Assembly: GCA_963779755.1 (NCBI GenBank)
Contig: CAVZZO010000003.1
Span: 832,001 to 896,000, forward strand
DNA from: an uncultured Gemmatimonadales bacterium
GTDB lineage: Bacteria; Gemmatimonadota; Gemmatimonadetes; Gemmatimonadales; GWC2-71-9
Length of the DNA stretch: 64,000 bases
Reading direction: 5' to 3'
The notes beneath the pieces were generated by a model that saw nothing but the letters and a program-made list of their open reading frames with translations, was not told the DNA's origin and searched no databases. A program made the translations under genes and the position numbers. This document shows, piece by piece, positions 1-64,000 of the stretch (its first letter is position 1; each line of letters opens with the position of its first letter).

Positions 1-306
1 AAGGCAGAAGGAACCTGCGCAGTCTGGAGCTGTTCCTCCGGGGACTGCGCGAAGGACCCGGCCTTGTATGGAGCATGCTGCATTGAAGTGGCAGAACCGG
101 GCCAGACAGGAGCACCCAAGCCGTCCTGTGGAGGGGGAGGCGGAGGGGGGGGTGGAGGGGAGCCTAACCCGACACTGGCATATTGCTGTAACCCAGCAAA
201 CTACTGGGATCCCTACTGTTATATCCCCTTCGGCTGCGGCTTCGAGCCCAACGGCCCACCACCAGAGCAAACAGGCTGCATCACGCCCATCTGTATCGAG
301 TACTGA
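1..306 (+). CDS. Cys-rich small protein A (5'-truncated by window)
   Basis: Frame open from base 1: KAEGTCAVWSCSSGDCAKDPALYGACCIEVAEPGQTGAPKPSC-G10-EPNPTLAYCC...PICIEY*. 12 Cys; the core is paralogous to the ORF at 3014-3367. Confidence 0.75.
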   Translation, partial: KAEGTCAVWSCSSGDCAKDPALYGACCIEVAEPGQTGAPKPSCGGGGGGGGGGEPNPTLAYCCNPANYWDPYCYIPFGCGFEPNGPPPEQTGCITPICIEY

Positions 307-432
307 TGGCAGGGCGCCAAGAACCGGCATCACTCAACAAGAACGCCGGTTCACCTTTCCGGGTGGTGGCGGCTCCCCCGCCACGGTAGGACAGCTCTAG
401 CTCGGAACTCCAGCGAGGCCTAGGTTAGAGAT

Positions 433-2832
433 ATGCTGTTTCGCTCTGTGGTCCTTTGCATAGTACTGCCGCTGGCCTGGAGATCTGTCGCCACGGCTCA
501 AGGCCAGGCTCATCTGACCGGAGACGTGCTCGAGATGCTCCGCGCCTATGGCAAGCAGACGCCTGAGCAGGTGACCACTCTCGCAGATTCTCTCGCCTTG
601 AAGGAGCGCAATACTCTCACGAGGGGCGTGCTTCTTTTTCGCTGTGCGCAGTTGACCGGGCGGATAGCTGAGTATGAGCGTGCCCTTACGGTCCTACACC
701 ACGCCGTTTCCGGGGACTCAGGCAACGCCCAGACGTGGTTTGCCGTGGCGCTCGTACGGCAGGCAATGGGTGACTCGGGCTTTCTGGCACGCCCAGGGCC
801 ATTGCAGCCCGTTGGGGCCAGCTGGCACGATGGAGCGGCGTACGCCTACCTGAAGGCACTGGAAGAGCAGCCTGACTTGGAGGCCGCGGCCGATTCGTTA
901 GCCGCTTTGCGGGATCGGGTGAGGTTACACCTTGACAGCAAAGATATCGTGCGCGGGCTGATATCGGCGGCGGCTCTTGAGGCCGCGAACCCGTCGCCGG
1001 GCCTGCTCCTGTCGATAGCCAGGGTCGAGGCCAGACTTGGCCAACTCGCGGAGGCGCAGGAAACCTACCGGCGTTTCCTCCGGGCTGGAGGTGACACAAT
1101 CCCCTTCACCCCGAACATCAGAGATGCCGACGACAGTAAGCGCCTCGCGATCTTCAGGGCCGATACAACGACTCATCCTCTTCCCGAGGTCCTCTACAGG
1201 CGTCTTCGCCTGGAAACCGATCTCAGGAACGAGGATTCAGCGCAGGCTGTCCTGAAGCGATACCTGGCGATGACCGCCGATACTGGCGTGGGGCTGTTCT
1301 TCCGCAGCCGCCTGGCCTGCCTTCTAGGAGACAGTTCCAGCATCGTTCCTTACTACTTCGCTGGTGCCGCACATATACGCAGCGAATGGGCACGCAGTCT
1401 CTATCGCGAGGACATCAGCTGGATCGCCGACCCCGCAGAGCTTTCGGCCTTTGACGGGACTCCCGCGGACGGCCTCTCGTCCTGGCTCCAGAGGTTCTGG
1501 AATCGGCGAGACGTTGCTGATGCCCAATCCCCAGGCAGCCGCTTGCGAGAGCATTGCCGAAGATACTTTTACTCGATGGAGCACTACCGGCGCTCCCCCA
1601 GGTCACGCACCCCAGCATGGTGGACTGTTCAGGGTAGAGCACTAGGCGAGGATACTAGCTCGGACGCTCCCATCGATGATCCGGCTCTCGCTGACCACTT
1701 GCCGAAGACGCTTCAATCAGCCGGCCCCCTGGTTGATGACCGTGGACTCGTGTATATGCGCCACGGTCAGCCGGATCAGATCCAGATTGAAGTTGTGGAC
1801 CACCTGACCGCAACCGGCATCGGGGGGGCCGTCGTCTGGCGCTATTTCCGCCCGACTGGGGATCTTATTCTGCAATTTGCGGATGTGCCATTCGATGGCA
1901 GCGCTGAGGCGACAGCTCTTTCACCCCTGATCGTCGCGCCCCATTCCCTTTGCGCCATGACCGGGGGCCTCGCCTGCAAGCTCACCTTGCCACGAGGCTC
2001 TCGCATTACAGCAAGCGACCTGAGCAGGGTTCGTCGGAAACTGTTGCAGAGTATCACCACTGCTCTCACGTCAGACGACCTCCGGCCGCACTTCGAGAAG
2101 AATGCTGCACCAGTCTTGGAGATCTATGGCGTTGGAGGAGACAGTTCAGGCGGCAGACTTCTTGCCGTCTTTGCAATGCCCGCGAAGGCGATTGTCCCCT
2201 CCAAGGTACCAGATGGCTATCTCTATCCGCTGAGGATCCGCCTTACCGGAGCCTCGCCCGACGGAAGCAACCTGACCAGCATCGATACGACAAGGTTCTA
2301 CTTCGTCTCGGCACCGTTGAAAGAGGACCAATACCTCTCCGGCTATCTCGAACTATCGGTATCGGCGGGGAGGTACAACACCTCATTGACCTTGTCTGAT
2401 TCGCTGGGGAGAGTCGGGAGGGCGGTCACCTATGACGGCGTATCCGTTCCTAATCTGACAACCAAAGAGATCGTCATGAGTGATCTGATCCTGGGCCTGG
2501 CCCCGCCACCGCTCTTCTGGTCTTACGAAAAGCAGCGCATCCCCCTGAACCCGCTGAATGCCTGGCCTGTTCACGGGGTGTTGGAACTCTTCTACGAGGT
2601 GGGAGGGCTAGTAGTCGGGCAGGGTTACACTACGGCAATCGAGATCCGGAAGGAAGGGCGCCCTCGTATCAGGGTCGAGTTCACCGAAGAGGCGGCAGCA
2701 GACCGGCAAGTCTTCCGCAGGACCATCAAGCTGGGGGACCTCTCGAAAGGCGATTACATGCTCGTAGTGACACTGAAGGATGAGAGACACCGTGAGGTGT
2801 CTAGCCGGGAACAACAGGTACACGTTCGGTAG
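433..2832 (+). CDS. Exported GWxTD-domain-like protein with TPR-like N-terminus
   Basis: Signal peptide, FWNRRD...RLREHCRRY and DDRGLVYMRHGQPD motifs typical of GWxTD domains, Ig-like C-terminus (MSDLILG, LFYEVGGL, GDYMLVVTLKD). Confidence 0.8.
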   Translation: MLFRSVVLCIVLPLAWRSVATAQGQAHLTGDVLEMLRAYGKQTPEQVTTLADSLALKERNTLTRGVLLFRCAQLTGRIAEYERALTVLHHAVSGDSGNAQTWFAVALVRQAMGDSGFLARPGPLQPVGASWHDGAAYAYLKALEEQPDLEAAADSLAALRDRVRLHLDSKDIVRGLISAAALEAANPSPGLLLSIARVEARLGQLAEAQETYRRFLRAGGDTIPFTPNIRDADDSKRLAIFRADTTTHPLPEVLYRRLRLETDLRNEDSAQAVLKRYLAMTADTGVGLFFRSRLACLLGDSSSIVPYYFAGAAHIRSEWARSLYREDISWIADPAELSAFDGTPADGLSSWLQRFWNRRDVADAQSPGSRLREHCRRYFYSMEHYRRSPRSRTPAWWTVQGRALGEDTSSDAPIDDPALADHLPKTLQSAGPLVDDRGLVYMRHGQPDQIQIEVVDHLTATGIGGAVVWRYFRPTGDLILQFADVPFDGSAEATALSPLIVAPHSLCAMTGGLACKLTLPRGSRITASDLSRVRRKLLQSITTALTSDDLRPHFEKNAAPVLEIYGVGGDSSGGRLLAVFAMPAKAIVPSKVPDGYLYPLRIRLTGASPDGSNLTSIDTTRFYFVSAPLKEDQYLSGYLELSVSAGRYNTSLTLSDSLGRVGRAVTYDGVSVPNLTTKEIVMSDLILGLAPPPLFWSYEKQRIPLNPLNAWPVHGVLELFYEVGGLVVGQGYTTAIEIRKEGRPRIRVEFTEEAAADRQVFRRTIKLGDLSKGDYMLVVTLKDERHREVSSREQQVHVR

Positions 2833-3013
2833 GACCGACGTACTTCAGCGATCCCGGCTGTTCTCGACAAGCGGCGCGTGTCGGAGAATCGGGGCCATGT
2901 GCGGTCGCAGTCGCGGCAGAGTGGCACGCCGCGCTTGATATGATTACGCAGGATGCCTCTTGTTCTACTACAGATAAGCGCCAGCAGGGAAGGAGGCGCA
3001 AGATGAGCGGGAG

Positions 3014-3367
3014 TTGTCCGCTCAAGCAAATGCTGGCCTGCTTTTCGCTCAGGTTCCTTCTCTTGCCTGCTGGCATTGCGAGAGCGGCATCTGTGGCAAC
3101 GATACGGCGATCTATGGTGCGTGCTGCACCCAGGCGGTGGACGAGGAGCATCCGTACCCCCAGCCGCGCCCATCCTGCGGCAGCACGCAACCCTACTGCG
3201 ATCAGTATCCTCCCCGCTGTACCGCCGGGCCAGAGTGCCGGAATTTATTGGTCCCCTCCTACTGTTACCATGCGAACCCTCTTGAAGCTTGCCTCGAGAA
3301 GGGGGAAGGGAACTACAACTACTGCCGCTTCAGAGTCTGGTATGATTACCCGGAATGCTTCTGCTAA
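3014..3367 (+). CDS. Cys-rich small protein B (start uncertain, possibly frameshifted from ATG 3003)
   Basis: CWHCESGICGNDTAIYGACC...PRPSCG aligns with protein A; 14 Cys. AGGAGG (2991-2996) plus ATG 3003 lie in a different frame. Confidence 0.65.
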   Translation: MSAQANAGLLFAQVPSLACWHCESGICGNDTAIYGACCTQAVDEEHPYPQPRPSCGSTQPYCDQYPPRCTAGPECRNLLVPSYCYHANPLEACLEKGEGNYNYCRFRVWYDYPECFC

Positions 3368-3386
3368 ACCAGGCCTAAGCACCAGC

Positions 3387-5532
3387 ATGAGCAGGGCAGG
3401 ACAACAGCAGCTGAGCCGGGGCTATACGCTCAAGCGACTGCTGGTCCGCCTTTCCCTCGGGTTCCTGCTCTTGGTTGGTAGCTGGGGAGGGCAGCTATCG
3501 GGGCAGGCCATCCCATCCCCGGACGGCTTGGGACAAACCCAATCAACACAGGAGAAAGCCAGGCTCCGCAGAGCAGCTGATTCGCTTCGCCAGGCCTTGG
3601 CTAGTTCCGCGCGGGTGTTGGAGCACGACCCGGACAATGCTGAGGCCTGGCTTCTTTTAGGTGTTCGCCGCCTGGCACTTGCGCGCCTCAGGGGCCCACG
3701 CGATACCCGGCCCTCTCCAGCCGGTCGGATCAAGCTATGCCAGAGGGGCTGCCGAAGCGTTCTTGCACACGCTGGAACTGGATTCGACCCAAAGTGAAGC
3801 GGCGCTCAACCTCCCGCTAGCGCTCGACTTGCTTCCTGCCTGGGTACCGTATGCCCGGGCACGGGATGCGCTTCGTCGGACCGCGGGAACGGAATCGGAT
3901 CACATCCCTTCGGTGCTGCTTGCCCGGGCGGGATACGAGCGGGAGACTGGGGCGCGTGATTCGACCATCGCTCTCCTCCTGCGGTACCTGAAGAACGGCG
4001 GAGACTCGGCAGTGGGAGAGCTGGAGCTCGCCCGGGAGTACTACGCCAGGGCCGATAGCGCGGAAGGCGCTGCGGCATATACACGTGGGGCTCATTTAGC
4101 GGGACGAACCCCGGAAGGCCGGGAGGCGTACCGAGCGCAACTGAGTCTGGTCGCCTCACCGCCTGAACTGGCTCGATTCGACTCTCTTCCGAGCGACTCC
4201 CTTGGCCCCTGGATCGAGCGGTTCTGGTCCCGCCGGGATGCTGAAGCGGGGCGTCCGGAGGGCAGTCGCCTGGCGGAGCACTACCGCCGTTACGAATACG
4301 CGATGAAGAACTTCCGGGCTGTTGTGCGCCGGCCACCCGGCGCACCGACGGTCGATGTCATGACCGCCGATGTAAACACCGGGGCATTGGATTCCATTAC
4401 CGAATCGGATGCACTGAGCCAGATGTTTGGGGACTCCGCTGGCGGGAATACGCTACTGTCGCAGCACCAGCTTCGCGGGGCAAGTGAACTTGACCCCCGA
4501 GGGCCGATCTATATCCGGCATGGCCCCCCGGATGATCGCGCCGGCGCTTGGTGGGCGTACTACCGCGGAGGGGGCAACTTCTATGTTCACGTGGTCCCCC
4601 CGAATGCCATGCTACCAGGCACCCGCTGCGATCTGGACCCCTGGTTCTGCTTTCCACCGACACCGCGACTGATCCAGTTGCAGAATGAGGCGCTGGATCG
4701 AATGGCCGTAAAGGCCCTGCGGACCGACGAATACCGGCCCTCCTACCGCCGCGCCATCCACCCAACGGTCCAGGTGTATGCGGTCCAGGGCCCCCCAGGA
4801 GACGGTGGAGGCCGCCTTCTTGCCGTCTTTGCCGTTCCGCAGGATGGCCTCGCCAAGCCTGATACCGTTAACGGCTTTGCCTATCCCATTCACCTGTATC
4901 TGGTGGCGAGCGCACCCGACGGGAGCCGGCGGGCCGACCTGGACACCCTGCGGACCTTCGTGACACGACAGCCCCTCCAGGGCGACGAGTACCTCACCGG
5001 GGTGCTGGAGTTGCCTGTGCGGCCCGGGCTGGTCAACGTCCGCCTGACCATCGCCCAGCCGGATTCCATCCATGCCCGGCCCGCCGACGCCCGGCCCGAG
5101 GTGACTGGAGACCGCGGCGCGCTAGTGGGGCGGGACAGCGTGCGCATCCCCGATCCCGGACGTTTTTCCCTGAGCGACCCGATCCTGGGCCGGAGCGGCG
5201 CCGGGCTGGTCTGGCATTCCCCCGAGGGGCCCGTCCCCCTCAACCCGCTGGGCGCCTTTCCCACCGGCGCCCGGGCCAGCCTCTACTACGAGGCGGCCGG
5301 GCTCCTTCCGGGAGCCACCTACCGCCAGCAGGTGGCCATTACCCCGGCCAGGGGCAAGGGACCCGGCATGACGCTGAGCTTCTCCGAACCCGCCACGGGA
5401 AGCCGACAGGCGTTCCTCCGGGCGCTCATTCTGAAGGACCTGCGGCCGGGCAGCTACACGCTGACGGTGACGCTGGAGGCGCCGGACGGGGCCCGCATCG
5501 CACGGACTACGCCGCTCAACGTGACGCACTGA
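3387..5532 (+). pseudogene. Second GWxTD-domain-like protein, +1 frameshift near 3684
   Basis: ATG 3387 frame gives a signal peptide and PDNAEAWLLLGVRRLALA. The next frame continues ASGAHAIPGPLQPVGSSY, collinear with paralog VRQAMGDSGFLARPGPLQPVGASW. Downstream motifs FWSRRD, EHYRRY, DPRGPIYIRHGPPD. Confidence 0.75.
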
Positions 5533-5642
5533 GCCGGCACCAGGGCCGGATTGCTCGTGAAGACAAAGCCGAAGGCCCCGCCCCCCGGTCAAGAGAGGCG
5601 AGGCCTCGGTTCTCCAGGCGTCGGCAAACGCCCGGTGCCGGC

Positions 5643-5981
5643 TCAGCTGGTGATGCTCTCCAGGGCCCGCCGCGCCTCGCGGGTAGCCCGGTTGAATTTC
5701 TTCTTGGCCTGACGCTGCCGCCGGCGGAACTGGTGACGGGCCGAATCGGTCCACTCAGTCACCTGCTCGCCGGCTTCATCGCGCAGATGGCGCGCCCCTT
5801 CGGCCAGCCTGCGGCGGGTCCGGTCGCCGCTGTCCGGGGCGAACAGCAGGGCCACCACCGCCCCCACCGCCGCGCCCGCCAGCAGCCCGAAGATCAGGTT
5901 CCGGGTGCCGTGGCTTTCTTCTTCCTCAATGTCCAGCTCGTCCTGCTCGTCGTCAGTGCGGTCTTCATGGTCGCGACCCAT
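5643..5981 (-). CDS. YtxH-domain protein
   Basis: FGLLAGAAVGAVVALLFAPDSGDRTRRRL motif; GGAGG RBS before ATG 5981. Confidence 0.85.
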   Translation of the reverse strand: MGRDHEDRTDDEQDELDIEEEESHGTRNLIFGLLAGAAVGAVVALLFAPDSGDRTRRRLAEGARHLRDEAGEQVTEWTDSARHQFRRRQRQAKKKFNRATREARRALESITS

Positions 5982-6117
5982 AGGCCCTCCTTTGGTCTCG
6001 TATGTGGAAGCTAGGCGATCGCCCCCGGGGTGAAAAGCGCCCCGCCGGGCCGCCTCGTAGCGTTCCTGGCGATCCTGGATAACTTTATCTTCATATCTCT
6101 CAATCCTGACCGGGCCT

Positions 6118-6895
6118 ATGACCACCGTCACAACGGGCGCTTCCGAAGAGAGCGAACGGCTCAACGCGAGAATCCACGCGCTGGAACACGAGCGGAAGCA
6201 TCTCCTGGCCATCATCGAGATCCTGCAGGAGATCTCCGGATCCCTCCATTTCACGGACATCGCGCAAACGGTTGCGCGAAGACTCGGTGAGGCCTTCGGG
6301 CTCGACCGCAGCTCGATCTTCCTGGCGGAGCGGGGCGGCCGCACCGTCCGACTGGTGGCGAGCTACGAAGATCCCAGCATCCGCAACTACATAGTGGACC
6401 TGGAGCGATACCCCGAGCTGCGCCGGGCGCTGCACACCGGCCAGACCGTCTTCATCCCCGATGCCGCCACCGATCCCGCGCTACAGCATATCCGCGGGGC
6501 GCTGGCCAACCGGAAGGTGAAATCCATCACGGTAGTGCCCATCACCTGGCGGGGTGTTGCCATCGGGGCTATCTACCTGCGCACCTTCCGCGATGGCCCC
6601 ACGTTCAGCGATTCCGATGTGCGCTTCTGCCAGGTGGTGGCCAGCCTGACGGCCAAAGCGCTGCGCAACGCCCATCGCTTCGAGCGGCTGCAGGAGCGCC
6701 GGGGCGACGCCACGGGCGACCGCATTCGCGAGCGCGAGCGGGTGGCCCTGCTGGGCTTCGTCCGCCGGCTGCTCAACTCCTTCGCCACCAAGGAAGGCCC
6801 CTGGGACGAAGGCCTGCTGGCGCGGGCCAGCGCCGAGGAGATCGACCGCCTGGTCGGGGTGGCGATGGCGGTGATCAGCCAGGAAGCGTCCGGAC

Positions 6896-6900
<5 letters not shown>
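6118..6900 (+). CDS. GAF-domain protein
   Basis: GAF-like pattern (DRSSIFL, TVFIPDA, SITVVPI, GAIYL, FSDSDVRF); no output domain recognised. Confidence 0.8.
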
Positions 6901-8985
<2,085 letters not shown>

Positions 8986-9013
8986 TTTGAGCCGACCTTC
9001 TCCCCGGCATCTC

Positions 9014-9574
9014 ATGAACGCGAGCAGCCTGCTGGTCACCCATCATTGTGTCGGCCTGAGCCGCCAGGCGCTGCAGCAGCTGCGCGCCAGTCTCGAGCGC
9101 GGGACGGGGGTCCAGAGCGCCGCCTTCCTGCAGGAAGCCGGCTTCGCAGGAGGCGCCTCGGTCTATGCTGCGTTCGAGGAATGGGTCCGGGCGCGTTACG
9201 ATGTCGAACCCGCCGGGCTCGATATCCAGTTCCTGGGCGACGCGCTGGGCGGGTTTTTCCGCGAATTCGGCTGGGGGTCGCTCACGCCCGACCAGCTGGT
9301 CCAGGGCGTCATGTCGCTGGAGTCGTCCGACTGGGCCGAGGCGTCCGAGGACGGCGGCGCCCAGTATCCCTCCTGCCACTTCTCCTGCGGCATGCTGGCC
9401 GATTTCCTGGGCCGGCTCTCCTCCGGCCTGGTGGGCGTCATGGAAGTCGAATGCCGCTCCCGGGGCGACGCGCGCTGCCGCTTCCTCGCCGGCTCACCCG
9501 AAACCATGCACGAGATCTACAGCCGCATGGAGCAGGGCCAGTCCTATCAGCGCGCCCTGGGCCTGGACGCCTGA
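9014..9574 (+). CDS. V4R-domain protein
   Basis: GWG and CHFSCGMLA...EVECRSRGDARCRF V4R signature. Confidence 0.8.
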   Translation: MNASSLLVTHHCVGLSRQALQQLRASLERGTGVQSAAFLQEAGFAGGASVYAAFEEWVRARYDVEPAGLDIQFLGDALGGFFREFGWGSLTPDQLVQGVMSLESSDWAEASEDGGAQYPSCHFSCGMLADFLGRLSSGLVGVMEVECRSRGDARCRFLAGSPETMHEIYSRMEQGQSYQRALGLDA

Positions 9575-9595
9575 CCGGCAGCACCCACTTCGGAC

Positions 9596-10009
9596 ATGCG
9601 GCTGCGCTTCCTCCGCGAGCTGGCCGAGCTGGCACTCGGCACCGCGCTCGGGGTCGGTCTGGTCTGGCTGGTCCACCGGCTGTGGCCCGGTCTCTTCGGC
9701 ATCACCCATCTGGCCTATCATCAGTGGCAGGTGCTGGGCGGCGCGGCCGGGTTCCTTGCCGCGGTGGCCTGGAGCACCGGCCGAGTAGAGCGAAGCATCG
9801 ACCATCGTCTCCCCCTGCACCAGCGCCCCCGCCCCTCCTTCCGCAACGGGCGCCCCTTGGGAGTGCTGGGCTGGCGCGCGCGCGATGCCTGGGGTGAATA
9901 CCTGCTGCTGGTGCTGGCGGTGCTGGTGATGGCGGTGATCCTGTGGCTGGTGCGGACGTATTTGCCGGCCGTTCGCCTCACCCCCCGCTCACCGCTACGC
10001 CCTCGATGA
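9596..10009 (+). CDS. Hypothetical membrane protein
   Basis: Three hydrophobic segments; follows the V4R gene. Confidence 0.55.
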   Translation: MRLRFLRELAELALGTALGVGLVWLVHRLWPGLFGITHLAYHQWQVLGGAAGFLAAVAWSTGRVERSIDHRLPLHQRPRPSFRNGRPLGVLGWRARDAWGEYLLLVLAVLVMAVILWLVRTYLPAVRLTPRSPLRPR

Positions 10010-11273
10010 CCATCGCCGGTGCCGCGACACTCCCCATCCACTGCAGATCCTTCCCGACCCCGGTGACGCGGCGCAGCAGCTCGTAGACCGATCCCGCCAC
10101 GGTGGCGCGATGGACTCGCCCCACCACCTCCCCGTTCCGCACCCGGTAGGCCAGGGCGACCGGATGGGAAAAAGCTCCGCCGATCACGTTGCCCTGCCCC
10201 ACACCCAGCAGCGCGTCCACCAGCAATCCATCCGGCATCAGCGCCAGCAGCTCATCCAGGGAGGCGCTGCCCGGTGAGACGACCAGGTTGGACCATGACG
10301 CCTGCGGCTTGCCGAAGGTGGTGCGCCGGCCGTGCCCCGTTGGCGGCACGCCGCCCTGGGCCGCCGTCTCCAGGTCGTAGATGAACTCGCCCACCACCCC
10401 GTGCTCCACCACCGCCAGCGGCCGGCAGGGCGTACCTTCATCATCCACCGGTCGGGACCCGCTGTGCCCGTCCAGCAGGGGCTCATCCCGCAGGGTGAAG
10501 GCGGCATCGAACCGCCGGGCTCCCTGCTGGTCCGCCAGCGGCGAGATCCCCTGCAGCACCGACTTGCCGCGGCAGGCAAGCCGGAAGGGAGCCAGCAGGA
10601 CCGCCGTGCCGGGAGGGGTGAAACAGACCGGGCAGGGCCCGGCCGGCGCCGCCGCCGCCTGCCGGGCCCATTCGAGCCGCCGGGTGGTGCGGGTGACCAG
10701 CGACTCCAGTTCGGGCATCCCGGGCAGATCGGCGCCGGCGATATGGTCGTCCACGATGGTGACATCGTCGCCCACGACGCGGGTCACCTCTACGCCGATG
10801 CTCACGGTGGAGACATCGTATTCGGCGTCGGCCCCGAGGGTATTCGCCGCGCGCACCGAGCCCACCGATCGCTCGAGGACAATGGACACCTGGCGGTTGT
10901 CGGCGCCGAGGCGCTCCTGCAGCATGCGGCCCAGTTGCGCCAGGTCGGCGGCCGAGGCGGCCGCGGCGCGGGGATAATGGGTGAGCACCCGGGGAAGCTG
11001 GGCCGGGCCGGGCAGCCGGAGGGGAATTGCCTCGCCCACCCGGGCGCTGGCGAAGGCCGCGTCCAGCACCGCATCGAGGTCGTCGGTGGTGGTGCCCGCG
11101 AAACCGACCCGGCCGCCGGCCAGCACCCGAAGGTTGATGCCCCGCTCCTCGGCCACCGCGGCCGATTTGAGCCGGCCGGCCTCGAAGCTGAGGGTCAGGG
11201 TCTCGTCCGTCTTGAGGGCGGCATCGGCGGCCTCCGCCCGCCGGCCGGCCTGTTCCAGGAGTTCGATGATCAC
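9978..11273 (-). CDS. pmbA: TldE/PmbA family protein
   Basis: DDEGTP, TGHG, SNLVV, GAFS motifs; GTG start overlaps the tldD stop (GTGA). Confidence 0.85.
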   Translation of the reverse strand: MIIELLEQAGRRAEAADAALKTDETLTLSFEAGRLKSAAVAEERGINLRVLAGGRVGFAGTTTDDLDAVLDAAFASARVGEAIPLRLPGPAQLPRVLTHYPRAAAASAADLAQLGRMLQERLGADNRQVSIVLERSVGSVRAANTLGADAEYDVSTVSIGVEVTRVVGDDVTIVDDHIAGADLPGMPELESLVTRTTRRLEWARQAAAAPAGPCPVCFTPPGTAVLLAPFRLACRGKSVLQGISPLADQQGARRFDAAFTLRDEPLLDGHSGSRPVDDEGTPCRPLAVVEHGVVGEFIYDLETAAQGGVPPTGHGRRTTFGKPQASWSNLVVSPGSASLDELLALMPDGLLVDALLGVGQGNVIGGAFSHPVALAYRVRNGEVVGRVHRATVAGSVYELLRRVTGVGKDLQWMGSVAAPAMVIEGVAVSGG

Positions 11274-12682
11274 CCGGTGTCTCCGCCGACCAGCGCCTCC
11301 TGCACCCGGACATGAGGCGCCCCTTCGGTCACGGGGAGCGGCACCTGGTAGCCCTTGCCGCACCCGCCGCCGGCCTGATTCCAGGTAAAATCGCCGGCGA
11401 TCCGGTCGAGGGCGCCCAGGGTATGAAACAGGTTGCCGCCGATGGTGACGTCCCGGACCAGCTCGGCCAGCTGCCCGTTGCGGATCATGTAGCCGTAGCC
11501 CGCCGTGAAGGAAAAGTTATCCAGATAGGTCTGTCCCCCCTGGGCATCCACCGCGTAGACGCCCAGATCGATGCCCTCGAAGAGCTCCTCCCGGGTGCCG
11601 GAGCCGTTGGCAATGTAGGTATTGGTCATGCGGACGATGGGAGGATGCCGGAAGCTCAGGGCGCGGGCGTTGCCGGTGGGACGCTCGTTGAGCCGGGCCG
11701 CCGTTTCCCGGGAGTGCAGCCGGCCGACCAGGACACCGTTCTGGATCAGGATCGTGTTCTGGGTGGGGGTGCCTTCATCATCGTAGGGCAGCGTGCCACG
11801 GAGTCCCGCGGCGCTGCCGTCGTCGCCGATGGTCAGGTGGTCGGGTCCGAAACGGCGGCCCAGCTCCATCATGGCCCGGGCCTGCGGGTTCTCGTAGATG
11901 AAATCGGCTTCGCTCAGGTGGCCGAAGGCCTCGTGAACGAACACGCCGGCCAGCTTCGGGTCGAGCACCACCGGATAGCGGCCGCCGCGCACGCCGGGCG
12001 CCTGGAGCAGCTCGATGGCGCGCCGGGCCACTCCGCGGAACATCTCTTCCCGGCCCTGCACCGCCCGCCAGCCCTGCCGCAGGCCCAGGGAATCGATGGC
12101 CCGTTGCAGCTGTCCGTTCTCCCGCCCCAGGGCTACCGCCGAGAGCGTCACTTCAGGCCGCAGCTCGTAGAGCGCGGTCCCGTCGGAGTTCACATACCAG
12201 TAGTCGGTGACTTCGTCGCGGTAGGCGGCCTGGGTGTCGACGATGCGGCGGTCGTGCTCCAGCAGCAGGCGATTGAGTCCTTCCAGCAGCGATTTCTTCT
12301 GGTCCAGCGGGATGCCGCGCGGATCATCCTCCAGCGCAGGCTGGACCAGATCCTGCCGCACCGGCACCCAGGCCAGCGTGATAGGGCTGTCCAGCCGGAT
12401 GCCCAGCGAGAGCTCGTGGGCCCGGGCCAGCATGGCGGGCAGCCGGTCGAGGCTGGTGAAGCTGGCCACGCCCCACCCATGGCCCCGGTTGAGGCAGCGG
12501 ACAAAGCCGCCGGCGTCCAGGCTGGCGTTGGCGCCCTCCTGCCGGGCCCCGCGCCAGGCCACCATGCTGGTCCAGGAGCGCTCCAGGCGGATCTCGGCGT
12601 AATCGGACCGGCAGCGTCGCAATGCATCCTGCAACCGGTCGAGCACGTCGGCGGGATTGCCGCCGGTCGCGCGCAGGGCCAC
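11270..12682 (-). CDS. tldD: TldD family metalloprotease
   Basis: HEAFGHLSEAD Zn motif, YDDEGTP, RMTNT, GGCGK; start approximate. Confidence 0.9.
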   Translation of the reverse strand: MALRATGGNPADVLDRLQDALRRCRSDYAEIRLERSWTSMVAWRGARQEGANASLDAGGFVRCLNRGHGWGVASFTSLDRLPAMLARAHELSLGIRLDSPITLAWVPVRQDLVQPALEDDPRGIPLDQKKSLLEGLNRLLLEHDRRIVDTQAAYRDEVTDYWYVNSDGTALYELRPEVTLSAVALGRENGQLQRAIDSLGLRQGWRAVQGREEMFRGVARRAIELLQAPGVRGGRYPVVLDPKLAGVFVHEAFGHLSEADFIYENPQARAMMELGRRFGPDHLTIGDDGSAAGLRGTLPYDDEGTPTQNTILIQNGVLVGRLHSRETAARLNERPTGNARALSFRHPPIVRMTNTYIANGSGTREELFEGIDLGVYAVDAQGGQTYLDNFSFTAGYGYMIRNGQLAELVRDVTIGGNLFHTLGALDRIAGDFTWNQAGGGCGKGYQVPLPVTEGAPHVRVQEALVGGDTG

Positions 12683-12684
12683 CC

Positions 12685-13197
12685 TCAGCCCTTCAGGCGG
12701 GCGGCGTACTCCGGCCGCAGGATCAGCTCCCCGCCCTGGACGATCTCGCGGTCCCAGGGAAGGATGATGAAGTTGTCGGTTTCGAAGGCATGAAAATCGG
12801 GGGCGTACTCGCCGGTCTTGAAGGCCACGGCAGCCTGCACCTCGGCGGGCCAGCGGGCGCGCACCTCGTTCAGCGCCACGCGCATGGTGGCGCCGGTATC
12901 GCAGGTCTCGTCGACCAGCAGGACCCGGCGGCCCTGGATGGTGGCCGGCGGCCCGGCAATCAGCACCGGGGTCTCGTCGGCACCGGGGCGGGAGACTGTC
13001 ATGGACACGAACTCGCACTGGAGAATGGAGGCCACCACCACGCCGGGGATCACGCCGGCCTTGGCGATCCCCAGCACCACCTCCGGCTGGTAGCCCGACC
13101 GGGCCACCCGCAGCGCGAGCGCCCGGCAGATCTCGCCAAAGAAGGGCCAGTCCACTTCCAGCGTGCCGCGGGGACCGGTAGCCGGCGTGCGTTTCAT
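12685..13197 (-). CDS. Phosphoribosyltransferase family protein
   Basis: VLLVDETCDTGATM PRPP-binding loop; IILPWD. Confidence 0.85.
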   Translation of the reverse strand: MKRTPATGPRGTLEVDWPFFGEICRALALRVARSGYQPEVVLGIAKAGVIPGVVVASILQCEFVSMTVSRPGADETPVLIAGPPATIQGRRVLLVDETCDTGATMRVALNEVRARWPAEVQAAVAFKTGEYAPDFHAFETDNFIILPWDREIVQGGELILRPEYAARLKG

Positions 13198-13362
13198 AGG
13201 GGCCTGATCTCCAGAACGGTGAGCGGGACGCGCGTACTGCAACCTAATGTGGGGGCGATTCCGGCAACAACCGCGTTGCGGCCCCCCCGCGCCGGAGCTA
13301 TTTTGGTGGCAGCAATCGAGTTAGACCGTGTCCCTCCTCCGCCGTGGTGAATTCCGGATCTG

Positions 13363-13803
13363 ATGACTTTCTGGCGGCGACTGTTCGGCCAGCACGAGAG
13401 CGAGTTCCGCCCCCAGCGGCTCGACTATCTGAACGAAGCCCTGGCACTGGAACGCCAGGGCGACTATGAGGCCGCCCTGACGTCCTATCGCCTGGCGTTG
13501 CGCGACAGTCCGGGCGACCCGAAGATCCTGCAGAACATCGCCATCGCCTACACCAAGACGGGCCAGCCCGAGGAGGCGATCCGCCACTACAAGCGTGCCC
13601 TGGAGCTCGATCCCGCGCTGGTGGGCGCGCATTACGGGGTGGCGTTCCTGCTGCTCAAGCGGGGCGAGGTGGGCGAGGCGGCGCAGCACCTGCGCTCGTT
13701 CCTGAGCCAGCCGCCGCGGGGCCCCGATGCCGAGCGCTGGGTGCGCCACGCCGAACACGCGCTGCAGCAGATCGACGCCTCGGCGGCGCCGGAAGCGATG
13801 TGA
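13363..13803 (+). CDS. Tetratricopeptide repeat protein
   Basis: Repeated TPR helices (EAIRHYKRALELDP). Confidence 0.85.
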   Translation: MTFWRRLFGQHESEFRPQRLDYLNEALALERQGDYEAALTSYRLALRDSPGDPKILQNIAIAYTKTGQPEEAIRHYKRALELDPALVGAHYGVAFLLLKRGEVGEAAQHLRSFLSQPPRGPDAERWVRHAEHALQQIDASAAPEAM

Positions 13804-13805
13804 CC

Positions 13806-14507
13806 ATGCGGCCCCGGTTGCGGCCCGCCCTACTCCTGCTCGCGGCCGCGGCCTGCAGCAAGTTGTCGGGCGACAGCGGGGTGCCGGTGGCGCTGGAGGT
13901 CCGCGTCCCCGCCGCCACTCAGGTGGAGGTGGGCGACACCATCCAGCTCACCGCACGAGCGCTCAATCAGCAGGGCGACAGCGTCGATGCGCCCATCACC
14001 TGGCGGACGCCCGACACCCTCACCGTCGCGATCGACAGCCTGACGGGACGGCTCACCGGCGTGACGGCCGGGACGGGACGGATCCAGGCGCGCAGCGGGT
14101 CGCTGGTCTCGAGCTTCGTGAGTTTCACCGTGCTGGCGCGGGTGGATACCCTGCAGATCATCCCGCCCGATTCCAGCCGGGTGGCGGCCGGGGTCATCGC
14201 GTCCGGCCCGCTGGTGGTCGAGCTCGATTCGCTCAACCCTCTCGGGCCGGTGGCCGGCCGCCCGGTGATCTACGATGTGGTGCTCCCGCTGTTCGGCCAG
14301 CCGGGCGACACGGTGGCCCTGAACGGCAAGGGCCTGACGGCAACGGCGATCACCGGAAGCGACGGGCAGCCAACCAGCCCGGTCACGCTGAACCGCGTGG
14401 CCGGGCAGCCGTCGCCCGACAGCGCGCAAGTCGAAGTGCGGGCGCAGCGGCCCAGCGGGGCACCCGTCCCCGGGTCCGGCCAGCGCTTCATCATCCGGTT
14501 CGACTAG
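13806..14507 (+). CDS. Putative lipoprotein with Ig-like domains
   Basis: Lipobox-like LLLAAAAC; Big_2-like VGDTIQLTA...ITW...GRLTGVTAG. Confidence 0.7.
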   Translation: MRPRLRPALLLLAAAACSKLSGDSGVPVALEVRVPAATQVEVGDTIQLTARALNQQGDSVDAPITWRTPDTLTVAIDSLTGRLTGVTAGTGRIQARSGSLVSSFVSFTVLARVDTLQIIPPDSSRVAAGVIASGPLVVELDSLNPLGPVAGRPVIYDVVLPLFGQPGDTVALNGKGLTATAITGSDGQPTSPVTLNRVAGQPSPDSAQVEVRAQRPSGAPVPGSGQRFIIRFD

Positions 14508-14591
14508 CCCCCCCGAACCGGGCCAGGCGGAGCGTGGCGGCGGCTCCGTGCAGGGATATGGCCGCCAGCACTACGAAGCGAGGAGGGCCCG

Positions 14592-16421
14592 GTGCCGGAT
14601 CCACAGACGCTCACCGAACTGTTTTTCAACGCCATCGAACACTTCCACGACCGGCCCGTCGTCATGCGGCGCAAGGCGGTCAGCACGTGGTCACCCCTCA
14701 GCTATCAGGAGCTGCTGGAGCAGGTCCACGCCTTCAGCCTGGGCCTGCGCGAGCTCGGTATCGCTCCCGGCAGCGCGGTGGCGATTCTCTCGGAGAATCG
14801 TCCCGAATGGGCCGTCGCGGACTACGCCTGCCTGGCAGCCCGCTGCCTGGACGTGCCCATCTACCCCACCCTGCCCCCCAACCAGGTGGAGTACATCCTC
14901 CGCGACTCCGGCGCAGTGGCGATCTGCGTCTCCAGCCGGGCACAGCTGGACAAGCTGCAGGAGATCCGCGGCCGCCTGCCGGCCCTGCGCCAGGTCATCG
15001 TCTTCGAGGCGCCGGGAAGCCCGGGCGACACCCGGACCTTCGATTCCATGCTGGAGCTGGGCCGCGGCGCGCGGGAGAAATATCCCGACTGGCGCGAAGA
15101 AGCCTGCCGGGCCGCGCCGGACGACCTGGCAACCATCATCTACACCTCGGGCACGACCGGCGATCCCAAGGGCGTCATGCTGACGCACGGCAACATCACG
15201 TCCAACGTGGTGTCGCTGTTGACGGCCCAGCCGTTGCTGGACAGCGACGAGTGCCTCTCCTTTCTGCCGCTGTCGCACATCTTCGAGCGGATGGTGGGGC
15301 ACTACACCATGCTCCACGCCGGGATCGTGATCAACTACGCCACCAGCATCGATAACGTAGCGGCGGAGATGACCGAGGTCCGGCCCACCATCGTGGTTTC
15401 GGTGCCGCGGCTGTACGAGAAGATCTACGCCCGCGTCCTCGAGGGCGCGCTCTCCGGCTCGGCCATCAAGAAGCAGATCTTCTTCTGGGCCCGGAAGACC
15501 GCGTTCGAATGGGCCGACCGCACCCTCGCGAACGAGACCCTGCCGGCCGGCCTCGCCTTGAAGAAGCGCATTGCCGACAAGCTGGTGTTTTCCAAGCTGC
15601 AGGCCCGGACCGGCGGCCGGCTGCGCCTCTTCGTCTCGGGCGGAGCGCCGCTCTCGCCCGAAATCGCCCGCTTCTTCTATGCGGCGGGCCTGCCGATCCT
15701 CGAGGGCTACGGGCTCACCGAAACCTCGCCGGTGATCGCCTGTAATACCTTCGCCCATTTCCGGCTCGGCACGGTAGGCCAGCCGATTCCCGGGGTGGAG
15801 GTGCAAATCGGCCCCGACGGCGAGATCCTGGCCCGGGGCCCCAATGTCATGCAGGGGTACTACCATAAGCCCGAGGCCACCGCCGAGGCCCTGGATCCCG
15901 ACGGCTGGTTCCACACCGGCGATATCGGCGAGCTCGATCCCGACGGCTACCTCAAGATCACCGACCGCAAGAAGGACCTGATCGTCACCGCGGGCGGCAA
16001 GAACATCGCCCCCCAGCCTATCGAGAACCGGATCAAGAGCAACAAGTACGTGGCCAATGCCGTCATGCTGGGCGACCGCCGCAAGTTCCCCATCATGCTG
16101 GTAGTGCCCAACATGGAGAATCTGCGGGCGTGGGCCCTGCGCCACCACATGCAGTTCGTGGACGATGCGAGCCTGCTGCGCAACGAGAAAGCGGTGCAGA
16201 AGGTGGAGCGGGAAATGATGAAACACCTGCGGGATCTGGCCCAGTTCGAGATCCCCAAGAAGGTGCTGCTCATCGCGAGCGACTTCAGCATCGAGAGCGG
16301 CGAGCTGACCCCCACCCTCAAGGTCAAGCGACGGGTGGTGGAGAAGAACTACCGGGATCAGATCGAAGCCCTGTACGCCGAGCCGGAAGGCGGGAAGCAC
16401 GACCTGGTCGAAACGGCCTAA
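14592..16421 (+). CDS. Long-chain fatty-acid--CoA ligase (AMP-binding)
   Basis: YTSGTTGDPKGV, GYGLTET, GWFHTGDIG, DRKKD, ELTPTLK. Confidence 0.93.
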   Translation: MPDPQTLTELFFNAIEHFHDRPVVMRRKAVSTWSPLSYQELLEQVHAFSLGLRELGIAPGSAVAILSENRPEWAVADYACLAARCLDVPIYPTLPPNQVEYILRDSGAVAICVSSRAQLDKLQEIRGRLPALRQVIVFEAPGSPGDTRTFDSMLELGRGAREKYPDWREEACRAAPDDLATIIYTSGTTGDPKGVMLTHGNITSNVVSLLTAQPLLDSDECLSFLPLSHIFERMVGHYTMLHAGIVINYATSIDNVAAEMTEVRPTIVVSVPRLYEKIYARVLEGALSGSAIKKQIFFWARKTAFEWADRTLANETLPAGLALKKRIADKLVFSKLQARTGGRLRLFVSGGAPLSPEIARFFYAAGLPILEGYGLTETSPVIACNTFAHFRLGTVGQPIPGVEVQIGPDGEILARGPNVMQGYYHKPEATAEALDPDGWFHTGDIGELDPDGYLKITDRKKDLIVTAGGKNIAPQPIENRIKSNKYVANAVMLGDRRKFPIMLVVPNMENLRAWALRHHMQFVDDASLLRNEKAVQKVEREMMKHLRDLAQFEIPKKVLLIASDFSIESGELTPTLKVKRRVVEKNYRDQIEALYAEPEGGKHDLVETA

Positions 16422-16430
16422 CGGATGGCC

Positions 16431-16528
16431 GCAGGGGGCGACGCGGGGGGGGGCGACGCATGCGTCGCCCCCTGCCGTGCGTCGCCCCCTGCCGTGCGTC
16501 GCCCCCTGCTGTGCGTCGCCCCCTGCTC
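16431..16528. repeat. REP-like palindrome with tandem 17-bp expansion
   Basis: Two GGGGGCGACGC arms followed by four tandem TGCGTCGCCCCCTGCNN units, between convergent genes. Confidence 0.85.
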
Positions 16529-17129
16529 AGCCCTTCGCCTTTCTCCCCACCCACCAGCCGCCGGCGCTCGCCAGCACCTCGACGGTCTCCGGCGCGGCGT
16601 CCGGGTTCCCCTGCGCCACGATCTGCAGCCCCGGGAGCACCGCCTGGACGGCCTGGCGCAGCCAGTCGCCGCGGCCGGCATAGTCGCCGCCCACCGCCAC
16701 CGAGCGCATGCTGCGCCGTTTGACCGGCAGCGCGGGGCCGCGCAACAGGCTCAGCATGGGGCCTTCCCGCTGGTCCTCCGGCGCATTCACCCCGACAAGA
16801 TGCACCCCCGGAACGCGCTCCGTCAGCTCCGGACCCAGAACCGCAACGTTCCCCACCAGCGCGGCATACCCGCCCGGCCCGCGCAGGCCGAGCAGGGCGT
16901 GCAGGCCCTCCGCGGTGAGGCCGGCCAGCCCCGGGGCGGGACGCAACGGATCGCCGCCGGAGCCGAACACGGCGACGCCGTCCTGAATGGGATATTCGCG
17001 GTGGCAGACCGGACAGCCGAGGTGGCCGCTCCGCACCGAGCGCTGCTCCACCACACCGGGCACGAGCACCAGGTATTGCTCGTCATGCGGCGCGGGACAG
17101 CGGAGGTGGTCGGTCAGCTCGATGAACAT
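16527..17129 (-). CDS. Hypothetical protein with Trm112-like N-terminus
   Basis: LRCP...LGCPVCHREYPIQDGV resembles Trm112; the remainder may be a degenerate methyltransferase fold. Confidence 0.65.
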   Translation of the reverse strand: MFIELTDHLRCPAPHDEQYLVLVPGVVEQRSVRSGHLGCPVCHREYPIQDGVAVFGSGGDPLRPAPGLAGLTAEGLHALLGLRGPGGYAALVGNVAVLGPELTERVPGVHLVGVNAPEDQREGPMLSLLRGPALPVKRRSMRSVAVGGDYAGRGDWLRQAVQAVLPGLQIVAQGNPDAAPETVEVLASAGGWWVGRKAKG

Positions 17130-17140
17130 GCCTGAAACCC

Positions 17141-17209
17141 GGTGAGCGGTAAGCAGTGAGCGGTAAGCGGGCGGGAGCTTCCGGCCCCGCTCACCACTTA
17201 CCGCTCACC
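17141..17209. repeat. Heptamer GTRAGCR tandem/inverted repeat hairpin
   Basis: Same family as 6896-6954: 4 direct and 3 inverted copies. Confidence 0.85.
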
Positions 17210-18773
17210 GAAATACCACCCACGTCACCATCCCCTCCTCCACATGCACCCGCCGGAAGACTTTCCGGCCGTTGATCTCCGTGCCCAGTACGTAGTCGCC
17301 GGCGGGGACGTCGCCGACGGCGAAGTTCTCGTGGTAGAGCGGATGAGCGTGGGCGCGGGCCCCGTAGGTTTCGGCGTAGGAGAAGGGCGTCTCCGCGGGG
17401 GCCGCCTTGCGCAGCCCGTAGATCCGTGCCTGCTCAACCGGCTGGCCGTCGGGACCGATCACCTGCCCGGCGACGATACCGGTGCCGGGCAAGGACTTGA
17501 TCCACAGCTCGGGATTGGTGGTCCAGGGCGGATACCGCTGCAGCGAATCCACGATGGCACCCACGGAATCCACGGGAGCGGCGTGGACCTCGAGATGCAG
17601 GTGATCGTTGGTGGCGCGTCCGGTATTCCCGACGCGGGAGATGACCTGCCCCTCCTGCACCCGCTCCCCCACCTGCACCAGCAACGCCGAGTTATGATAG
17701 TAGACGCTGTAAATGCGCAGCCGCTTTCCGCCGGGAGCGCGCAGCGTGGAATCGTGCCGGATGGCCACCGTCAGCGCGCCCGCTTCGGCCCGTCCGGCGT
17801 AGACCACCACCCCACTGCCGATGGCGTGCACCGGCGTGCCGTCGGCGTTGTTGAACTCCACCCCCTGATGCTGCTGGAAGTTCCCTCCCATGGTGGAGCC
17901 GTAGCGGTACGTCTGGTCGATATACGAATTGTCTACCAGATCGATCGGCCGGCGGAACCAGCTGGTACGCGGCGACCGGGGCCGCCGCGCCCGGGGGGCG
18001 CCCGCCCCGGCATAGCAGGGCTTCGCCGCCCGCGCCGGCGGGAGCAGACCACAGTGGGATGCCACCAGCCGCGCGCCCCCCACCACCAGCGTCTGCTCGG
18101 TCGGAAAATCCGCGGGCCCCTCCAGCGGCACGCGTTGCCAGCCGTCGCTGGTGGACTCCAGCCGCTCCGCTCCGTGGGGCGTGCGCACCGCGAGGCCGCC
18201 GCGATCCCACTGGAGACCGGTCAGGTACTCGTCACCCAGCAGGATGAGGGCGGTGTCGGCCGGCCCCCGGGTGGGCGGCCCGGTGGAATCGCCCACGGCG
18301 AGCCAGTGCGCGCCGTCATCGGTGGTGATCTGCAGTCCGTCGGCGGTGGCGATGACGGTCGTATCGCCGCGGGTGGCAATGCCTCCGGGCGCCACATACT
18401 GCCATTCCGGCCCCAGCTGGCCGAAGGTCCAGTTGTGCCAGGTCCGGCCGCTGTCGGTGGACAGCCCCCAGCCGTTCCCTACCGTCCCGTACCACACCTC
18501 GCCCCGCGGCCCGAATCCGAAAGCATTCACGAAGTCCCAGGAAAGCGAGCCCGCCACCGTGTCGGCATGGATCCAGTCCCAGCGGCCGGCGCCCGGCGCG
18601 AGCCGATAGATGCCGCGGCCGTAGGTGCCCACCCAGATGGCACCGTCGGGGGCGCGGGCGGCGGCGAGGACATGGACCCCCCAGCCGGTCGAATCGGGGA
18701 GAGGCGGAAGCTGGGCCCCCAGCGGGGCCGGAGCGAGGGCGACGACGGTCAGCAGAGCCAGGACTCGGCGCAT
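17205..18773 (-). CDS. Secreted M23 family peptidase with N-terminal beta-propeller/BNR repeats
   Basis: Signal peptide, STDSGRTW and TTDDGAHW Asp-boxes, HQGVEF, YYH, GNTG, HLHLEV. Confidence 0.85.
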   Translation of the reverse strand: MRRVLALLTVVALAPAPLGAQLPPLPDSTGWGVHVLAAARAPDGAIWVGTYGRGIYRLAPGAGRWDWIHADTVAGSLSWDFVNAFGFGPRGEVWYGTVGNGWGLSTDSGRTWHNWTFGQLGPEWQYVAPGGIATRGDTTVIATADGLQITTDDGAHWLAVGDSTGPPTRGPADTALILLGDEYLTGLQWDRGGLAVRTPHGAERLESTSDGWQRVPLEGPADFPTEQTLVVGGARLVASHCGLLPPARAAKPCYAGAGAPRARRPRSPRTSWFRRPIDLVDNSYIDQTYRYGSTMGGNFQQHQGVEFNNADGTPVHAIGSGVVVYAGRAEAGALTVAIRHDSTLRAPGGKRLRIYSVYYHNSALLVQVGERVQEGQVISRVGNTGRATNDHLHLEVHAAPVDSVGAIVDSLQRYPPWTTNPELWIKSLPGTGIVAGQVIGPDGQPVEQARIYGLRKAAPAETPFSYAETYGARAHAHPLYHENFAVGDVPAGDYVLGTEINGRKVFRRVHVEEGMVTWVVFR

Positions 18774-18783
18774 GGAACGATCC

Positions 18784-19479
18784 TCAGGCAGGGCCCAGCC
18801 GCATCCAGTCGAGCACGACATGGGGCGGACGGGTGGCGGCGAACACCACGGCCTCGGCCACATCGGCCGGCCGCAGCATCCGCGCGCGAGGGGTGAAGCC
18901 GGGCCGGCGATCGGGATCCACCGGATCCCACACCGCGGTGTCGGTGGGGCCGGGAGAGATCAGGGCCATCCGGACGCCGGTGCCCCGGTACTCCGCCAGC
19001 AGGGTTTCGTGCAGCCCGCGCAGCCCGAACTTGGCCGCGGCGTAGGCGGCGTTGCCGGGGAAGGCGGCGTGATCCGCGATGCTGCCGATGGTGATCAGCT
19101 GTCCCCGCCCGGCGGAACGCATCGCGGGCAGCAGGGCGCGGGCGACGGCGAACGGCGCGCGGAGGTTCAGCGCCAGCAGCGCCTCGAACGCCTCCGGGCT
19201 GGTTTCTTCGAAGGGTTGCAGCAGGAATCCACCGGCGTTGTTGACCACCAGGTGCGGCGGGCCGAACTCGGCCAGGACTTCATCGGTGGCCCGGCGCAGC
19301 AGCACCGGGTCGGTAAGATCGCAGGTGAGATCGAAGAAGGGGCCGTCTTCGCCGTCGGCCAGGCTGCGGGCGAGCCGGACGACCGTCGCGCCCTGGCCGG
19401 CCAGGGCGGCGGCGGTGGCCGCCCCGATGCCGCGGGAGGCGCCGGTCACCACCGCTACCTGTCCCGCGAGCGGGGTCAT
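18784..19479 (-). CDS. Short-chain dehydrogenase/reductase
   Basis: [17 protein letters not shown]. Confidence 0.92.
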
Positions 19480-20078
19480 TCGCCGGCGCGCACGCCGTGG
19501 ACCAGCCGGAGGAACTCGTCCCGGGTTTTCTGGTCGTCACGGAAGGCGCCGCGGAGCGCGCTGGTGACCGTCCGGGAGTTCTGTTTCTCGACACCCCGCA
19601 TCGCCATGCAGAGGTGGTTGGCTTCGATCACCACGCCGACGCCCTGGGGCCGGAGCACATCCATGAGCGCGTCGGCGACCTGGTCGGTCAGCCGCTCCTG
19701 CACCTGCAGGCGGCGAGCGAAGACCTCGACGATCCGGGGCAGCTTGGACAGCCCGATGATGCGGCCGTCGGGAATGTAGGCCACGTGCGCGCGGCCGAAG
19801 AACGGCAGCAGATGGTGCTCGCAAAGCGAATACAGCTCGATGTCGCGCACCAGAATCATGCTCTCGTGGTTTTCTTCGAACACCGCGTCGCCCACGACGT
19901 CGGCCACCGAGAGGCTGTAGCCCCGGGTGAGCCAGCGCAGGGCCGCCTCCACCCGGGAGGGCGTCTTGACCAGCCCGTCCCGTTCGGGGTCCTCGCCCAG
20001 CGCAGCCAGGATGGCGTGCACGTGCTCGGCGAAGGGCGCGGCGGCCGGCGCGATTCTACGAACCTTGATACTCGACAT
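19476..20078 (-). CDS. folE: GTP cyclohydrolase I
   Basis: [34 protein letters not shown]. Confidence 0.97.
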
Positions 20079-20469
20079 AGCTCCTCGGTGTCTCCCAGAG
20101 ACGCAGGGACAACGTCAGGCCGGCCGGCAGAGCGGGCGCCAGCTCCTGCCAGCAGACCACCGCAATGTTCTCGGCCGACGGGATTCGCTCCCGGAACCAG
20201 GGCACGTCCAGATTCAGGTTGCGGTGATCCAGGTGCCGCAGCAGACGTTCCTCTACCAGCTCCCGCAACAGGCCCGTATCCAGGACATAGCCGGTTTCGG
20301 GACTGATTTCCCCCTCGACGGTCACATCCAGCTCGTAATTGTGGCCGTGGTAGTTGGGGTTGTTACAGGGCCCGAACGTGCGCTGGTTCCATTCGTCGGA
20401 CCGGGCCGGATTGTGCAACCGGTGCGCGGCGTTGAAGTGCACGCGCCGCGTGACTCGGCATCTGGGCAT
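20056..20469 (-). CDS. 6-pyruvoyl-tetrahydropterin synthase (PTPS-II-type motif)
   Basis: [34 protein letters not shown]. Confidence 0.9.
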
Positions 20470-20542
20470 GCTCGAATTCCGATCGGCTACGGGTCCGCGC
20501 ATCAATACCCCGGGAGCCTGCCATCGGTTCCCTGCCCGGAGC

Positions 20543-20578
20543 AATAAACGAGAAAGCGCCGACCCGTAAGATCGGCGC
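20543..20578 (-). terminator. Intrinsic terminator downstream of putative 6S RNA
   Basis: Minus strand GCGCCGATC-TTACG-GGTCGGCGC followed by TTTCTCGTTTATT. Confidence 0.7.
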
Positions 20579-20589
20579 ATTCATGAAGA

Positions 20590-20741
20590 ACGGCAACGGA
20601 GGGGTTTATTGAAGCCCGAATCGAATGCTTGGGGCCCTCACCGTAACGTCTGTCTTCCCCCGAGGGGCGTGGCATAAGCTACAGCATGTGGGTCCCATGA
20701 CCGGACCTGTTGGCTCAATAACGGTTCCCCCGCTGCCGTCC
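20590..20741 (-). ncRNA. ssrS: Probable 6S RNA
   Basis: About 150 nt with end-to-end pairing (ACGGCAGCGG/CCGTTGCCGT; TTATTGAGCC/GGCTTCAATAA), a central bubble, and flanking promoter and terminator. Confidence 0.7.
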
Positions 20742-20748
20742 GGGCACC

Positions 20749-20777
20749 AAGATAGAGATCGCGCACCGATGCGTCAA
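20749..20777 (-). promoter_or_regulatory. sigma70-type promoter for the ncRNA
   Basis: TTGACG-N17-TATCTT ending about 7 nt upstream of the RNA 5' stem. Confidence 0.75.
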
Positions 20778-20827
20778 GCAACAAAAAGCCGCAACACGGG
20801 GTCGGAAATCCGGACGTGACCCGACGG

Positions 20828-20974
20828 CTACTGAGTAAGTGCCCACCAACGGACCAGCAGCGTCACGCCGGCCGCCAGCAGCAGGTGAATGGCGCCGACC
20901 CCCACCGGGGTGATGAAGCCGAAAATGACCCAGGCGACCAGCAGCGTCAGCGCGCCAAGGAGAGTGAGCCGCAC
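20828..20974 (-). CDS. 48-aa membrane protein, lmo0937/DUF5670-like
   Basis: GGAGG RBS + GTG; MRLTLLGALTLLVAWVIFGFITPVGVGAIHLLLAAGVTLLVRWWALTQ. Not in the ORF track. Confidence 0.65.
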   Translation of the reverse strand: MRLTLLGALTLLVAWVIFGFITPVGVGAIHLLLAAGVTLLVRWWALTQ

Positions 20975-21082
20975 GACGAACCTCCAATCGGTATGCTGGA
21001 ATTGTAGTGGGGTACCGAGCGAATCGCAGTGGCGGGCGGCCGGCTGTTCCTGCCCCGTCCTCGCGGCGTGTTACCATTGAAG

Positions 21083-22336
21083 ATGCCCGAGTCGCGCTCC
21101 CGGGCCCGGACGTTCGCCGTCCCGGCCCTCGCCCTGCTGCTCTTCGCGGTGATGCTCTACAGCACGCGGGAGATCCTCGCGCCGCTGGTGGTCTTCCCCG
21201 TGATCCTGCTGGCCTTGTGGCCCCTGCGGCAGCGGCGCGACGTCGGGCGGGTACTGGTGGCGAGCGCGGCGCTCACCCTGGTGTGGTTCATCCAGCGGTA
21301 CCTCGCCCTGCTGGGGCCGTTCTTCGTCGCCGGGCTCATCGCCTACCTGCTGGCCCCGGTCGTGGGCTGGCTGGAGCGCCACGGGCTGCGGAAACGCCCC
21401 CTGGCCATCCTGACCACGCTGCTGGCCGGCCTCCTGCTCATCGCCCTGGTGCTGTTCATCACGCTGCCCCGGGTGTGGGACCAGCTGGTCGAGCTGATCG
21501 GGCGGCTGCCCCAGGTCGCCGAAAAGATCCTGAACCTCCTGAAAGGCGGGAGGGAACAGCTCGCCAACCTGCCTTTCCTGAACCCGGCGCAGCGCGAAAC
21601 CATCCGCAATCTGGACGAACAGAAGCTGGCCGAGTTGCTGCAGCAGAACGGCGACCGCATTGTGGGCCAGCTGGGGCAATGGGCGCTGGCGATCCTGGGC
21701 AAGCTCTGGAGCCTGTTCGGCCTGCTCGGCTATCTCGTCATCACGCCGGTGGTGGCGTACTACCTGCTGCGCGACTGGGGCGCACTGCTGGGCCGGCTGG
21801 AGAGCGGCATTCCTCCACAGCGGCGGCCCGGCGTGATGGCCTTTCTCCGTGAATACGACCGGCGGCTGGGCGGCTGGGTGCGGGGACAGCTGACCGAGGC
21901 CGCCCTGGTCGGCGTGCTGACCAGCGGGGGACTCGCCCTGCTAGGCGTCCCCAACGCCCTGCTGCTGGGCGTCATCTCCGGGCTCTTCAACGTGATCCCC
22001 TATATCGGCCTGGTGATCTCGGTAGTCCCGGCGGCGCTGGTGGCGCTCACCCTGCCCGACCCGGTCTCCGGCGCGTGGCGGGTCGCCCTGGTCTACGGCA
22101 TCGTGCAGTTCATCGACGGCAGCATCACCGGGCCGCGCATCGTGGGGGATGCCGCCGGCATTCACCCGCTCTGGATCATGCTCGCGCTGGCCATTGGGGG
22201 CGCGCTGCTCGGCTTCTTCGGCCTGGTCCTGGCCGTCCCCCTGGCCGTTCTCGCCACCATGCTGGGACGGATTGCGGTCCGGTCCTACCGGAAGTCGGCC
22301 GTGTACCAGGAGCCGGTGGAGCCGGTGACCCGCTGA
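21083..22336 (+). CDS. AI-2E family transporter
   Basis: AYLLAP, FNVIPYIG, PRIVG, IHP, GLVLAVP motifs. Confidence 0.92.
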   Translation: MPESRSRARTFAVPALALLLFAVMLYSTREILAPLVVFPVILLALWPLRQRRDVGRVLVASAALTLVWFIQRYLALLGPFFVAGLIAYLLAPVVGWLERHGLRKRPLAILTTLLAGLLLIALVLFITLPRVWDQLVELIGRLPQVAEKILNLLKGGREQLANLPFLNPAQRETIRNLDEQKLAELLQQNGDRIVGQLGQWALAILGKLWSLFGLLGYLVITPVVAYYLLRDWGALLGRLESGIPPQRRPGVMAFLREYDRRLGGWVRGQLTEAALVGVLTSGGLALLGVPNALLLGVISGLFNVIPYIGLVISVVPAALVALTLPDPVSGAWRVALVYGIVQFIDGSITGPRIVGDAAGIHPLWIMLALAIGGALLGFFGLVLAVPLAVLATMLGRIAVRSYRKSAVYQEPVEPVTR

Positions 22337-22340
22337 GCCC

Positions 22341-22670
22341 TCAGGCGGGCTCCACGATCACCGCCGTCCCGTAGCACAGCACTTCGGTCACTCCATTCAT
22401 GACTTCCGTCGCATCGTAGCGGATGCCGATGATGGCGTTCGCGCCTGCCGAATCGGCGTGGGCGAGCATGATTTCGAACGCCTCGACCCGGGTGTGCTCG
22501 CACAGCTCGGTAAAGAGGGTGATGTTGCCGCCCCGGAGCGTCTGCAACGCGCCGCCCAGGGTGCCAAGCACCGAGCGGGAGCGGACGGTAATGCCCCGGA
22601 CCACGCCAAGGTTTTCCCGGACCCGAAAGCCGGGGAGCTCGAACGCGGTGGTGGTGAGAGCGGGATCCAT
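22341..22670 (-). CDS. YbjQ/UPF0145 family protein
   Basis: [21 protein letters not shown]. Confidence 0.9.
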
Positions 22671-22674
22671 AGGA

Positions 22675-22723
22675 GGAATGAGGAATGAGGAATCGGGAAT
22701 GAGGAATGAGGAATGAGAATCGG
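22675..22723. repeat. GGAATGA heptamer tandem repeat
   Basis: Six to seven copies of GGAATGA/GGAATCG. Confidence 0.85.
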
Positions 22724-22818
22724 GCCTTGCCGTCCTGCGACCGAGCGGCCCTCCAGGTGCGAGGCCGTGAGGAAGTCCTTTAGGGCCGTCTTGCCGCCTT
22801 GCCGTCTTGCCGTCGTCG

Positions 22819-23781
22819 TCAGATCTCCCAGTTCGACCAGATCAGTCCCCGGGGCAGGGTGGGTTCATCGGCCCCTTCCAGGGTCATTCGGAGGTCAGTC
22901 CAGTGGACGCGGCCGCCGGCGGCGACCAGCCGGGCGTAGCCGGACGGATCGGCGGTCTGGGCGCGGTAGGAAACCCGGCGCACTCCCTCGCGTACGGCGG
23001 AGGCGTCGATGGTGCCGAAGAGCGCGGTAAGGGCATCGTCGTCTTCGGCGACCAGCTTGAGCACCCGCAGCTCATCGCGGGGGCGGCCTTCCGCCAGCGC
23101 GGCGGTATGCCACAGCGCAAACCCGGTGAGGCGCCCGTCGCGCCGGATGAGACAGGTGTCGCCCACCGCCAGGTCGCCGGTCAGCTGGATCTCCCGGGTA
23201 AAGTCCACGCCTCCGCCCAGCCGGCCGCTGAGTTCCCGGCACTGGGCCAGCGCGAGGGCGCGCGCTTCGCCGGCCCGGGAGAGCAGCTCGACCAGGGGCA
23301 CCGGCCGCCGCGGCACCTCGCGCACCAGAGTGACGGTGAGATACCGCGGCCGGAACCCCAACCCGCTGTAGAAGCCGATGTTATCCACGGTGCGGGGCAT
23401 GGTCTCGAGCCCGATGGTGGTGGCGCCGCGCGCGCGCAGCCAGTCGATGCCTGCCTGGACAATGGTCTTGCCCAGGCCCTCGTTCTGCCGGTCGGGCCGG
23501 ACGGCAAGGGGCCCCATCCAGCCTTCCCGCCCCGACTGGTGAACCATATTGAACGCCGCGGGACGACCGTCGGCATCGCGCCAGAGGAAGGCGCCTTCTC
23601 CCGCATCCTCGATGGCGTAGCGCCAGATGGCCGGATTGAGATAAGGAACCCGCACGCCGATCATGCCGTCCCGCCGGTAACGGTCGGTAAAGGCCTCGGC
23701 GAAAATGCGGTTCAGCGGCTCGATATCCCGCGGCCCGGCCCGGTCGGGGCCGTGAATACTCCGGTCATGCAGCCAGGCCAT
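22819..23781 (-). CDS. GNAT family N-acetyltransferase (two-domain)
   Basis: [14 protein letters not shown] acetyl-CoA motif, [10 protein letters not shown]; start overlaps the sbcC end. Confidence 0.85.
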
Positions 23782-26185
23782 CACGCCCTCCAGGCTCATC
23801 ACGCACCAGCGACGACCCGCGGGTCAGGTCGAAATCCACCCGGATGACGCGGTCAAAGCCGTCCCGGATGCTCTCAATATGCGTAATGAGAACCACCTGC
23901 GGAAAGCGGTCGGCGAGCCCACGGAGCAGCTCCAGCACCCCGCTGCGGCGCTCTTCGTCCAGCGAGCCGAAGATCTCGTCCAGCACCAGCAGGGAGAGGG
24001 GCTGCCCCGCCCGCTCGGCGATCATCTGGCTGATGGCGAGGCGCAGCGCCAGGTTGGCGACGTCCTCCTCCCCGCCCGAGATCACCACCTTGCGCTCGCC
24101 CTCATCCACGATGGTGGGCACATAATCCTCGTCCAGTTCCAGCTCGGTATAACGCCCCGCGGTCATGTCGCGCAGGAAGGCAGAGGCGATCTCCGAGAGA
24201 TCGGGCCGGAGCGTGGCGTTCAGGTCGGTCCGCAGATCGCTGAACGCCCGGTCCAACTCGTTGTGCAGCGCCAGGTCGCCCGCCACCTGACGGGTCTCGG
24301 CCTCGCGGCGACGCCGCTCCTCTCGCCGCCGCCGCGTGGCCGCCAGCGCCTCTTCCGCCGCCCCGTGCTCGGCCCGCGCGCGCACCACCGCCAGCTCGGC
24401 CTGCCGGCGTTCCGCTTCGACCTGGTCGCACTCGCGCTGCAAGGCGGCGAATTCCTCCTCCTGGTATCCCATGCCCACCAGGCGCTCACGCAGGCCCCGG
24501 GCGTGCAACTCCCGCTGGCTCAGCGTGCGCTCGGCCACCTCCGCCTCGCGGACCAGCATCTCCGCCCGTTCGGCCAGGGAGCGCAGCCGCTCCGCCTCGA
24601 GCGCGGTCGCCTCCAGTGCGGCAACCTCCCGGCGGCGCGCCGCATGGTGGCTGGGGTCGTACGGCACCGCCGAGGCGGCCAGTGACTGCTCCAGGTCGGC
24701 GATCCGCCGGGCCAGCGTCTGCTGCTCGTCGCGCAGGGCCTTCTCTTCCCGGGCCTGGGTCCGGAGCTGGGCCAGCCGCTCGGTGAGCGATCGGATATTG
24801 CGGTCTGCCTGATCCCGCTCCTGGTCCGCGGAGGCGAGATCGGGGGGCGCCGTCTCCAGCTGCTCGATCCGCTGCTTGTAGAAGCTGCCGTTGAAGGTCA
24901 CCTCCTCCAGCTGCCGCTGCAGGACCTGCAGCACATGCCCATATTCGTCCCCCAGCGGCCGGCGGCAGGTGGGGCAGGCGCCGTCCTCGCCGGCCTCGGT
25001 GATACGGAGACGCTGTTCCCGGATGTCCTGGTACTGGTCCAGCAGGGTCTGCCGCTTGGTTTTGGCTTCCTGCACGTCGCGCACCCAGCCGGTGCGCAGC
25101 TCTTCGGCCCGCGCGGCGAGCGCGGCGCGGCCGGCCTGCAGACGGTCCAGCTCCTGTTCCACCTCGCGGACCGTGTCGGGGGCCGGCAGGAGCGCCAGCC
25201 GCTCCATCACGGCGCGTTGTCGTGCCCGGAGATCCGCCAGCTGCGCCTCGTACCCCTGCCGGGCCGCCACCGCCTTCTCCTGCGCCTCCAGCAGGGTGAT
25301 CTCCTGCTTGAGCCGGGAGAGGGGCTCGAGCTGCGCCGTCAGGCCGTCGAGCCGGTCACGCGCGCTCAGCGCCTCGGCCAGCTGACGATCGAGCTGTTCG
25401 TGCCGGTCGCGCGTCTCGGTAACCTTGTGGTCCGCCAGGCGCAGTTCACCATGCAGCTCCGCCACGGCTTCTTTCAGCCGCTGCATGGCCTCGAGCCGCG
25501 GGCGCAGCTCGGAATGGCGTGCCTCGGCAGCCGCCATAACCGCTTCCGCTCCGGTGCAGGCCAGGGCGGCGCGCTCCAGCCGGCCCAGCACGGCGCTCTC
25601 CTCGACTTCCAGTTCCGCCGTGTCCGCCAGACTGCTCTCCAGGACCTGGTGCCGTGCCCGCAGGGTGGAGCGGCGCTCGCGCAGGCGCTCCTGCGCCGTC
25701 CGCAGCCGCTCGTAGCCCAGCACCCGGGAGAGGAACTGGGCCCGCTCGGGCGCGGACATGGCCGCCATCACCGCCAGCTCTTTCTGGCCGGTGAAGTAGG
25801 TGTTGAAGAACTCGTCGCGGCTCATGCCCAGCAGCCGGGTGAGCCGCTCGGTGACGGCGCCCAGGCTGGTGGCGATCGGAGCGGGATCGCCGTCCTGGCG
25901 CAGCTCGGCGTTGCTGAGCGAGCGGGTCACCAGGTAGCGATGCGCCCCCAGGCTGAACTCCAGCTCCACCCGGACGGGAGTGCGGCCGCCGGCCCGGCGC
26001 CGGCGGATGGTGTCGCGGTTCCCCCGGGCGGCCGGCGTGCCGTAGATGGCGAACGCGACGGCCTCGAGCAGGGTGGATTTCCCCGCCCCGTTCGGCCCCA
26101 CGATCCCGGTGAGGCCCGCGCCCAGAACCAGCTCGGTATCCTCATGCTGCCGGAAGTTCACCAGGCGGAGCCGGTCGATCCGCAT
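23765..26185 (-). CDS. sbcC: SbcC/Rad50-like SMC ATPase
   Basis: GPNGAGKS Walker A, CPTC zinc hook, ISGGE signature, LVLDEIFGSLD, long coiled coils. Confidence 0.9.
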   Translation of the reverse strand: MRIDRLRLVNFRQHEDTELVLGAGLTGIVGPNGAGKSTLLEAVAFAIYGTPAARGNRDTIRRRRAGGRTPVRVELEFSLGAHRYLVTRSLSNAELRQDGDPAPIATSLGAVTERLTRLLGMSRDEFFNTYFTGQKELAVMAAMSAPERAQFLSRVLGYERLRTAQERLRERRSTLRARHQVLESSLADTAELEVEESAVLGRLERAALACTGAEAVMAAAEARHSELRPRLEAMQRLKEAVAELHGELRLADHKVTETRDRHEQLDRQLAEALSARDRLDGLTAQLEPLSRLKQEITLLEAQEKAVAARQGYEAQLADLRARQRAVMERLALLPAPDTVREVEQELDRLQAGRAALAARAEELRTGWVRDVQEAKTKRQTLLDQYQDIREQRLRITEAGEDGACPTCRRPLGDEYGHVLQVLQRQLEEVTFNGSFYKQRIEQLETAPPDLASADQERDQADRNIRSLTERLAQLRTQAREEKALRDEQQTLARRIADLEQSLAASAVPYDPSHHAARRREVAALEATALEAERLRSLAERAEMLVREAEVAERTLSQRELHARGLRERLVGMGYQEEEFAALQRECDQVEAERRQAELAVVRARAEHGAAEEALAATRRRREERRRREAETRQVAGDLALHNELDRAFSDLRTDLNATLRPDLSEIASAFLRDMTAGRYTELELDEDYVPTIVDEGERKVVISGGEEDVANLALRLAISQMIAERAGQPLSLLVLDEIFGSLDEERRSGVLELLRGLADRFPQVVLITHIESIRDGFDRVIRVDFDLTRGSSLVRDEPGGRDGLAA

Positions 26186-27363
26186 CAGCGCTCGGCCTCC
26201 TCCCGTTCCACTTGGTCGAGCAACCCGACGCCGAGGCGGACGAACCGCTCCCGGTCCATCGTCTCCGGCAGCGGGCGCCGCTGCAGATAATCGGACGTCA
26301 ACTCCGGCAGGGTGCGGCGCCGGCCCGGGGCGCCCACCCCGGTTTCCCGCGCCGCCTCGGGCCGCCGCAGGTCGAGATGAAAATGCAGCGCCTCGGATTT
26401 CCAGGCGCGAATGGCCGTATGATCAAGCTCCCGGCCCACATGGCGGGGCACGTTCCACACCACCAGCCGCACGATCTGATCCGCCAGGCCGCCGTCGATG
26501 GCACCGAGGCGTTCGGCGATGTGCCGGTCGATTTCTTCCGCCGCCAGCCCGGCGGCGTCCACCGGGTCGAGATCGAGCACCCGCCGCGCCAGCGGCACCG
26601 GCATGAACTCCGCCTCGCCGCTCTCCAGGTCGGCGAGCAGCCATCCCTTCCCCTCGATGCCGCGGCTGTGCTCTTCCGCCAGCTCGCCCCAGGGATTGGA
26701 ACTGACATACTCCAGCGCGCCGGAATACCAGACCCGGGGCGCCACCCGGGTCTGCACGTGGTAATGGCCCAACGCCACATAGCTCCAGCGCCCCTGCTCC
26801 AGCTCGCCGGGGCTCAGCAGCACTCCTCCGTATTCGACACTGGTCCGGTCGTAGGGAAACACCCCCTCCACCTCCCCGTGCAGCACCAGGACCTGGTGCG
26901 GCATCTCCCCTTCGGGCCGCATGGCCGGGCGGGGCACCTCCCGCAGCGCCTGGTCAGGCACACCCATGATGCTGAGCCCCAGCTCGGGGAAATCGAGCCG
27001 GCGCGCCTCCTCGGCCACGACATGGACTCCCAGCGATTCGAAGAGCCGCAGAATGCTGCCGGTCTCGGAGGAGCGAGGGGTATCGTGATTGCCGGCAATG
27101 AGCACGACCGGCGCCTGGGGCAGCGCCTCGCGCAGCCGCTGCAACTGGTGGAAGGCAAAGAGAATGGCCGGATTGCTGGGCCGCACCGAATGGAAGAGGT
27201 CGCCGGCAATGAGCACCGCCGCCGGCGCCGCGGCGATGATCCCGTCCAGCGCACGCCGGAAGGCATTGCCGATATCCGCCTCCCGCTGGTTCAGGCCATG
27301 CGGGGTCTGGCGGTGATATTGCCGGAATCCCAGGTGGGCATCTGCTATGTGCGCGATTTTCAC
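26185..27363 (-). CDS. sbcD: SbcD/Mre11-like nuclease
   Basis: ADAHLG, AGDLF, GNHD, LHG, LGHYH, YSG. Confidence 0.9.
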   Translation of the reverse strand: MKIAHIADAHLGFRQYHRQTPHGLNQREADIGNAFRRALDGIIAAAPAAVLIAGDLFHSVRPSNPAILFAFHQLQRLREALPQAPVVLIAGNHDTPRSSETGSILRLFESLGVHVVAEEARRLDFPELGLSIMGVPDQALREVPRPAMRPEGEMPHQVLVLHGEVEGVFPYDRTSVEYGGVLLSPGELEQGRWSYVALGHYHVQTRVAPRVWYSGALEYVSSNPWGELAEEHSRGIEGKGWLLADLESGEAEFMPVPLARRVLDLDPVDAAGLAAEEIDRHIAERLGAIDGGLADQIVRLVVWNVPRHVGRELDHTAIRAWKSEALHFHLDLRRPEAARETGVGAPGRRRTLPELTSDYLQRRPLPETMDRERFVRLGVGLLDQVEREEAER

Positions 27364-27461
27364 CGCTTTAGAATGGCTGGGGGAGTAGCCCAAGGCAAGG
27401 AGGGAATATCACGTGATCCAGTACCCGGCGCCGGGGGTGCGCCCACCCTAACTTCCCGGGC

Positions 27462-27863
27462 ATGCCCACCCTGGAACACGCCCTCGCCCTGGCGGCCCAT
27501 GCCCACGCGGGCCAGCAGAAACGGGGACGCGAGCCGTTCATCCTCCATGTGTTGCGGGTGGTTCTCCGGGTGGACACTCCCGACGCCCGCATCGTGGCCG
27601 CCCTCCACGACGTCGTGGAGAAGACCGACTGGACGCTGGGGGATCTGGCCGAGGAGGGGTTCGCCCAGCCGGTGCTCAACGGCGTTAACGCAATGACGCG
27701 GCGGGAGGGCGAGAGCTGGGAGGCTTACGTCGGGCGGGCCGCGGCCGACCCCATCGGCCGACAGGTGAAGCGGGCGGATGTGGAGGACAACCTCGAACAT
27801 ACGGCTGAGAGCGATACCGACCGGGTGAGACGCTATCGCGAGGCGCTGGAGCTACTCGGGTAG
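27462..27863 (+). CDS. Small HD-domain protein (RelA/SpoT hydrolase/Mesh1-like)
   Basis: AHAGQ, EPFILH, AALHDVVE, VKRADVEDN. Confidence 0.8.
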   Translation: MPTLEHALALAAHAHAGQQKRGREPFILHVLRVVLRVDTPDARIVAALHDVVEKTDWTLGDLAEEGFAQPVLNGVNAMTRREGESWEAYVGRAAADPIGRQVKRADVEDNLEHTAESDTDRVRRYREALELLG

Positions 27864-27890
27864 TCCCGGGAGGCGCCGCCCGGGTCGGGG

Positions 27891-29840
27891 TCAGGCATAC
27901 GGATCATCGAACCGCTTGAGCGCCGGCACCGCCGCCGGGGGTGGTTCGGCCATCCGTGGCCGCACCCGCCGCCCCAGCTGCGACCGGAAATAGGCCAGGG
28001 GATCGTCGGGCCGCGCCCGCCGGGTCTGGTGCAGCGCCCGCAGGACCTCATCCTCGGGCAGGCCCTCCACAATATCCTGCACCGATTGCAGCGGGATGCC
28101 GTGGTCGAGCCCGCGCAGCTGCCGCGCCACCGCGTCGGCAAAAGGCAGCTCGGCGCTGGGCGGGAACCGCTCCACTCCGGCGCGGCCGGTGAGCACCGCC
28201 GGCCGGGGAAACCGGAGGAACACCGGCTGGGTAAAGTGAGGATGGCGGACCATCAGCTCGCCCTTGGGCAGTGTGGCCAGCTTGATCCGGGTGGCGGGAG
28301 AGAGCGTACCATAGCCCGGCGTGGCCAGTTCATCCATGTCCATGCGGCCGAACACCGCGGTGCCCGCATTGCCGATCACGCGCCGCTGCACCTGGGAACG
28401 AAACTGCTGGGCCGAGAACAGCACCAGGCCGAGGTAGCGCCCCCGCTCCGACAGGTCGAGCAGCATCTTGCGGACGTAGGTTTCCGGCCCGTCGGCCGGC
28501 GCGTACTTGTTGAGTTCGTCCACGAAGACAACTACGTGCTCCACGCCGAGGTCGCGCCGCTCCAGGTGCTCCCGGAGCTTGGAGACCAGCCGGGCGAAGA
28601 CCAGGTCCTGCGCCAGCGGATCCAGCCCTGCGATATCCACCGTGTAGATGGCGCGGTCCTCGAAGCGCCCCCAGGGCAGGTCGTTGACCCGCCCATCGTC
28701 GGTCACCAGCCCCTTGGAGCGCACGCTGATGTTGCCCAGCCGGTTCCGGACCTTGCGGATGGTGGCAACGTGGTGGGTGCGCCAGACCTCCCCTCCCTTT
28801 CCCAGCTGTTCCATGAAATCGAAGATGGCGCGGAAGAATTCGTCCAGCTCGGCGAAGCTCTGCACCCGGAAGGGCTGGTCCCGCAGCGCGGGGTCGTGGA
28901 AGGGCTTGCCCACCACCCGGTCGGCCAGGAAATCGATAAACGCGTCGGCCTTGGCGTCGATGTCGTCGCGGTTCAGCACCACCTCGGCATAATCCAGCAC
29001 CTCGCGCAGGCCCCAGATGAGCGGCTCCGTGTTCGCCGACAGGGCGTCATGGGTGCGCAGGGTATTGAGGTTCACGCCGTCGGGCTTGTGGGGCGCGTAG
29101 TAGCGCACGTTCCCGAAGGGTTCCGGCCTGAGCCCCAGCCGCCGGTACAGGGCGCGGTCTTCCTCCGCCAGTTCCACCGGCTGGTCGAGGAAGAGCAGAT
29201 CGGGCCCCTTCACGTTGAAGCAGAGCGCGGCCACGGACCCCTTGTGGACGGGGAAGGTCTGGAAGATGCTGGTGAGGAGAAACTCTACCGCGCTGGTCTT
29301 GGTGGCCAGGCCGGACACGCCGGTGATGTTGAGGTGCGCCGCCTCGGGCCCCAGGAGAAAATCGGCATCGAGGTACACCGGGGCATCCATGCCCCCGCCC
29401 CGGTAAACACCCACCGGAATGCCGGTGGGCCGCTCTCCTCCGGTATAGGCATCCATCCGGAGCGCCACCGCCACGTCGGCATCGCCGGCGAGCCAGACCG
29501 GCGCCAGCGGCACCGGCTGGAGCGGCTCCTCCGGCTCCTGCCGCAGCACCGCCGCCGCGTAGAGACGGATTTCGGTCCGTTCGGTGGGCGCGGCATCCGC
29601 CAGACCGGGCTCACCGTCGGCCGCGATCACGTCGTGCAGCGGCGTCGGCAAATCGGAATAGGCGAAGCCTTCCGTCACGATGGCGTAGACCGTCCGCGCC
29701 GGCGATTCCGCCCGCACGATCGCCCCGATCCCCACCGGCGACTCCCGCGCGGTCCAGAAATGGAACTGGTGGGGCGTGGAGGGCTTCATCTCGGTGGCCA
29801 CGACGCGGCCGACGGGCGGCGAGGCGGATTCGAACGTCAT
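27891..29840 (-). CDS. herA: HerA-like ATPase
   Basis: HAS-barrel-like N-terminus, HLNITGVSGLATKTS Walker A variant, VFVDELNKYAP Walker B, ERGRYLG. Confidence 0.8.
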   Translation of the reverse strand: MTFESASPPVGRVVATEMKPSTPHQFHFWTARESPVGIGAIVRAESPARTVYAIVTEGFAYSDLPTPLHDVIAADGEPGLADAAPTERTEIRLYAAAVLRQEPEEPLQPVPLAPVWLAGDADVAVALRMDAYTGGERPTGIPVGVYRGGGMDAPVYLDADFLLGPEAAHLNITGVSGLATKTSAVEFLLTSIFQTFPVHKGSVAALCFNVKGPDLLFLDQPVELAEEDRALYRRLGLRPEPFGNVRYYAPHKPDGVNLNTLRTHDALSANTEPLIWGLREVLDYAEVVLNRDDIDAKADAFIDFLADRVVGKPFHDPALRDQPFRVQSFAELDEFFRAIFDFMEQLGKGGEVWRTHHVATIRKVRNRLGNISVRSKGLVTDDGRVNDLPWGRFEDRAIYTVDIAGLDPLAQDLVFARLVSKLREHLERRDLGVEHVVVFVDELNKYAPADGPETYVRKMLLDLSERGRYLGLVLFSAQQFRSQVQRRVIGNAGTAVFGRMDMDELATPGYGTLSPATRIKLATLPKGELMVRHPHFTQPVFLRFPRPAVLTGRAGVERFPPSAELPFADAVARQLRGLDHGIPLQSVQDIVEGLPEDEVLRALHQTRRARPDDPLAYFRSQLGRRVRPRMAEPPPAAVPALKRFDDPYA

Positions 29841-30865
29841 ACTGCTCCCTTGGAGGAACCGGGAACCAGGAACCGGGAATCAGGATCCTCCCACGCCGCC
29901 GCCGCTCCCGGCGCCTCGTTCCTGGTTCCTGATTCCTGCTGCCCCGTTCCTGCCCGCAGAAAGATCTCCACATCGCGGAAGCCATACAGCAGCCGGTCCC
30001 AGCGCGCATCCGGCGTGCTCAGCGGCGCACGCTCGGCCAGCAGGCGGCGGGCGAGCTCGCCGGCCTCCGCCACCGAGCGCGCGCGGGGAGCGCACTCGAC
30101 CCGGATGAGTCCATGGAAGACGTCGCGGCCGCCGGGATCCCACAGGCGCAGCGCCCAGGAATAGACCGGCGCCACCACGCTGGGCGCGGGTGCGAAGACG
30201 CTGGTCCGGTGGGCCGCCGGCAGGCGGAGATAGCGCACCAGGTCGTCGCCTTCGAAGGGCAGCGCGGCGTGGCTCTTCACGATGCCCAGCATTTTCGGGT
30301 CCGCCGCCCAGGCCGGGGTGACGCCCAGCGAGCCGTCCACCAGCAGCCACTGGTCGGACTTTTCGCGCCAGGCGGTGCCCGCCGCCTGCTCGAGCCGCCC
30401 CCGGGCGGTGTCCACCAGCCGGCGGATGGCCTGCAGTTCGCGATGGGGATGGCGGGGCACGTCGTCGGGAATGCAGGCCTGGCTCAGCCCGTCCGAAGCG
30501 CCCGCCAGCAGGTCGAGCACCTCCCGCCGCCCGGCAATGAACTGCCGCCGCAGATGCACGGCGGTGCTGAAACGCCGCGCCCGGCGCACCCGGACCGCGG
30601 CACCCAGCTCCACCCAGGCCACGGGTGAGCAGCCGCCGTAGGCGAAGATGCGATACCGCTGGGTGCCGTCGAGAAAAGCGACCGGCTCCCGCCAGGGCTC
30701 CGGATCACCCACGGGGTGGATCGCCAGCCCCGGATCCTCGACCACCCGGGCCGGGTGGGCGCTGATCTCCTCCAGCCGGCTGTCATGCGGCGGCGGGGAC
30801 ACATCCACGGGCAGGAGCCCGCGTGCCACCGCGGCGCGCCGCAGGCGATTGAGCAGGGGATGCAT
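29837..30865 (-). CDS. nurA: NurA-like nuclease
   Basis: FLDGTQ, LLVDGSL and GIVKSH motifs; stop overlaps the herA start. Confidence 0.65.
   Translation of the reverse strand: MHPLLNRLRRAAVARGLLPVDVSPPPHDSRLEEISAHPARVVEDPGLAIHPVGDPEPWREPVAFLDGTQRYRIFAYGGCSPVAWVELGAAVRVRRARRFSTAVHLRRQFIAGRREVLDLLAGASDGLSQACIPDDVPRHPHRELQAIRRLVDTARGRLEQAAGTAWREKSDQWLLVDGSLGVTPAWAADPKMLGIVKSHAALPFEGDDLVRYLRLPAAHRTSVFAPAPSVVAPVYSWALRLWDPGGRDVFHGLIRVECAPRARSVAEAGELARRLLAERAPLSTPDARWDRLLYGFRDVEIFLRAGTGQQESGTRNEAPGAAAAWEDPDSRFLVPGSSKGAV
29855..29936. repeat. GGAAYCR heptamer inverted-repeat cluster inside the 3' end of nurA
   Basis: 4 direct copies (29855-29882) and about 3 inverted copies (29917-29936). Confidence 0.7.
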
Positions 30866-30996
30866 GCGCTGGAAGCTAACGGTGCGGCGTGACCCTCTCG
30901 ACCCTCTCGACCCCCGAGAAGGATCGAGAAGCTCGAGCCACTGTGACGCACCCCTCCAATCATGTAATTTCCTCGACCCCTTCGCACGGATCGAGG

Positions 30997-31809
30997 ATGA
31001 ACCGCCGTTTCGGACTGCTGGCGCTGCTATGCACCCTGCCGGCCACCCTCCAGGCCCAGGGCCTCTACCGGGATCTCCACGAGTACCTCAAGTCCAGACC
31101 GGCTCCGGTCGTGGCCGATTCGGTCCGCTGGCGGGCGGGTGGCGAGCTCTCCTTTACCGACGTGAGCGGCAACAAGTCGCTCTCGCTGCTCACCACCGGG
31201 CTCAACCTGCGCCGGGACGGCGGGCACACCTGGGCGCTGACGACCGGGATCGGCGTGCGTTACGGCCGCAGCGACGGCCAGCTGGCCGCCGAGAGCTACG
31301 ATGCCCAGGCCGATTTCCGGGTATTACCGCAGGCCGGCATCTCGCCCTTCGTCTACCTCAAGGGCTCGCGCGACGAGGTCCGGAACCTCAACCTCCGCCT
31401 GGCGGCGGCGGTCGGCGCGGAGGCCAACGTCTACCGCCACGGCGGGGGCCGGGTGTCGCTGGGACTGGCGCTGCTGCAGGATTACGAAGCGCGCGACATC
31501 CCGGACACCAGCGCCGCCCCGCGTACCGTCAGTCTCACCCGGTTCAACCTCCGGGCCTCGGCAACCACCACGCTGCGCCGGGACGTCGTGGCCGAGCACC
31601 GCTCCATGCTGGAGCCGGCGGCGAATGATCTGGGCGACTACCTCTTCACCTCCACCACGTCGGTCCGGGTGCTGCTGGGCAGCGGCCTCGCCCTGCAGAC
31701 CTCCTACATCTACAACCGCGACGCGACGCCGGCTCCCGGCGTGCTCTTCAAGGACGACCGGACCCTGACGGTGGGGTTGGTGGTAAACCTGGCGGGAGGG
31801 GGAGTGTAG
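30997..31809 (+). CDS. DUF481-like outer-membrane beta-barrel protein
   Basis: Signal peptide, SGN motif, alternating beta-strands, C-terminal DRTLTVGLVV. Confidence 0.7.
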   Translation: MNRRFGLLALLCTLPATLQAQGLYRDLHEYLKSRPAPVVADSVRWRAGGELSFTDVSGNKSLSLLTTGLNLRRDGGHTWALTTGIGVRYGRSDGQLAAESYDAQADFRVLPQAGISPFVYLKGSRDEVRNLNLRLAAAVGAEANVYRHGGGRVSLGLALLQDYEARDIPDTSAAPRTVSLTRFNLRASATTTLRRDVVAEHRSMLEPAANDLGDYLFTSTTSVRVLLGSGLALQTSYIYNRDATPAPGVLFKDDRTLTVGLVVNLAGGGV

Positions 31810-31831
31810 ACGGCGGGGAAAGGGAAACGGG

Positions 31832-32347
31832 CTACTCCGTCGCGAACTCCTGCTCCGCCGGAAAGGGCTCGACGTTGAGCAGCCAGAACCCGGCCAGCCG
31901 CCGCGTCCGGTCGACCTCGATCAGCAGGTTATCGGCCACCCGTACCACCTCCACGGGCCGCTTCTCACCCAGCCGCAGATGAAAGACGCTTTCCCGGGCG
32001 TTAGTCGAGACCGACAGGGCGGTATCCAGCTCCACTGAAGCTGCCGCCGACGGGGAGTTCCGGCTGGGCAGCAGCACCCGGCCGTCCCGGGCCGGTGAGG
32101 GGGGAACAAGATCGGGCAGCGTGGTCACCTCCGGCCACACGACCATGTCGACCCCGCGAATTACTCCGCCCACGACATCCACGACGGCCACCGAGCCTTC
32201 GGCGTCGGTCAGCTCGAGTGTGCCGGTGACACCGGTGGCCGCCGGGTCGCGGAACGACCCGGAAAGGATGTCGGTTTCGGGATCCCAATGAAAGCGGATA
32301 GCCGGCAGACCCCCGGTCAGGGATTCGATGGTGGCTTCGATGGTCAT
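31832..32347 (-). CDS. Hypothetical protein (DUF2283-like segments)
   Basis: WDPETDIL...; start overlaps the aminotransferase stop (ATGA). Confidence 0.65.
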   Translation of the reverse strand: MTIEATIESLTGGLPAIRFHWDPETDILSGSFRDPAATGVTGTLELTDAEGSVAVVDVVGGVIRGVDMVVWPEVTTLPDLVPPSPARDGRVLLPSRNSPSAAASVELDTALSVSTNARESVFHLRLGEKRPVEVVRVADNLLIEVDRTRRLAGFWLLNVEPFPAEQEFATE

Positions 32348-33579
32348 GCGCGGGCTTCCTCGGCCAGACGAAGATCGGCGTGCTGCCGGTAGTCGCGAAT
32401 GAAACGGATCACGCGGTCCAGCGCCCGCTCCAGGTCCTCGCGGGACACCGCGTAGCTGAGGCGCACCCAGCGGTCGTCGCCGAAGGCGGCGCCCGGGACC
32501 AGGGCCACGCCCTCCTGCTGCATCAGCAGATGGCAGAAGGCCTGCCCGACCACCGGGCGGGCGGCCTCGATGCCGTCCACCCGGAAGAAGAAGTAGAACG
32601 CGCCGTGCGGCTCGACGAACTCGACGCCGGGCACGTCGCGCCGGAAGCGCTCGACGACCAGGTCGCGCCGGGCCCGGAACTCCGCCACCATGCGGGCCAG
32701 ATCCTGCTGCACCCGTTCGTCGCCGAAGGCGGTGGCCGCCGCCCACTGCGCCGGGTGATTGGCGCCCGTCGTCGTGTGGGACTGGAGCGCCGCGATCGAC
32801 CGGGCGAGCCCGGACGGCGCCAGCGCCGCGCCGATGCGCCAGCCGGTCATCGCGTAGGCCTTGCTGGCCCCGTAGATCAGGACCATCCGCTCCAGCAGCT
32901 CGTCGGGCAGATCGAGAAACGAGGGCGCCGAGCCGGTACCATAATGGATATGGCGGTAGATCTCGTCGGCGACGATCCAGATCTCGTGCTTGCGGGCCCA
33001 CTCGGCGATCGCCTTCAGCTCGGAGCGGGTGTATACCGCGCCGGTGGGGTTGCAGGGCGAGCAGAGAATGATGCCGCGCGTGAGCTTGTCGGTCTGGCGC
33101 TCGAGATCGGCGACGCTCACCTTGAGGCCCCACTCCGGCTCCCCCGCCACCGCGACCGGTTCCGCCCGGCAGAGATGCACGATCTGGGGGTAGGACACCC
33201 ACGCCGGCGAAGGAATCAGGACCTTGTCGCGCGGGCCAAAGAGGCAGAAACAGGCATTGAAAATCGCCTGCTTCGACCCGGAGCTCACAATGACGTTGTC
33301 GGGATTGACCGCGCGGCCGCCGGAGAGCAGCGAAAGGTTCCGCGCGATCGCGGTGCGCAGCTCCGGGATCCCGATGTTGGGCGGGTAGCGGGTCTTGCCC
33401 TTCTGGATGGCCTGGATGCCGGCCTGCGCCACCAGGGGCGGCGTGTCGAAATCCGGCTCGCCCACGCCCAGGTCCAGCACGTCCTCCCCTGCCGCCCGGC
33501 GCCGCTTGGCTTCGGTGCTGATCGCGACCGTTTCCGACGCGCGCAGATAGGCGATGTTGGCGGAGAAGGAATCGGCCAT
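32344..33579 (-). CDS. PLP-dependent aminotransferase class I/II (AspAT-like)
   Basis: GEPDFDTP, SPCNPTG, DEIY, SKAYAMTGWRIG, RLSYA. Confidence 0.95.
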   Translation of the reverse strand: MADSFSANIAYLRASETVAISTEAKRRRAAGEDVLDLGVGEPDFDTPPLVAQAGIQAIQKGKTRYPPNIGIPELRTAIARNLSLLSGGRAVNPDNVIVSSGSKQAIFNACFCLFGPRDKVLIPSPAWVSYPQIVHLCRAEPVAVAGEPEWGLKVSVADLERQTDKLTRGIILCSPCNPTGAVYTRSELKAIAEWARKHEIWIVADEIYRHIHYGTGSAPSFLDLPDELLERMVLIYGASKAYAMTGWRIGAALAPSGLARSIAALQSHTTTGANHPAQWAAATAFGDERVQQDLARMVAEFRARRDLVVERFRRDVPGVEFVEPHGAFYFFFRVDGIEAARPVVGQAFCHLLMQQEGVALVPGAAFGDDRWVRLSYAVSREDLERALDRVIRFIRDYRQHADLRLAEEARA

Positions 33580-33761
33580 GAGAGACAGTGCCTGTCAGGA
33601 AGACCTCGGACTCCAGCTGATGCGGCGCACCAGCCGAGGGACAGGAAGAAAATCCGTAACGTACCATGGGAAGTCAACAGGCCGCGCGCCATGGCGATCG
33701 CCCCGGCAGGCGCTTAGCTTCGAGCCTCGCAGCCTGGCGCTGTTTGACAACCGAGGGAGCC

Positions 33762-35144
33762 ATGACGTTTGACGAATTGCCTGTGATGCCGGCCCTCGCC
33801 GCCGGCCTGGAACGCCTGGGATACCGACCCGACGAGCCCCTGGTGCGGGATACCATCCCGACGGCCGCCCGGTCCCATCCGCTGGTGCTGGTGGCACCCC
33901 CCGCGGCCGCGTACGCCCTGCCCGCCGCCGCCGGCCTGCTGAGCTCGGCGCGCGAGGGCACGCGCCTGGTCCTCTGCCCCGCCGCCGCCATCCCCGAATG
34001 GGAGGCCGGCCTGCGGCGCCTGACCGAGGGCAGCGGCCTTCGCCTCCACGCCGCCACCCGGCCCGGCCGCGCCGCGCGGCTCCTGGCGGAGAACAGCGTC
34101 GACCTTCTGGTCACGGCTCCCGAAACTGCGCTGGCGCTGCTCCAGCGCTCGGCACTCGGACGCGAGCGGGTCGGCGGAGTGCTGCTGGCCTGGCCCGAGG
34201 CCATGCCGGAACGCGACACCGCCCTCGCGCCGCTAATGCAGGAACTCGGCAGCGACACCCCCCGCCTGCTGGTCACCTCGGCACCCGCCCGCGCCGCCGA
34301 TCTCATCGAGCGGTACGCGCATCGCGCCGTCACGGTCACGCTCCCCGTCACCCCCCTCGAGCCCCGGCCCGGCGTACGCACCGTGGTCACCGGCTGGGAC
34401 CGGCGCGAGGCCTCGGCGGCACTGGCGATCGAAGTGCTCGACCCGGCGCGGGTGCTGCACTGGCACCTCGCCGATTCCCTCCCCGGTTCGCCCGAACCGG
34501 GCGCGCCGGGTCCCGACCTGGTAATCGCCTGGGACCTGCCGCTCCCGGCGCGCTTGCTGGAGCTGGCGGCCCTGGCGCCGGTTGTGCTGTTGGTCCCGCC
34601 CTGGGCACTGCCCTGGGTCAGCGGTATCGCGTCGGTCCGCCCGCTCCGGCTCCCCGGTGAGAGCGATGAGGCGCAGGACCGCGCCGCGCGCGACCGCGCG
34701 GCGCTCGCCGCCCTGGCCGCGGATCCGGCGATCGAGCACGGGCTCTTCGCCCTGGCGCCGCTCTTCGACCGCTACGACCCGGCGGTGATCGCCGCCGCGG
34801 CCTACACGCTGTGGCGCCGGAGCGGCACGCCCGAAGCCGCGCCGGTAGTGCCGCCCCCGGCGGCGACGACGCGGGTGTGGATCGGCGTGGGACGGAAGGA
34901 CGGCGCGACGGCGGCCGATTTCATGGGCGCGCTGACGCGCGAACTCGGGCTGGACCGGACCCAGGTGGGCCGGATCGAGCTGCGGGAACTGTTTACGCTG
35001 GTGGAGCTCCCGGCAGCCCTGGCTGAAGACACGGCGCGGCGGCTCACCGGACTCAACATCCGGCGCCGCCGCGTGACCGCCCGGGTGGACCGGCCGGCCA
35101 CCCGGCCCGACCGCCGTCCCCGCAGCCGGCCTACTTCTGGTTGA
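33762..35144 (+). CDS. Degenerate DEAD-box-like protein with C-terminal DbpA RNA-binding domain
   Basis: MTFDEL...LERLGY start and RVWIGVGRKDG...VGRIELRELFTLVE DbpA domain; no GKT or DEAD motif. Confidence 0.7.
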   Translation: MTFDELPVMPALAAGLERLGYRPDEPLVRDTIPTAARSHPLVLVAPPAAAYALPAAAGLLSSAREGTRLVLCPAAAIPEWEAGLRRLTEGSGLRLHAATRPGRAARLLAENSVDLLVTAPETALALLQRSALGRERVGGVLLAWPEAMPERDTALAPLMQELGSDTPRLLVTSAPARAADLIERYAHRAVTVTLPVTPLEPRPGVRTVVTGWDRREASAALAIEVLDPARVLHWHLADSLPGSPEPGAPGPDLVIAWDLPLPARLLELAALAPVVLLVPPWALPWVSGIASVRPLRLPGESDEAQDRAARDRAALAALAADPAIEHGLFALAPLFDRYDPAVIAAAAYTLWRRSGTPEAAPVVPPPAATTRVWIGVGRKDGATAADFMGALTRELGLDRTQVGRIELRELFTLVELPAALAEDTARRLTGLNIRRRRVTARVDRPATRPDRRPRSRPTSG

Positions 35145-35418
35145 GGAGGTCCTTCAGCGCCTTGCCCGCGCGGAACGCGGGCACGGTGGACGCCTCGACA
35201 TCGATGGTGCCGCCGGTCCGGGGGTTGCGGACCTGACGGGCGGCGCGCTGCCGGGCTTCGAAGTTGCCGAAACCGGTGATCTGGACCTTGCCACCCTTCT
35301 TCAGCTCGGTGCCGATCACACCGCCGGGCGCGAACAGCGTGTCGATGATCTTCGCGGCGTTCGCACGCGAGGTTTCCAGGCGTTCGGCGACGGCCTCCAC
35401 CAGTTCCTGCTTGGTCAC
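35131..35418 (-). CDS. hup: DNA-binding protein HU
   Basis: TKQELV, VQITGFGNF, RNPRTG, VPAFRAGKALKD. Confidence 0.93.
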   Translation of the reverse strand: MTKQELVEAVAERLETSRANAAKIIDTLFAPGGVIGTELKKGGKVQITGFGNFEARQRAARQVRNPRTGGTIDVEASTVPAFRAGKALKDLLNQK

Positions 35419-35611
35419 GCGCGGCTCCTTGCGGAAGAACTGCGTTCGTGGCATCCTAACGGCGGGCGAAGGGCCGCAATATGAGTCCCCTACCCGAGCC
35501 GCCGCAAGATGTCTAGCTTGACGTCTGCCCCCGCGCGACAACTTCCGGTAACGTAGCAGCCGGCCGGTCCGGCGCCTCCAGGCGGCCGACCGGCGGCGGA
35601 GAATCCGAACG

Positions 35612-36217
35612 ATGTATCACGGCGCCCGGCCCGGCTCGATTGAAGTCATCTGCGGCGTGATGTTCAGCGGCAAGAGCGAGGAGCTCATCCGCCGGGTCCG
35701 CCGCGGCATCATCGCCCGCCGCCGGGTCCAGGTCTTCAAATCCCACCTCGATACCCGCTACCGCGGCCTCTTCACCGTTGCCAGCCACGACGGCTCGGAG
35801 TTCGAGGCCTCGCCGGTGGACAGCGCCGCCGAGATCTTCCGGCTGATCCGCCCCGACACGGAGATCGTAGCGGTGGACGAGGCCCAGTTCCTGGACGAGG
35901 GCATCACCGAAGTCGCCACGGTGCTGGCGGGCCGCGGCGTGCGCGTCATTCTCGCGGGGACGGACACCGATTTTCGGGGCGAGCCCTTCGGCCCCATGGG
36001 GGCCCTGATGGCGGTGGCCGAGCAGGTGGACAAGCTCAATGCCATCTGCGTGGTCTGCGGCGATCTCGCCTGCCGCAACCAGCGCCTCATCAACGGCCGC
36101 CCCGCCCGCTACGATTCGCCCACCATCATGGTCGGCGGCAGCGAGGCGTACGAAGCGCGCTGCCGGCACTGCCACCGGGTGCCACGGGAGGACGAGGACC
36201 AGACCGCGCTGCTGTAG
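35612..36217 (+). CDS. tdk: Thymidine kinase
   Basis: [20 protein letters not shown] and CRHC Zn site. Confidence 0.96.
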
Positions 36218-36243
36218 GAGTTGGCAGCTCACCGGTAGAGCCC

Positions 36244-36311
36244 TCGACGCCCTTGACCTTCTCGACTCCCTCGACCGTCAAGGCAGATCGAGACGGTCGA
36301 GGGTGTCGAGA
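36244..36311. repeat. 9-bp TCGAC-type tandem/inverted repeat
   Basis: Four direct TYGACNNNN units then three TCGAG units; related cluster at 30890-30937. Confidence 0.6.
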
Positions 36312-36344
36312 GCACAGCGGGCCTCCTGCACTACTATTCCCCCC

Positions 36345-37493
36345 ATGCTCAACGTCGCGCTCACCGGCAATATCGCGGCCGGCAAGTCCGCCGTCCTCAG
36401 CCTCTTCCGGGCCTGGGGCGCGACGGTCATCGACGCCGACCAGCTGGTGCGGGAGGCGCAGCGGCCCGGCACCGAAGTCCTGCAGGCCATCGCCTTCCGG
36501 TTCGGCCGCGACGTGATCCTCCCCGGGGGCGAGCTGGACCGGGCGGCCCTGCGCGGCAAGGTCGTGGGCGACGAAGACGCCCTCGCCGCGCTGAACGCCA
36601 TCGTGCATCCCGCCGTCCGCCGGGAACGCGCCCGGCTGCTGGCCCGGGCCGAAGCCCGGGGCGACCTCATCGTCATCAATGACATCCCCCTGCTCTTCGA
36701 GGCGGCCGATCCCGCCGATTTCGACCTGGTGGTTCTGGTCGATGCCCCCGAGGACGTCCGCCGCCGCCGTCTCCTGGAAATCCGGGGCCTCGCTCCGGTG
36801 GAAGCGGAACTGATGCTCCGGGCGCAGCAGCCGGCCGGCCCCAAGCGGGGCCGCAGCCAGATCGTGATCGACAACGCGGGGAGCCTGGACGCACTCCGGG
36901 TAGAGGCCCACCGGGTGTGGCGGCGCCTGCGCCGCGAAGCCGCCACCCGCGCAGCCGAGCCCGGCCTCGGCGCGGTCCTGGTGCTCACCGCGGCGCTGGA
37001 CGCGCCCCTCCCCTGCGGCACCCTGGCCCGCTATGCCGCCGCCGGCGTGTCCACCCGGGTGCTGCTGGCGACCGGCAACCCGCCCGAGGCCGTCTCCTGG
37101 GCCGAGGCACTGGGTGTGGCGGAATTGCGGCTGCTGCAGCGGCAAGCGGAGAAGCTGGCGGATGATGACGCCGGGGCGGTTGGCCTGGTGCGCGAGCTGC
37201 TGGCACCGGCAGGCGCCACCGCCGTGCTGCTGCCGCCTCGTGATCACCCCGCATCCTCCATCCTCGCGGCCTGGGCGCAGCGCGCCACCGGCGAGGGGCC
37301 GACCACGCTGCTCACCCAGCGCCTGCAGAATCAGGAACGCGCCACCGTGCGGCTCGATGTCCGCCCCTGGGCCGACATCTGCGCCGGAGCGCCGGGAGCG
37401 CCGCCGGACGCGGCCGCGCCCACCGGGGCCGAGTGCTTCGACGATCCGTCCCGCCCGGCCGGGCGCCGCTTCCAGCTGCTGCAACGCGCTTGA
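36345..37493 (+). CDS. coaE: Dephospho-CoA kinase with C-terminal extension
   Basis: LTGNIAAGKS, IDAD, LDRAAL, LNAIVHP, IPLLFE, followed by about 185 extra residues. Confidence 0.88.
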   Translation: MLNVALTGNIAAGKSAVLSLFRAWGATVIDADQLVREAQRPGTEVLQAIAFRFGRDVILPGGELDRAALRGKVVGDEDALAALNAIVHPAVRRERARLLARAEARGDLIVINDIPLLFEAADPADFDLVVLVDAPEDVRRRRLLEIRGLAPVEAELMLRAQQPAGPKRGRSQIVIDNAGSLDALRVEAHRVWRRLRREAATRAAEPGLGAVLVLTAALDAPLPCGTLARYAAAGVSTRVLLATGNPPEAVSWAEALGVAELRLLQRQAEKLADDDAGAVGLVRELLAPAGATAVLLPPRDHPASSILAAWAQRATGEGPTTLLTQRLQNQERATVRLDVRPWADICAGAPGAPPDAAAPTGAECFDDPSRPAGRRFQLLQRA

Positions 37494-37548
37494 TTTCGGG
37501 GCGCAGCGCATCTATCCTCTGCCCACGGCAAACCCCACGGAGCATCCC

Positions 37549-37935
37549 GTGTCGAACGTACCCGAGCAGCTTCGCTACACCGATGATCACGAATATGTCC
37601 GGCCCGGCGACGGCGCCGAGTTCACCATCGGCATTACCGACTACGCGCAGGGCGAGCTGGGCGACGTGGTCTTCGTCAGCCTGCCCAAGGTGGGCGAGCG
37701 CTTCGAGGGGCACGGCGTCTTCGGCACCATCGAAGCGGTCAAGGCCGTCTCCGAACTGTTCTGCCCCCTGGCCGGCGAGGTCACCGCGGTAAACGACGCG
37801 CTCGACGGCAGCCCGGATCTGGTCAACAAGGACCCCTACGGCGAGGGCTGGATGATCCGCCTCCGCGCCGACGACCCCGGCGCAGCCGACACGCTGATGG
37901 ATGCCGGTGCCTACAAGCAGCATATCGGGGAATAG
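37549..37935 (+). CDS. gcvH: Glycine cleavage system H protein
   Basis: GITDYAQGELGDVVFV, EAVKAVSE lipoyl-Lys, DPYGEGW. Confidence 0.96.
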   Translation: MSNVPEQLRYTDDHEYVRPGDGAEFTIGITDYAQGELGDVVFVSLPKVGERFEGHGVFGTIEAVKAVSELFCPLAGEVTAVNDALDGSPDLVNKDPYGEGWMIRLRADDPGAADTLMDAGAYKQHIGE

Positions 37936-37966
37936 GGTCCGGCGGTGCACCTGACGGTCGTTTTCG

Positions 37967-38000
37967 AGGCGCCCCGGGCTGTCGCTCCGGGGCGCCTTTT
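37967..38000 (+). terminator. Terminator-like hairpin between gcvH and gcvP
   Basis: AGGCGCCCCGG-loop-CCGGGGCGCCT followed by TTT. Confidence 0.6.
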
Positions 38001-38047
38001 CCGCGCGGCGGTCGGCCGCGCTTCCCAGAGCGGAGTCTGAACCGAGC

Positions 38048-40921
38048 ATGAAGCCAGAGACCTTTGCCTCGCGCCACATCGGCCCGCGCGATGCCGATAT
38101 AGAAGAAATGCTGCACACCCTGGGCTATTCCTCCCTGGATGCCCTGATGAAGGCGGTCATTCCCGCCGGCATCCGGCTGCGCCGCAAACTCAAGCTCCCC
38201 GCCGCCCGCTCCGAAACCGAGGTCCTGGCCGGCTTCCGCGCCATGGCGGCGAAGAACCGGATCTGGCGCTCCTACATCGGCATGGGTTACGCCGATTGCG
38301 TCACCCCGCCGGTCATTCTCCGCAACGTGCTGGAGAATCCCGGCTGGTATACCGCCTACACGCCCTACCAGCCGGAAATCGCCCAGGGCCGGCTGGAAGC
38401 GCTCCTGACCTACCAGACGATGATCGCGGACCTGACCGGTCTCGAGATCGCCAATGCCTCGTTGCTGGACGAGGCCACCGCCGCCGCCGAGGCGCTGCAC
38501 CTCACCGTGGCCTCGGTGCGGCACGAGGGAACGCCGGTGTTCCTGGTTGATCGCGCCTGCCATCCGCAGACCATCGCCGTGGTCCGGACCCGTGCCGAAG
38601 CGCAGGGCATTACCGTGCGGGTGGACGATCCGGCCGCGTTCCGCTTCGAGCCCGGCGTCATCGGCGCCCTGGTGCAGTATCCCGCCACCGACGGGGCCGT
38701 CCGCGATTTCCGCGAGCTGTGCGACGCGGCCCACGCCACCGGCGCCCTGGTCACCGCCGCCGCCGATCTGCTCAGCCTGGTGCTGCTCACGCCGCCGGGC
38801 GAATGGGGCGCCGATATCGCCGTGGGCAACACCCAGCGGTTCGGGGTGCCCCTGGGTTACGGCGGCCCCCACGCCGCCTACTTCGCCACCCGCGACGCCT
38901 ACAAGCGGAATGTGCCGGGGCGGATCATCGGCCTGTCGAAGGATCGTGCCGGCCGGCCGGCCCTGCGCATGGCGCTGCAGACCCGGGAACAGCACATCCG
39001 GCGGGAGAAAGCCACCAGCAACGTCTGCACCGCGCAGGTGCTGCTCGCGGTGATGGCGGGCATGTACGGCGTGTATCACGGCCCCGACGGGCTGCGCCGT
39101 ATCGCCGAACGGGTGCACGGCCTCACCGCCCTGCTGGGCGAGTCGCTCCAACGGCTGGGCGCGCGGCTGGCGCACCCGGAGTATTTCGATACCCTGGCCG
39201 TCATCCTGCCGGAAATCGAAGTCGACCGGGTGCTGGGGACCGCCGCGCGCAAGAAGATCAACCTGCGGCGCCTGGGCGCCGACCGGCTGGGCATCACCCT
39301 GGACGAAACCACCACCGCCGCCGGCGTGCGCGATCTGGTTGCACTCTTCGCCCACGATGGCAAGGCGCCGGTCTGGTTCCGGGACCTCCAGCAGAAGCCG
39401 CGGCCGCGCGCCCTGCCGCCGGCGCTGGAGCGGAGCAGCGGGTTCATGGAGCACCCGGTCTTCCACCGCTACCGCTCCGAAACGGAGATGCTGCGCTATC
39501 TGAAGCGGCTGGAAGACCGCGACCTCTCGCTCACGTCGGCCATGATCCCGCTGGGCTCCTGCACCATGAAGCTCAACGCGACCACCGAGATGATCCCGGT
39601 CACCTGGCCCGAGTTCGGGGCCATTCACCCCTTCGCCCCGCCGGCCCAGGCCGCCGGATATACCGAGCTGTTCAAGCGGCTGGAGAAGGCGCTGCTGGAG
39701 ATCACCGGCTTCGCGGCCATCAGCCTCCAGCCCAATGCCGGCAGCCAGGGCGAATTCGCCGGCCTGCTGGTCATCCGTGCCTGGCATGCCTCGCGCAACC
39801 AGGCGCACCGTGACATCTGCCTCATTCCCCAATCGGCCCACGGAACCAACCCGGCCAGCGCCGTCATGGCGGGCCTGCGGGTGGTGGTGGTGAAGACCGA
39901 CCAGCACGGCAACATCGACGTGGACGACCTGCGCGCCCGCGCCGACGAGCACCGCGACCGGCTCGCCGCCCTGATGGTAACCTACCCCTCGACCCACGGC
40001 GTCTTCGAAGACCGGATTCGCGAGATCTGCGAGATCGTCCACCAGGCCGGCGGACAGGTCTACATGGACGGCGCCAACATGAATGCACAGGTGGGACTCA
40101 CCCGGCCCAGCGAGATCGGCGCCGACGTCTGCCACCTGAACCTGCACAAGACCTTCTGCATTCCACACGGCGGCGGCGGCCCCGGCATGGGCCCCATCGC
40201 GGTGGCGGCCCACCTCGCGCCCTTCCTGCCGGGGCATCCGGTGGTGGAGCTCGACCACGAGCAGGCGTGCGGCACCGTGGCGGCCGCACCCTGGGGCAGC
40301 CCGTCGATTCTGCCGATTTCGCTGGCCTATATCGAGCTCATGGGCCCCGACGGACTGACCGATGCAACCCGCGTCGCCATCCTGAACGCGAACTACATCG
40401 CCAGGCGGCTGGAAGGGCACTACCGGCTGCTCTACAGCGGGAAGAACGGGCTCATCGCGCACGAGTGCATTCTCGATACGCGGCCCTTCAAGGCCTCGGC
40501 GGGCGTGGACGTGGAGGATATCGCGAAGCGGCTCATCGACTACGGCTTCCATCCGCCCACCATCTCCTTCCCGGTGCCCGGCACGATGATGGTGGAGCCG
40601 ACGGAGAGCGAGTCGAAAGAAGAGCTGGACCGCTTCTGCGACGCCCTGATCGCCATCCGCGAGGAAATCCGGGAAATCGAAGACGGCCGCGCCGAGCGGG
40701 GCAATAACCTGCTCAGCCATTCGCCCCACACGCTCCAGGACCTGCTGAGCGATGCCTGGGACCGGCCCTACAGCCGGGAGCGGGCGGCCTTCCCCACCGC
40801 CGCCGTGCGGGAACACAAGATCTGGCCCACCGTCAGCCGGATCGACGCGGCCTTCGGCGACCGCAACCTGGTGTGTACCTGTCCGCCGACGGAGGAATAC
40901 GCGGGTGCGATCGCCGGCTGA
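38048..40921 (+). CDS. gcvP: Glycine dehydrogenase (decarboxylating)
   Basis: [44 protein letters not shown]. Confidence 0.98.
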
Positions 40922-41729
40922 GCCGGCATCCGCACCGTCGGAGGTCCGCCCCGGTCCGCAGCGGCCCGCCTGGACGCTGCTCCGGGACCAGCCCCGGCCG
41001 GGCTGGGAGAACATGGCGCTGGACCAGGCGCTCCTCGACGCGGCCGACGCGACGGGAGCGGCCTGGCTCCGGCTCTATGGTTGGGATCCCTGCTGCCTCT
41101 CCTTCGGCCGGCACGAACCCGCGGCGCGCCGCTACGACCGCGCCCGCATCGCCGCGCTGGGCCTGGATTGCGTGCGCCGGCCCACCGGCGGCCGCGCCGT
41201 CTGGCACGCGCAGGAGCTGACCTACGCCGTGGCGGCGCCGGTGGCGGCGTTCGGTTCGCTGGCGGACGCGTACCGCGCCATTCACGAGACTCTGGCGGGG
41301 GTGATCCGCGCGCTGGGCCTGCCCGCCCGGCTGGCGCCGCCGCCCGACGGCGCCCTGGGCCTCGAAACCGGCGCCTGCTTCGCGCGCCCCGTCGGCGGCG
41401 AAGTCCTGGTTGACGGCTGGAAAGTGGTGGGCAGCGCCCAGCTCCGGCAGGGCGATGCCTTCCTGCAGCACGGCAGCATCCTCCTGGCCGGCAATCAGGA
41501 TGTGGTCCGGCAGGTGACGCTCGGCGCCGCGGTGCCCTCGGGCGAACGCGCCCTCGCGGACTTATTGCGGCGCCCGCTCACCAGCGGCGAACTGGCGGGC
41601 CACATCGCGGCGGCCGCCGCCGACTGGCCGGGACGCTGGCGCGAGGAGCGGCTGCCGCACTCGCTCGCCGCCGGGGCGGCACGGCACGCCGGGCGGTTCC
41701 GCGGCGAGGCCTGGACCTGGCGGCGCTGA
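40905..41729 (+). CDS. Lipoate-protein ligase/octanoyltransferase (LplA/LipM family)
   Basis: [38 protein letters not shown] before GTG 40905. Confidence 0.88.
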
Positions 41730-41794
41730 TCCGGGCCTGACACGCCGTTCCGGAATCCGTATCTTCCATTCAGTCTTTATTCCGGGAGCCATTC

Positions 41795-43450
41795 GTGCAT
41801 CGTAGCCGCTCCGGGGCGTACGCCCTTGGCCTGATGCTGCTCACTCTTCTGGCCGCCTGCGGCCGGGGCGAGCCCTCCGGCGATACCGGCGGCAGCATGG
41901 TTATCGCGATCGGCGATGATCCCGATGCCCCCATTCCCACGCTTCCGCTGAACGGGGCCGACCTCGAGGTCGAGGATCTCCTCTTCCTCCGTCTGGCCGA
42001 TATCGGCCCCGGCCTCAATACCCTGGGCGACAGCGGATTCGTGCCCAGGCTGGCGCGCCGCTGGGAACGGCGCGACAGCGTCACCATCGCCTTCACCATC
42101 GATAGCCGCGCGCGCTGGCATGACGGCACCCCGGTAACCGCCGGCGATGTCGCCTTCACGTTCGAGCGGGCCCGCTCCACCAATCCGCAGCTCGCGACCG
42201 CGCTGCACCGGGTTGCCTCGGTCACGGCGGAAAACGATTCCACCGCCGTCTTCCGTTTCGTCGGGGCCTATCCCGAGCAGATGTACGATGCGACCTACCA
42301 GCTGCTGCCTCTGCCGGCACACCTGCTGCGCCATGTGGCGCCGGACAGCCTCGCGACCTCGGACTACGCCCGGGCCCCGGTGGGCGACGGGCCCTACCGC
42401 TGGGTGCGCCATGTGCCGGACCAGCTGCTCGAGCTGCAGGCGGTCGACAGTTTCTACCTCGGCCGCCCCGCGCTGCGCCGTGTCATCTTTCGCGTGGCCA
42501 AGGACCACGAGGCGATGCTCAACCTGGTGTTGAGCGGCGAAGCGGATGCGGCGGAGAACCTCACCGTCAGTGACCTCCCCAGAGTCGAGGCCGATTCCCA
42601 GCTGCGGGTGGCGGCGGTGCCCTCTTCCTACCTGACCTACATGTTGTTCAACCAGCGCGCCCGGAGGGATCGGAGACGTCCCCATCCCATTCTGGCCGAT
42701 TCGATGGTCCGCCGCGCCCTGGTCCTGGCCCTGGACCGGCCGTTGATGGCCGAGGCGGTGTACGGCGGTTATGCCACGGTCCCCACCGGCCCCCTGCCGC
42801 AGACGCTCTCCTGGGCGGCCGATCCGGCCCGGAGCGTGGAGCCGTCGGACACCGGCGCCGCCCGGGCGCTGCTGGCACAGGCCGGCTGGATGGACCATGA
42901 CGGCGACGGCATTCTGGACAAGAGCGGCCGGCCGCTCGAGCTCACCGCCAATATCCCGGCCCAGTCGACCACCCGGGTGCAACTGGCGCAGCAGATCCAA
43001 CAGCGCCTGCGGGGGCTGGGCATCAAGATCAACCTCTCCACCGTCGATTTCCCGGTCTTCGTGGCCCGGCGGAACGCAGGAGATTTCGACCTCGACTTCG
43101 GGGCGGCCAACATGGATCCGACGCCGTCCGGCCTGCAAAACAGCTGGACCTGTGCCACCGCCGGCAAGGCGGACCAGAACGTCGCGAGCTACTGCGACCA
43201 GGCGGTGGACTCGCTGCTCGCGCGGGCGGGCAGCGCCGCGGGAGGCACCCTGGGCCTCTATCGCGCGGCAGTCACCCGGATCGACCAGGACCGGCCGGCG
43301 GCGTTCCTGGCTGCCCCGGCGACGCTGGTCGCCGTGCACCGGCGCTTCCAGGACGTCTCCTTCTCGCCGCTGTCGCTCTGGAGCGAAATCTGGCGCTGGA
43401 AGGTGAAGCCCGGGGCACAACTCCGCCGGGACGGGAGCGGAACCCCCTGA
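41795..43450 (+). CDS. Peptide ABC transporter substrate-binding lipoprotein
   Basis: LLAAC lipobox, WHDGTPVTAGDVAFT, PVGDGPY. Confidence 0.9.
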   Translation: MHRSRSGAYALGLMLLTLLAACGRGEPSGDTGGSMVIAIGDDPDAPIPTLPLNGADLEVEDLLFLRLADIGPGLNTLGDSGFVPRLARRWERRDSVTIAFTIDSRARWHDGTPVTAGDVAFTFERARSTNPQLATALHRVASVTAENDSTAVFRFVGAYPEQMYDATYQLLPLPAHLLRHVAPDSLATSDYARAPVGDGPYRWVRHVPDQLLELQAVDSFYLGRPALRRVIFRVAKDHEAMLNLVLSGEADAAENLTVSDLPRVEADSQLRVAAVPSSYLTYMLFNQRARRDRRRPHPILADSMVRRALVLALDRPLMAEAVYGGYATVPTGPLPQTLSWAADPARSVEPSDTGAARALLAQAGWMDHDGDGILDKSGRPLELTANIPAQSTTRVQLAQQIQQRLRGLGIKINLSTVDFPVFVARRNAGDFDLDFGAANMDPTPSGLQNSWTCATAGKADQNVASYCDQAVDSLLARAGSAAGGTLGLYRAAVTRIDQDRPAAFLAAPATLVAVHRRFQDVSFSPLSLWSEIWRWKVKPGAQLRRDGSGTP

Positions 43451-43451
43451 C

Positions 43452-44426
43452 GTGATCCGCTGGCTCCTGGGCCGGAGCGCGCAGGCGGTGGTCACCATGC
43501 TGGTGGCCATGACCTTGCTCTTCTTCCTCATGCGCGCCGCCCCGGGCGATCCCGTGGCGCTGCTGGCCGGCGAACGGCTGGCCACCCCGGAGGAGCTGGC
43601 CCGGCTGCGCGAGCGGTACGGCTTCGACCGGCCGGTGCTGGCCCAGTTCGCCACCTTCGTGGCCCAGGCGGCCCGCGGAAATCTCGGCACCAGCGTCAAA
43701 TATCATGGCCGCCCGGTCACTGCCCTCATCGCCGAGCGACTGCCCCGCACCCTGCTGCTGGGGGTGACGGTCCTGCTCTTCAATTTCACCGTGGGGATCT
43801 GGCTGGGGGCCTGGCAGGCGGTGCACAAGGACCGCCCCGGCGACCGGCTGCTCAGCACCGTGTCGCTGGTGGGCTATGCCATGCCGTCCTTCTGGCTGGG
43901 CCTGCTGCTCATCTGGGTCTTCGCGCTGCACTGGCGTCTCCTCCCTACCCAGGGCATCATCGACCCGCTGCTGTCGCCCGATGCGGGCACCCTCACCCGC
44001 GCGCTGGACGTGCTCCGGCACCTGGTGCTTCCCGCGCTGACGCTGAGCGTCGTCAGTGTCGCCGCCACCATGCGGCACCAGCGCAGCGCCATGCTCGAGG
44101 TCCTGCGGCTGGATTTCGTGCGTACCGCCCGCGCCAAGGGGTTGCCGGAGCGGCAGGTTCTCCGGCGGCATGCCTGGCGGAACGCCCTCTTTCCCGTCCT
44201 CACGCTCTTCGGCCTCTGGCTGCCGGTGCTGGCGACGGGGTCGGTCTACGTCGAGTACGTGTTCAGCTGGGCCGGGCTGGGGCAGCTCGCCGCCGAGGCC
44301 ATCTCCTGGCGCGACTACAACGTGCTGATGGGCACGGGGCTCCTGGTGTCCGCCCTGGTGGTGCTGGGCGGGCTGCTGACCGATGTGGCCTATCAGCTGC
44401 TCGATCCCCGGGTGCGCGCCCGATGA
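43452..44426 (+). CDS. Peptide ABC permease (DppB/OppB-like)
   Basis: PGDP, PSFWLG, FVRTARAKG, LDPRV. Confidence 0.93.
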   Translation: MIRWLLGRSAQAVVTMLVAMTLLFFLMRAAPGDPVALLAGERLATPEELARLRERYGFDRPVLAQFATFVAQAARGNLGTSVKYHGRPVTALIAERLPRTLLLGVTVLLFNFTVGIWLGAWQAVHKDRPGDRLLSTVSLVGYAMPSFWLGLLLIWVFALHWRLLPTQGIIDPLLSPDAGTLTRALDVLRHLVLPALTLSVVSVAATMRHQRSAMLEVLRLDFVRTARAKGLPERQVLRRHAWRNALFPVLTLFGLWLPVLATGSVYVEYVFSWAGLGQLAAEAISWRDYNVLMGTGLLVSALVVLGGLLTDVAYQLLDPRVRAR

Positions 44427-45265
44427 CCGGCGCCCTGCTGGAGGGAATGCGCCGGGCCTGGCGCTCGCCCGCGGGGCGCGCGGGCGCCCTCCTGCTCCTG
44501 GTCATGATCCTGCTGGTGCTCCTGCTGCCCTTCTTCCTCCCGGATCCGGCCGCGCAGCCCTGCCTGCTCTGCCGGGCCCAGCCGCCCAGCCTGGCACACC
44601 CGTTCGGCACCGACCAGCTGAGCCGCGACGTGCTGTCCCGGGTCATGTGGGGCGGGCGCGTCTCGCTCAGCGTGGCCCTGCTCGCCGTGCTGGTCGCCAT
44701 GAGCCTGGGCGCCCTGGTCGGTCTTCTGGCCGGCTACCTGGGGGGCTGGCTCGACGTGCTGCTGATGCGCCTGGTGGACGGCGCGCTGGCGGTGCCCCGG
44801 CTGTTTCTGCTGCTGCTGGTGCTGGTCGCCTGGGAACGGGTTCCGCTGGGGGCGCTGATTCTCCTGCTGGGCATCACCGGATGGTTCGGCACCAGCCGGC
44901 TGGTGCGGGGCGAAGTGCTGCGCCTGCGGGACGAGGCCTTCGTTCAGGCCGCCGAAGCGCTGGGCGTGCGCCGGCGCCGCATTATCTTCCGGCACCTGTT
45001 GCCCAACACCATGGGCCCGCTGCTGGTCGCCGCCACCCTGGCGGTGGGAGACGTCATCCTGCTGGAAGCCGGCCTCTCCTTTCTTGGCGTCGGCATCCAG
45101 CCGCCCCGGCCCTCGTGGGGCGGCATGATCCTCGACGCCAAGGGCGCGCTGCTGACGCAGCCCTGGACCAGTGTCTTTCCCGGCCTGGCCATCGTGCTGG
45201 TGGTGCTGGGCGTGAATCTCTTCGGCGACGCCCTGCGTGACGCCCTCGATCCCCGGAGTGCATGA
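44423..45265 (+). CDS. Peptide ABC permease (DppC/OppC-like)
   Basis: [27 protein letters not shown]. Confidence 0.93.
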
Positions 45266-46239
45266 CCCCGCTGCTGGAAGTCTCCGATCTCCGCGTCACC
45301 TTCCCCGCCGGGGGCCGCCGGTCCGTTCCGGTCGACGGCGTGAGCTTCCGCATCATCCAGGGGGAGATGCTGGCCCTGGTGGGCGAGTCGGGTTGCGGCA
45401 AGAGCCTCACCAGCCTGGCCCTGCTCCGCCTGGTGCCGCCCCCGGGACGGATCGAAGAGAGCAGCCGTATCCTGCTCGACGGGCGCGACGTGCTGGCGCT
45501 GGACGACGCGGGGCTGCGCAACGTGCGCGGCCGGCACATCGGCATGGTCTTCCAGGACCCGATGACCAGCCTCAACCCCGTCTTCCGTGTGGGCGAGCAG
45601 ATCGCCGAGGGGATTCGCACCCACTTTCCCGTATCGCGCCGCGAGGCCATGGACCGCTCCATCGCGCTGCTGCGGGAAGTCGGCATTCCCGATCCGGCCG
45701 GCCGGGCCCGCCAGTATCCCCACCAGATGAGCGGCGGTATGCGGCAGCGCGTCATGATCGCGATTGCGCTCGCCTGTGAGCCCGACCTGCTTATCGCCGA
45801 CGAGCCGACCACCGCGCTGGACGTCACCGTCCAGGCCCAGATTCTCGAAATTCTGGACCAGCTGCGCCGGGCTCGTGGCATGGCCGTCCTGCTCATCACC
45901 CACGATCTCGGGATCGTCGCCGGCCGGGCCGACCGTGTGGCCGTGATGTACGCGGGACAGATCGTAGAGCAATGTCCCACCCCCCAGCTCTTCGCCCGGC
46001 CGTCCCATCCCTATACCCGGGGCCTCCTGGCCTCGGTGCCGAGGATTTCGGGTGCGCGGCAGCGGCTGCAGCCCATCGGCGGCACCGTCCCCACGCCCGA
46101 TGCGTGGCCGGAGGGCTGCCGGTTCCGCCCCCGCTGTCCCAAGGCCTTCGAGCCCTGCATCACCCAGCCCCCGCCGCTCGAGGTCGAGCCGGAGCACTGG
46201 ATGCGCTGCTGGCTGGCGAACCATCCGGAGGCCCGGTGA
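45262..46239 (+). CDS. Peptide ABC ATPase (DppD/OppD-like)
   Basis: [28 protein letters not shown]. Confidence 0.95.
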
Positions 46240-47249
46240 CCGGCGCGGAGGCTCCCCTGGTCCAGGTGCGCGGCCTGGTCAAGCACTTCGGCAACGCCAC
46301 CGGCCTGCTGGGTCGGCAGGGGCCGCCGGTCCGCGCCGTGGACGGCGTGAGCTTCGAGATCGCGCGGGGGGAAACGCTGGCGCTGGTGGGCGAATCGGGC
46401 TGCGGCAAGTCCACCACCGGCCGCACCATTCTGCGGCTGCTGGAGCCGACGGCAGGCCGGGTGTTGTTCGAGGGCCACGACATCTTCTCCCTCGAGCGCG
46501 GCGCGCTCCGGGCGCTGCGGCGCCGGATGCAGATCATCTTCCAGGACCCCTACAGCTCCCTCAACCCCCGCATGACCGTGGGCGCCGCCATCGCGGAAGG
46601 CCTGGAGATTCACCGGCTGGCTCGAGGCAGGGAAATCGGCCGCCGGGTGGGGGCGCTGCTGGAAGAGGTGGGGCTCGACCCCTCCTTCGCCGGCCGCTAT
46701 CCCCATGAATTCTCCGGCGGCCAGCGCCAGCGGATCGGCATCGCGCGCGCCCTGGCGGTGGAGCCCGCGTTCATCGTCTGTGACGAACCGGTGAGCGCGC
46801 TCGACGTATCGGTCCAGGCGCAGGTATTGAACCTGCTGGCCGATCTGCAGCAGCGGCGCGGGCTGTCGTATCTGTTCATCGCCCACGACCTGGCGGTAGT
46901 GCGGCAGATCGCCCATCGTGTCGCGGTCATGTACCTGGGGCATATTATCGAAACCGGCGCGACCGATGCCCTGTTGAGCGAGCCGCGGCATCCCTACACC
47001 CAGGCGCTGCTCTCCGCCGTGCCCGAGCCCGACCCGGACCGGCAGCGGGAGCGCATCGTCCTGACGGGCGACCTGCCCAGTCCGGCCGACCCGCCCTCCG
47101 GCTGCCCCTTCCATACCCGCTGTTTCCATCCCCTGCGCGACCAGCGCTGCGTGGACCAGGTGCCGCTGCTGCGAGCGGTGGGCCGCACCGAAGCGGCGTG
47201 CCATTATGCGGAGGTCGTTCCCGAGGTCGCACGGCCCGCGGCGCCGTAG
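46236..47249 (+). CDS. Peptide ABC ATPase (DppF/OppF-like)
   Basis: [34 protein letters not shown]. Confidence 0.95.
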
Positions 47250-47329
47250 CCGGACAGGTGCGCCCGGCGGCCATCTTGCGCCCCGGCACTCGGCCCCACG
47301 ATGTTTGCTGACTCGCCGGAGGATTACTC

Positions 47330-47719
47330 ATGCCACGCCTCAATGTACCGGCCGGCACCCAGTGGGAATCGGTCGTGGGATACAGCCGGGCCGTCCGGGT
47401 GGGGAACATCATCCACGTTGCCGGCACCACCGGCCTCGGCCCCGACGGCAGCCTGGTGGGCATCGGCGACCCTTACGCCCAGACGGTCCAGGCGCTGAAG
47501 AACATCGCCGGCGCTCTGGAAGCCGCCGGTGCCGGCCTGGCCGACGTGGTCCGCACCCGGGTCTTCGTGACGGACATCAGCCGCTGGGAAGCGGTCGGCC
47601 GGGCGCACGGCGAAGTCTTTGCCAATATCCGGCCCGCCAGTACCATGGTCGAGGTCGCGGCCCTCATCAGCCCCGAGATGCTGGTGGAGATCGAAGCCGA
47701 CGCACTGCTCCCCGCCTGA
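47330..47719 (+). CDS. RidA/YjgF family protein
   Basis: GYSRAVR, VAGTT, RPASTMVEV, VEIEA. Confidence 0.92.
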   Translation: MPRLNVPAGTQWESVVGYSRAVRVGNIIHVAGTTGLGPDGSLVGIGDPYAQTVQALKNIAGALEAAGAGLADVVRTRVFVTDISRWEAVGRAHGEVFANIRPASTMVEVAALISPEMLVEIEADALLPA

Positions 47720-47730
47720 CCGGAGACCGC

Positions 47731-48522
47731 ATGGCCCAGTCGATCGTCACCGTGGATGCCTTCGCCGATCACCGGTTCGCCGGCAACCCGGCCAGCGTCT
47801 GTCTGCTCGACGGACCAGCCGACGATCGCTGGATGCAGGCAGTCGCGCAGGAGATGAATCACAGCGAGACCGCCTTTCTGCATCCCGAAAACGACGGGTT
47901 CCGCCTCCGCTGGTTCACACCGACGGTCGAAGTCGACCTCTGCGGCCATGCCACCCTGGCCAGCGCCCACCTCCTGTGGGAGGACGGCGTGATTCCCAAA
48001 GGGCAGCCGGCGCGCTTCCATACCCGCAGCGGCCTGCTCACGGCGGCGCGCGAGCGCGGCTGGATCAACCTCGATTTCCCCGCTGAGCCCCCGGCCGAAA
48101 CCTCCGCGCCGCTCGAGCTCACCGAAGCGCTGGGCCTGGCCATGCACTACGTCGGCCGCAATCGCTTCGACTACCTGGTGGAGGTCGACAGCGAAAAACT
48201 GGTGCGCGATCTGGAACCCGATCTGAGCCTGCTCGAGTCCATCACCGCCCGCGGGTTCATCATCACGGCCGCCGCCGCCGAGGGCGCCGCCCACGACTTC
48301 GTCTCCCGCTTCTTCGCCCCGGGCGCCGGCGTCCGCGAGGACCCCGTCACCGGCAGCGCCCACTGCTGCCTCGGCCCCTACTGGGCGGAACGGCTGGGCC
48401 GGCAGGAGCTCATCGGCTATCAGGCCAGTACCCGCGGTGGCATCGTCCGCGTGCGCATGCAGGAAGATCGCGTGATCCTCGGCGGCCAGGCCGTAACGGT
48501 CATGCGGGGTACCCTGGTGTAA
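47731..48522 (+). CDS. PhzF family isomerase
   Basis: VDAF, GNPA, SETAF, LCGHATLA, EDPVTGSAH. Confidence 0.93.
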   Translation: MAQSIVTVDAFADHRFAGNPASVCLLDGPADDRWMQAVAQEMNHSETAFLHPENDGFRLRWFTPTVEVDLCGHATLASAHLLWEDGVIPKGQPARFHTRSGLLTAARERGWINLDFPAEPPAETSAPLELTEALGLAMHYVGRNRFDYLVEVDSEKLVRDLEPDLSLLESITARGFIITAAAAEGAAHDFVSRFFAPGAGVREDPVTGSAHCCLGPYWAERLGRQELIGYQASTRGGIVRVRMQEDRVILGGQAVTVMRGTLV

Positions 48523-48540
48523 GCCCATTCTGCCCACTCA

Positions 48541-48633
48541 ACGGACGTCTGCATCTCAATCGACATGGAAGGAGTCGCGGGGGCGGTGGAGTTTGCCCTC
48601 ACGGTGCACGCCGACATCGCGCCGGTGCCCGGG
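48541..48633 (+). pseudogene. Possible remnant of an M55 D-aminopeptidase (dppA-like)
   Basis: Translates TDVCISIDMEGVAGAV, matching the M55 N-terminal SxDMEG motif, with ACG in place of ATG. Confidence 0.5.
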
Positions 48634-48638
48634 CCGGG

Positions 48639-49835
48639 CTACTGCGGCGGTGCGATCTCCTGGGTATAGATCGCCACCGGCTCCAGGCTGTTGGAGCGCG
48701 AGCCGTTCCCCAGCTGACCGAACCCGTTCCACCCCCAGCACACCGGTTCTCCGCCGGTCGTCAGCCCACAGGTATGATTGCTGCCGGCCCGGGCCAGCCG
48801 GAACCGGTCGCCGCCGGTGACCGCCATCGGCTTCACCGTCGCGACCTGGCTCCCATAGCCGAGCTTCCCATAGGTGTTCGCCCCCCAGCAGTACAGCGTT
48901 CCATCGGAGGCCCACGCACACGCGTGATAGGACCCGACCGACAGGCCGCTGAACAACTCATTGGTGGCGACGGTTGTGGGCTCGAGCGCGTAGGTGGTCG
49001 AGCCGGAACCGTTCCCCAGCTCGAAGCTGATGTTGGAGCCCCAGCAGTAGGCGCGGCGGTCCTCACCCAGTGCGCAGGTGTGGAAACTTCCCGCGCCGAT
49101 TTGCGTGAAGCGGCGGGTCCCCTTGATCACGGTGGGTACCGAGCGCGCGTTGAGGTCGCCGGTGCCGAGTTCTCCGTAGAGGTTGTTACCCCAGCACCAT
49201 GCCTGACCCGCGGCCGTGAGGCCGCAGGTGTGAAACAGGCCCGTGGTAATGGTCTTGAAGCTCAGGCCCCCGGCCACCTGCACGGGGGCCGGCTGGTTGG
49301 TACGACTGCCGTCGCCCAGTTCCCCCTTCAGCCCCGATCCCCAGCACCAGGCGTGCCCCTGCGTATCCAGCCCGCAGGTGTATCCGGTACCGGCGCTGAG
49401 TTGGGTGAAATGCAGCCCGCCGACGACCGGCACGGGGGCCACGGCATGGACGGTGGTGCCGCCTTCCCCCAGGGCGCCGGTGGCGTTCGCACCCCAGCAA
49501 TACGCGTCGCCGTTCATCACCAGCCCGCAGGTGTGGCCGCTGCCGCCGACGAGACTGACAAAATGAAGGTTGCCCGACACCGGCTGCGGCGTGGTCCGAT
49601 CGACCGTTTCGCCGCTGCCCAGTTGGCCAAACGCGCCGCTGCCCCAGCACCAGGCCTCGCCCTCCCGTGTGAGCAGGCAGCCGTGGTCGTCACCCACCGT
49701 GAGGGAGACGACGTCCGTGGGAGACAGCTCCCCGGGTCCGGTGCTGTCGCTGCAGGCCAGGAACAGCGGAGCAGCCAGCAGCACCCCGAACCGGAGGGGG
49801 CGACACAGGACCATGAGCTGGCGGCTGGCGGGCAT
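48639..49835 (-). CDS. RCC1-repeat lipoprotein
   Basis: FLAC lipobox; seven HTC..CWG.N..GQLG-type repeats. Confidence 0.88.
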   Translation of the reverse strand: MPASRQLMVLCRPLRFGVLLAAPLFLACSDSTGPGELSPTDVVSLTVGDDHGCLLTREGEAWCWGSGAFGQLGSGETVDRTTPQPVSGNLHFVSLVGGSGHTCGLVMNGDAYCWGANATGALGEGGTTVHAVAPVPVVGGLHFTQLSAGTGYTCGLDTQGHAWCWGSGLKGELGDGSRTNQPAPVQVAGGLSFKTITTGLFHTCGLTAAGQAWCWGNNLYGELGTGDLNARSVPTVIKGTRRFTQIGAGSFHTCALGEDRRAYCWGSNISFELGNGSGSTTYALEPTTVATNELFSGLSVGSYHACAWASDGTLYCWGANTYGKLGYGSQVATVKPMAVTGGDRFRLARAGSNHTCGLTTGGEPVCWGWNGFGQLGNGSRSNSLEPVAIYTQEIAPPQ

Positions 49836-50078
49836 GATCGCTCCGACAGAACGGGGAGATATTTGCAAGCTACAGCGCGGCCCCAAGTGCGCCATACGCC
49901 GCCGTTACGTTCTGGAACAGCGGCACGAAACCGGGACTCGTTTCCTGGGGGACGCGCGTCCAGAAGCGGCGGCCACACATTGCACTCCTCTTCCCCTTGC
50001 GGAAGCCCAGTCCCGGAGTAGGCTAATGGGAAGCCCCCTGGGTCTTTCCGTCATTTCCGAGTCAGAGGCATTCCCCGT

Positions 50079-52952
50079 ATGACCTTCAATCGTCCTGGCA
50101 TCCGTCATGGGCCGAGGATCGGGCTTGTCCTGCTCACGACCGGATTGCTGGCCGCTCCGCTCTTCGCTCAGCAGTTCGTTACGGCACCGCCGGACAGCGC
50201 CGTCACTACGGTACGGCGGCTGGATGGCGCATTCATCGGCGACCTGCCCGCCGACAGCCTGGAGGATGCGTTCCTGCTGCTGCCGGGCATCACCGGCAGT
50301 CCGGCCGGCGAGTTGTCATTCCGGGGCGGGGCGCCGGGAGGCGCCCGCGTGTATGTGGACGGCATTCCTGTTTCCCCGGGCTTCAGGCGCGCCCCAGCGG
50401 GAGGAGGTCTGGCAGAAACCGTCAGACCCGCACTGGGGATCGGCACCAACGCCATCGACCATGCCGACATCGTCCTTGGCCCGATAGGAGCCGACTACGG
50501 CAATGCCAGAGACGGGGTGGTGCTCCTGCATACTCTGCGTGCGCCCGACCGTTGGACCGCCGGACTGTCCTATCAGACGGGCGAGGTGTTCGGTGCCGCG
50601 CACGATCCCGGTTCCAATCGGCTGCAGGGCACGGTCGGCGGCCGGCTTGGCGGCGGTTTCCAGCTGAGCCTGGCCGGAGTACTGCAGGGGCAGCGCTCCC
50701 CCGACAGCGGCCCGGGCAGCAACCAGGTCCCCATCTTTATCCAGGCCGGCATCGATACCACGGTGGCCGTGCCCAGCGCCATCCTCGACCCACTCGCCGA
50801 TACCACCTACGTGCCGATCGCCAAGTTTGCGGTCTACCGTGGCGACTGCGGAATGTTCGCCGGCAGCAGCAATGCCGACATCGCCGCCAATGCCGGCCGG
50901 AGCTGCCACGGCATCCGCCTCCCGGAAGCCCAGCGGACGGACTATCAGACCCTGGGGAAGCTCGATTATCAGATCGGCGCCGGCTCCCGCCTCTCGCTGC
51001 TCGCCCTGGCCAGCCAGCACCAGGCCCGGGAGTTCGACTACGATCTTCTCTACAACCCGGTCGCCTGGGCCGGCACCCGTGAGTGGAGCCGGATGCTGGG
51101 CCTGGTCTATGACGGCGCGGGCCGGCTGGGCAGCCACCCGGCCGCCTTCCACGCCTTCGCATCCTGGCAGACGGACCGCGCGCTCTCGGGGCCGCTCGGG
51201 ACCCGGCCGACACCGGTGCAGGGGTGGATGGTCGGCGGGCTCGATTTCCGCTGGCATTTCTCGAACTTTGCGCTGAACGATCAGCTGATCACCAACATCC
51301 GGGAGAACATTCCCAACAGCCGGCGCAGCCCGTACGACCTGGAAAACCGGGACCAGTACTCCTACATCGACCAGTACCGCAACGACGCCTATGGCCTCAC
51401 CGGCTTTGTGGAAAGCGGCGGCCCCCAGGGCCGGCTCACCATGTTGCGGGAGAACCGCACGCTGGTGGGCGGCTCGGCGGCGCTGGGACTGAGCGACGCG
51501 CTGACCCTGCGGGCCGGCGGCGAATACACCGGGAGCTCCATCGACAACTACAGCCATGCCCTGGTCAGCCAGACCTTCGCCGAGGCCTGGCTGGAGAACC
51601 CCAATCAGGCCGCCCTCTGGGTGGCGCCCCGGCTGCATACCGCGGGAATCACCCTCGACCTGGGTCTGCGCTACGATCGCTTCAACTCCGGCGCGGCCCG
51701 GCCCTATATGCTGGACACCGTCGGCACCAGCCCGGGGTTCGGCACTTACAGCTACTTCCCCCGGCCCAACAGCTACGGCACGGGCGGAGCGACCCTGGGG
51801 GGCAAGCCGCTGGTGCTCTACGTACCGGACCAGGCACACAGCGCCCTGAGCCCCCGGTTGCGGCTGGCCGCCATGATTCCCGGGGCGATCCATCTCCACG
51901 CCGGCTATGCGCGCCAGACGCAGATCCCCCGGTTCCAGGATCTCTACAGCGGCCTCAATACCGATCTCTCGATCACCAGCGTATTGCATCCCTACGGCAC
52001 GGACCTGGGGTTCGAGCGCCAGGATGTGATGGAATTCGGCGCCGCCCACCGCCTCGTGTCCGGCCTCACGCTGGACGCGACGGTCTACCACAAGAGCCTG
52101 GACCGGGTCGTCACGGCGGCGCTGCTACCGCTGGCCGACCCGCAGCGGCTGGGCGCGTCCGTGGACCTCCGCCAATTCGTGCTGCTGGATGGCGGAAGCG
52201 TTACCGGGGCGGACCTCGCGCTGCGTGGCCGGACCGGCCACCTGCACGGCATGATCGGCTACAGCTACGCCGACGCGAAGACGGCGAACGACACGCCATC
52301 CGGCGCGAGCCGCCCCAACAGCGTAGCCGGTGCCCTGGCGCTTACCCTCCCCGCCGACTGGCATGCCGGCAGCCTGCCCGGAGCCCTCCTGGGGCATACC
52401 GACATGACGGCAGCCTTCCGCTACGCCAGCGGGGCGTACAACGGTGGACTCGTCGGGAGCCGGCTTCCGTCGTTCAGCCGGGTGGACCTCCGCCTGGTCC
52501 GCGGGTTCACCGTGGCGGGCCACACCCTCAGCGCGTTCCTCGACGTCCGGAATCTGCTGAATCACGTCAATACCCTGGCGGTGTTCGCCACCACCGGCAC
52601 CACCACCAGTGCGGAGGCCCTTGACCTCGCCTGGCAGGTCGACAGTTCCAATTTTGCCAACGAGGGGAAGGCCAACGGGGTCTACGATGTCGCCACCGGC
52701 GAGATCAATCTGACCTTCGGCGGAGCCGCAGCCAGCGGGTGCGGCAACTGGGTGAACGCGCAGAATGAGCCCGCCGCGCCGAATTGCGTGTACCTGATCC
52801 GCGCGGAAGAGCGCTTCGGGAATGGCGACGGGATCCTGAGTCCGGGCGAGCAGCAGCGCGCCTCGGATGCGCTCGCCCGGGTCGGGCTGGGCAGCTACAA
52901 TCTGGAAGGACCGCCGCGCCGGCTCCGCCTGGGCCTGCAGGTCGGGCTCTGA
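50079..52952 (+). CDS. TonB-dependent receptor-like outer-membrane protein
   Basis: Signal peptide, plug-like FRGG...VYVDGIP...ADYGNA, LGLRYD, SPRL, VRNLLN, C-terminal PRRLRLGLQVGL. Confidence 0.8.
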   Translation: MTFNRPGIRHGPRIGLVLLTTGLLAAPLFAQQFVTAPPDSAVTTVRRLDGAFIGDLPADSLEDAFLLLPGITGSPAGELSFRGGAPGGARVYVDGIPVSPGFRRAPAGGGLAETVRPALGIGTNAIDHADIVLGPIGADYGNARDGVVLLHTLRAPDRWTAGLSYQTGEVFGAAHDPGSNRLQGTVGGRLGGGFQLSLAGVLQGQRSPDSGPGSNQVPIFIQAGIDTTVAVPSAILDPLADTTYVPIAKFAVYRGDCGMFAGSSNADIAANAGRSCHGIRLPEAQRTDYQTLGKLDYQIGAGSRLSLLALASQHQAREFDYDLLYNPVAWAGTREWSRMLGLVYDGAGRLGSHPAAFHAFASWQTDRALSGPLGTRPTPVQGWMVGGLDFRWHFSNFALNDQLITNIRENIPNSRRSPYDLENRDQYSYIDQYRNDAYGLTGFVESGGPQGRLTMLRENRTLVGGSAALGLSDALTLRAGGEYTGSSIDNYSHALVSQTFAEAWLENPNQAALWVAPRLHTAGITLDLGLRYDRFNSGAARPYMLDTVGTSPGFGTYSYFPRPNSYGTGGATLGGKPLVLYVPDQAHSALSPRLRLAAMIPGAIHLHAGYARQTQIPRFQDLYSGLNTDLSITSVLHPYGTDLGFERQDVMEFGAAHRLVSGLTLDATVYHKSLDRVVTAALLPLADPQRLGASVDLRQFVLLDGGSVTGADLALRGRTGHLHGMIGYSYADAKTANDTPSGASRPNSVAGALALTLPADWHAGSLPGALLGHTDMTAAFRYASGAYNGGLVGSRLPSFSRVDLRLVRGFTVAGHTLSAFLDVRNLLNHVNTLAVFATTGTTTSAEALDLAWQVDSSNFANEGKANGVYDVATGEINLTFGGAAASGCGNWVNAQNEPAAPNCVYLIRAEERFGNGDGILSPGEQQRASDALARVGLGSYNLEGPPRRLRLGLQVGL

Positions 52953-53024
52953 CGCTCAGGAACCGGTCTGGCCCGGCGTGGGCCCGGGCCGCGGCAACAT
53001 TCGCGGCAGGGGAGCGTGGCGGCC

Positions 53025-53729
53025 TCAGCCCGCCGCGGGATGGGGCAGCGCGCCGAACCGCCGCTCCCGCGCCTGAAATGCCTGCAGCGCGATGCGCAGA
53101 TCCCCCTCGCCGAAGTCGGGCCACAGCACCGGCGTGAAGTACAACTCGGCGTAGGCACATTCCCAGAGCAGGAAATCGCTGAGCCGCTGCTCGCCTCCCG
53201 TGCGAATCAGGAGGTCCACGTCGGGCGCGGGGCCGCGGTCGTGCATGGCTTCACCCAGCGCCTGGGCCAGATGCTCCCGGGTCGGGGAGCGGTCCAGCCG
53301 GGCGGCGGCCGCCACTATCGCGTCGCGCGCGGAATAGTCGATCGCGATCCGCAAATGCAGCCGCGATCCTCCCGCGGTATCACGCTCGCCCTGTGCGATG
53401 GCCGCCCGCAGCGTCTGGGGCAGCCGGTCACGCCGGCCGATCACGGTGAGGCGCACCCCGTTGCGCCGGCAGGACTCGACCTCCGAGCGCAGAAACCGGT
53501 GGAATAGCCGGAGCAGCGCTTCCACCTCCCGCCGGGGCCGCTGCCAGTTGTCGGCGGAAAAGGCGTAGAGGGTAAGCAGGCTGATCCCCTCCCCCGGCGC
53601 CGCGCGCACCACCCGGCGAACCGCCTCGGCCCCGGCGCGGTGCCCGGCCGACCGGGGGCGTCGGCGCGCTACTGCCCAGCGACCGTTCCCATCCATGATG
53701 ATTGCGACGTGCAGCGAAGGACTTTGCAT
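53025..53729 (-). CDS. uppS: Polyprenyl (undecaprenyl) diphosphate synthase
   Basis: [45 protein letters not shown]. Confidence 0.93.
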
Positions 53730-53738
53730 AGTAAAGTC
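53720..53738. promoter_or_regulatory. Operator-like palindrome overlapping the uppS start codon
   Basis: GACTTTG-CATAG-TAAAGTC, matching the site at 54788-54804. Confidence 0.65.
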
Positions 53739-53764
53739 AGGGTGCAAAAAAAGAGAGCGCGGTC

Positions 53765-54148
53765 TCAGCCGCGGGTGGCGTGAATCAGGGCTTCCATGTG
53801 GTCGAGGTAGGCTTCCAGGGCGCGGCGGCCCGCCGCCGTGAGACGATATTCGGTCCGGGGGATGCGGTTCTGGAAGGACTTTTCGCAGGCGACGTAGCCC
53901 GCCTCTTCCAGCTTGCGCGCGTGCACGCTGAGATTGCCGTCGCTGGTCCCCAGCAGCTGCTTGAGATCGTTGAAGCTGAGCGACGCGTTGACCGCGAGCG
54001 CGCTCACGATAGCCAGGCGCATGCGCTCGTGAATGACGCGGTCGAGCGCCAGCGGCGCCTCGGCCACGCCGTCGCCCCGCACACCCTGGAGCGCCGGCCG
54101 GGGCGTTTCCTCCGGGTCCTTCCGGCGAGCGGTTCCCGGTTTAGCCAC
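53765..54148 (-). CDS. Winged helix-turn-helix transcriptional regulator
   Basis: [36 protein letters not shown]. Confidence 0.9.
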
Positions 54149-54749
54149 CGTACCTCCGTGCGATAATCGTCCCGAAGAGCAGATGCAGCCCGCCGAAGCC
54201 CCCGGCCATGAGCCAGTCGTTCCAGGCGGCCGGGGTGAAGAGCGCCGCCGCGCCCAGGGCCATGAAGCACAACCCCAGCACCGGCACCGCCGGAATGGAG
54301 AAGGTGCCCGCGGCGAGGACACCGGTGCCATAGAGCAGCAACCAGACGCCGGGGATGGCCTGGGCCAGGCCTCCGCGATAGAGCACCAGGGTGAGCAGCG
54401 CTCCGACCAGCAGGGCCGGTACCAGGTTGAGCGCAAACCGCCGGCCCGGGCCGCTCAGGAGCGGCACCCCCGCCCGGGCCGCTTTCCGGCGCAACGTCCA
54501 GGCGCCCACCACGATTGCGACGGCACCTTCGACCAGCCAGACCACCAGCCACCGCTCCAGGCTGGGCTGCGCCCCCGCTACGGCCGCGGCGGCTACCGCC
54601 GTCAACCCGACGGCTACAGCCCCCCACCCCGGCACCGCGGTAAACGACCCCGCGCGCTCCATGGTCTCGCGGATGAACTGCAGATTGTCCATCGCCCGGT
54701 GATGCAGCGCGGGCGATTCCGCCGGTTTCCGGAGAGGGTGGACGGACAT
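54141..54749 (-). CDS. Multi-pass membrane protein
   Basis: RAMDNLQFIRETME N-terminus, about six TM segments, GFGGLH; overlaps the regulator start. Confidence 0.85.
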   Translation of the reverse strand: MSVHPLRKPAESPALHHRAMDNLQFIRETMERAGSFTAVPGWGAVAVGLTAVAAAAVAGAQPSLERWLVVWLVEGAVAIVVGAWTLRRKAARAGVPLLSGPGRRFALNLVPALLVGALLTLVLYRGGLAQAIPGVWLLLYGTGVLAAGTFSIPAVPVLGLCFMALGAAALFTPAAWNDWLMAGGFGGLHLLFGTIIARRYGG

Positions 54750-54756
54750 GGTCCCA

Positions 54757-54804
54757 ACGGTACCGCGGTAATGGGGCAATGTCAAGTACTTTGTGGTACA
54801 AAGT
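54757..54804 (-). promoter_or_regulatory. sigma70-type promoter with adjacent operator palindrome
   Basis: TTGACA (54785-54780)-N17-TACCGT (54762-54757); ACTTTG-N5-CAAAGT at 54788-54804. Confidence 0.7.
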
Positions 54805-54887
54805 TAGCAATCGAGCAGGGACAAGGAAGCAGGTGATCAGGATAGAGGCGACCCATCACCCCTTACCCCTCTCCGCTCACCCGGCTC

Positions 54888-55175
54888 TCATGCCGCCGGC
54901 GGCCGCTGCACCACCAGGTGCAGGCCGTGCGCTCGGGGTTCGAGCTGAAAGCCCCGGGCTCGCAGCTGCGAAAGATCGTGCTGCGAGAGTCCACGCTCCG
55001 CCAGCTCGAGCGCCAGCGCCCGGGCCAGCGCGCGGGCTGACGCTGCATCGTCGCCATCCGCCGGAGCGCAGATGCCGATGTCCAGCATGCCATAGCCGAG
55101 TTGCTGGAGATACTCGGATGCTCGAGGGGGGTCGCCGCCCAGCCTCCGCCGTTCGTTCCCACGGTACCGGCCCAT
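54888..55175 (-). CDS. Small hypothetical protein
   Basis: AGGAG RBS before ATG; fills the gap downstream of the EAL gene. Confidence 0.45.
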   Translation of the reverse strand: MGRYRGNERRRLGGDPPRASEYLQQLGYGMLDIGICAPADGDDAASARALARALALELAERGLSQHDLSQLRARGFQLEPRAHGLHLVVQRPPAA

Positions 55176-55251
55176 CCCGTCTCCTGGGAGAATCGTCCTT
55201 CCGAAGATGTCCGGCCCGCGCGGGCGCGGCTGTGACCTGGATTCCCGCTGG

Positions 55252-57633
55252 TCAGGACTGGCCGGCGGGCAGCAGCTCCAGGTCGCCGGCGTAGAGCAGC
55301 GACTCCACCCCGGTGGTATCCAGCGGGACGGCGAGCAGGTAGCCCTGGCCCCAGTCGCAGCCCAGCTCGCGCAGGCAGCTGAACTGCGCTTCGGTCTCGA
55401 TCCCTTCGGCCACGGTCCGCAGTCCGAGATTGCGCGCCAGGGTGACGATGGTCTGGATGATCTCCCGGCTTTCGGCGTCCTGATCCAGGCTGCTCACGAA
55501 GCTGCGGTCGATCTTCAGGGCGTCGATATCGAACCGGTGCAGGTAGTTGAGGGAGGAATAGCCGGTGCCGAAGTCGTCGATCTGAACCTGGATGCCGGCC
55601 TCCTGCAGCAGGTGCAGCGTCCGTTCGCTCGCCTCGGCCCGATCCATGAGGGCGCCCTCGGTAATCTCCAGTTTGAGAGCGCTCGCGTCCAGGCCCGCCT
55701 GCTTCACCACCGCGGCGACCCGGTCGTGAAAGTCGGGAAGCCGGAAGAGCGACGCGCTCAGATTGACACTGACCGACAGCGGTGCGCAAACCGGGTAGCG
55801 GGCCTGCCAGGCGTGCATCTGGCGGCAGGCCTGCTCCAGGACCCACCAGCCGATGGGCGCGATGAGCCCGGTTTCTTCCGCCGTTGCGATGAACTCGCCC
55901 GGCGGCACCAGCCCGCGCTGGGGGTGCCGCCAGCGGATCAGCGCCTCGAAACCGATGACCCGCCGATCCGCCATGCGCACCACCGGCTGATACTGCAGCT
56001 CGAACTCGTTCCGCTCGGCAGCCCGGCGCAGATCGGTCTCCAGCTGCAGCATGGTCAGCACGTCGGCGTGCATGGCCGCATCGAAGACCTCATGCCGCGC
56101 CTTGCCTCCGGCCTTGGCCTGGTACATGGCGGTGTCGGCATCACGCAGCGGCTGTTCGGCCCGCTCGTAGTGGGCATCGCCGAAGGCGATCCCGATGCTC
56201 GAAGTTGTAAAGACCTCCTGCCCGTTGAGATTAAACGGCGTCCGCAGGGCCTCGTTGATCCGCTCGGCCACCTGAATCGCCTCGGATGGATCGGCCAGGT
56301 CCTCCAGCAGGATGGTGAACTCATCGCCGCCCAGGCGGGCCACGGTATCCTCCGGACGCACACACCGCTCCAGCCGCCGGGCAAACTCCGTCAGCAGCCG
56401 GTCGCCCAGGATATGGCCCAGGCTGTCGTTGATCATCTTGAAGCGGTCGAGATCCAGAAACAGCACCGCAAAGGTGATGTCCGGCCGGCGGCGGCCGCGC
56501 GCCAGGGCGTGCTCCAGCCGGTCCATGAAGAGCGACCGGTTGGAGAGGCCGGTCAGGGCATCGTGCAGCGCGTCGTGCTTCAACTGCTTTTCGATGTTCT
56601 TGCGGCCGCTGATGTCGGTCTGGCTGCCGGCGATGCGGACGGCGTTGCCCGCCTCATCCCGGACCACCAGGGCCCGGACCAGCATCCAGTGGTAGGCCCC
56701 CGCCGCGCCGCGCATCCGGTATTCCCGGGCAAACTGGGACTTGCCGCCCGTCAGGTGTTCGGCGATCAAGATGCGCAGCTGGGCGGCGTCGTCCGGGTGC
56801 ACCCGCGAGAGCCAGTCCTCCGGATCATCCCCGACGGCCGGGCCTCCGAGGCCGAGCATCGCCTTCCAGCGAGGCGAGTAGTAGATGCGGTTGGTGCGCA
56901 GGTCCCAGTCCCAGAGACCGTCGTTCGCCGCCTCGGCTGCGAGCGCGTAACGCTCTTCGCTTTCCCGCAGCGCCAGCTCCACCCGCTTGCGGCTGGTGAT
57001 ATCCCGGTAGCTCCCGTAGACGGCAACCTGGTGCCCGTTCACCAGGACCGGCGTCCCCAGAATGGAGACATCCACAAGGCTGCCGTCCTTCCGCCGCCGG
57101 CGCGTCTCCAGGCTCACCCGGGCGCCGTGCGCCGCCTGCTGGGTCAGGACCTGCGCTTCATCCCGCATGTCGGACGGGACCAGCAGCTCGTCCACCGAAT
57201 GACCCCGGGCTTCCGCGAAGCTGTAGCCGAAGAGCCGGCTGAAGTCGGAATTCACCCGCAGGATCCGGCTGTCGTTGTCCACCAGCACGAGCGCATCCGG
57301 CGCGCTCTCGAAGAGTTGCTCCAGTGACGCCTTTTCCAGGGCGAAGCTGGTGGTGGATTCGTTGGATTCGGTCACGAACCGGTCGAGCGAGACGACCGAG
57401 AGCAGGGCCAGCGCTCCGATGAGCAGGGTGGCGAGCGCCGGCAGGGTGACTTCATCCCAGGCGGTAGCGCCGGCGAAACCGGTGGGTAGCGACAGCAGGC
57501 CGGCGGCGATGAGGGCGGCGAGCAGCCCCGACACGAACCCCATGCGCCAGTCCCGCTGGCGGAAGGCCACCGCCAGCGAGAGCGCCAGAGCGGCCAGGTG
57601 GAGCAGAAAACCGAGGAAGAGAACGACGCTCAC
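55252..57633 (-). CDS. Membrane PAS-PAS-GGDEF-EAL diguanylate cyclase/phosphodiesterase
   Basis: N-terminal TM helices, two PAS domains, RLGGDEF, FEALIRW, DDFGTGYSSL. Confidence 0.95.
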   Translation of the reverse strand: MSVVLFLGFLLHLAALALSLAVAFRQRDWRMGFVSGLLAALIAAGLLSLPTGFAGATAWDEVTLPALATLLIGALALLSVVSLDRFVTESNESTTSFALEKASLEQLFESAPDALVLVDNDSRILRVNSDFSRLFGYSFAEARGHSVDELLVPSDMRDEAQVLTQQAAHGARVSLETRRRRKDGSLVDVSILGTPVLVNGHQVAVYGSYRDITSRKRVELALRESEERYALAAEAANDGLWDWDLRTNRIYYSPRWKAMLGLGGPAVGDDPEDWLSRVHPDDAAQLRILIAEHLTGGKSQFAREYRMRGAAGAYHWMLVRALVVRDEAGNAVRIAGSQTDISGRKNIEKQLKHDALHDALTGLSNRSLFMDRLEHALARGRRRPDITFAVLFLDLDRFKMINDSLGHILGDRLLTEFARRLERCVRPEDTVARLGGDEFTILLEDLADPSEAIQVAERINEALRTPFNLNGQEVFTTSSIGIAFGDAHYERAEQPLRDADTAMYQAKAGGKARHEVFDAAMHADVLTMLQLETDLRRAAERNEFELQYQPVVRMADRRVIGFEALIRWRHPQRGLVPPGEFIATAEETGLIAPIGWWVLEQACRQMHAWQARYPVCAPLSVSVNLSASLFRLPDFHDRVAAVVKQAGLDASALKLEITEGALMDRAEASERTLHLLQEAGIQVQIDDFGTGYSSLNYLHRFDIDALKIDRSFVSSLDQDAESREIIQTIVTLARNLGLRTVAEGIETEAQFSCLRELGCDWGQGYLLAVPLDTTGVESLLYAGDLELLPAGQS

Positions 57634-57891
57634 TGATCGCGCCTCACGGAATCCCGGACGGGACGAAGCTGCCCGGCGGACAGGCCGGGAGACCGACGCA
57701 TCGCTGCGTGTGCCGGACCGACCAGAAATGGTTCAGCAAGGGATGGGCCACACGGGGTGAGGACCCACCAGGCGTGCGGCGGCGGGACAGCCGACGGCGG
57801 GAAGAGTGGTTTCCAGCGACTTCCTTAATAGGAAGGGGCTGCAGATTGTGGCAGGTCTCTCAGCCCGCCGGAACGCCGGGACTCCGGCGGC

Positions 57892-58197
57892 TCAATTGCG
57901 CAGGTATTCGATATCAATCACGAGGCCCGGAGTCGACGGCTCGCGCCCGGCGGTGGTCCTCGGCGTCGCGGGACGCAGGGAAACCCGCGCCAGCGATGTG
58001 CGCCGCACGATGGGGCCCTGGCTGCGCTGCACCCACTCGTGCATCGCAGTCGCCGCCGCCGAAAGACTCTCGCGGTCGCGCGGGACGTGGTGAACCCGGG
58101 CCACCGCTCGCAAGCTGCCAGAAGCCTGCGCCTGGAGAACCGGCGCGAACGCGAGGCTTCCCGCAGTCAGGCCCGCCAGCAGCAGTGTTAACCGCAT
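57892..58197 (-). CDS. Small secreted protein, divergent from the pilus operon
   Basis: GGGAG RBS, signal peptide ending AQA, beta-strand-like termini. Confidence 0.6.
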   Translation of the reverse strand: MRLTLLLAGLTAGSLAFAPVLQAQASGSLRAVARVHHVPRDRESLSAAATAMHEWVQRSQGPIVRRTSLARVSLRPATPRTTAGREPSTPGLVIDIEYLRN

Positions 58198-58470
58198 CAG
58201 GGATCTCCCCAGAGCTCCGTAGTTCCCCGGAATACACCTCCGCCCGGGGGCCAGACCTAGCAGGGCGCGTGCTGGCTCTGACAGATCAGGATAACTCCTT
58301 TCTGTCGAAGGCGTTAGCGATCTTGGGGATGCCCGGTCGCAGCACTCGTGGCCGTCAAATTATACGACGATCAGCAAATTCAGAGTTTTTGGCTCCCCGT
58401 AAGGCGCATCCTCCGATTGTCTTAACTACATACGTCAAATTACATGACGCATATGTAAATATTGTTCACG

Positions 58471-58487
58471 TTGGCACAACGCTTGCC
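58471..58487 (+). promoter_or_regulatory. sigma54-type promoter
   Basis: TGGCAC-AACGC-TTGC (-24/-12) about 90 nt upstream of the major pilin ATG. Confidence 0.75.
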
Positions 58488-58576
58488 CCCCTCCCGCCGA
58501 CGTCGGGGATGGCACTCCCGAAGTCCCACGTCACGCTCGGCATCAACCCATTACCACCAACAGGAGAAGGGGAAAC

Positions 58577-59077
58577 ATGCGTCGTCTTTCGATGGTATCG
58601 GCCGGGCTGGCCGCGATCTTGAGCCTCGGGGCAGTCACCGCCCAGGCGCAGGTCAACAACGCTTCGGTGAATGCCACCGCCAACGTGCTCCAGCCGATCA
58701 ATGTGACCGGCGCCAAGGACCTGGACTTCGGTTCGGTGCTGCCGGGGCTGACCTACACCGTGGCCACCAATGACGGTGGCGCCGGCCAGTTCGATATCGC
58801 CGGTGAGCCCAGCAAGAACGTCAACCTGACCTTCACGCTGCCCGGCAGCCTGAGCGGTCCGGGCGCGAACATTCCGCTGAGCAACTGGGTGGCGGAAGAC
58901 GTTTCCGGCCCGGCAACCGGCGCCAGCTACACTCCGGTGGACGGCGTGCCGCACGCCTCGGCCCTCGACGCGGGCGGCGTCCTGAACGTCTACGTGGGCG
59001 CGCAGATCACGCCGGCGGCCAACCAGGGCGCGGGCGCGTACTCGGCCGGCATCACTCTGACGGTCGACTACTTCTAA
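58577..59077 (+). CDS. DUF4402/spore-coat-U-like major pilin subunit
   Basis: Signal peptide, DLDFG, VYVGA, C-terminal GAYSAGITLTVDY. Confidence 0.75.
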   Translation: MRRLSMVSAGLAAILSLGAVTAQAQVNNASVNATANVLQPINVTGAKDLDFGSVLPGLTYTVATNDGGAGQFDIAGEPSKNVNLTFTLPGSLSGPGANIPLSNWVAEDVSGPATGASYTPVDGVPHASALDAGGVLNVYVGAQITPAANQGAGAYSAGITLTVDYF

Positions 59078-59099
59078 GCCCGGCAAGGGTGAATGCAAT

Positions 59100-59140
59100 G
59101 CACGCCGGCCGGGGACACTATCTTCCCTCGGCCGGCGTGC
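59100..59140 (+). other. Strong intergenic stem-loop after the major pilin
   Basis: GCACGCCGGCCG...CGGCCGGCGTGC, 12-bp perfect stem with no immediate U-run. Confidence 0.7.
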
Positions 59141-59164
59141 GCATTTCCCCTCACGATGTGAGTC

Positions 59165-59623
59165 ATGCGAGTCCTCGGTCTTCTGGCAGGCCTGCTGTTC
59201 GCCACGCCGGTCACCGCGCGAGCCCAGCTCCAGGTGGTCGGCGTGCGCGACCTGAGCTTCGGCTATGTGATCGCCGGCGTGCCGGCCTCGGTCACGGCGG
59301 CCGATCCGGTCCAGAGCGGCCTGTTCAGCATCACCATGCCCGGAGGATTCGGCCCAGCCCGTCTCAACCTGGTGCTGGTACTGCCGCCGCGGCTGATCAG
59401 CGGCAGCGGCACGACCATGCCGATTGCATTCAGCAAGACCGACGGCCTCATCGTCGAGGGCAACAAGGCCATGAAGTTCGATCCCGGCAGGGCCAGGAAC
59501 TACAACCCCAACAACAAGAGCACGCAGGTGGACGTTCATCTCGGTGGCACCGTCAGCCCCCTCGCCGGCCAGGCGCCCGGCGCATACCAGAACGCCGTCA
59601 TTCTCTGGGTGGTGGTCCTGTGA
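59165..59623 (+). CDS. DUF4402-like minor pilin
   Basis: Paralog of 58577-59077: DLSFG, VHLGG, GAYQNAVILWV. Confidence 0.72.
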   Translation: MRVLGLLAGLLFATPVTARAQLQVVGVRDLSFGYVIAGVPASVTAADPVQSGLFSITMPGGFGPARLNLVLVLPPRLISGSGTTMPIAFSKTDGLIVEGNKAMKFDPGRARNYNPNNKSTQVDVHLGGTVSPLAGQAPGAYQNAVILWVVVL

Positions 59624-60453
59624 GCCGCCGGGCGCTGTACCTGGCACTCGGTCTCCTGCTCGCCCCGCGTGTCCTGCCCGCCCAGGGCGTCCTGGTGGCG
59701 CCCCACGCCGTCTTCATGGATCACCGCACCCGCGGCGGGGCGGTCACCCTCTTCAATCCCGGCAACGACCCGGTGGAGGTATCGATCGGGCTGCTCTTCG
59801 GCTACCCGGTCACCGACTCGGCCGGCGAGTACATGCTGCGGACGGTCGAGACCCCGGACTCCACCCTGCCCTCCGCGGCCGGCTGGATTCGCGCCTTCCC
59901 GCGCCGTCTGGTGCTCGGACCCCGGGAGCGGAAAACCGTCCGGCTCCTGGGCCAGCCTCCGGCCGGGCTGCCCGACGGCGAGTACTGGGCCCGGCTCGCC
60001 GTGCAGGCCAAGGCTGGCCAGGTCCCGGTGCAGAACCTGGGCGATACCACGGGGATCACCGTCGGTCTCTCGCTCGAAGTTCGCACCGTCATTCCGGTGA
60101 GCTACCGCAAGGGCTCGGTAACCAGTGGCGTGGCGATCTCCCGGCTCGAGGCCCGCATCGAAGGCGACAGCCTGGTCGCCCGGGCCCGGCTCGAGCGCAC
60201 CGGCGACGCGGCCTACCTGGGCACCGCCCGCGGGACCCTGGTGGATTCCACCGGTAAGGTCGTGGCCAGCTTCGAGGAGCCGGTCAGTGTCTACTTCGAT
60301 GTGGCGCCGCGGTTCACCGCGCCGTTGGCCAGGACCGGACCGGCACCCTACCGATTTCGTCTGGAAGTCACCGCCGAGCGGGAGGATCTGTCCCCCGACC
60401 AGCTCCTGCGGTCCGCCCCCGCCCGCGATTCCCTGGTGCTGGCGAATCCGTGA
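59620..60453 (+). CDS. Fimbrial chaperone-like protein
   Basis: Signal peptide, VTLFNPG, FPRRLVLGPRERKTVRL, LPDGEYW, RTGDA. Confidence 0.75.
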   Translation: MSRRALYLALGLLLAPRVLPAQGVLVAPHAVFMDHRTRGGAVTLFNPGNDPVEVSIGLLFGYPVTDSAGEYMLRTVETPDSTLPSAAGWIRAFPRRLVLGPRERKTVRLLGQPPAGLPDGEYWARLAVQAKAGQVPVQNLGDTTGITVGLSLEVRTVIPVSYRKGSVTSGVAISRLEARIEGDSLVARARLERTGDAAYLGTARGTLVDSTGKVVASFEEPVSVYFDVAPRFTAPLARTGPAPYRFRLEVTAEREDLSPDQLLRSAPARDSLVLANP

Positions 60454-63035
60454 GGCTCACCGCCGCTCTTCCGTCGGTCGCGGCCCTGCTGGGGCTGGCG
60501 CTGCTGGGCCCCTCCCCCGGGGCGGCCCAGGCTGCGCCCGCCGGTCAGCCCGATACGGCCGAAGCGGTGCTGGTCGAACTGGAGCTGGGGCGGATCACGT
60601 CGCGAACGGTCGATGCCTTCCGCCTGCACGATGACGTCCTGGTGCCCCTGGCCGAGGTGCTCGAGCTGGCCGAAGTGCGCCACAGCGTCTCCGATTCGGG
60701 AGTCATCGAAGCGGATCTGCAGCCGCAGAATCTCCTGCTTCGGCTCGATCCCGCCGCCGGGACGCTGTACCTCGGCAAAAAGCGAGTCCCGCTGAGCCCC
60801 GCGCTCCTGCGGATGCAGGGCATCCGCGCCTACGTCAGCCTCGAGCTGCTCTCGCACCTGCTGGGCCTGGACCTCGCCACCTCCTGGGGCGATCTCCGGG
60901 TGACCATCCTGAACCCGGAGGCACTCCCCATCGGCGCCCGGGTGGCGCGGGAGGAAGCCCGGCAGCGCCTGGCCGCCAGTCGGCCCCCGCAGCCCGACCT
61001 CGACCTGCGGCTCGACCGCCGGCGCTGGAACGGACTCACGGTCGAATACTCCATCATGAGCCCCAGCTCAGACCCGGTGGGCAGCGGCGCCTATACCACG
61101 CGAGTGGGCAGCAATGCGCTGGGCGGCGCGCTGGAACTGGGACTGGCGAGCCAGGCGGGGGCCGGGCCGCGGGCCGAGGCCTCCTGGACCGGCGTCTGGC
61201 GCGAGCAGCGTTACCTGCGGCAGGTCCGGCTGGGCGATGGCCTGGCCACCGGCCCCCGGCCGCGCAGCATGGAGGGCGTCTCCCTCACCAATGCTCCCTA
61301 TCTCCGGCCCACCGCGCTGGGCCAGATCACCTACGCGGGGGATCTCGGGCCCGGTTGGCAGCTGGAGGCGTACCGCGGCGGCCGGCTGATCGGATTCGAC
61401 TCCGTCAATGCGCTGGGCCGGTTCAGCATGGACGTGCCGGTACAGTACGGCGACAACCCGGTGGACTTTGTGGCCTACGGGCCCTTCGGCGAGGTAAAGC
61501 GCTTCGACCGCAGCTATCGGGTGCTGGATGATATTCTGCCCGGGAACCGGTTCGAATACGGGCTTTCCGCCGGCGCCTGCCGCACGACGCGCTGCCAGGC
61601 CACCGCCAACCTGGACCTGCGCTACGGACTGAACCAGCGCTGGACGGTGCAGGCCGGCATGGACCAGTTCTGGCGCGCGGCGCTGCCCAGCCTCTTTCAT
61701 CCCTACCTGGGCATCACCGGGAGCCTGGGGAACGCCTGGGGCGTGCAGCTCGAGGGGGTCCTGCACGCGGTCGCGCGCGCGGGGCTGCTCTACCAGCCCT
61801 CGGCCAGTTTGCAGACCACGCTCGAGTACAACCGGTTCGCCCGGAACGTCGAGCAGCCGATCCTCACCCCCGACGGGCGGCGCAGCCAGTGGACCGCGAC
61901 GGCCTCATACCTGCCGTTCTCCCAGTCCAGCTCGCTGACCCTGGACGCGAGCCTGGACCGGATCAGCGCCCTCAACGGCCGCAGCACCAGCGGGCGGTTC
62001 GGCATTTCCTTCTTCACCGCCGGGATGCGGATCCTGCCCTCCCTGCGACTGCAGCGGGATGCCCTGACCAATGGCGTGCAGATCGATCACAGCTATCTGG
62101 GTATCAACACCTTCATCCTGCCCCACCCGGCACTGGGCTCCTTTCTGGGGCGTTTCTCGGCCCGTACCACCCTGGAAACCGAGGGCATGCTTCGCCCCGT
62201 CTCCGCCTCGCTGTACCTGGCGCGCCAGGTCAGCCGCGGCGTCCGGGTGGAAGGGGGCATGGGCTGGCAGCGCGGGGTAGGGCCCACGCTGCTGCTCACC
62301 GTCTCGACCAACCTCTCGGCCTTCCGCGCCTACTCCACCCTCACCGCCCCGCCCAGCGGACCGGCCAGCGCCACCCAGTACCTGCAGGGCTCCGCGGTGT
62401 ATGACCGCGCCCAGGGCGGAGTGACGTTCATGCCCGATCCGGCCATCGAACGGGCCGGGCTTTCAGGTCACGTCTTCCTGGATGCGAATGCCAACGGACG
62501 CTTTGACGCCGGCGAGGAGCTCCTCCCCGGCGTCCGGGTCCGGGCGGGCTACTCCAGCGCCGTCGCCGATTCCAGCGGCGAGTACCGGATCTGGAATCTG
62601 GTCCCTTTCGAGCCGGTGCTGCTCACGGTGGATACCCTGAGCCTGCCGTCGCCGCTCTGGGTGCCGGCCTTTGCCGCCGCCCGGGTGGAGCCGGGCCCCA
62701 ACCAGTACCGGACGCTCGATATCCCGGTGGTCCCGGGTGGCGTGGTCGAAGGCCGGCTGGTCCGCGAAACGCCCACCGGGCCGCAGCCGATGGGCGGGGT
62801 GGAGGTGGTGCTGCGCGAGCTTTCGACCGGCCATCGCCGCACCCTGGTGACCTTCTCCGACGGTGAGATCTACGGCATCGGTATCCGGCCCGGACGCTAC
62901 GAGATGACCGCGGACCCGGAGCAGCTGCGCCGGTCGGGGTTGCGCAGCGTGCCGGTTCAGTTCACCCTTCCGGCATCGATCCAGGGCGCCACCGTGGAGG
63001 GCCTCGAGCTCCGTCTGGTATCCGGCAACAACTGA
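60450..63035 (+). CDS. Usher-like outer-membrane protein with C-terminal Ig/SdrD-B-like domains
   Basis: Signal peptide, LEAYRGG...VPVQYGDN..AYGPFGE plug-like segment, beta-barrel pattern, GHVFLDANANGRFDAGE. Confidence 0.7.
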   Translation: MRLTAALPSVAALLGLALLGPSPGAAQAAPAGQPDTAEAVLVELELGRITSRTVDAFRLHDDVLVPLAEVLELAEVRHSVSDSGVIEADLQPQNLLLRLDPAAGTLYLGKKRVPLSPALLRMQGIRAYVSLELLSHLLGLDLATSWGDLRVTILNPEALPIGARVAREEARQRLAASRPPQPDLDLRLDRRRWNGLTVEYSIMSPSSDPVGSGAYTTRVGSNALGGALELGLASQAGAGPRAEASWTGVWREQRYLRQVRLGDGLATGPRPRSMEGVSLTNAPYLRPTALGQITYAGDLGPGWQLEAYRGGRLIGFDSVNALGRFSMDVPVQYGDNPVDFVAYGPFGEVKRFDRSYRVLDDILPGNRFEYGLSAGACRTTRCQATANLDLRYGLNQRWTVQAGMDQFWRAALPSLFHPYLGITGSLGNAWGVQLEGVLHAVARAGLLYQPSASLQTTLEYNRFARNVEQPILTPDGRRSQWTATASYLPFSQSSSLTLDASLDRISALNGRSTSGRFGISFFTAGMRILPSLRLQRDALTNGVQIDHSYLGINTFILPHPALGSFLGRFSARTTLETEGMLRPVSASLYLARQVSRGVRVEGGMGWQRGVGPTLLLTVSTNLSAFRAYSTLTAPPSGPASATQYLQGSAVYDRAQGGVTFMPDPAIERAGLSGHVFLDANANGRFDAGEELLPGVRVRAGYSSAVADSSGEYRIWNLVPFEPVLLTVDTLSLPSPLWVPAFAAARVEPGPNQYRTLDIPVVPGGVVEGRLVRETPTGPQPMGGVEVVLRELSTGHRRTLVTFSDGEIYGIGIRPGRYEMTADPEQLRRSGLRSVPVQFTLPASIQGATVEGLELRLVSGNN

Positions 63036-63116
63036 CCGGCGCCGGTGCGCGCGAGCCTCCGCTGTCCCCGGTGCCTCCGCCCCGGCGTTCTCCCCTCTTT
63101 CCACCCCGCGTCACCG

Positions 63117-64000
63117 ATGAACACGACTCCCGCCCTGCTCCTCCTGCTGCTGCCCGCGACGGCCGCCGCGCAGACGCCCTCACATGATGCCCGGGTGGAC
63201 AGCGTCGCGCAGGCAGTCCGGCCCGGGCGGCTCGAGGCCGATCTCCGCACCCTGACGGGATTCGGAACCCGAAATACCTTTTCGGACACCCTGTCGTCGC
63301 GCCGGGGGATCGGCGCAGCCCGCCGCTGGGTGAAAGCGACCTTCGATAGCATCTCCGCCGCCTGCGGCGCCTGCCTCCAGGTGCGGTACCAGTCCCGCCT
63401 GGTGCGGGCCGACAGCGGCAACCGCCTGCCCCGGGACGTGATGATCGTCAATGTGCTGGCCTCGCTGCGGGGCGGCACATCGCCGGACTCGCGGGTGCTG
63501 ATGACGGCGCATCTCGACTCGCGCGCCTCCAACGGACTGGACAGCATCAGCGACGCCCCCGGAGCCAACGATGACGGCAGCGGGGTTGCCGCGGTGCTGG
63601 AGGCGGCGCGAGTGCTGAGCGGCCGCCGCTTCGGCAAGACCATCGTCTTTGGAGTCCTCTCCGGCGAAGAGCAGGGGCTCTTCGGCGGCACCCAGCTGGC
63701 CCAGCTGGCGCAGGATTCGGGCTGGACCATCGAAGCGGTGCTGAACAACGACGTCGTGGGCAATCGCGCCGGGATGCTGGGCCGTCCCAACCGCGATACC
63801 GTGCGGGTCTTCTCCCAGGCACGGCCCGTCGCCGACGACGACCGCACCCGCGGGCGCCTGCGGTCCTATGGCGGCGAGGTGGACGGGCCCTCGCGGGAGC
63901 TGGCCCGATACGTGGCCCGGATCGCCGACTCCTATGTTCCCGGGTTCCACGCCCTGCTGATCTACCGGCTGGACCGCTTCGGGCGCGGCGGCGACCACCG
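63117..64000 (+). CDS. M28 family peptidase (3'-truncated by window)
   Basis: MNTTPALLLLLLPATAAAQ signal, FGTR, AHLDSR, PGANDDGSG, GEEQGLFG, LNNDVVG. Not in the ORF track because no stop falls in the window. Confidence 0.9.
   Translation, partial: MNTTPALLLLLLPATAAAQTPSHDARVDSVAQAVRPGRLEADLRTLTGFGTRNTFSDTLSSRRGIGAARRWVKATFDSISAACGACLQVRYQSRLVRADSGNRLPRDVMIVNVLASLRGGTSPDSRVLMTAHLDSRASNGLDSISDAPGANDDGSGVAAVLEAARVLSGRRFGKTIVFGVLSGEEQGLFGGTQLAQLAQDSGWTIEAVLNNDVVGNRAGMLGRPNRDTVRVFSQARPVADDDRTRGRLRSYGGEVDGPSRELARYVARIADSYVPGFHALLIYRLDRFGRGGDH

Follow-up and report, generated by a model that had tools for sequence, protein, structure and literature searches.

The window analysed here (a 64,000-nucleotide stretch of DNA from a soil-dwelling Gemmatimonadales bacterium) opens within a tandem array of four units that we read, with moderate confidence, as a three-gene module of the Gemmatimonadales cell envelope that is lineage-restricted and combines dedicated oxidative folding with an envelope partner. 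A full unit comprises genes for a DsbA-type thiol oxidase (a lipoprotein), an acidic Cys-rich lipoprotein (pep) and a Sec-exported GWxTD protein (gw), a set that is previously undescribed. The first-pass annotation had reported two cassettes of a small Cys-rich open reading frame (ORF) followed by a large exported protein, and had suspected that the array continued to the left. Both cassettes are present, and the array reaches 9 kb left of the window, where we found two further units, two DsbA-like genes and one IS element; the two-gene description had overlooked the third conserved gene, the DsbA-type oxidase. The four units include just two intact ones, B and C. In unit A, an IS256-type element (identified by Pfam for its transposase) splits the lipoprotein gene pepA, and unit D—the second cassette of the window, present as claimed but damaged—has lost the 5′ end of its lipoprotein gene and carries a frameshift in its GWxTD gene. 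Genes within the array overlap or are separated by 19–126 nt, and GC3 is 0.61–0.75 versus 0.85–0.91 in the flanks. A scan of the array for promoters and terminators showed no excess over shuffled sequences (2 versus 1.8; 3 versus 7.4).

Table 1. Features of the tandem array. Parts left of the window are numbered on L001; the window coordinate equals the L001 coordinate minus 15000.
Feature	Position	Strand	Basis
DsbA-like 1	L001 6097-7014		ORF; Pfam
pepA, 5′ part	L001 6944-7109		ORF; repeat structure
IS256-type element	L001 ~7110-8483		Pfam transposase
pepA, 3′ part	L001 8485-8820		ORF; repeat structure
gwA	L001 8898-10979		ORF
DsbA 3′ remnant	L001 11135-11322		repeat structure
pepB	L001 11323-11769		ORF
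gwB	L001 11796-13913		ORF
DsbA-like 2	L001 13971-14942		ORF; Pfam
pepC, 3′ two thirds	window 1..306	+	ORF; family alignment; Cys count
gwC	window 433..2832	+	799 aa, intact; TIGR04514, TPR_14, AlphaFold2 model
pepD	window 3014..3367	+	ORF; alignments
gwD, N-terminal part	window 3387..3689	+	sequence; tblastn with gwB
gwD, remainder	window 3691..5532	+	next frame; tblastn with gwB; TIGR04514

The products of the small ORFs had been labelled peptides; they are instead acidic, lipid-anchored, disulfide-rich lipoproteins of approximately 120–150 aa. The pepC gene begins 129 nt before the window (L001 14872) and encodes 144 aa; its lipobox is LVAGC, and 12 Cys follow the anchor. A profile search of 1.84 billion representatives recovered 36 other related clusters in which the Cys columns are invariant; the family is absent from Pfam and NCBIfam and constitutes a newly defined family of disulfide-rich lipoproteins. 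Alignment of 34 members shows an invariant lipobox Cys (34/34) after lipobox-like residues (LVAGC, LLAGC, FAIGC and others; judged by pattern), and all 34 are very acidic (D+E 11–21 versus K+R 1–7). The mature protein consists of a flexible tether with a Pro motif ([PTA][AP][IMV]-P-x-[FL]; Pro invariant in 34/34), a 6-Cys core (C..WSC....C..DP..YGACC......P.PSC) and a variable Cys-rich tail. The number of Cys after the lipobox is even in every aligned member (10–16), and insertions bring Cys in pairs (14 in pepA and pepD, 12 in pepB). Structural disulfides fit this pattern of even numbers and paired additions, and the 10–16 Cys per lipoprotein are predicted to form 5–8 disulfides.

The pepC and pepD proteins are paralogous, as had been noted, and share the motif quoted for them (48% identity over 42 aa, E = 2e-09). 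While pepD keeps the core and the C-terminal domain (14 Cys), it lacks signal, lipobox and tether, as its DNA homology to unit B (limited to window 3071–3220) begins only at approximately 3071; judging from these alignments, pepD is probably a recently truncated copy. Codon-level conservation, set beforehand as a test of the small ORFs, was found, with dN/dS of 0.15–0.25 among the Cys-rich paralogues (0.16 for pepD versus pepB) and values well below 1 in both halves of the protein: the Cys-rich gene is a real gene under purifying selection. P0021 (1650 aa, CARDB repeats) was left out of the family as a low-complexity false match of the profile search, and the lone PDB sequence match to the family profile, a xylanase inhibitor at E = 0.2, was taken as chance. 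Searching 40 relatives with a single protein turned up just three weak matches (E = 6.5e-4 to 5e-3), and these were not counted; a genome-wide count of Cys-rich frames was dropped, its 662 matches being swamped by off-frame ORFs. In the ESM Atlas, the top scores for pepC (0.81) belonged to unnamed lipoprotein clusters, which we treat as a lead only.

Both DsbA-like proteins of the array score well above the cut-offs of PF13462 (Thioredoxin_4; 75.8 and 78.3 bits, cut-off 23.2) and PF01323 (DSBA; 38.2 and 42.2 bits, cut-off 25.6) and carry the CPFC active-site motif, as YQCPFCG; DsbA-like 2 has the lipobox LAAC. By sequence they are DsbA-type thiol:disulfide oxidoreductases, predicted to work in the oxidase direction. 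The array copies are accessory, given that G000 has three other Thioredoxin_4 genes outside the array, one adjoining a VKOR gene. Plasmid-borne SrgA of Salmonella acts on the PefA fimbrial subunit. As in the SrgA and DsbL/DsbI–AssT systems, the array places an extra DsbA-family oxidase, beyond the housekeeping one, beside a gene for a Cys-containing exported protein. Unlike in those systems, the presumed substrate belongs to a new small lipoprotein family with multiple predicted disulfides, the oxidase has a lipobox (DsbA-like 2), the unit includes a third gene (GWxTD) and no dedicated DsbB/DsbI-like gene adjoins the array. AssT is called ‘a native substrate of DsbL’ (PMC6067686); accessory DsbA paralogues that have a native substrate of their own are thus precedented, which we count in favour of the three-gene module. 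If the predicted link to the substrate holds, this would be a new example, from outside the Proteobacteria, of an accessory DsbA tied to its substrate.

GWxTD is a widespread exported domain without a published function: to our knowledge it has no established function or substrate, in agreement with the first-pass annotation, and none of the papers searched mentions ‘GWxTD’, ‘TIGR04514’ or ‘PF20094’. The gwC protein is composed of a signal peptide, a TPR solenoid (residues ~30–330), the GWxTD domain (~334–556) and two beta-sandwiches (557–677 and 678–799), as seen in an AlphaFold2 model (pLDDT 79.7, pTM 0.71). The TPR/GWxTD-like nature proposed for the large proteins was borne out, as gwC and gwD pass the cut-off of TIGR04514 (NCBIfam GWxTD_dom; 30.8 and 34.5 bits, cut-off 28) and gwC has a TPR_14 match in Pfam. 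In a six-frame genome search with TIGR04514, gwB reached 28 bits only together with neighbouring matches, and gwA (24.8) and gwC (25.1) fell just below. The two large proteins are indeed paralogous and diverged (33% identity over 571 aa, E = 6e-73), and dN/dS among the GWxTD paralogues is 0.18–0.44. In line with membership of the GWxTD family, gwC, gwD and other paralogues have in common a conserved block (FW.RRD ... EH.RR ... DDRG..Y.RHG.PD); its invariant part D..RG..Y.RHG.PD, which may correspond to the name-giving G-W-x-T-D motif, reads (V/L/F)-D-D/P-R-G in the array proteins. These proteins belong to a long (~700–830 aa), low-scoring class that has gained a TPR solenoid and two beta-sandwiches. 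PF20094 had no match to gwC or gwD at E ≤ 0.1, nor to gwA or gwB at E ≤ 0.01, and matched two short (~500 aa) GWxTD paralogues of the same genome (E = 7e-11 and 5e-07).

Start codon, signal peptide and first TPR helices of gwD lie in one frame; the next frame encodes the GWxTD domain and the beta-sandwiches (the open frame is listed from 3387/3661 to 5532). By tblastn, gwB residues 39–92 map to window 3507–3689 and residues 93–704 to 3691–5526 (83% identity), with one additional base near 3690, adjoining a G4/C3 run. The change of frame is either genuine or an artefact of assembly; contigs from one soil metagenome match parts of the stretch exactly, and none spans the site.

Structural comparisons of gwC gave likenesses by fold only. 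The N-terminal solenoid resembles the TPR lipoprotein or pilotin-type scaffolds PilF (2fi7_A; Z 11.3, rmsd 8.6, 218 aligned) and PilW (2vq2_A; Z 11.2, rmsd 5.9, 180 aligned), and the last domain resembles the carbohydrate-binding beta-sandwich of Wzt (6o14_A; Z 11.8, rmsd 2.2, 107 aligned, 20% identity); Z scores near 11–12 are common among TPR repeats and beta-sandwiches. The PilW profile TIGR02521 scored 19.5 bits, far under its cut-off of 154, and the C-terminal domains had no Pfam match, Wzt_C included, at E ≤ 10. For the GWxTD domain alone, Foldseek found nothing at E ≤ 0.001 and the highest VIA Z was 2.8; it thus matches no solved fold, a result limited by the moderate quality of the model (mean pLDDT 65.5, with long disordered loops). 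When all of the gwC model was used, Foldseek returned nothing beyond look-alikes with tandem beta-sandwiches (transglutaminase C-terminal barrels and RbmA; TM ≤ 0.22), which were set aside. A word-based homologue search with gwC yielded no more than 5 proteins at E ≤ 1e-10, and loci were therefore used to build the fold alignments.

Linkage was assessed in 12 external loci from Gemmatimonadales genomes and metagenome contigs. The Cys-rich gene has a GWxTD gene directly downstream in 11 of the 12 loci (the twelfth is too short) and a DsbA-like gene directly upstream in 9 (L025 and L027 are too short; L010 has no DsbA), and the flanking genes vary by locus (rpsF/rplI, secA, dnaX, Mur ligase). 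Since the paired proteins are only 20–35% (GWxTD) and 31–56% (Cys-rich) identical between loci, the linkage is old; the pairing is a conserved linkage and no local accident. The proposed pairing stands in this respect, but is not general to GWxTD proteins. GWxTD genes occur in 26/31 relatives (1–11 per genome), eight more long GWxTD-like paralogues in the source genome all lack a Cys-rich neighbour, and its two canonical short GWxTD loci have no informative conserved neighbour. Monophyly of the GWxTD proteins that have a lipoprotein partner is rejected (AU p = 1.7e-07), and the paired protein of L039 is sister to an unpaired paralogue of the source genome (SH-aLRT 100). The partner is thus not obligatory, and either GWxTD proteins can function in its absence or the lipoprotein has often been lost. 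Distances of the two families vary together over 10 cassettes (Mantel r = 0.84; 7/5000 permutations as high), a point in favour of the module, but one to be expected of any adjacent genes duplicating together. In units A, B and D the nearest neighbours differ between the Cys-rich and GWxTD genes.

The Cys-rich gene was detected in 7/400 genomes of the family and 4/400 of the phylum sample (9 candidates scored per genome). Breaks interrupt it in units A and D and in L010, L022 and L039, and they interrupt the GWxTD gene in unit D and in L022 and L040; errors of assembly may account for some of them. The module is rare, often decayed and so far confined to one family of Gemmatimonadales, which limits its value. 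A small, easily expressed and chemically distinctive neighbour nevertheless offers a concrete handle on GWxTD, at least on its long subclass.

In the three-gene module that we favour, the product of gene 1 would be an accessory lipid-anchored DsbA-type oxidase that, after export, makes 5–8 disulfides in the lipoprotein. The folded, membrane-anchored lipoprotein would then pair with the product of the adjoining gene, the soluble GWxTD protein, as its cognate partner, serving as its tether or ligand, possibly through docking of a linear motif into the TPR groove. The data show the gene order and its conservation, the family memberships, the signal peptides and lipoboxes, the even Cys numbers, the purifying selection, the divergence from unit to unit and the frequent decay; the action of DsbA on the lipoprotein, the binding of lipoprotein and GWxTD protein, and the site and role of their complex are what we infer. 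Co-folding of pepC (24–144) with gwC (24–799), run without controls, gave a score of 0.00, which counts neither for nor against binding. It is possible, if doubtful, that the lipoprotein is the first physical partner to be found for a GWxTD protein, anchoring the soluble TPR–GWxTD protein to a membrane by its Pro motif in the TPR groove, with a cognate pair of separate specificity in each unit and the whole acting as a new kind of modular, expendable surface device of Gemmatimonadota. A cell-surface or polysaccharide-related role would be a guess, prompted by the resemblance of the last modelled beta-sandwich to carbohydrate-binding domains. Plug, TonB_dep_Rec and CarboxypepD_reg had no match in the array or seven related loci, arguing against an adjacent SusC/SusD-like barrel, and no pilus or O-antigen genes were found near the array.

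The DsbA and the lipoprotein could instead form an enzyme–substrate pair with the GWxTD gene as a co-transcribed neighbour that has a separate envelope function and makes no contact, the two-gene unit having been inserted upstream of, or lost from, various GWxTD genes. The scatter of paired among unpaired GWxTD proteins on the tree and the many paralogues without the pair are consistent with this account. We nonetheless consider it rather unlikely: the gene downstream is GWxTD in nearly all external loci despite there being 1–11 GWxTD genes per genome, and repeated chance insertion before one family is improbable without a functional reason.

Metal binding or redox chemistry by the Cys, as in a metallothionein-like or copper-handling lipoprotein whose Cys are reduced or shuffled by the thioredoxin-fold protein, would suit an acidic protein with 10–16 Cys in approximately 100 residues. 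This seems very unlikely, given that the Cys number is always even with insertions adding pairs, that the neighbour belongs to the DsbA-type (CPFC) oxidase family and that no metal transporter or metal chaperone genes were found near the module among the flanking ORFs of related loci.

Nor do we put much weight on the reading in which the Cys-rich protein is secreted as an antimicrobial or a polymorphic toxin-like factor and the GWxTD protein is its immunity, processing or export partner; we regard this as highly improbable. A conserved Cys-rich core with a variable C-terminal part, tandem arrays with diverged copies and the lowered GC3 would be compatible with such a factor; but every family member is lipid-anchored, dN/dS is low in both halves, and an exported protein of 700–800 aa is atypical as an immunity protein. 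Neither the array nor, at E ≤ 1e-05, the 73 flanking ORFs of seven related loci showed a peptidase, an ABC exporter, a modification enzyme or a known toxin domain; the suggested processing or immunity partnership is not supported, as genes for processing, export or immunity are absent nearby. Lipoproteins of this size with no modification enzyme, leader peptidase or exporter also do not correspond to RiPP or bacteriocin precursors. Finally, spurious Cys-rich frames are abundant in GC-rich genomes, but that the small ORFs are such chance frames is scarcely tenable, being already contradicted by the family with its invariant Cys columns, the low dN/dS and the conserved location between DsbA and GWxTD genes.

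The array was delimited from ORFs, tblastn against the whole genome and blastn self-comparison, with the 15 kb upstream of the window included. It comprises four repeated units (A–D), in which the gene order is DsbA-like, Cys-rich and GWxTD (Cys-rich genes, pepA–pepD; GWxTD genes, gwA–gwD). The first-pass annotation had described two tandem Cys-rich peptide and GWxTD cassettes within window positions 1–5532, and had suggested that the array might extend to the left. Both cassettes are supported by the ORFs, by alignment of the paralogues (pepC and pepD products, 42 residues aligned at 48% identity, E = 2e-09; gwC and gwD products, 571 residues at 33% identity, E = 6e-73) and by scores above the NCBIfam GWxTD_dom cut-off of 28 (gwC, 30.8 bits; gwD, 34.5 bits), and the motif described as common to the small Cys-rich proteins is present in the pepC and pepD products. 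Inspection of the left-hand sequence uncovered the further units (ORFs, tblastn and blastn), and what had been taken for a two-gene unit proved to be headed, when full, by a third, DsbA-like gene. The sole Pfam match in the cassette proteins of the window was to TPR repeats in the large proteins; the two small Cys-rich proteins had none.

Features of the four-unit array (the window is G000:C3:832001-896000; L001 starts 15 kb left of it; window coordinate = L001 coordinate minus 15000)
Unit	Feature	Coordinates	Strand	Basis
A	DsbA-like 1	L001 6097-7014
A	Cys-rich gene, 5′ part	L001 6944-7109
A	IS256/Mutator-type element, 1.4 kb, inside the Cys-rich gene	L001 7110-8483 (G000:C3:824110-825483)
A	Cys-rich gene, 3′ part	L001 8485-8820
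A	gwA	L001 8898-10979
B	DsbA gene, last ~350 nt only
B	pepB	L001 11323-11769
B	gwB	L001 11796-13913
C	DsbA-like 2	L001 13971-14942
C	pepC	L001 14872-15306 (ends at window 306)
C	pepC, 3′ part (Cys-rich frame open at 5′ end)	window 1-306	+	ORF listing
C	gwC, third gene of the unit, 799 aa	window 433-2832	+	ORF listing
D	pepD, Cys-rich, 117 aa	window 3014-3367	+	ORF listing
D	gwD ORF, 623 aa	window 3661-5532	+	ORF listing

Units B and C are the two in which both the Cys-rich and the GWxTD gene are intact. The element that splits the unit A Cys-rich gene encodes a Mutator/IS256-type transposase (PF00872, E = 2.9e-80), and pieces of it recur at 91–100% identity on the same contig (C3, ~1503.7 and ~1546.9 kb) and on contig C1 (~509.3 and ~951.6 kb), so it seems to have been active recently in this genome. 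Unit D has no DsbA gene and its Cys-rich gene is 5′-truncated: pepD shows no homology to pepB before the Cys core (window ~3071; blastn self-comparison) and thus lacks the signal, the lipobox and the tether. The gwD gene lies in two frames: its N-terminal part, with the start codon (at 3387), the signal peptide and the first TPR helices, is in a different frame from the remainder, and the frame changes next to a G4/C3 run, between window positions 3689 and 3691. On the right, ordinary genes mark the end of the array, namely those for a small YtxH-like-looking protein (window 5643–6344, minus strand; by eye, an acidic N-terminus with a single hydrophobic helix and a basic tail) and a GAF-type-like protein (6118–6900, plus strand; also judged by eye) and, beyond these, an NAD-dependent DNA ligase (6976–8985).

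The array DsbA-like proteins belong to the Thioredoxin_4/DSBA family (PF13462, 75.8 and 78.3 bits; PF01323, 38.2 and 42.2 bits) and contain a CPFC motif, and DsbA-like 2 has the lipobox LALAAC. Given the three further Thioredoxin_4 genes in the genome, one of which directly precedes the sole VKOR gene, the array copies are accessory.

A profile built from the Cys-rich domains of the four units and run against 1.84 billion cluster representatives (E ≤ 0.001) matched 38 proteins; with pepB itself and P0021 (rejected as a repeat-protein false match) set aside, 36 others of 86–176 aa remained. A word-based search with pepC recovered three homologues only. In a 34-member alignment, the N-terminal signal ends at an invariant Cys in a lipobox-like context, and the proteins share a tether motif ([PTA][AP][IMV]-P-x-[FL], with the Pro invariant in 34/34), a core (C..WSC....C..DP..YGACC......P.PSC) and a tail, Cys-rich and variable, which usually has FPEC at its end. 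All are acidic (D+E, 11–21; K+R, 1–7). The number of Cys past the anchor is even in every member (10–16, mostly 12) and extra loops bring Cys in pairs (14 in pepA and pepD, 12 in pepB), which is the signature of a domain with all its Cys in disulfides, in keeping with the adjoining DsbA-type oxidase. Pairwise dN/dS among the four gene copies is 0.15–0.25 (dS, 0.5–1.8) and remains below 1 in core and tail alike, a mark of codon-level constraint on the small ORFs. Ten family clusters that we checked have 1–3 members each, all metagenomic and either nameless or labelled 'hypothetical protein'. As judged from sequence, the small ORFs are genuine genes of a putative, undescribed lipoprotein family.

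Cys-rich homologues were sought in four ways. A pattern scan of the GTDB species set found one locus (L010, from a Gemmatimonadales MAG) and JGI metagenome contigs provided five; matches occurred in at least 4 of 400 genomes of a phylum sample, all in the window's own family, and in at least 7 of 400 genomes of that family, both being lower bounds given that nine candidates were scored per genome. One locus from the search of that family (L038) is apparently the same place as L010 (equal ORF length and match coordinates), leaving 12 distinct external loci, at which neighbours were identified by tblastn and by profile HMMs for each family of the trio. A GWxTD gene lies directly downstream of the Cys-rich gene at 11 of the 12, the remaining contig (L025, 1011 bp) being too short. 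A DsbA-like gene lies directly upstream at nine, with the assignment confirmed by Pfam in six; L025 and L027 have no upstream room for one, and none was found within about 1.1 kb at L010. The surroundings of the trio vary (rpsF/rplI, secA, dnaX, Mur ligase and others), and identity between most loci is 20–35% for GWxTD proteins and 31–56% for the Cys-rich domain. GWxTD genes occur in 26 of 31 relatives (1–11 per genome); an unpublished genome (G014) is included in this count and among the no-match rows of the homologue searches. With so few GWxTD genes per genome, the adjacency at 11/11 informative loci, which agrees with the first-pass expectation of such pairs elsewhere, is not a matter of chance, although the loci are related and thus not wholly independent. 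At L020 (4009–4905 and 8825–9813; G172:C39) and L023 (2156–4468; G124:C25), the trio also lies within short arrays, in which further whole or partial GWxTD genes directly flank it and one GWxTD 3′ fragment is nearly identical to the complete copy downstream.

An AlphaFold2 model of the gwC product (21-row alignment; mean pLDDT 79.7, pTM 0.71) contains a TPR solenoid (residues ~30–330), a GWxTD region (334–556) with helices, a sheet of three strands and long disordered loops, and a pair of beta-sandwiches (557–677 and 678–799). In whole-model searches of known structures, TPR proteins matched at Z of about 11–12.5 and the last domain resembled carbohydrate-binding or Ig-like sandwiches (best match, Wzt carbohydrate-binding domain 6o14_A; Z 11.8, rmsd 2.2, 107 aligned, 20% identity), scores that are common for such folds. 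Folded alone (17 rows, pLDDT 65.5), the GWxTD region had no structural match among 48,161 chains (best VIA Z 2.8) and none by Foldseek at E ≤ 0.001. Among its invariant residues (F..W, R, D.RG, R.G.P, W.Y, D), Arg, aromatic residues and Asp predominate, E-H is nearly invariant, and no catalytic triad is obvious.

The trio is best read as a dedicated cell-envelope module for oxidative folding and partnering: the accessory lipoprotein DsbA would fold the small, acidic, disulfide-knotted lipoprotein, which would work with and, as the conserved adjacency suggests, probably bind the exported TPR-GWxTD protein encoded next. Docking of the invariant tether motif into the TPR groove is our guess. The proposed enzyme–substrate step draws on established DsbA biology and on known accessory DsbA–substrate pairs such as DsbL–AssT (PMC6067686). 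Linkage of an accessory DsbA to its substrate, which is putative in the trio, is thus already known; new here are the lipoprotein family and, with it, a candidate partner, the first, for one subclass of GWxTD proteins. The papers searched make no mention of 'GWxTD', 'TIGR04514' or 'PF20094', and those listed for cysteine-rich lipoprotein, DsbA and Gemmatimonadetes included nothing relevant.

The genome also encodes eight more long GWxTD-like paralogues on C3 (near 227, 488, 582, 584, 587, 629, 631 and 633 kb) and two short canonical GWxTD genes on C1, and none of these ten has a Cys-rich homologue beside it. When 18 long GWxTD proteins, of which 11 are paired with an adjoining Cys-rich gene and 7 are unpaired, were placed in a maximum-likelihood tree (quick search, LG+G4; two long-branch joins unsafe), a single clade of paired proteins was rejected (AU p 1.7e-07), well-supported branches force at least three changes of state, and the paired protein of external locus L039 is sister to the unpaired 584-kb paralogue (SH-aLRT 100). 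The unpaired paralogues and repeated loss of the pair argue for the lipoprotein being an optional accessory, not a core subunit. A fifth GWxTD copy of the A/B/D type (64–70% identical; G000:C3:581448-583450, minus strand) lies 250 kb away among three clustered paralogues; it matches in two frames, and is thus apparently frameshifted, and neither a Cys-rich nor a DsbA gene adjoins it.

Decay of the trio is common, although assembly errors may account for some of the breaks. Frameshifts interrupt the Cys-rich gene in L010 and L022, and the GWxTD gene lies in several frames in L022 and L040. In L039 (1897–4323; G552:C5, minus strand), the Cys-rich gene is cut after GACC and continues in frame into the GWxTD gene. 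Within this joined frame of 809 codons the GWxTD part still has a Met and a signal peptide of its own, and the arrangement resembles the remnant of a deletion more than a functional fusion. The low dN/dS of broken copies indicates that the breaks are recent.

Among units A, B and D (window 3691–5532 versus L001 8898–10979 and 11796–13913), GWxTD dS is about 1.7 across the 5′ half but only 0.2–0.5 in the last (beta-sandwich) domain, and ~150 nt past the stop codon are conserved between units. Nearest neighbours differ by gene (pepA–pepB versus gwB–gwD), which, together with the 3′ drop of dS, points to probable gene conversion of GWxTD 3′ ends between units. Distances of the Cys-rich and GWxTD families co-vary across 10 cassettes (Mantel r 0.84; 7/5000 permutations as high), which shows each unit to have diverged as a whole and is no proof of protein contact. 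The lower GC3 of the cassette (0.61–0.75 versus 0.85–0.91 in the flanks) and the IS element fit a dispensable, fast-turnover locus. Window positions 288–5467 have patchy exact matches to short contigs from a single public run (X1) of a soil metagenome, so that the organism or a near-identical strain is present at low depth in that sample.
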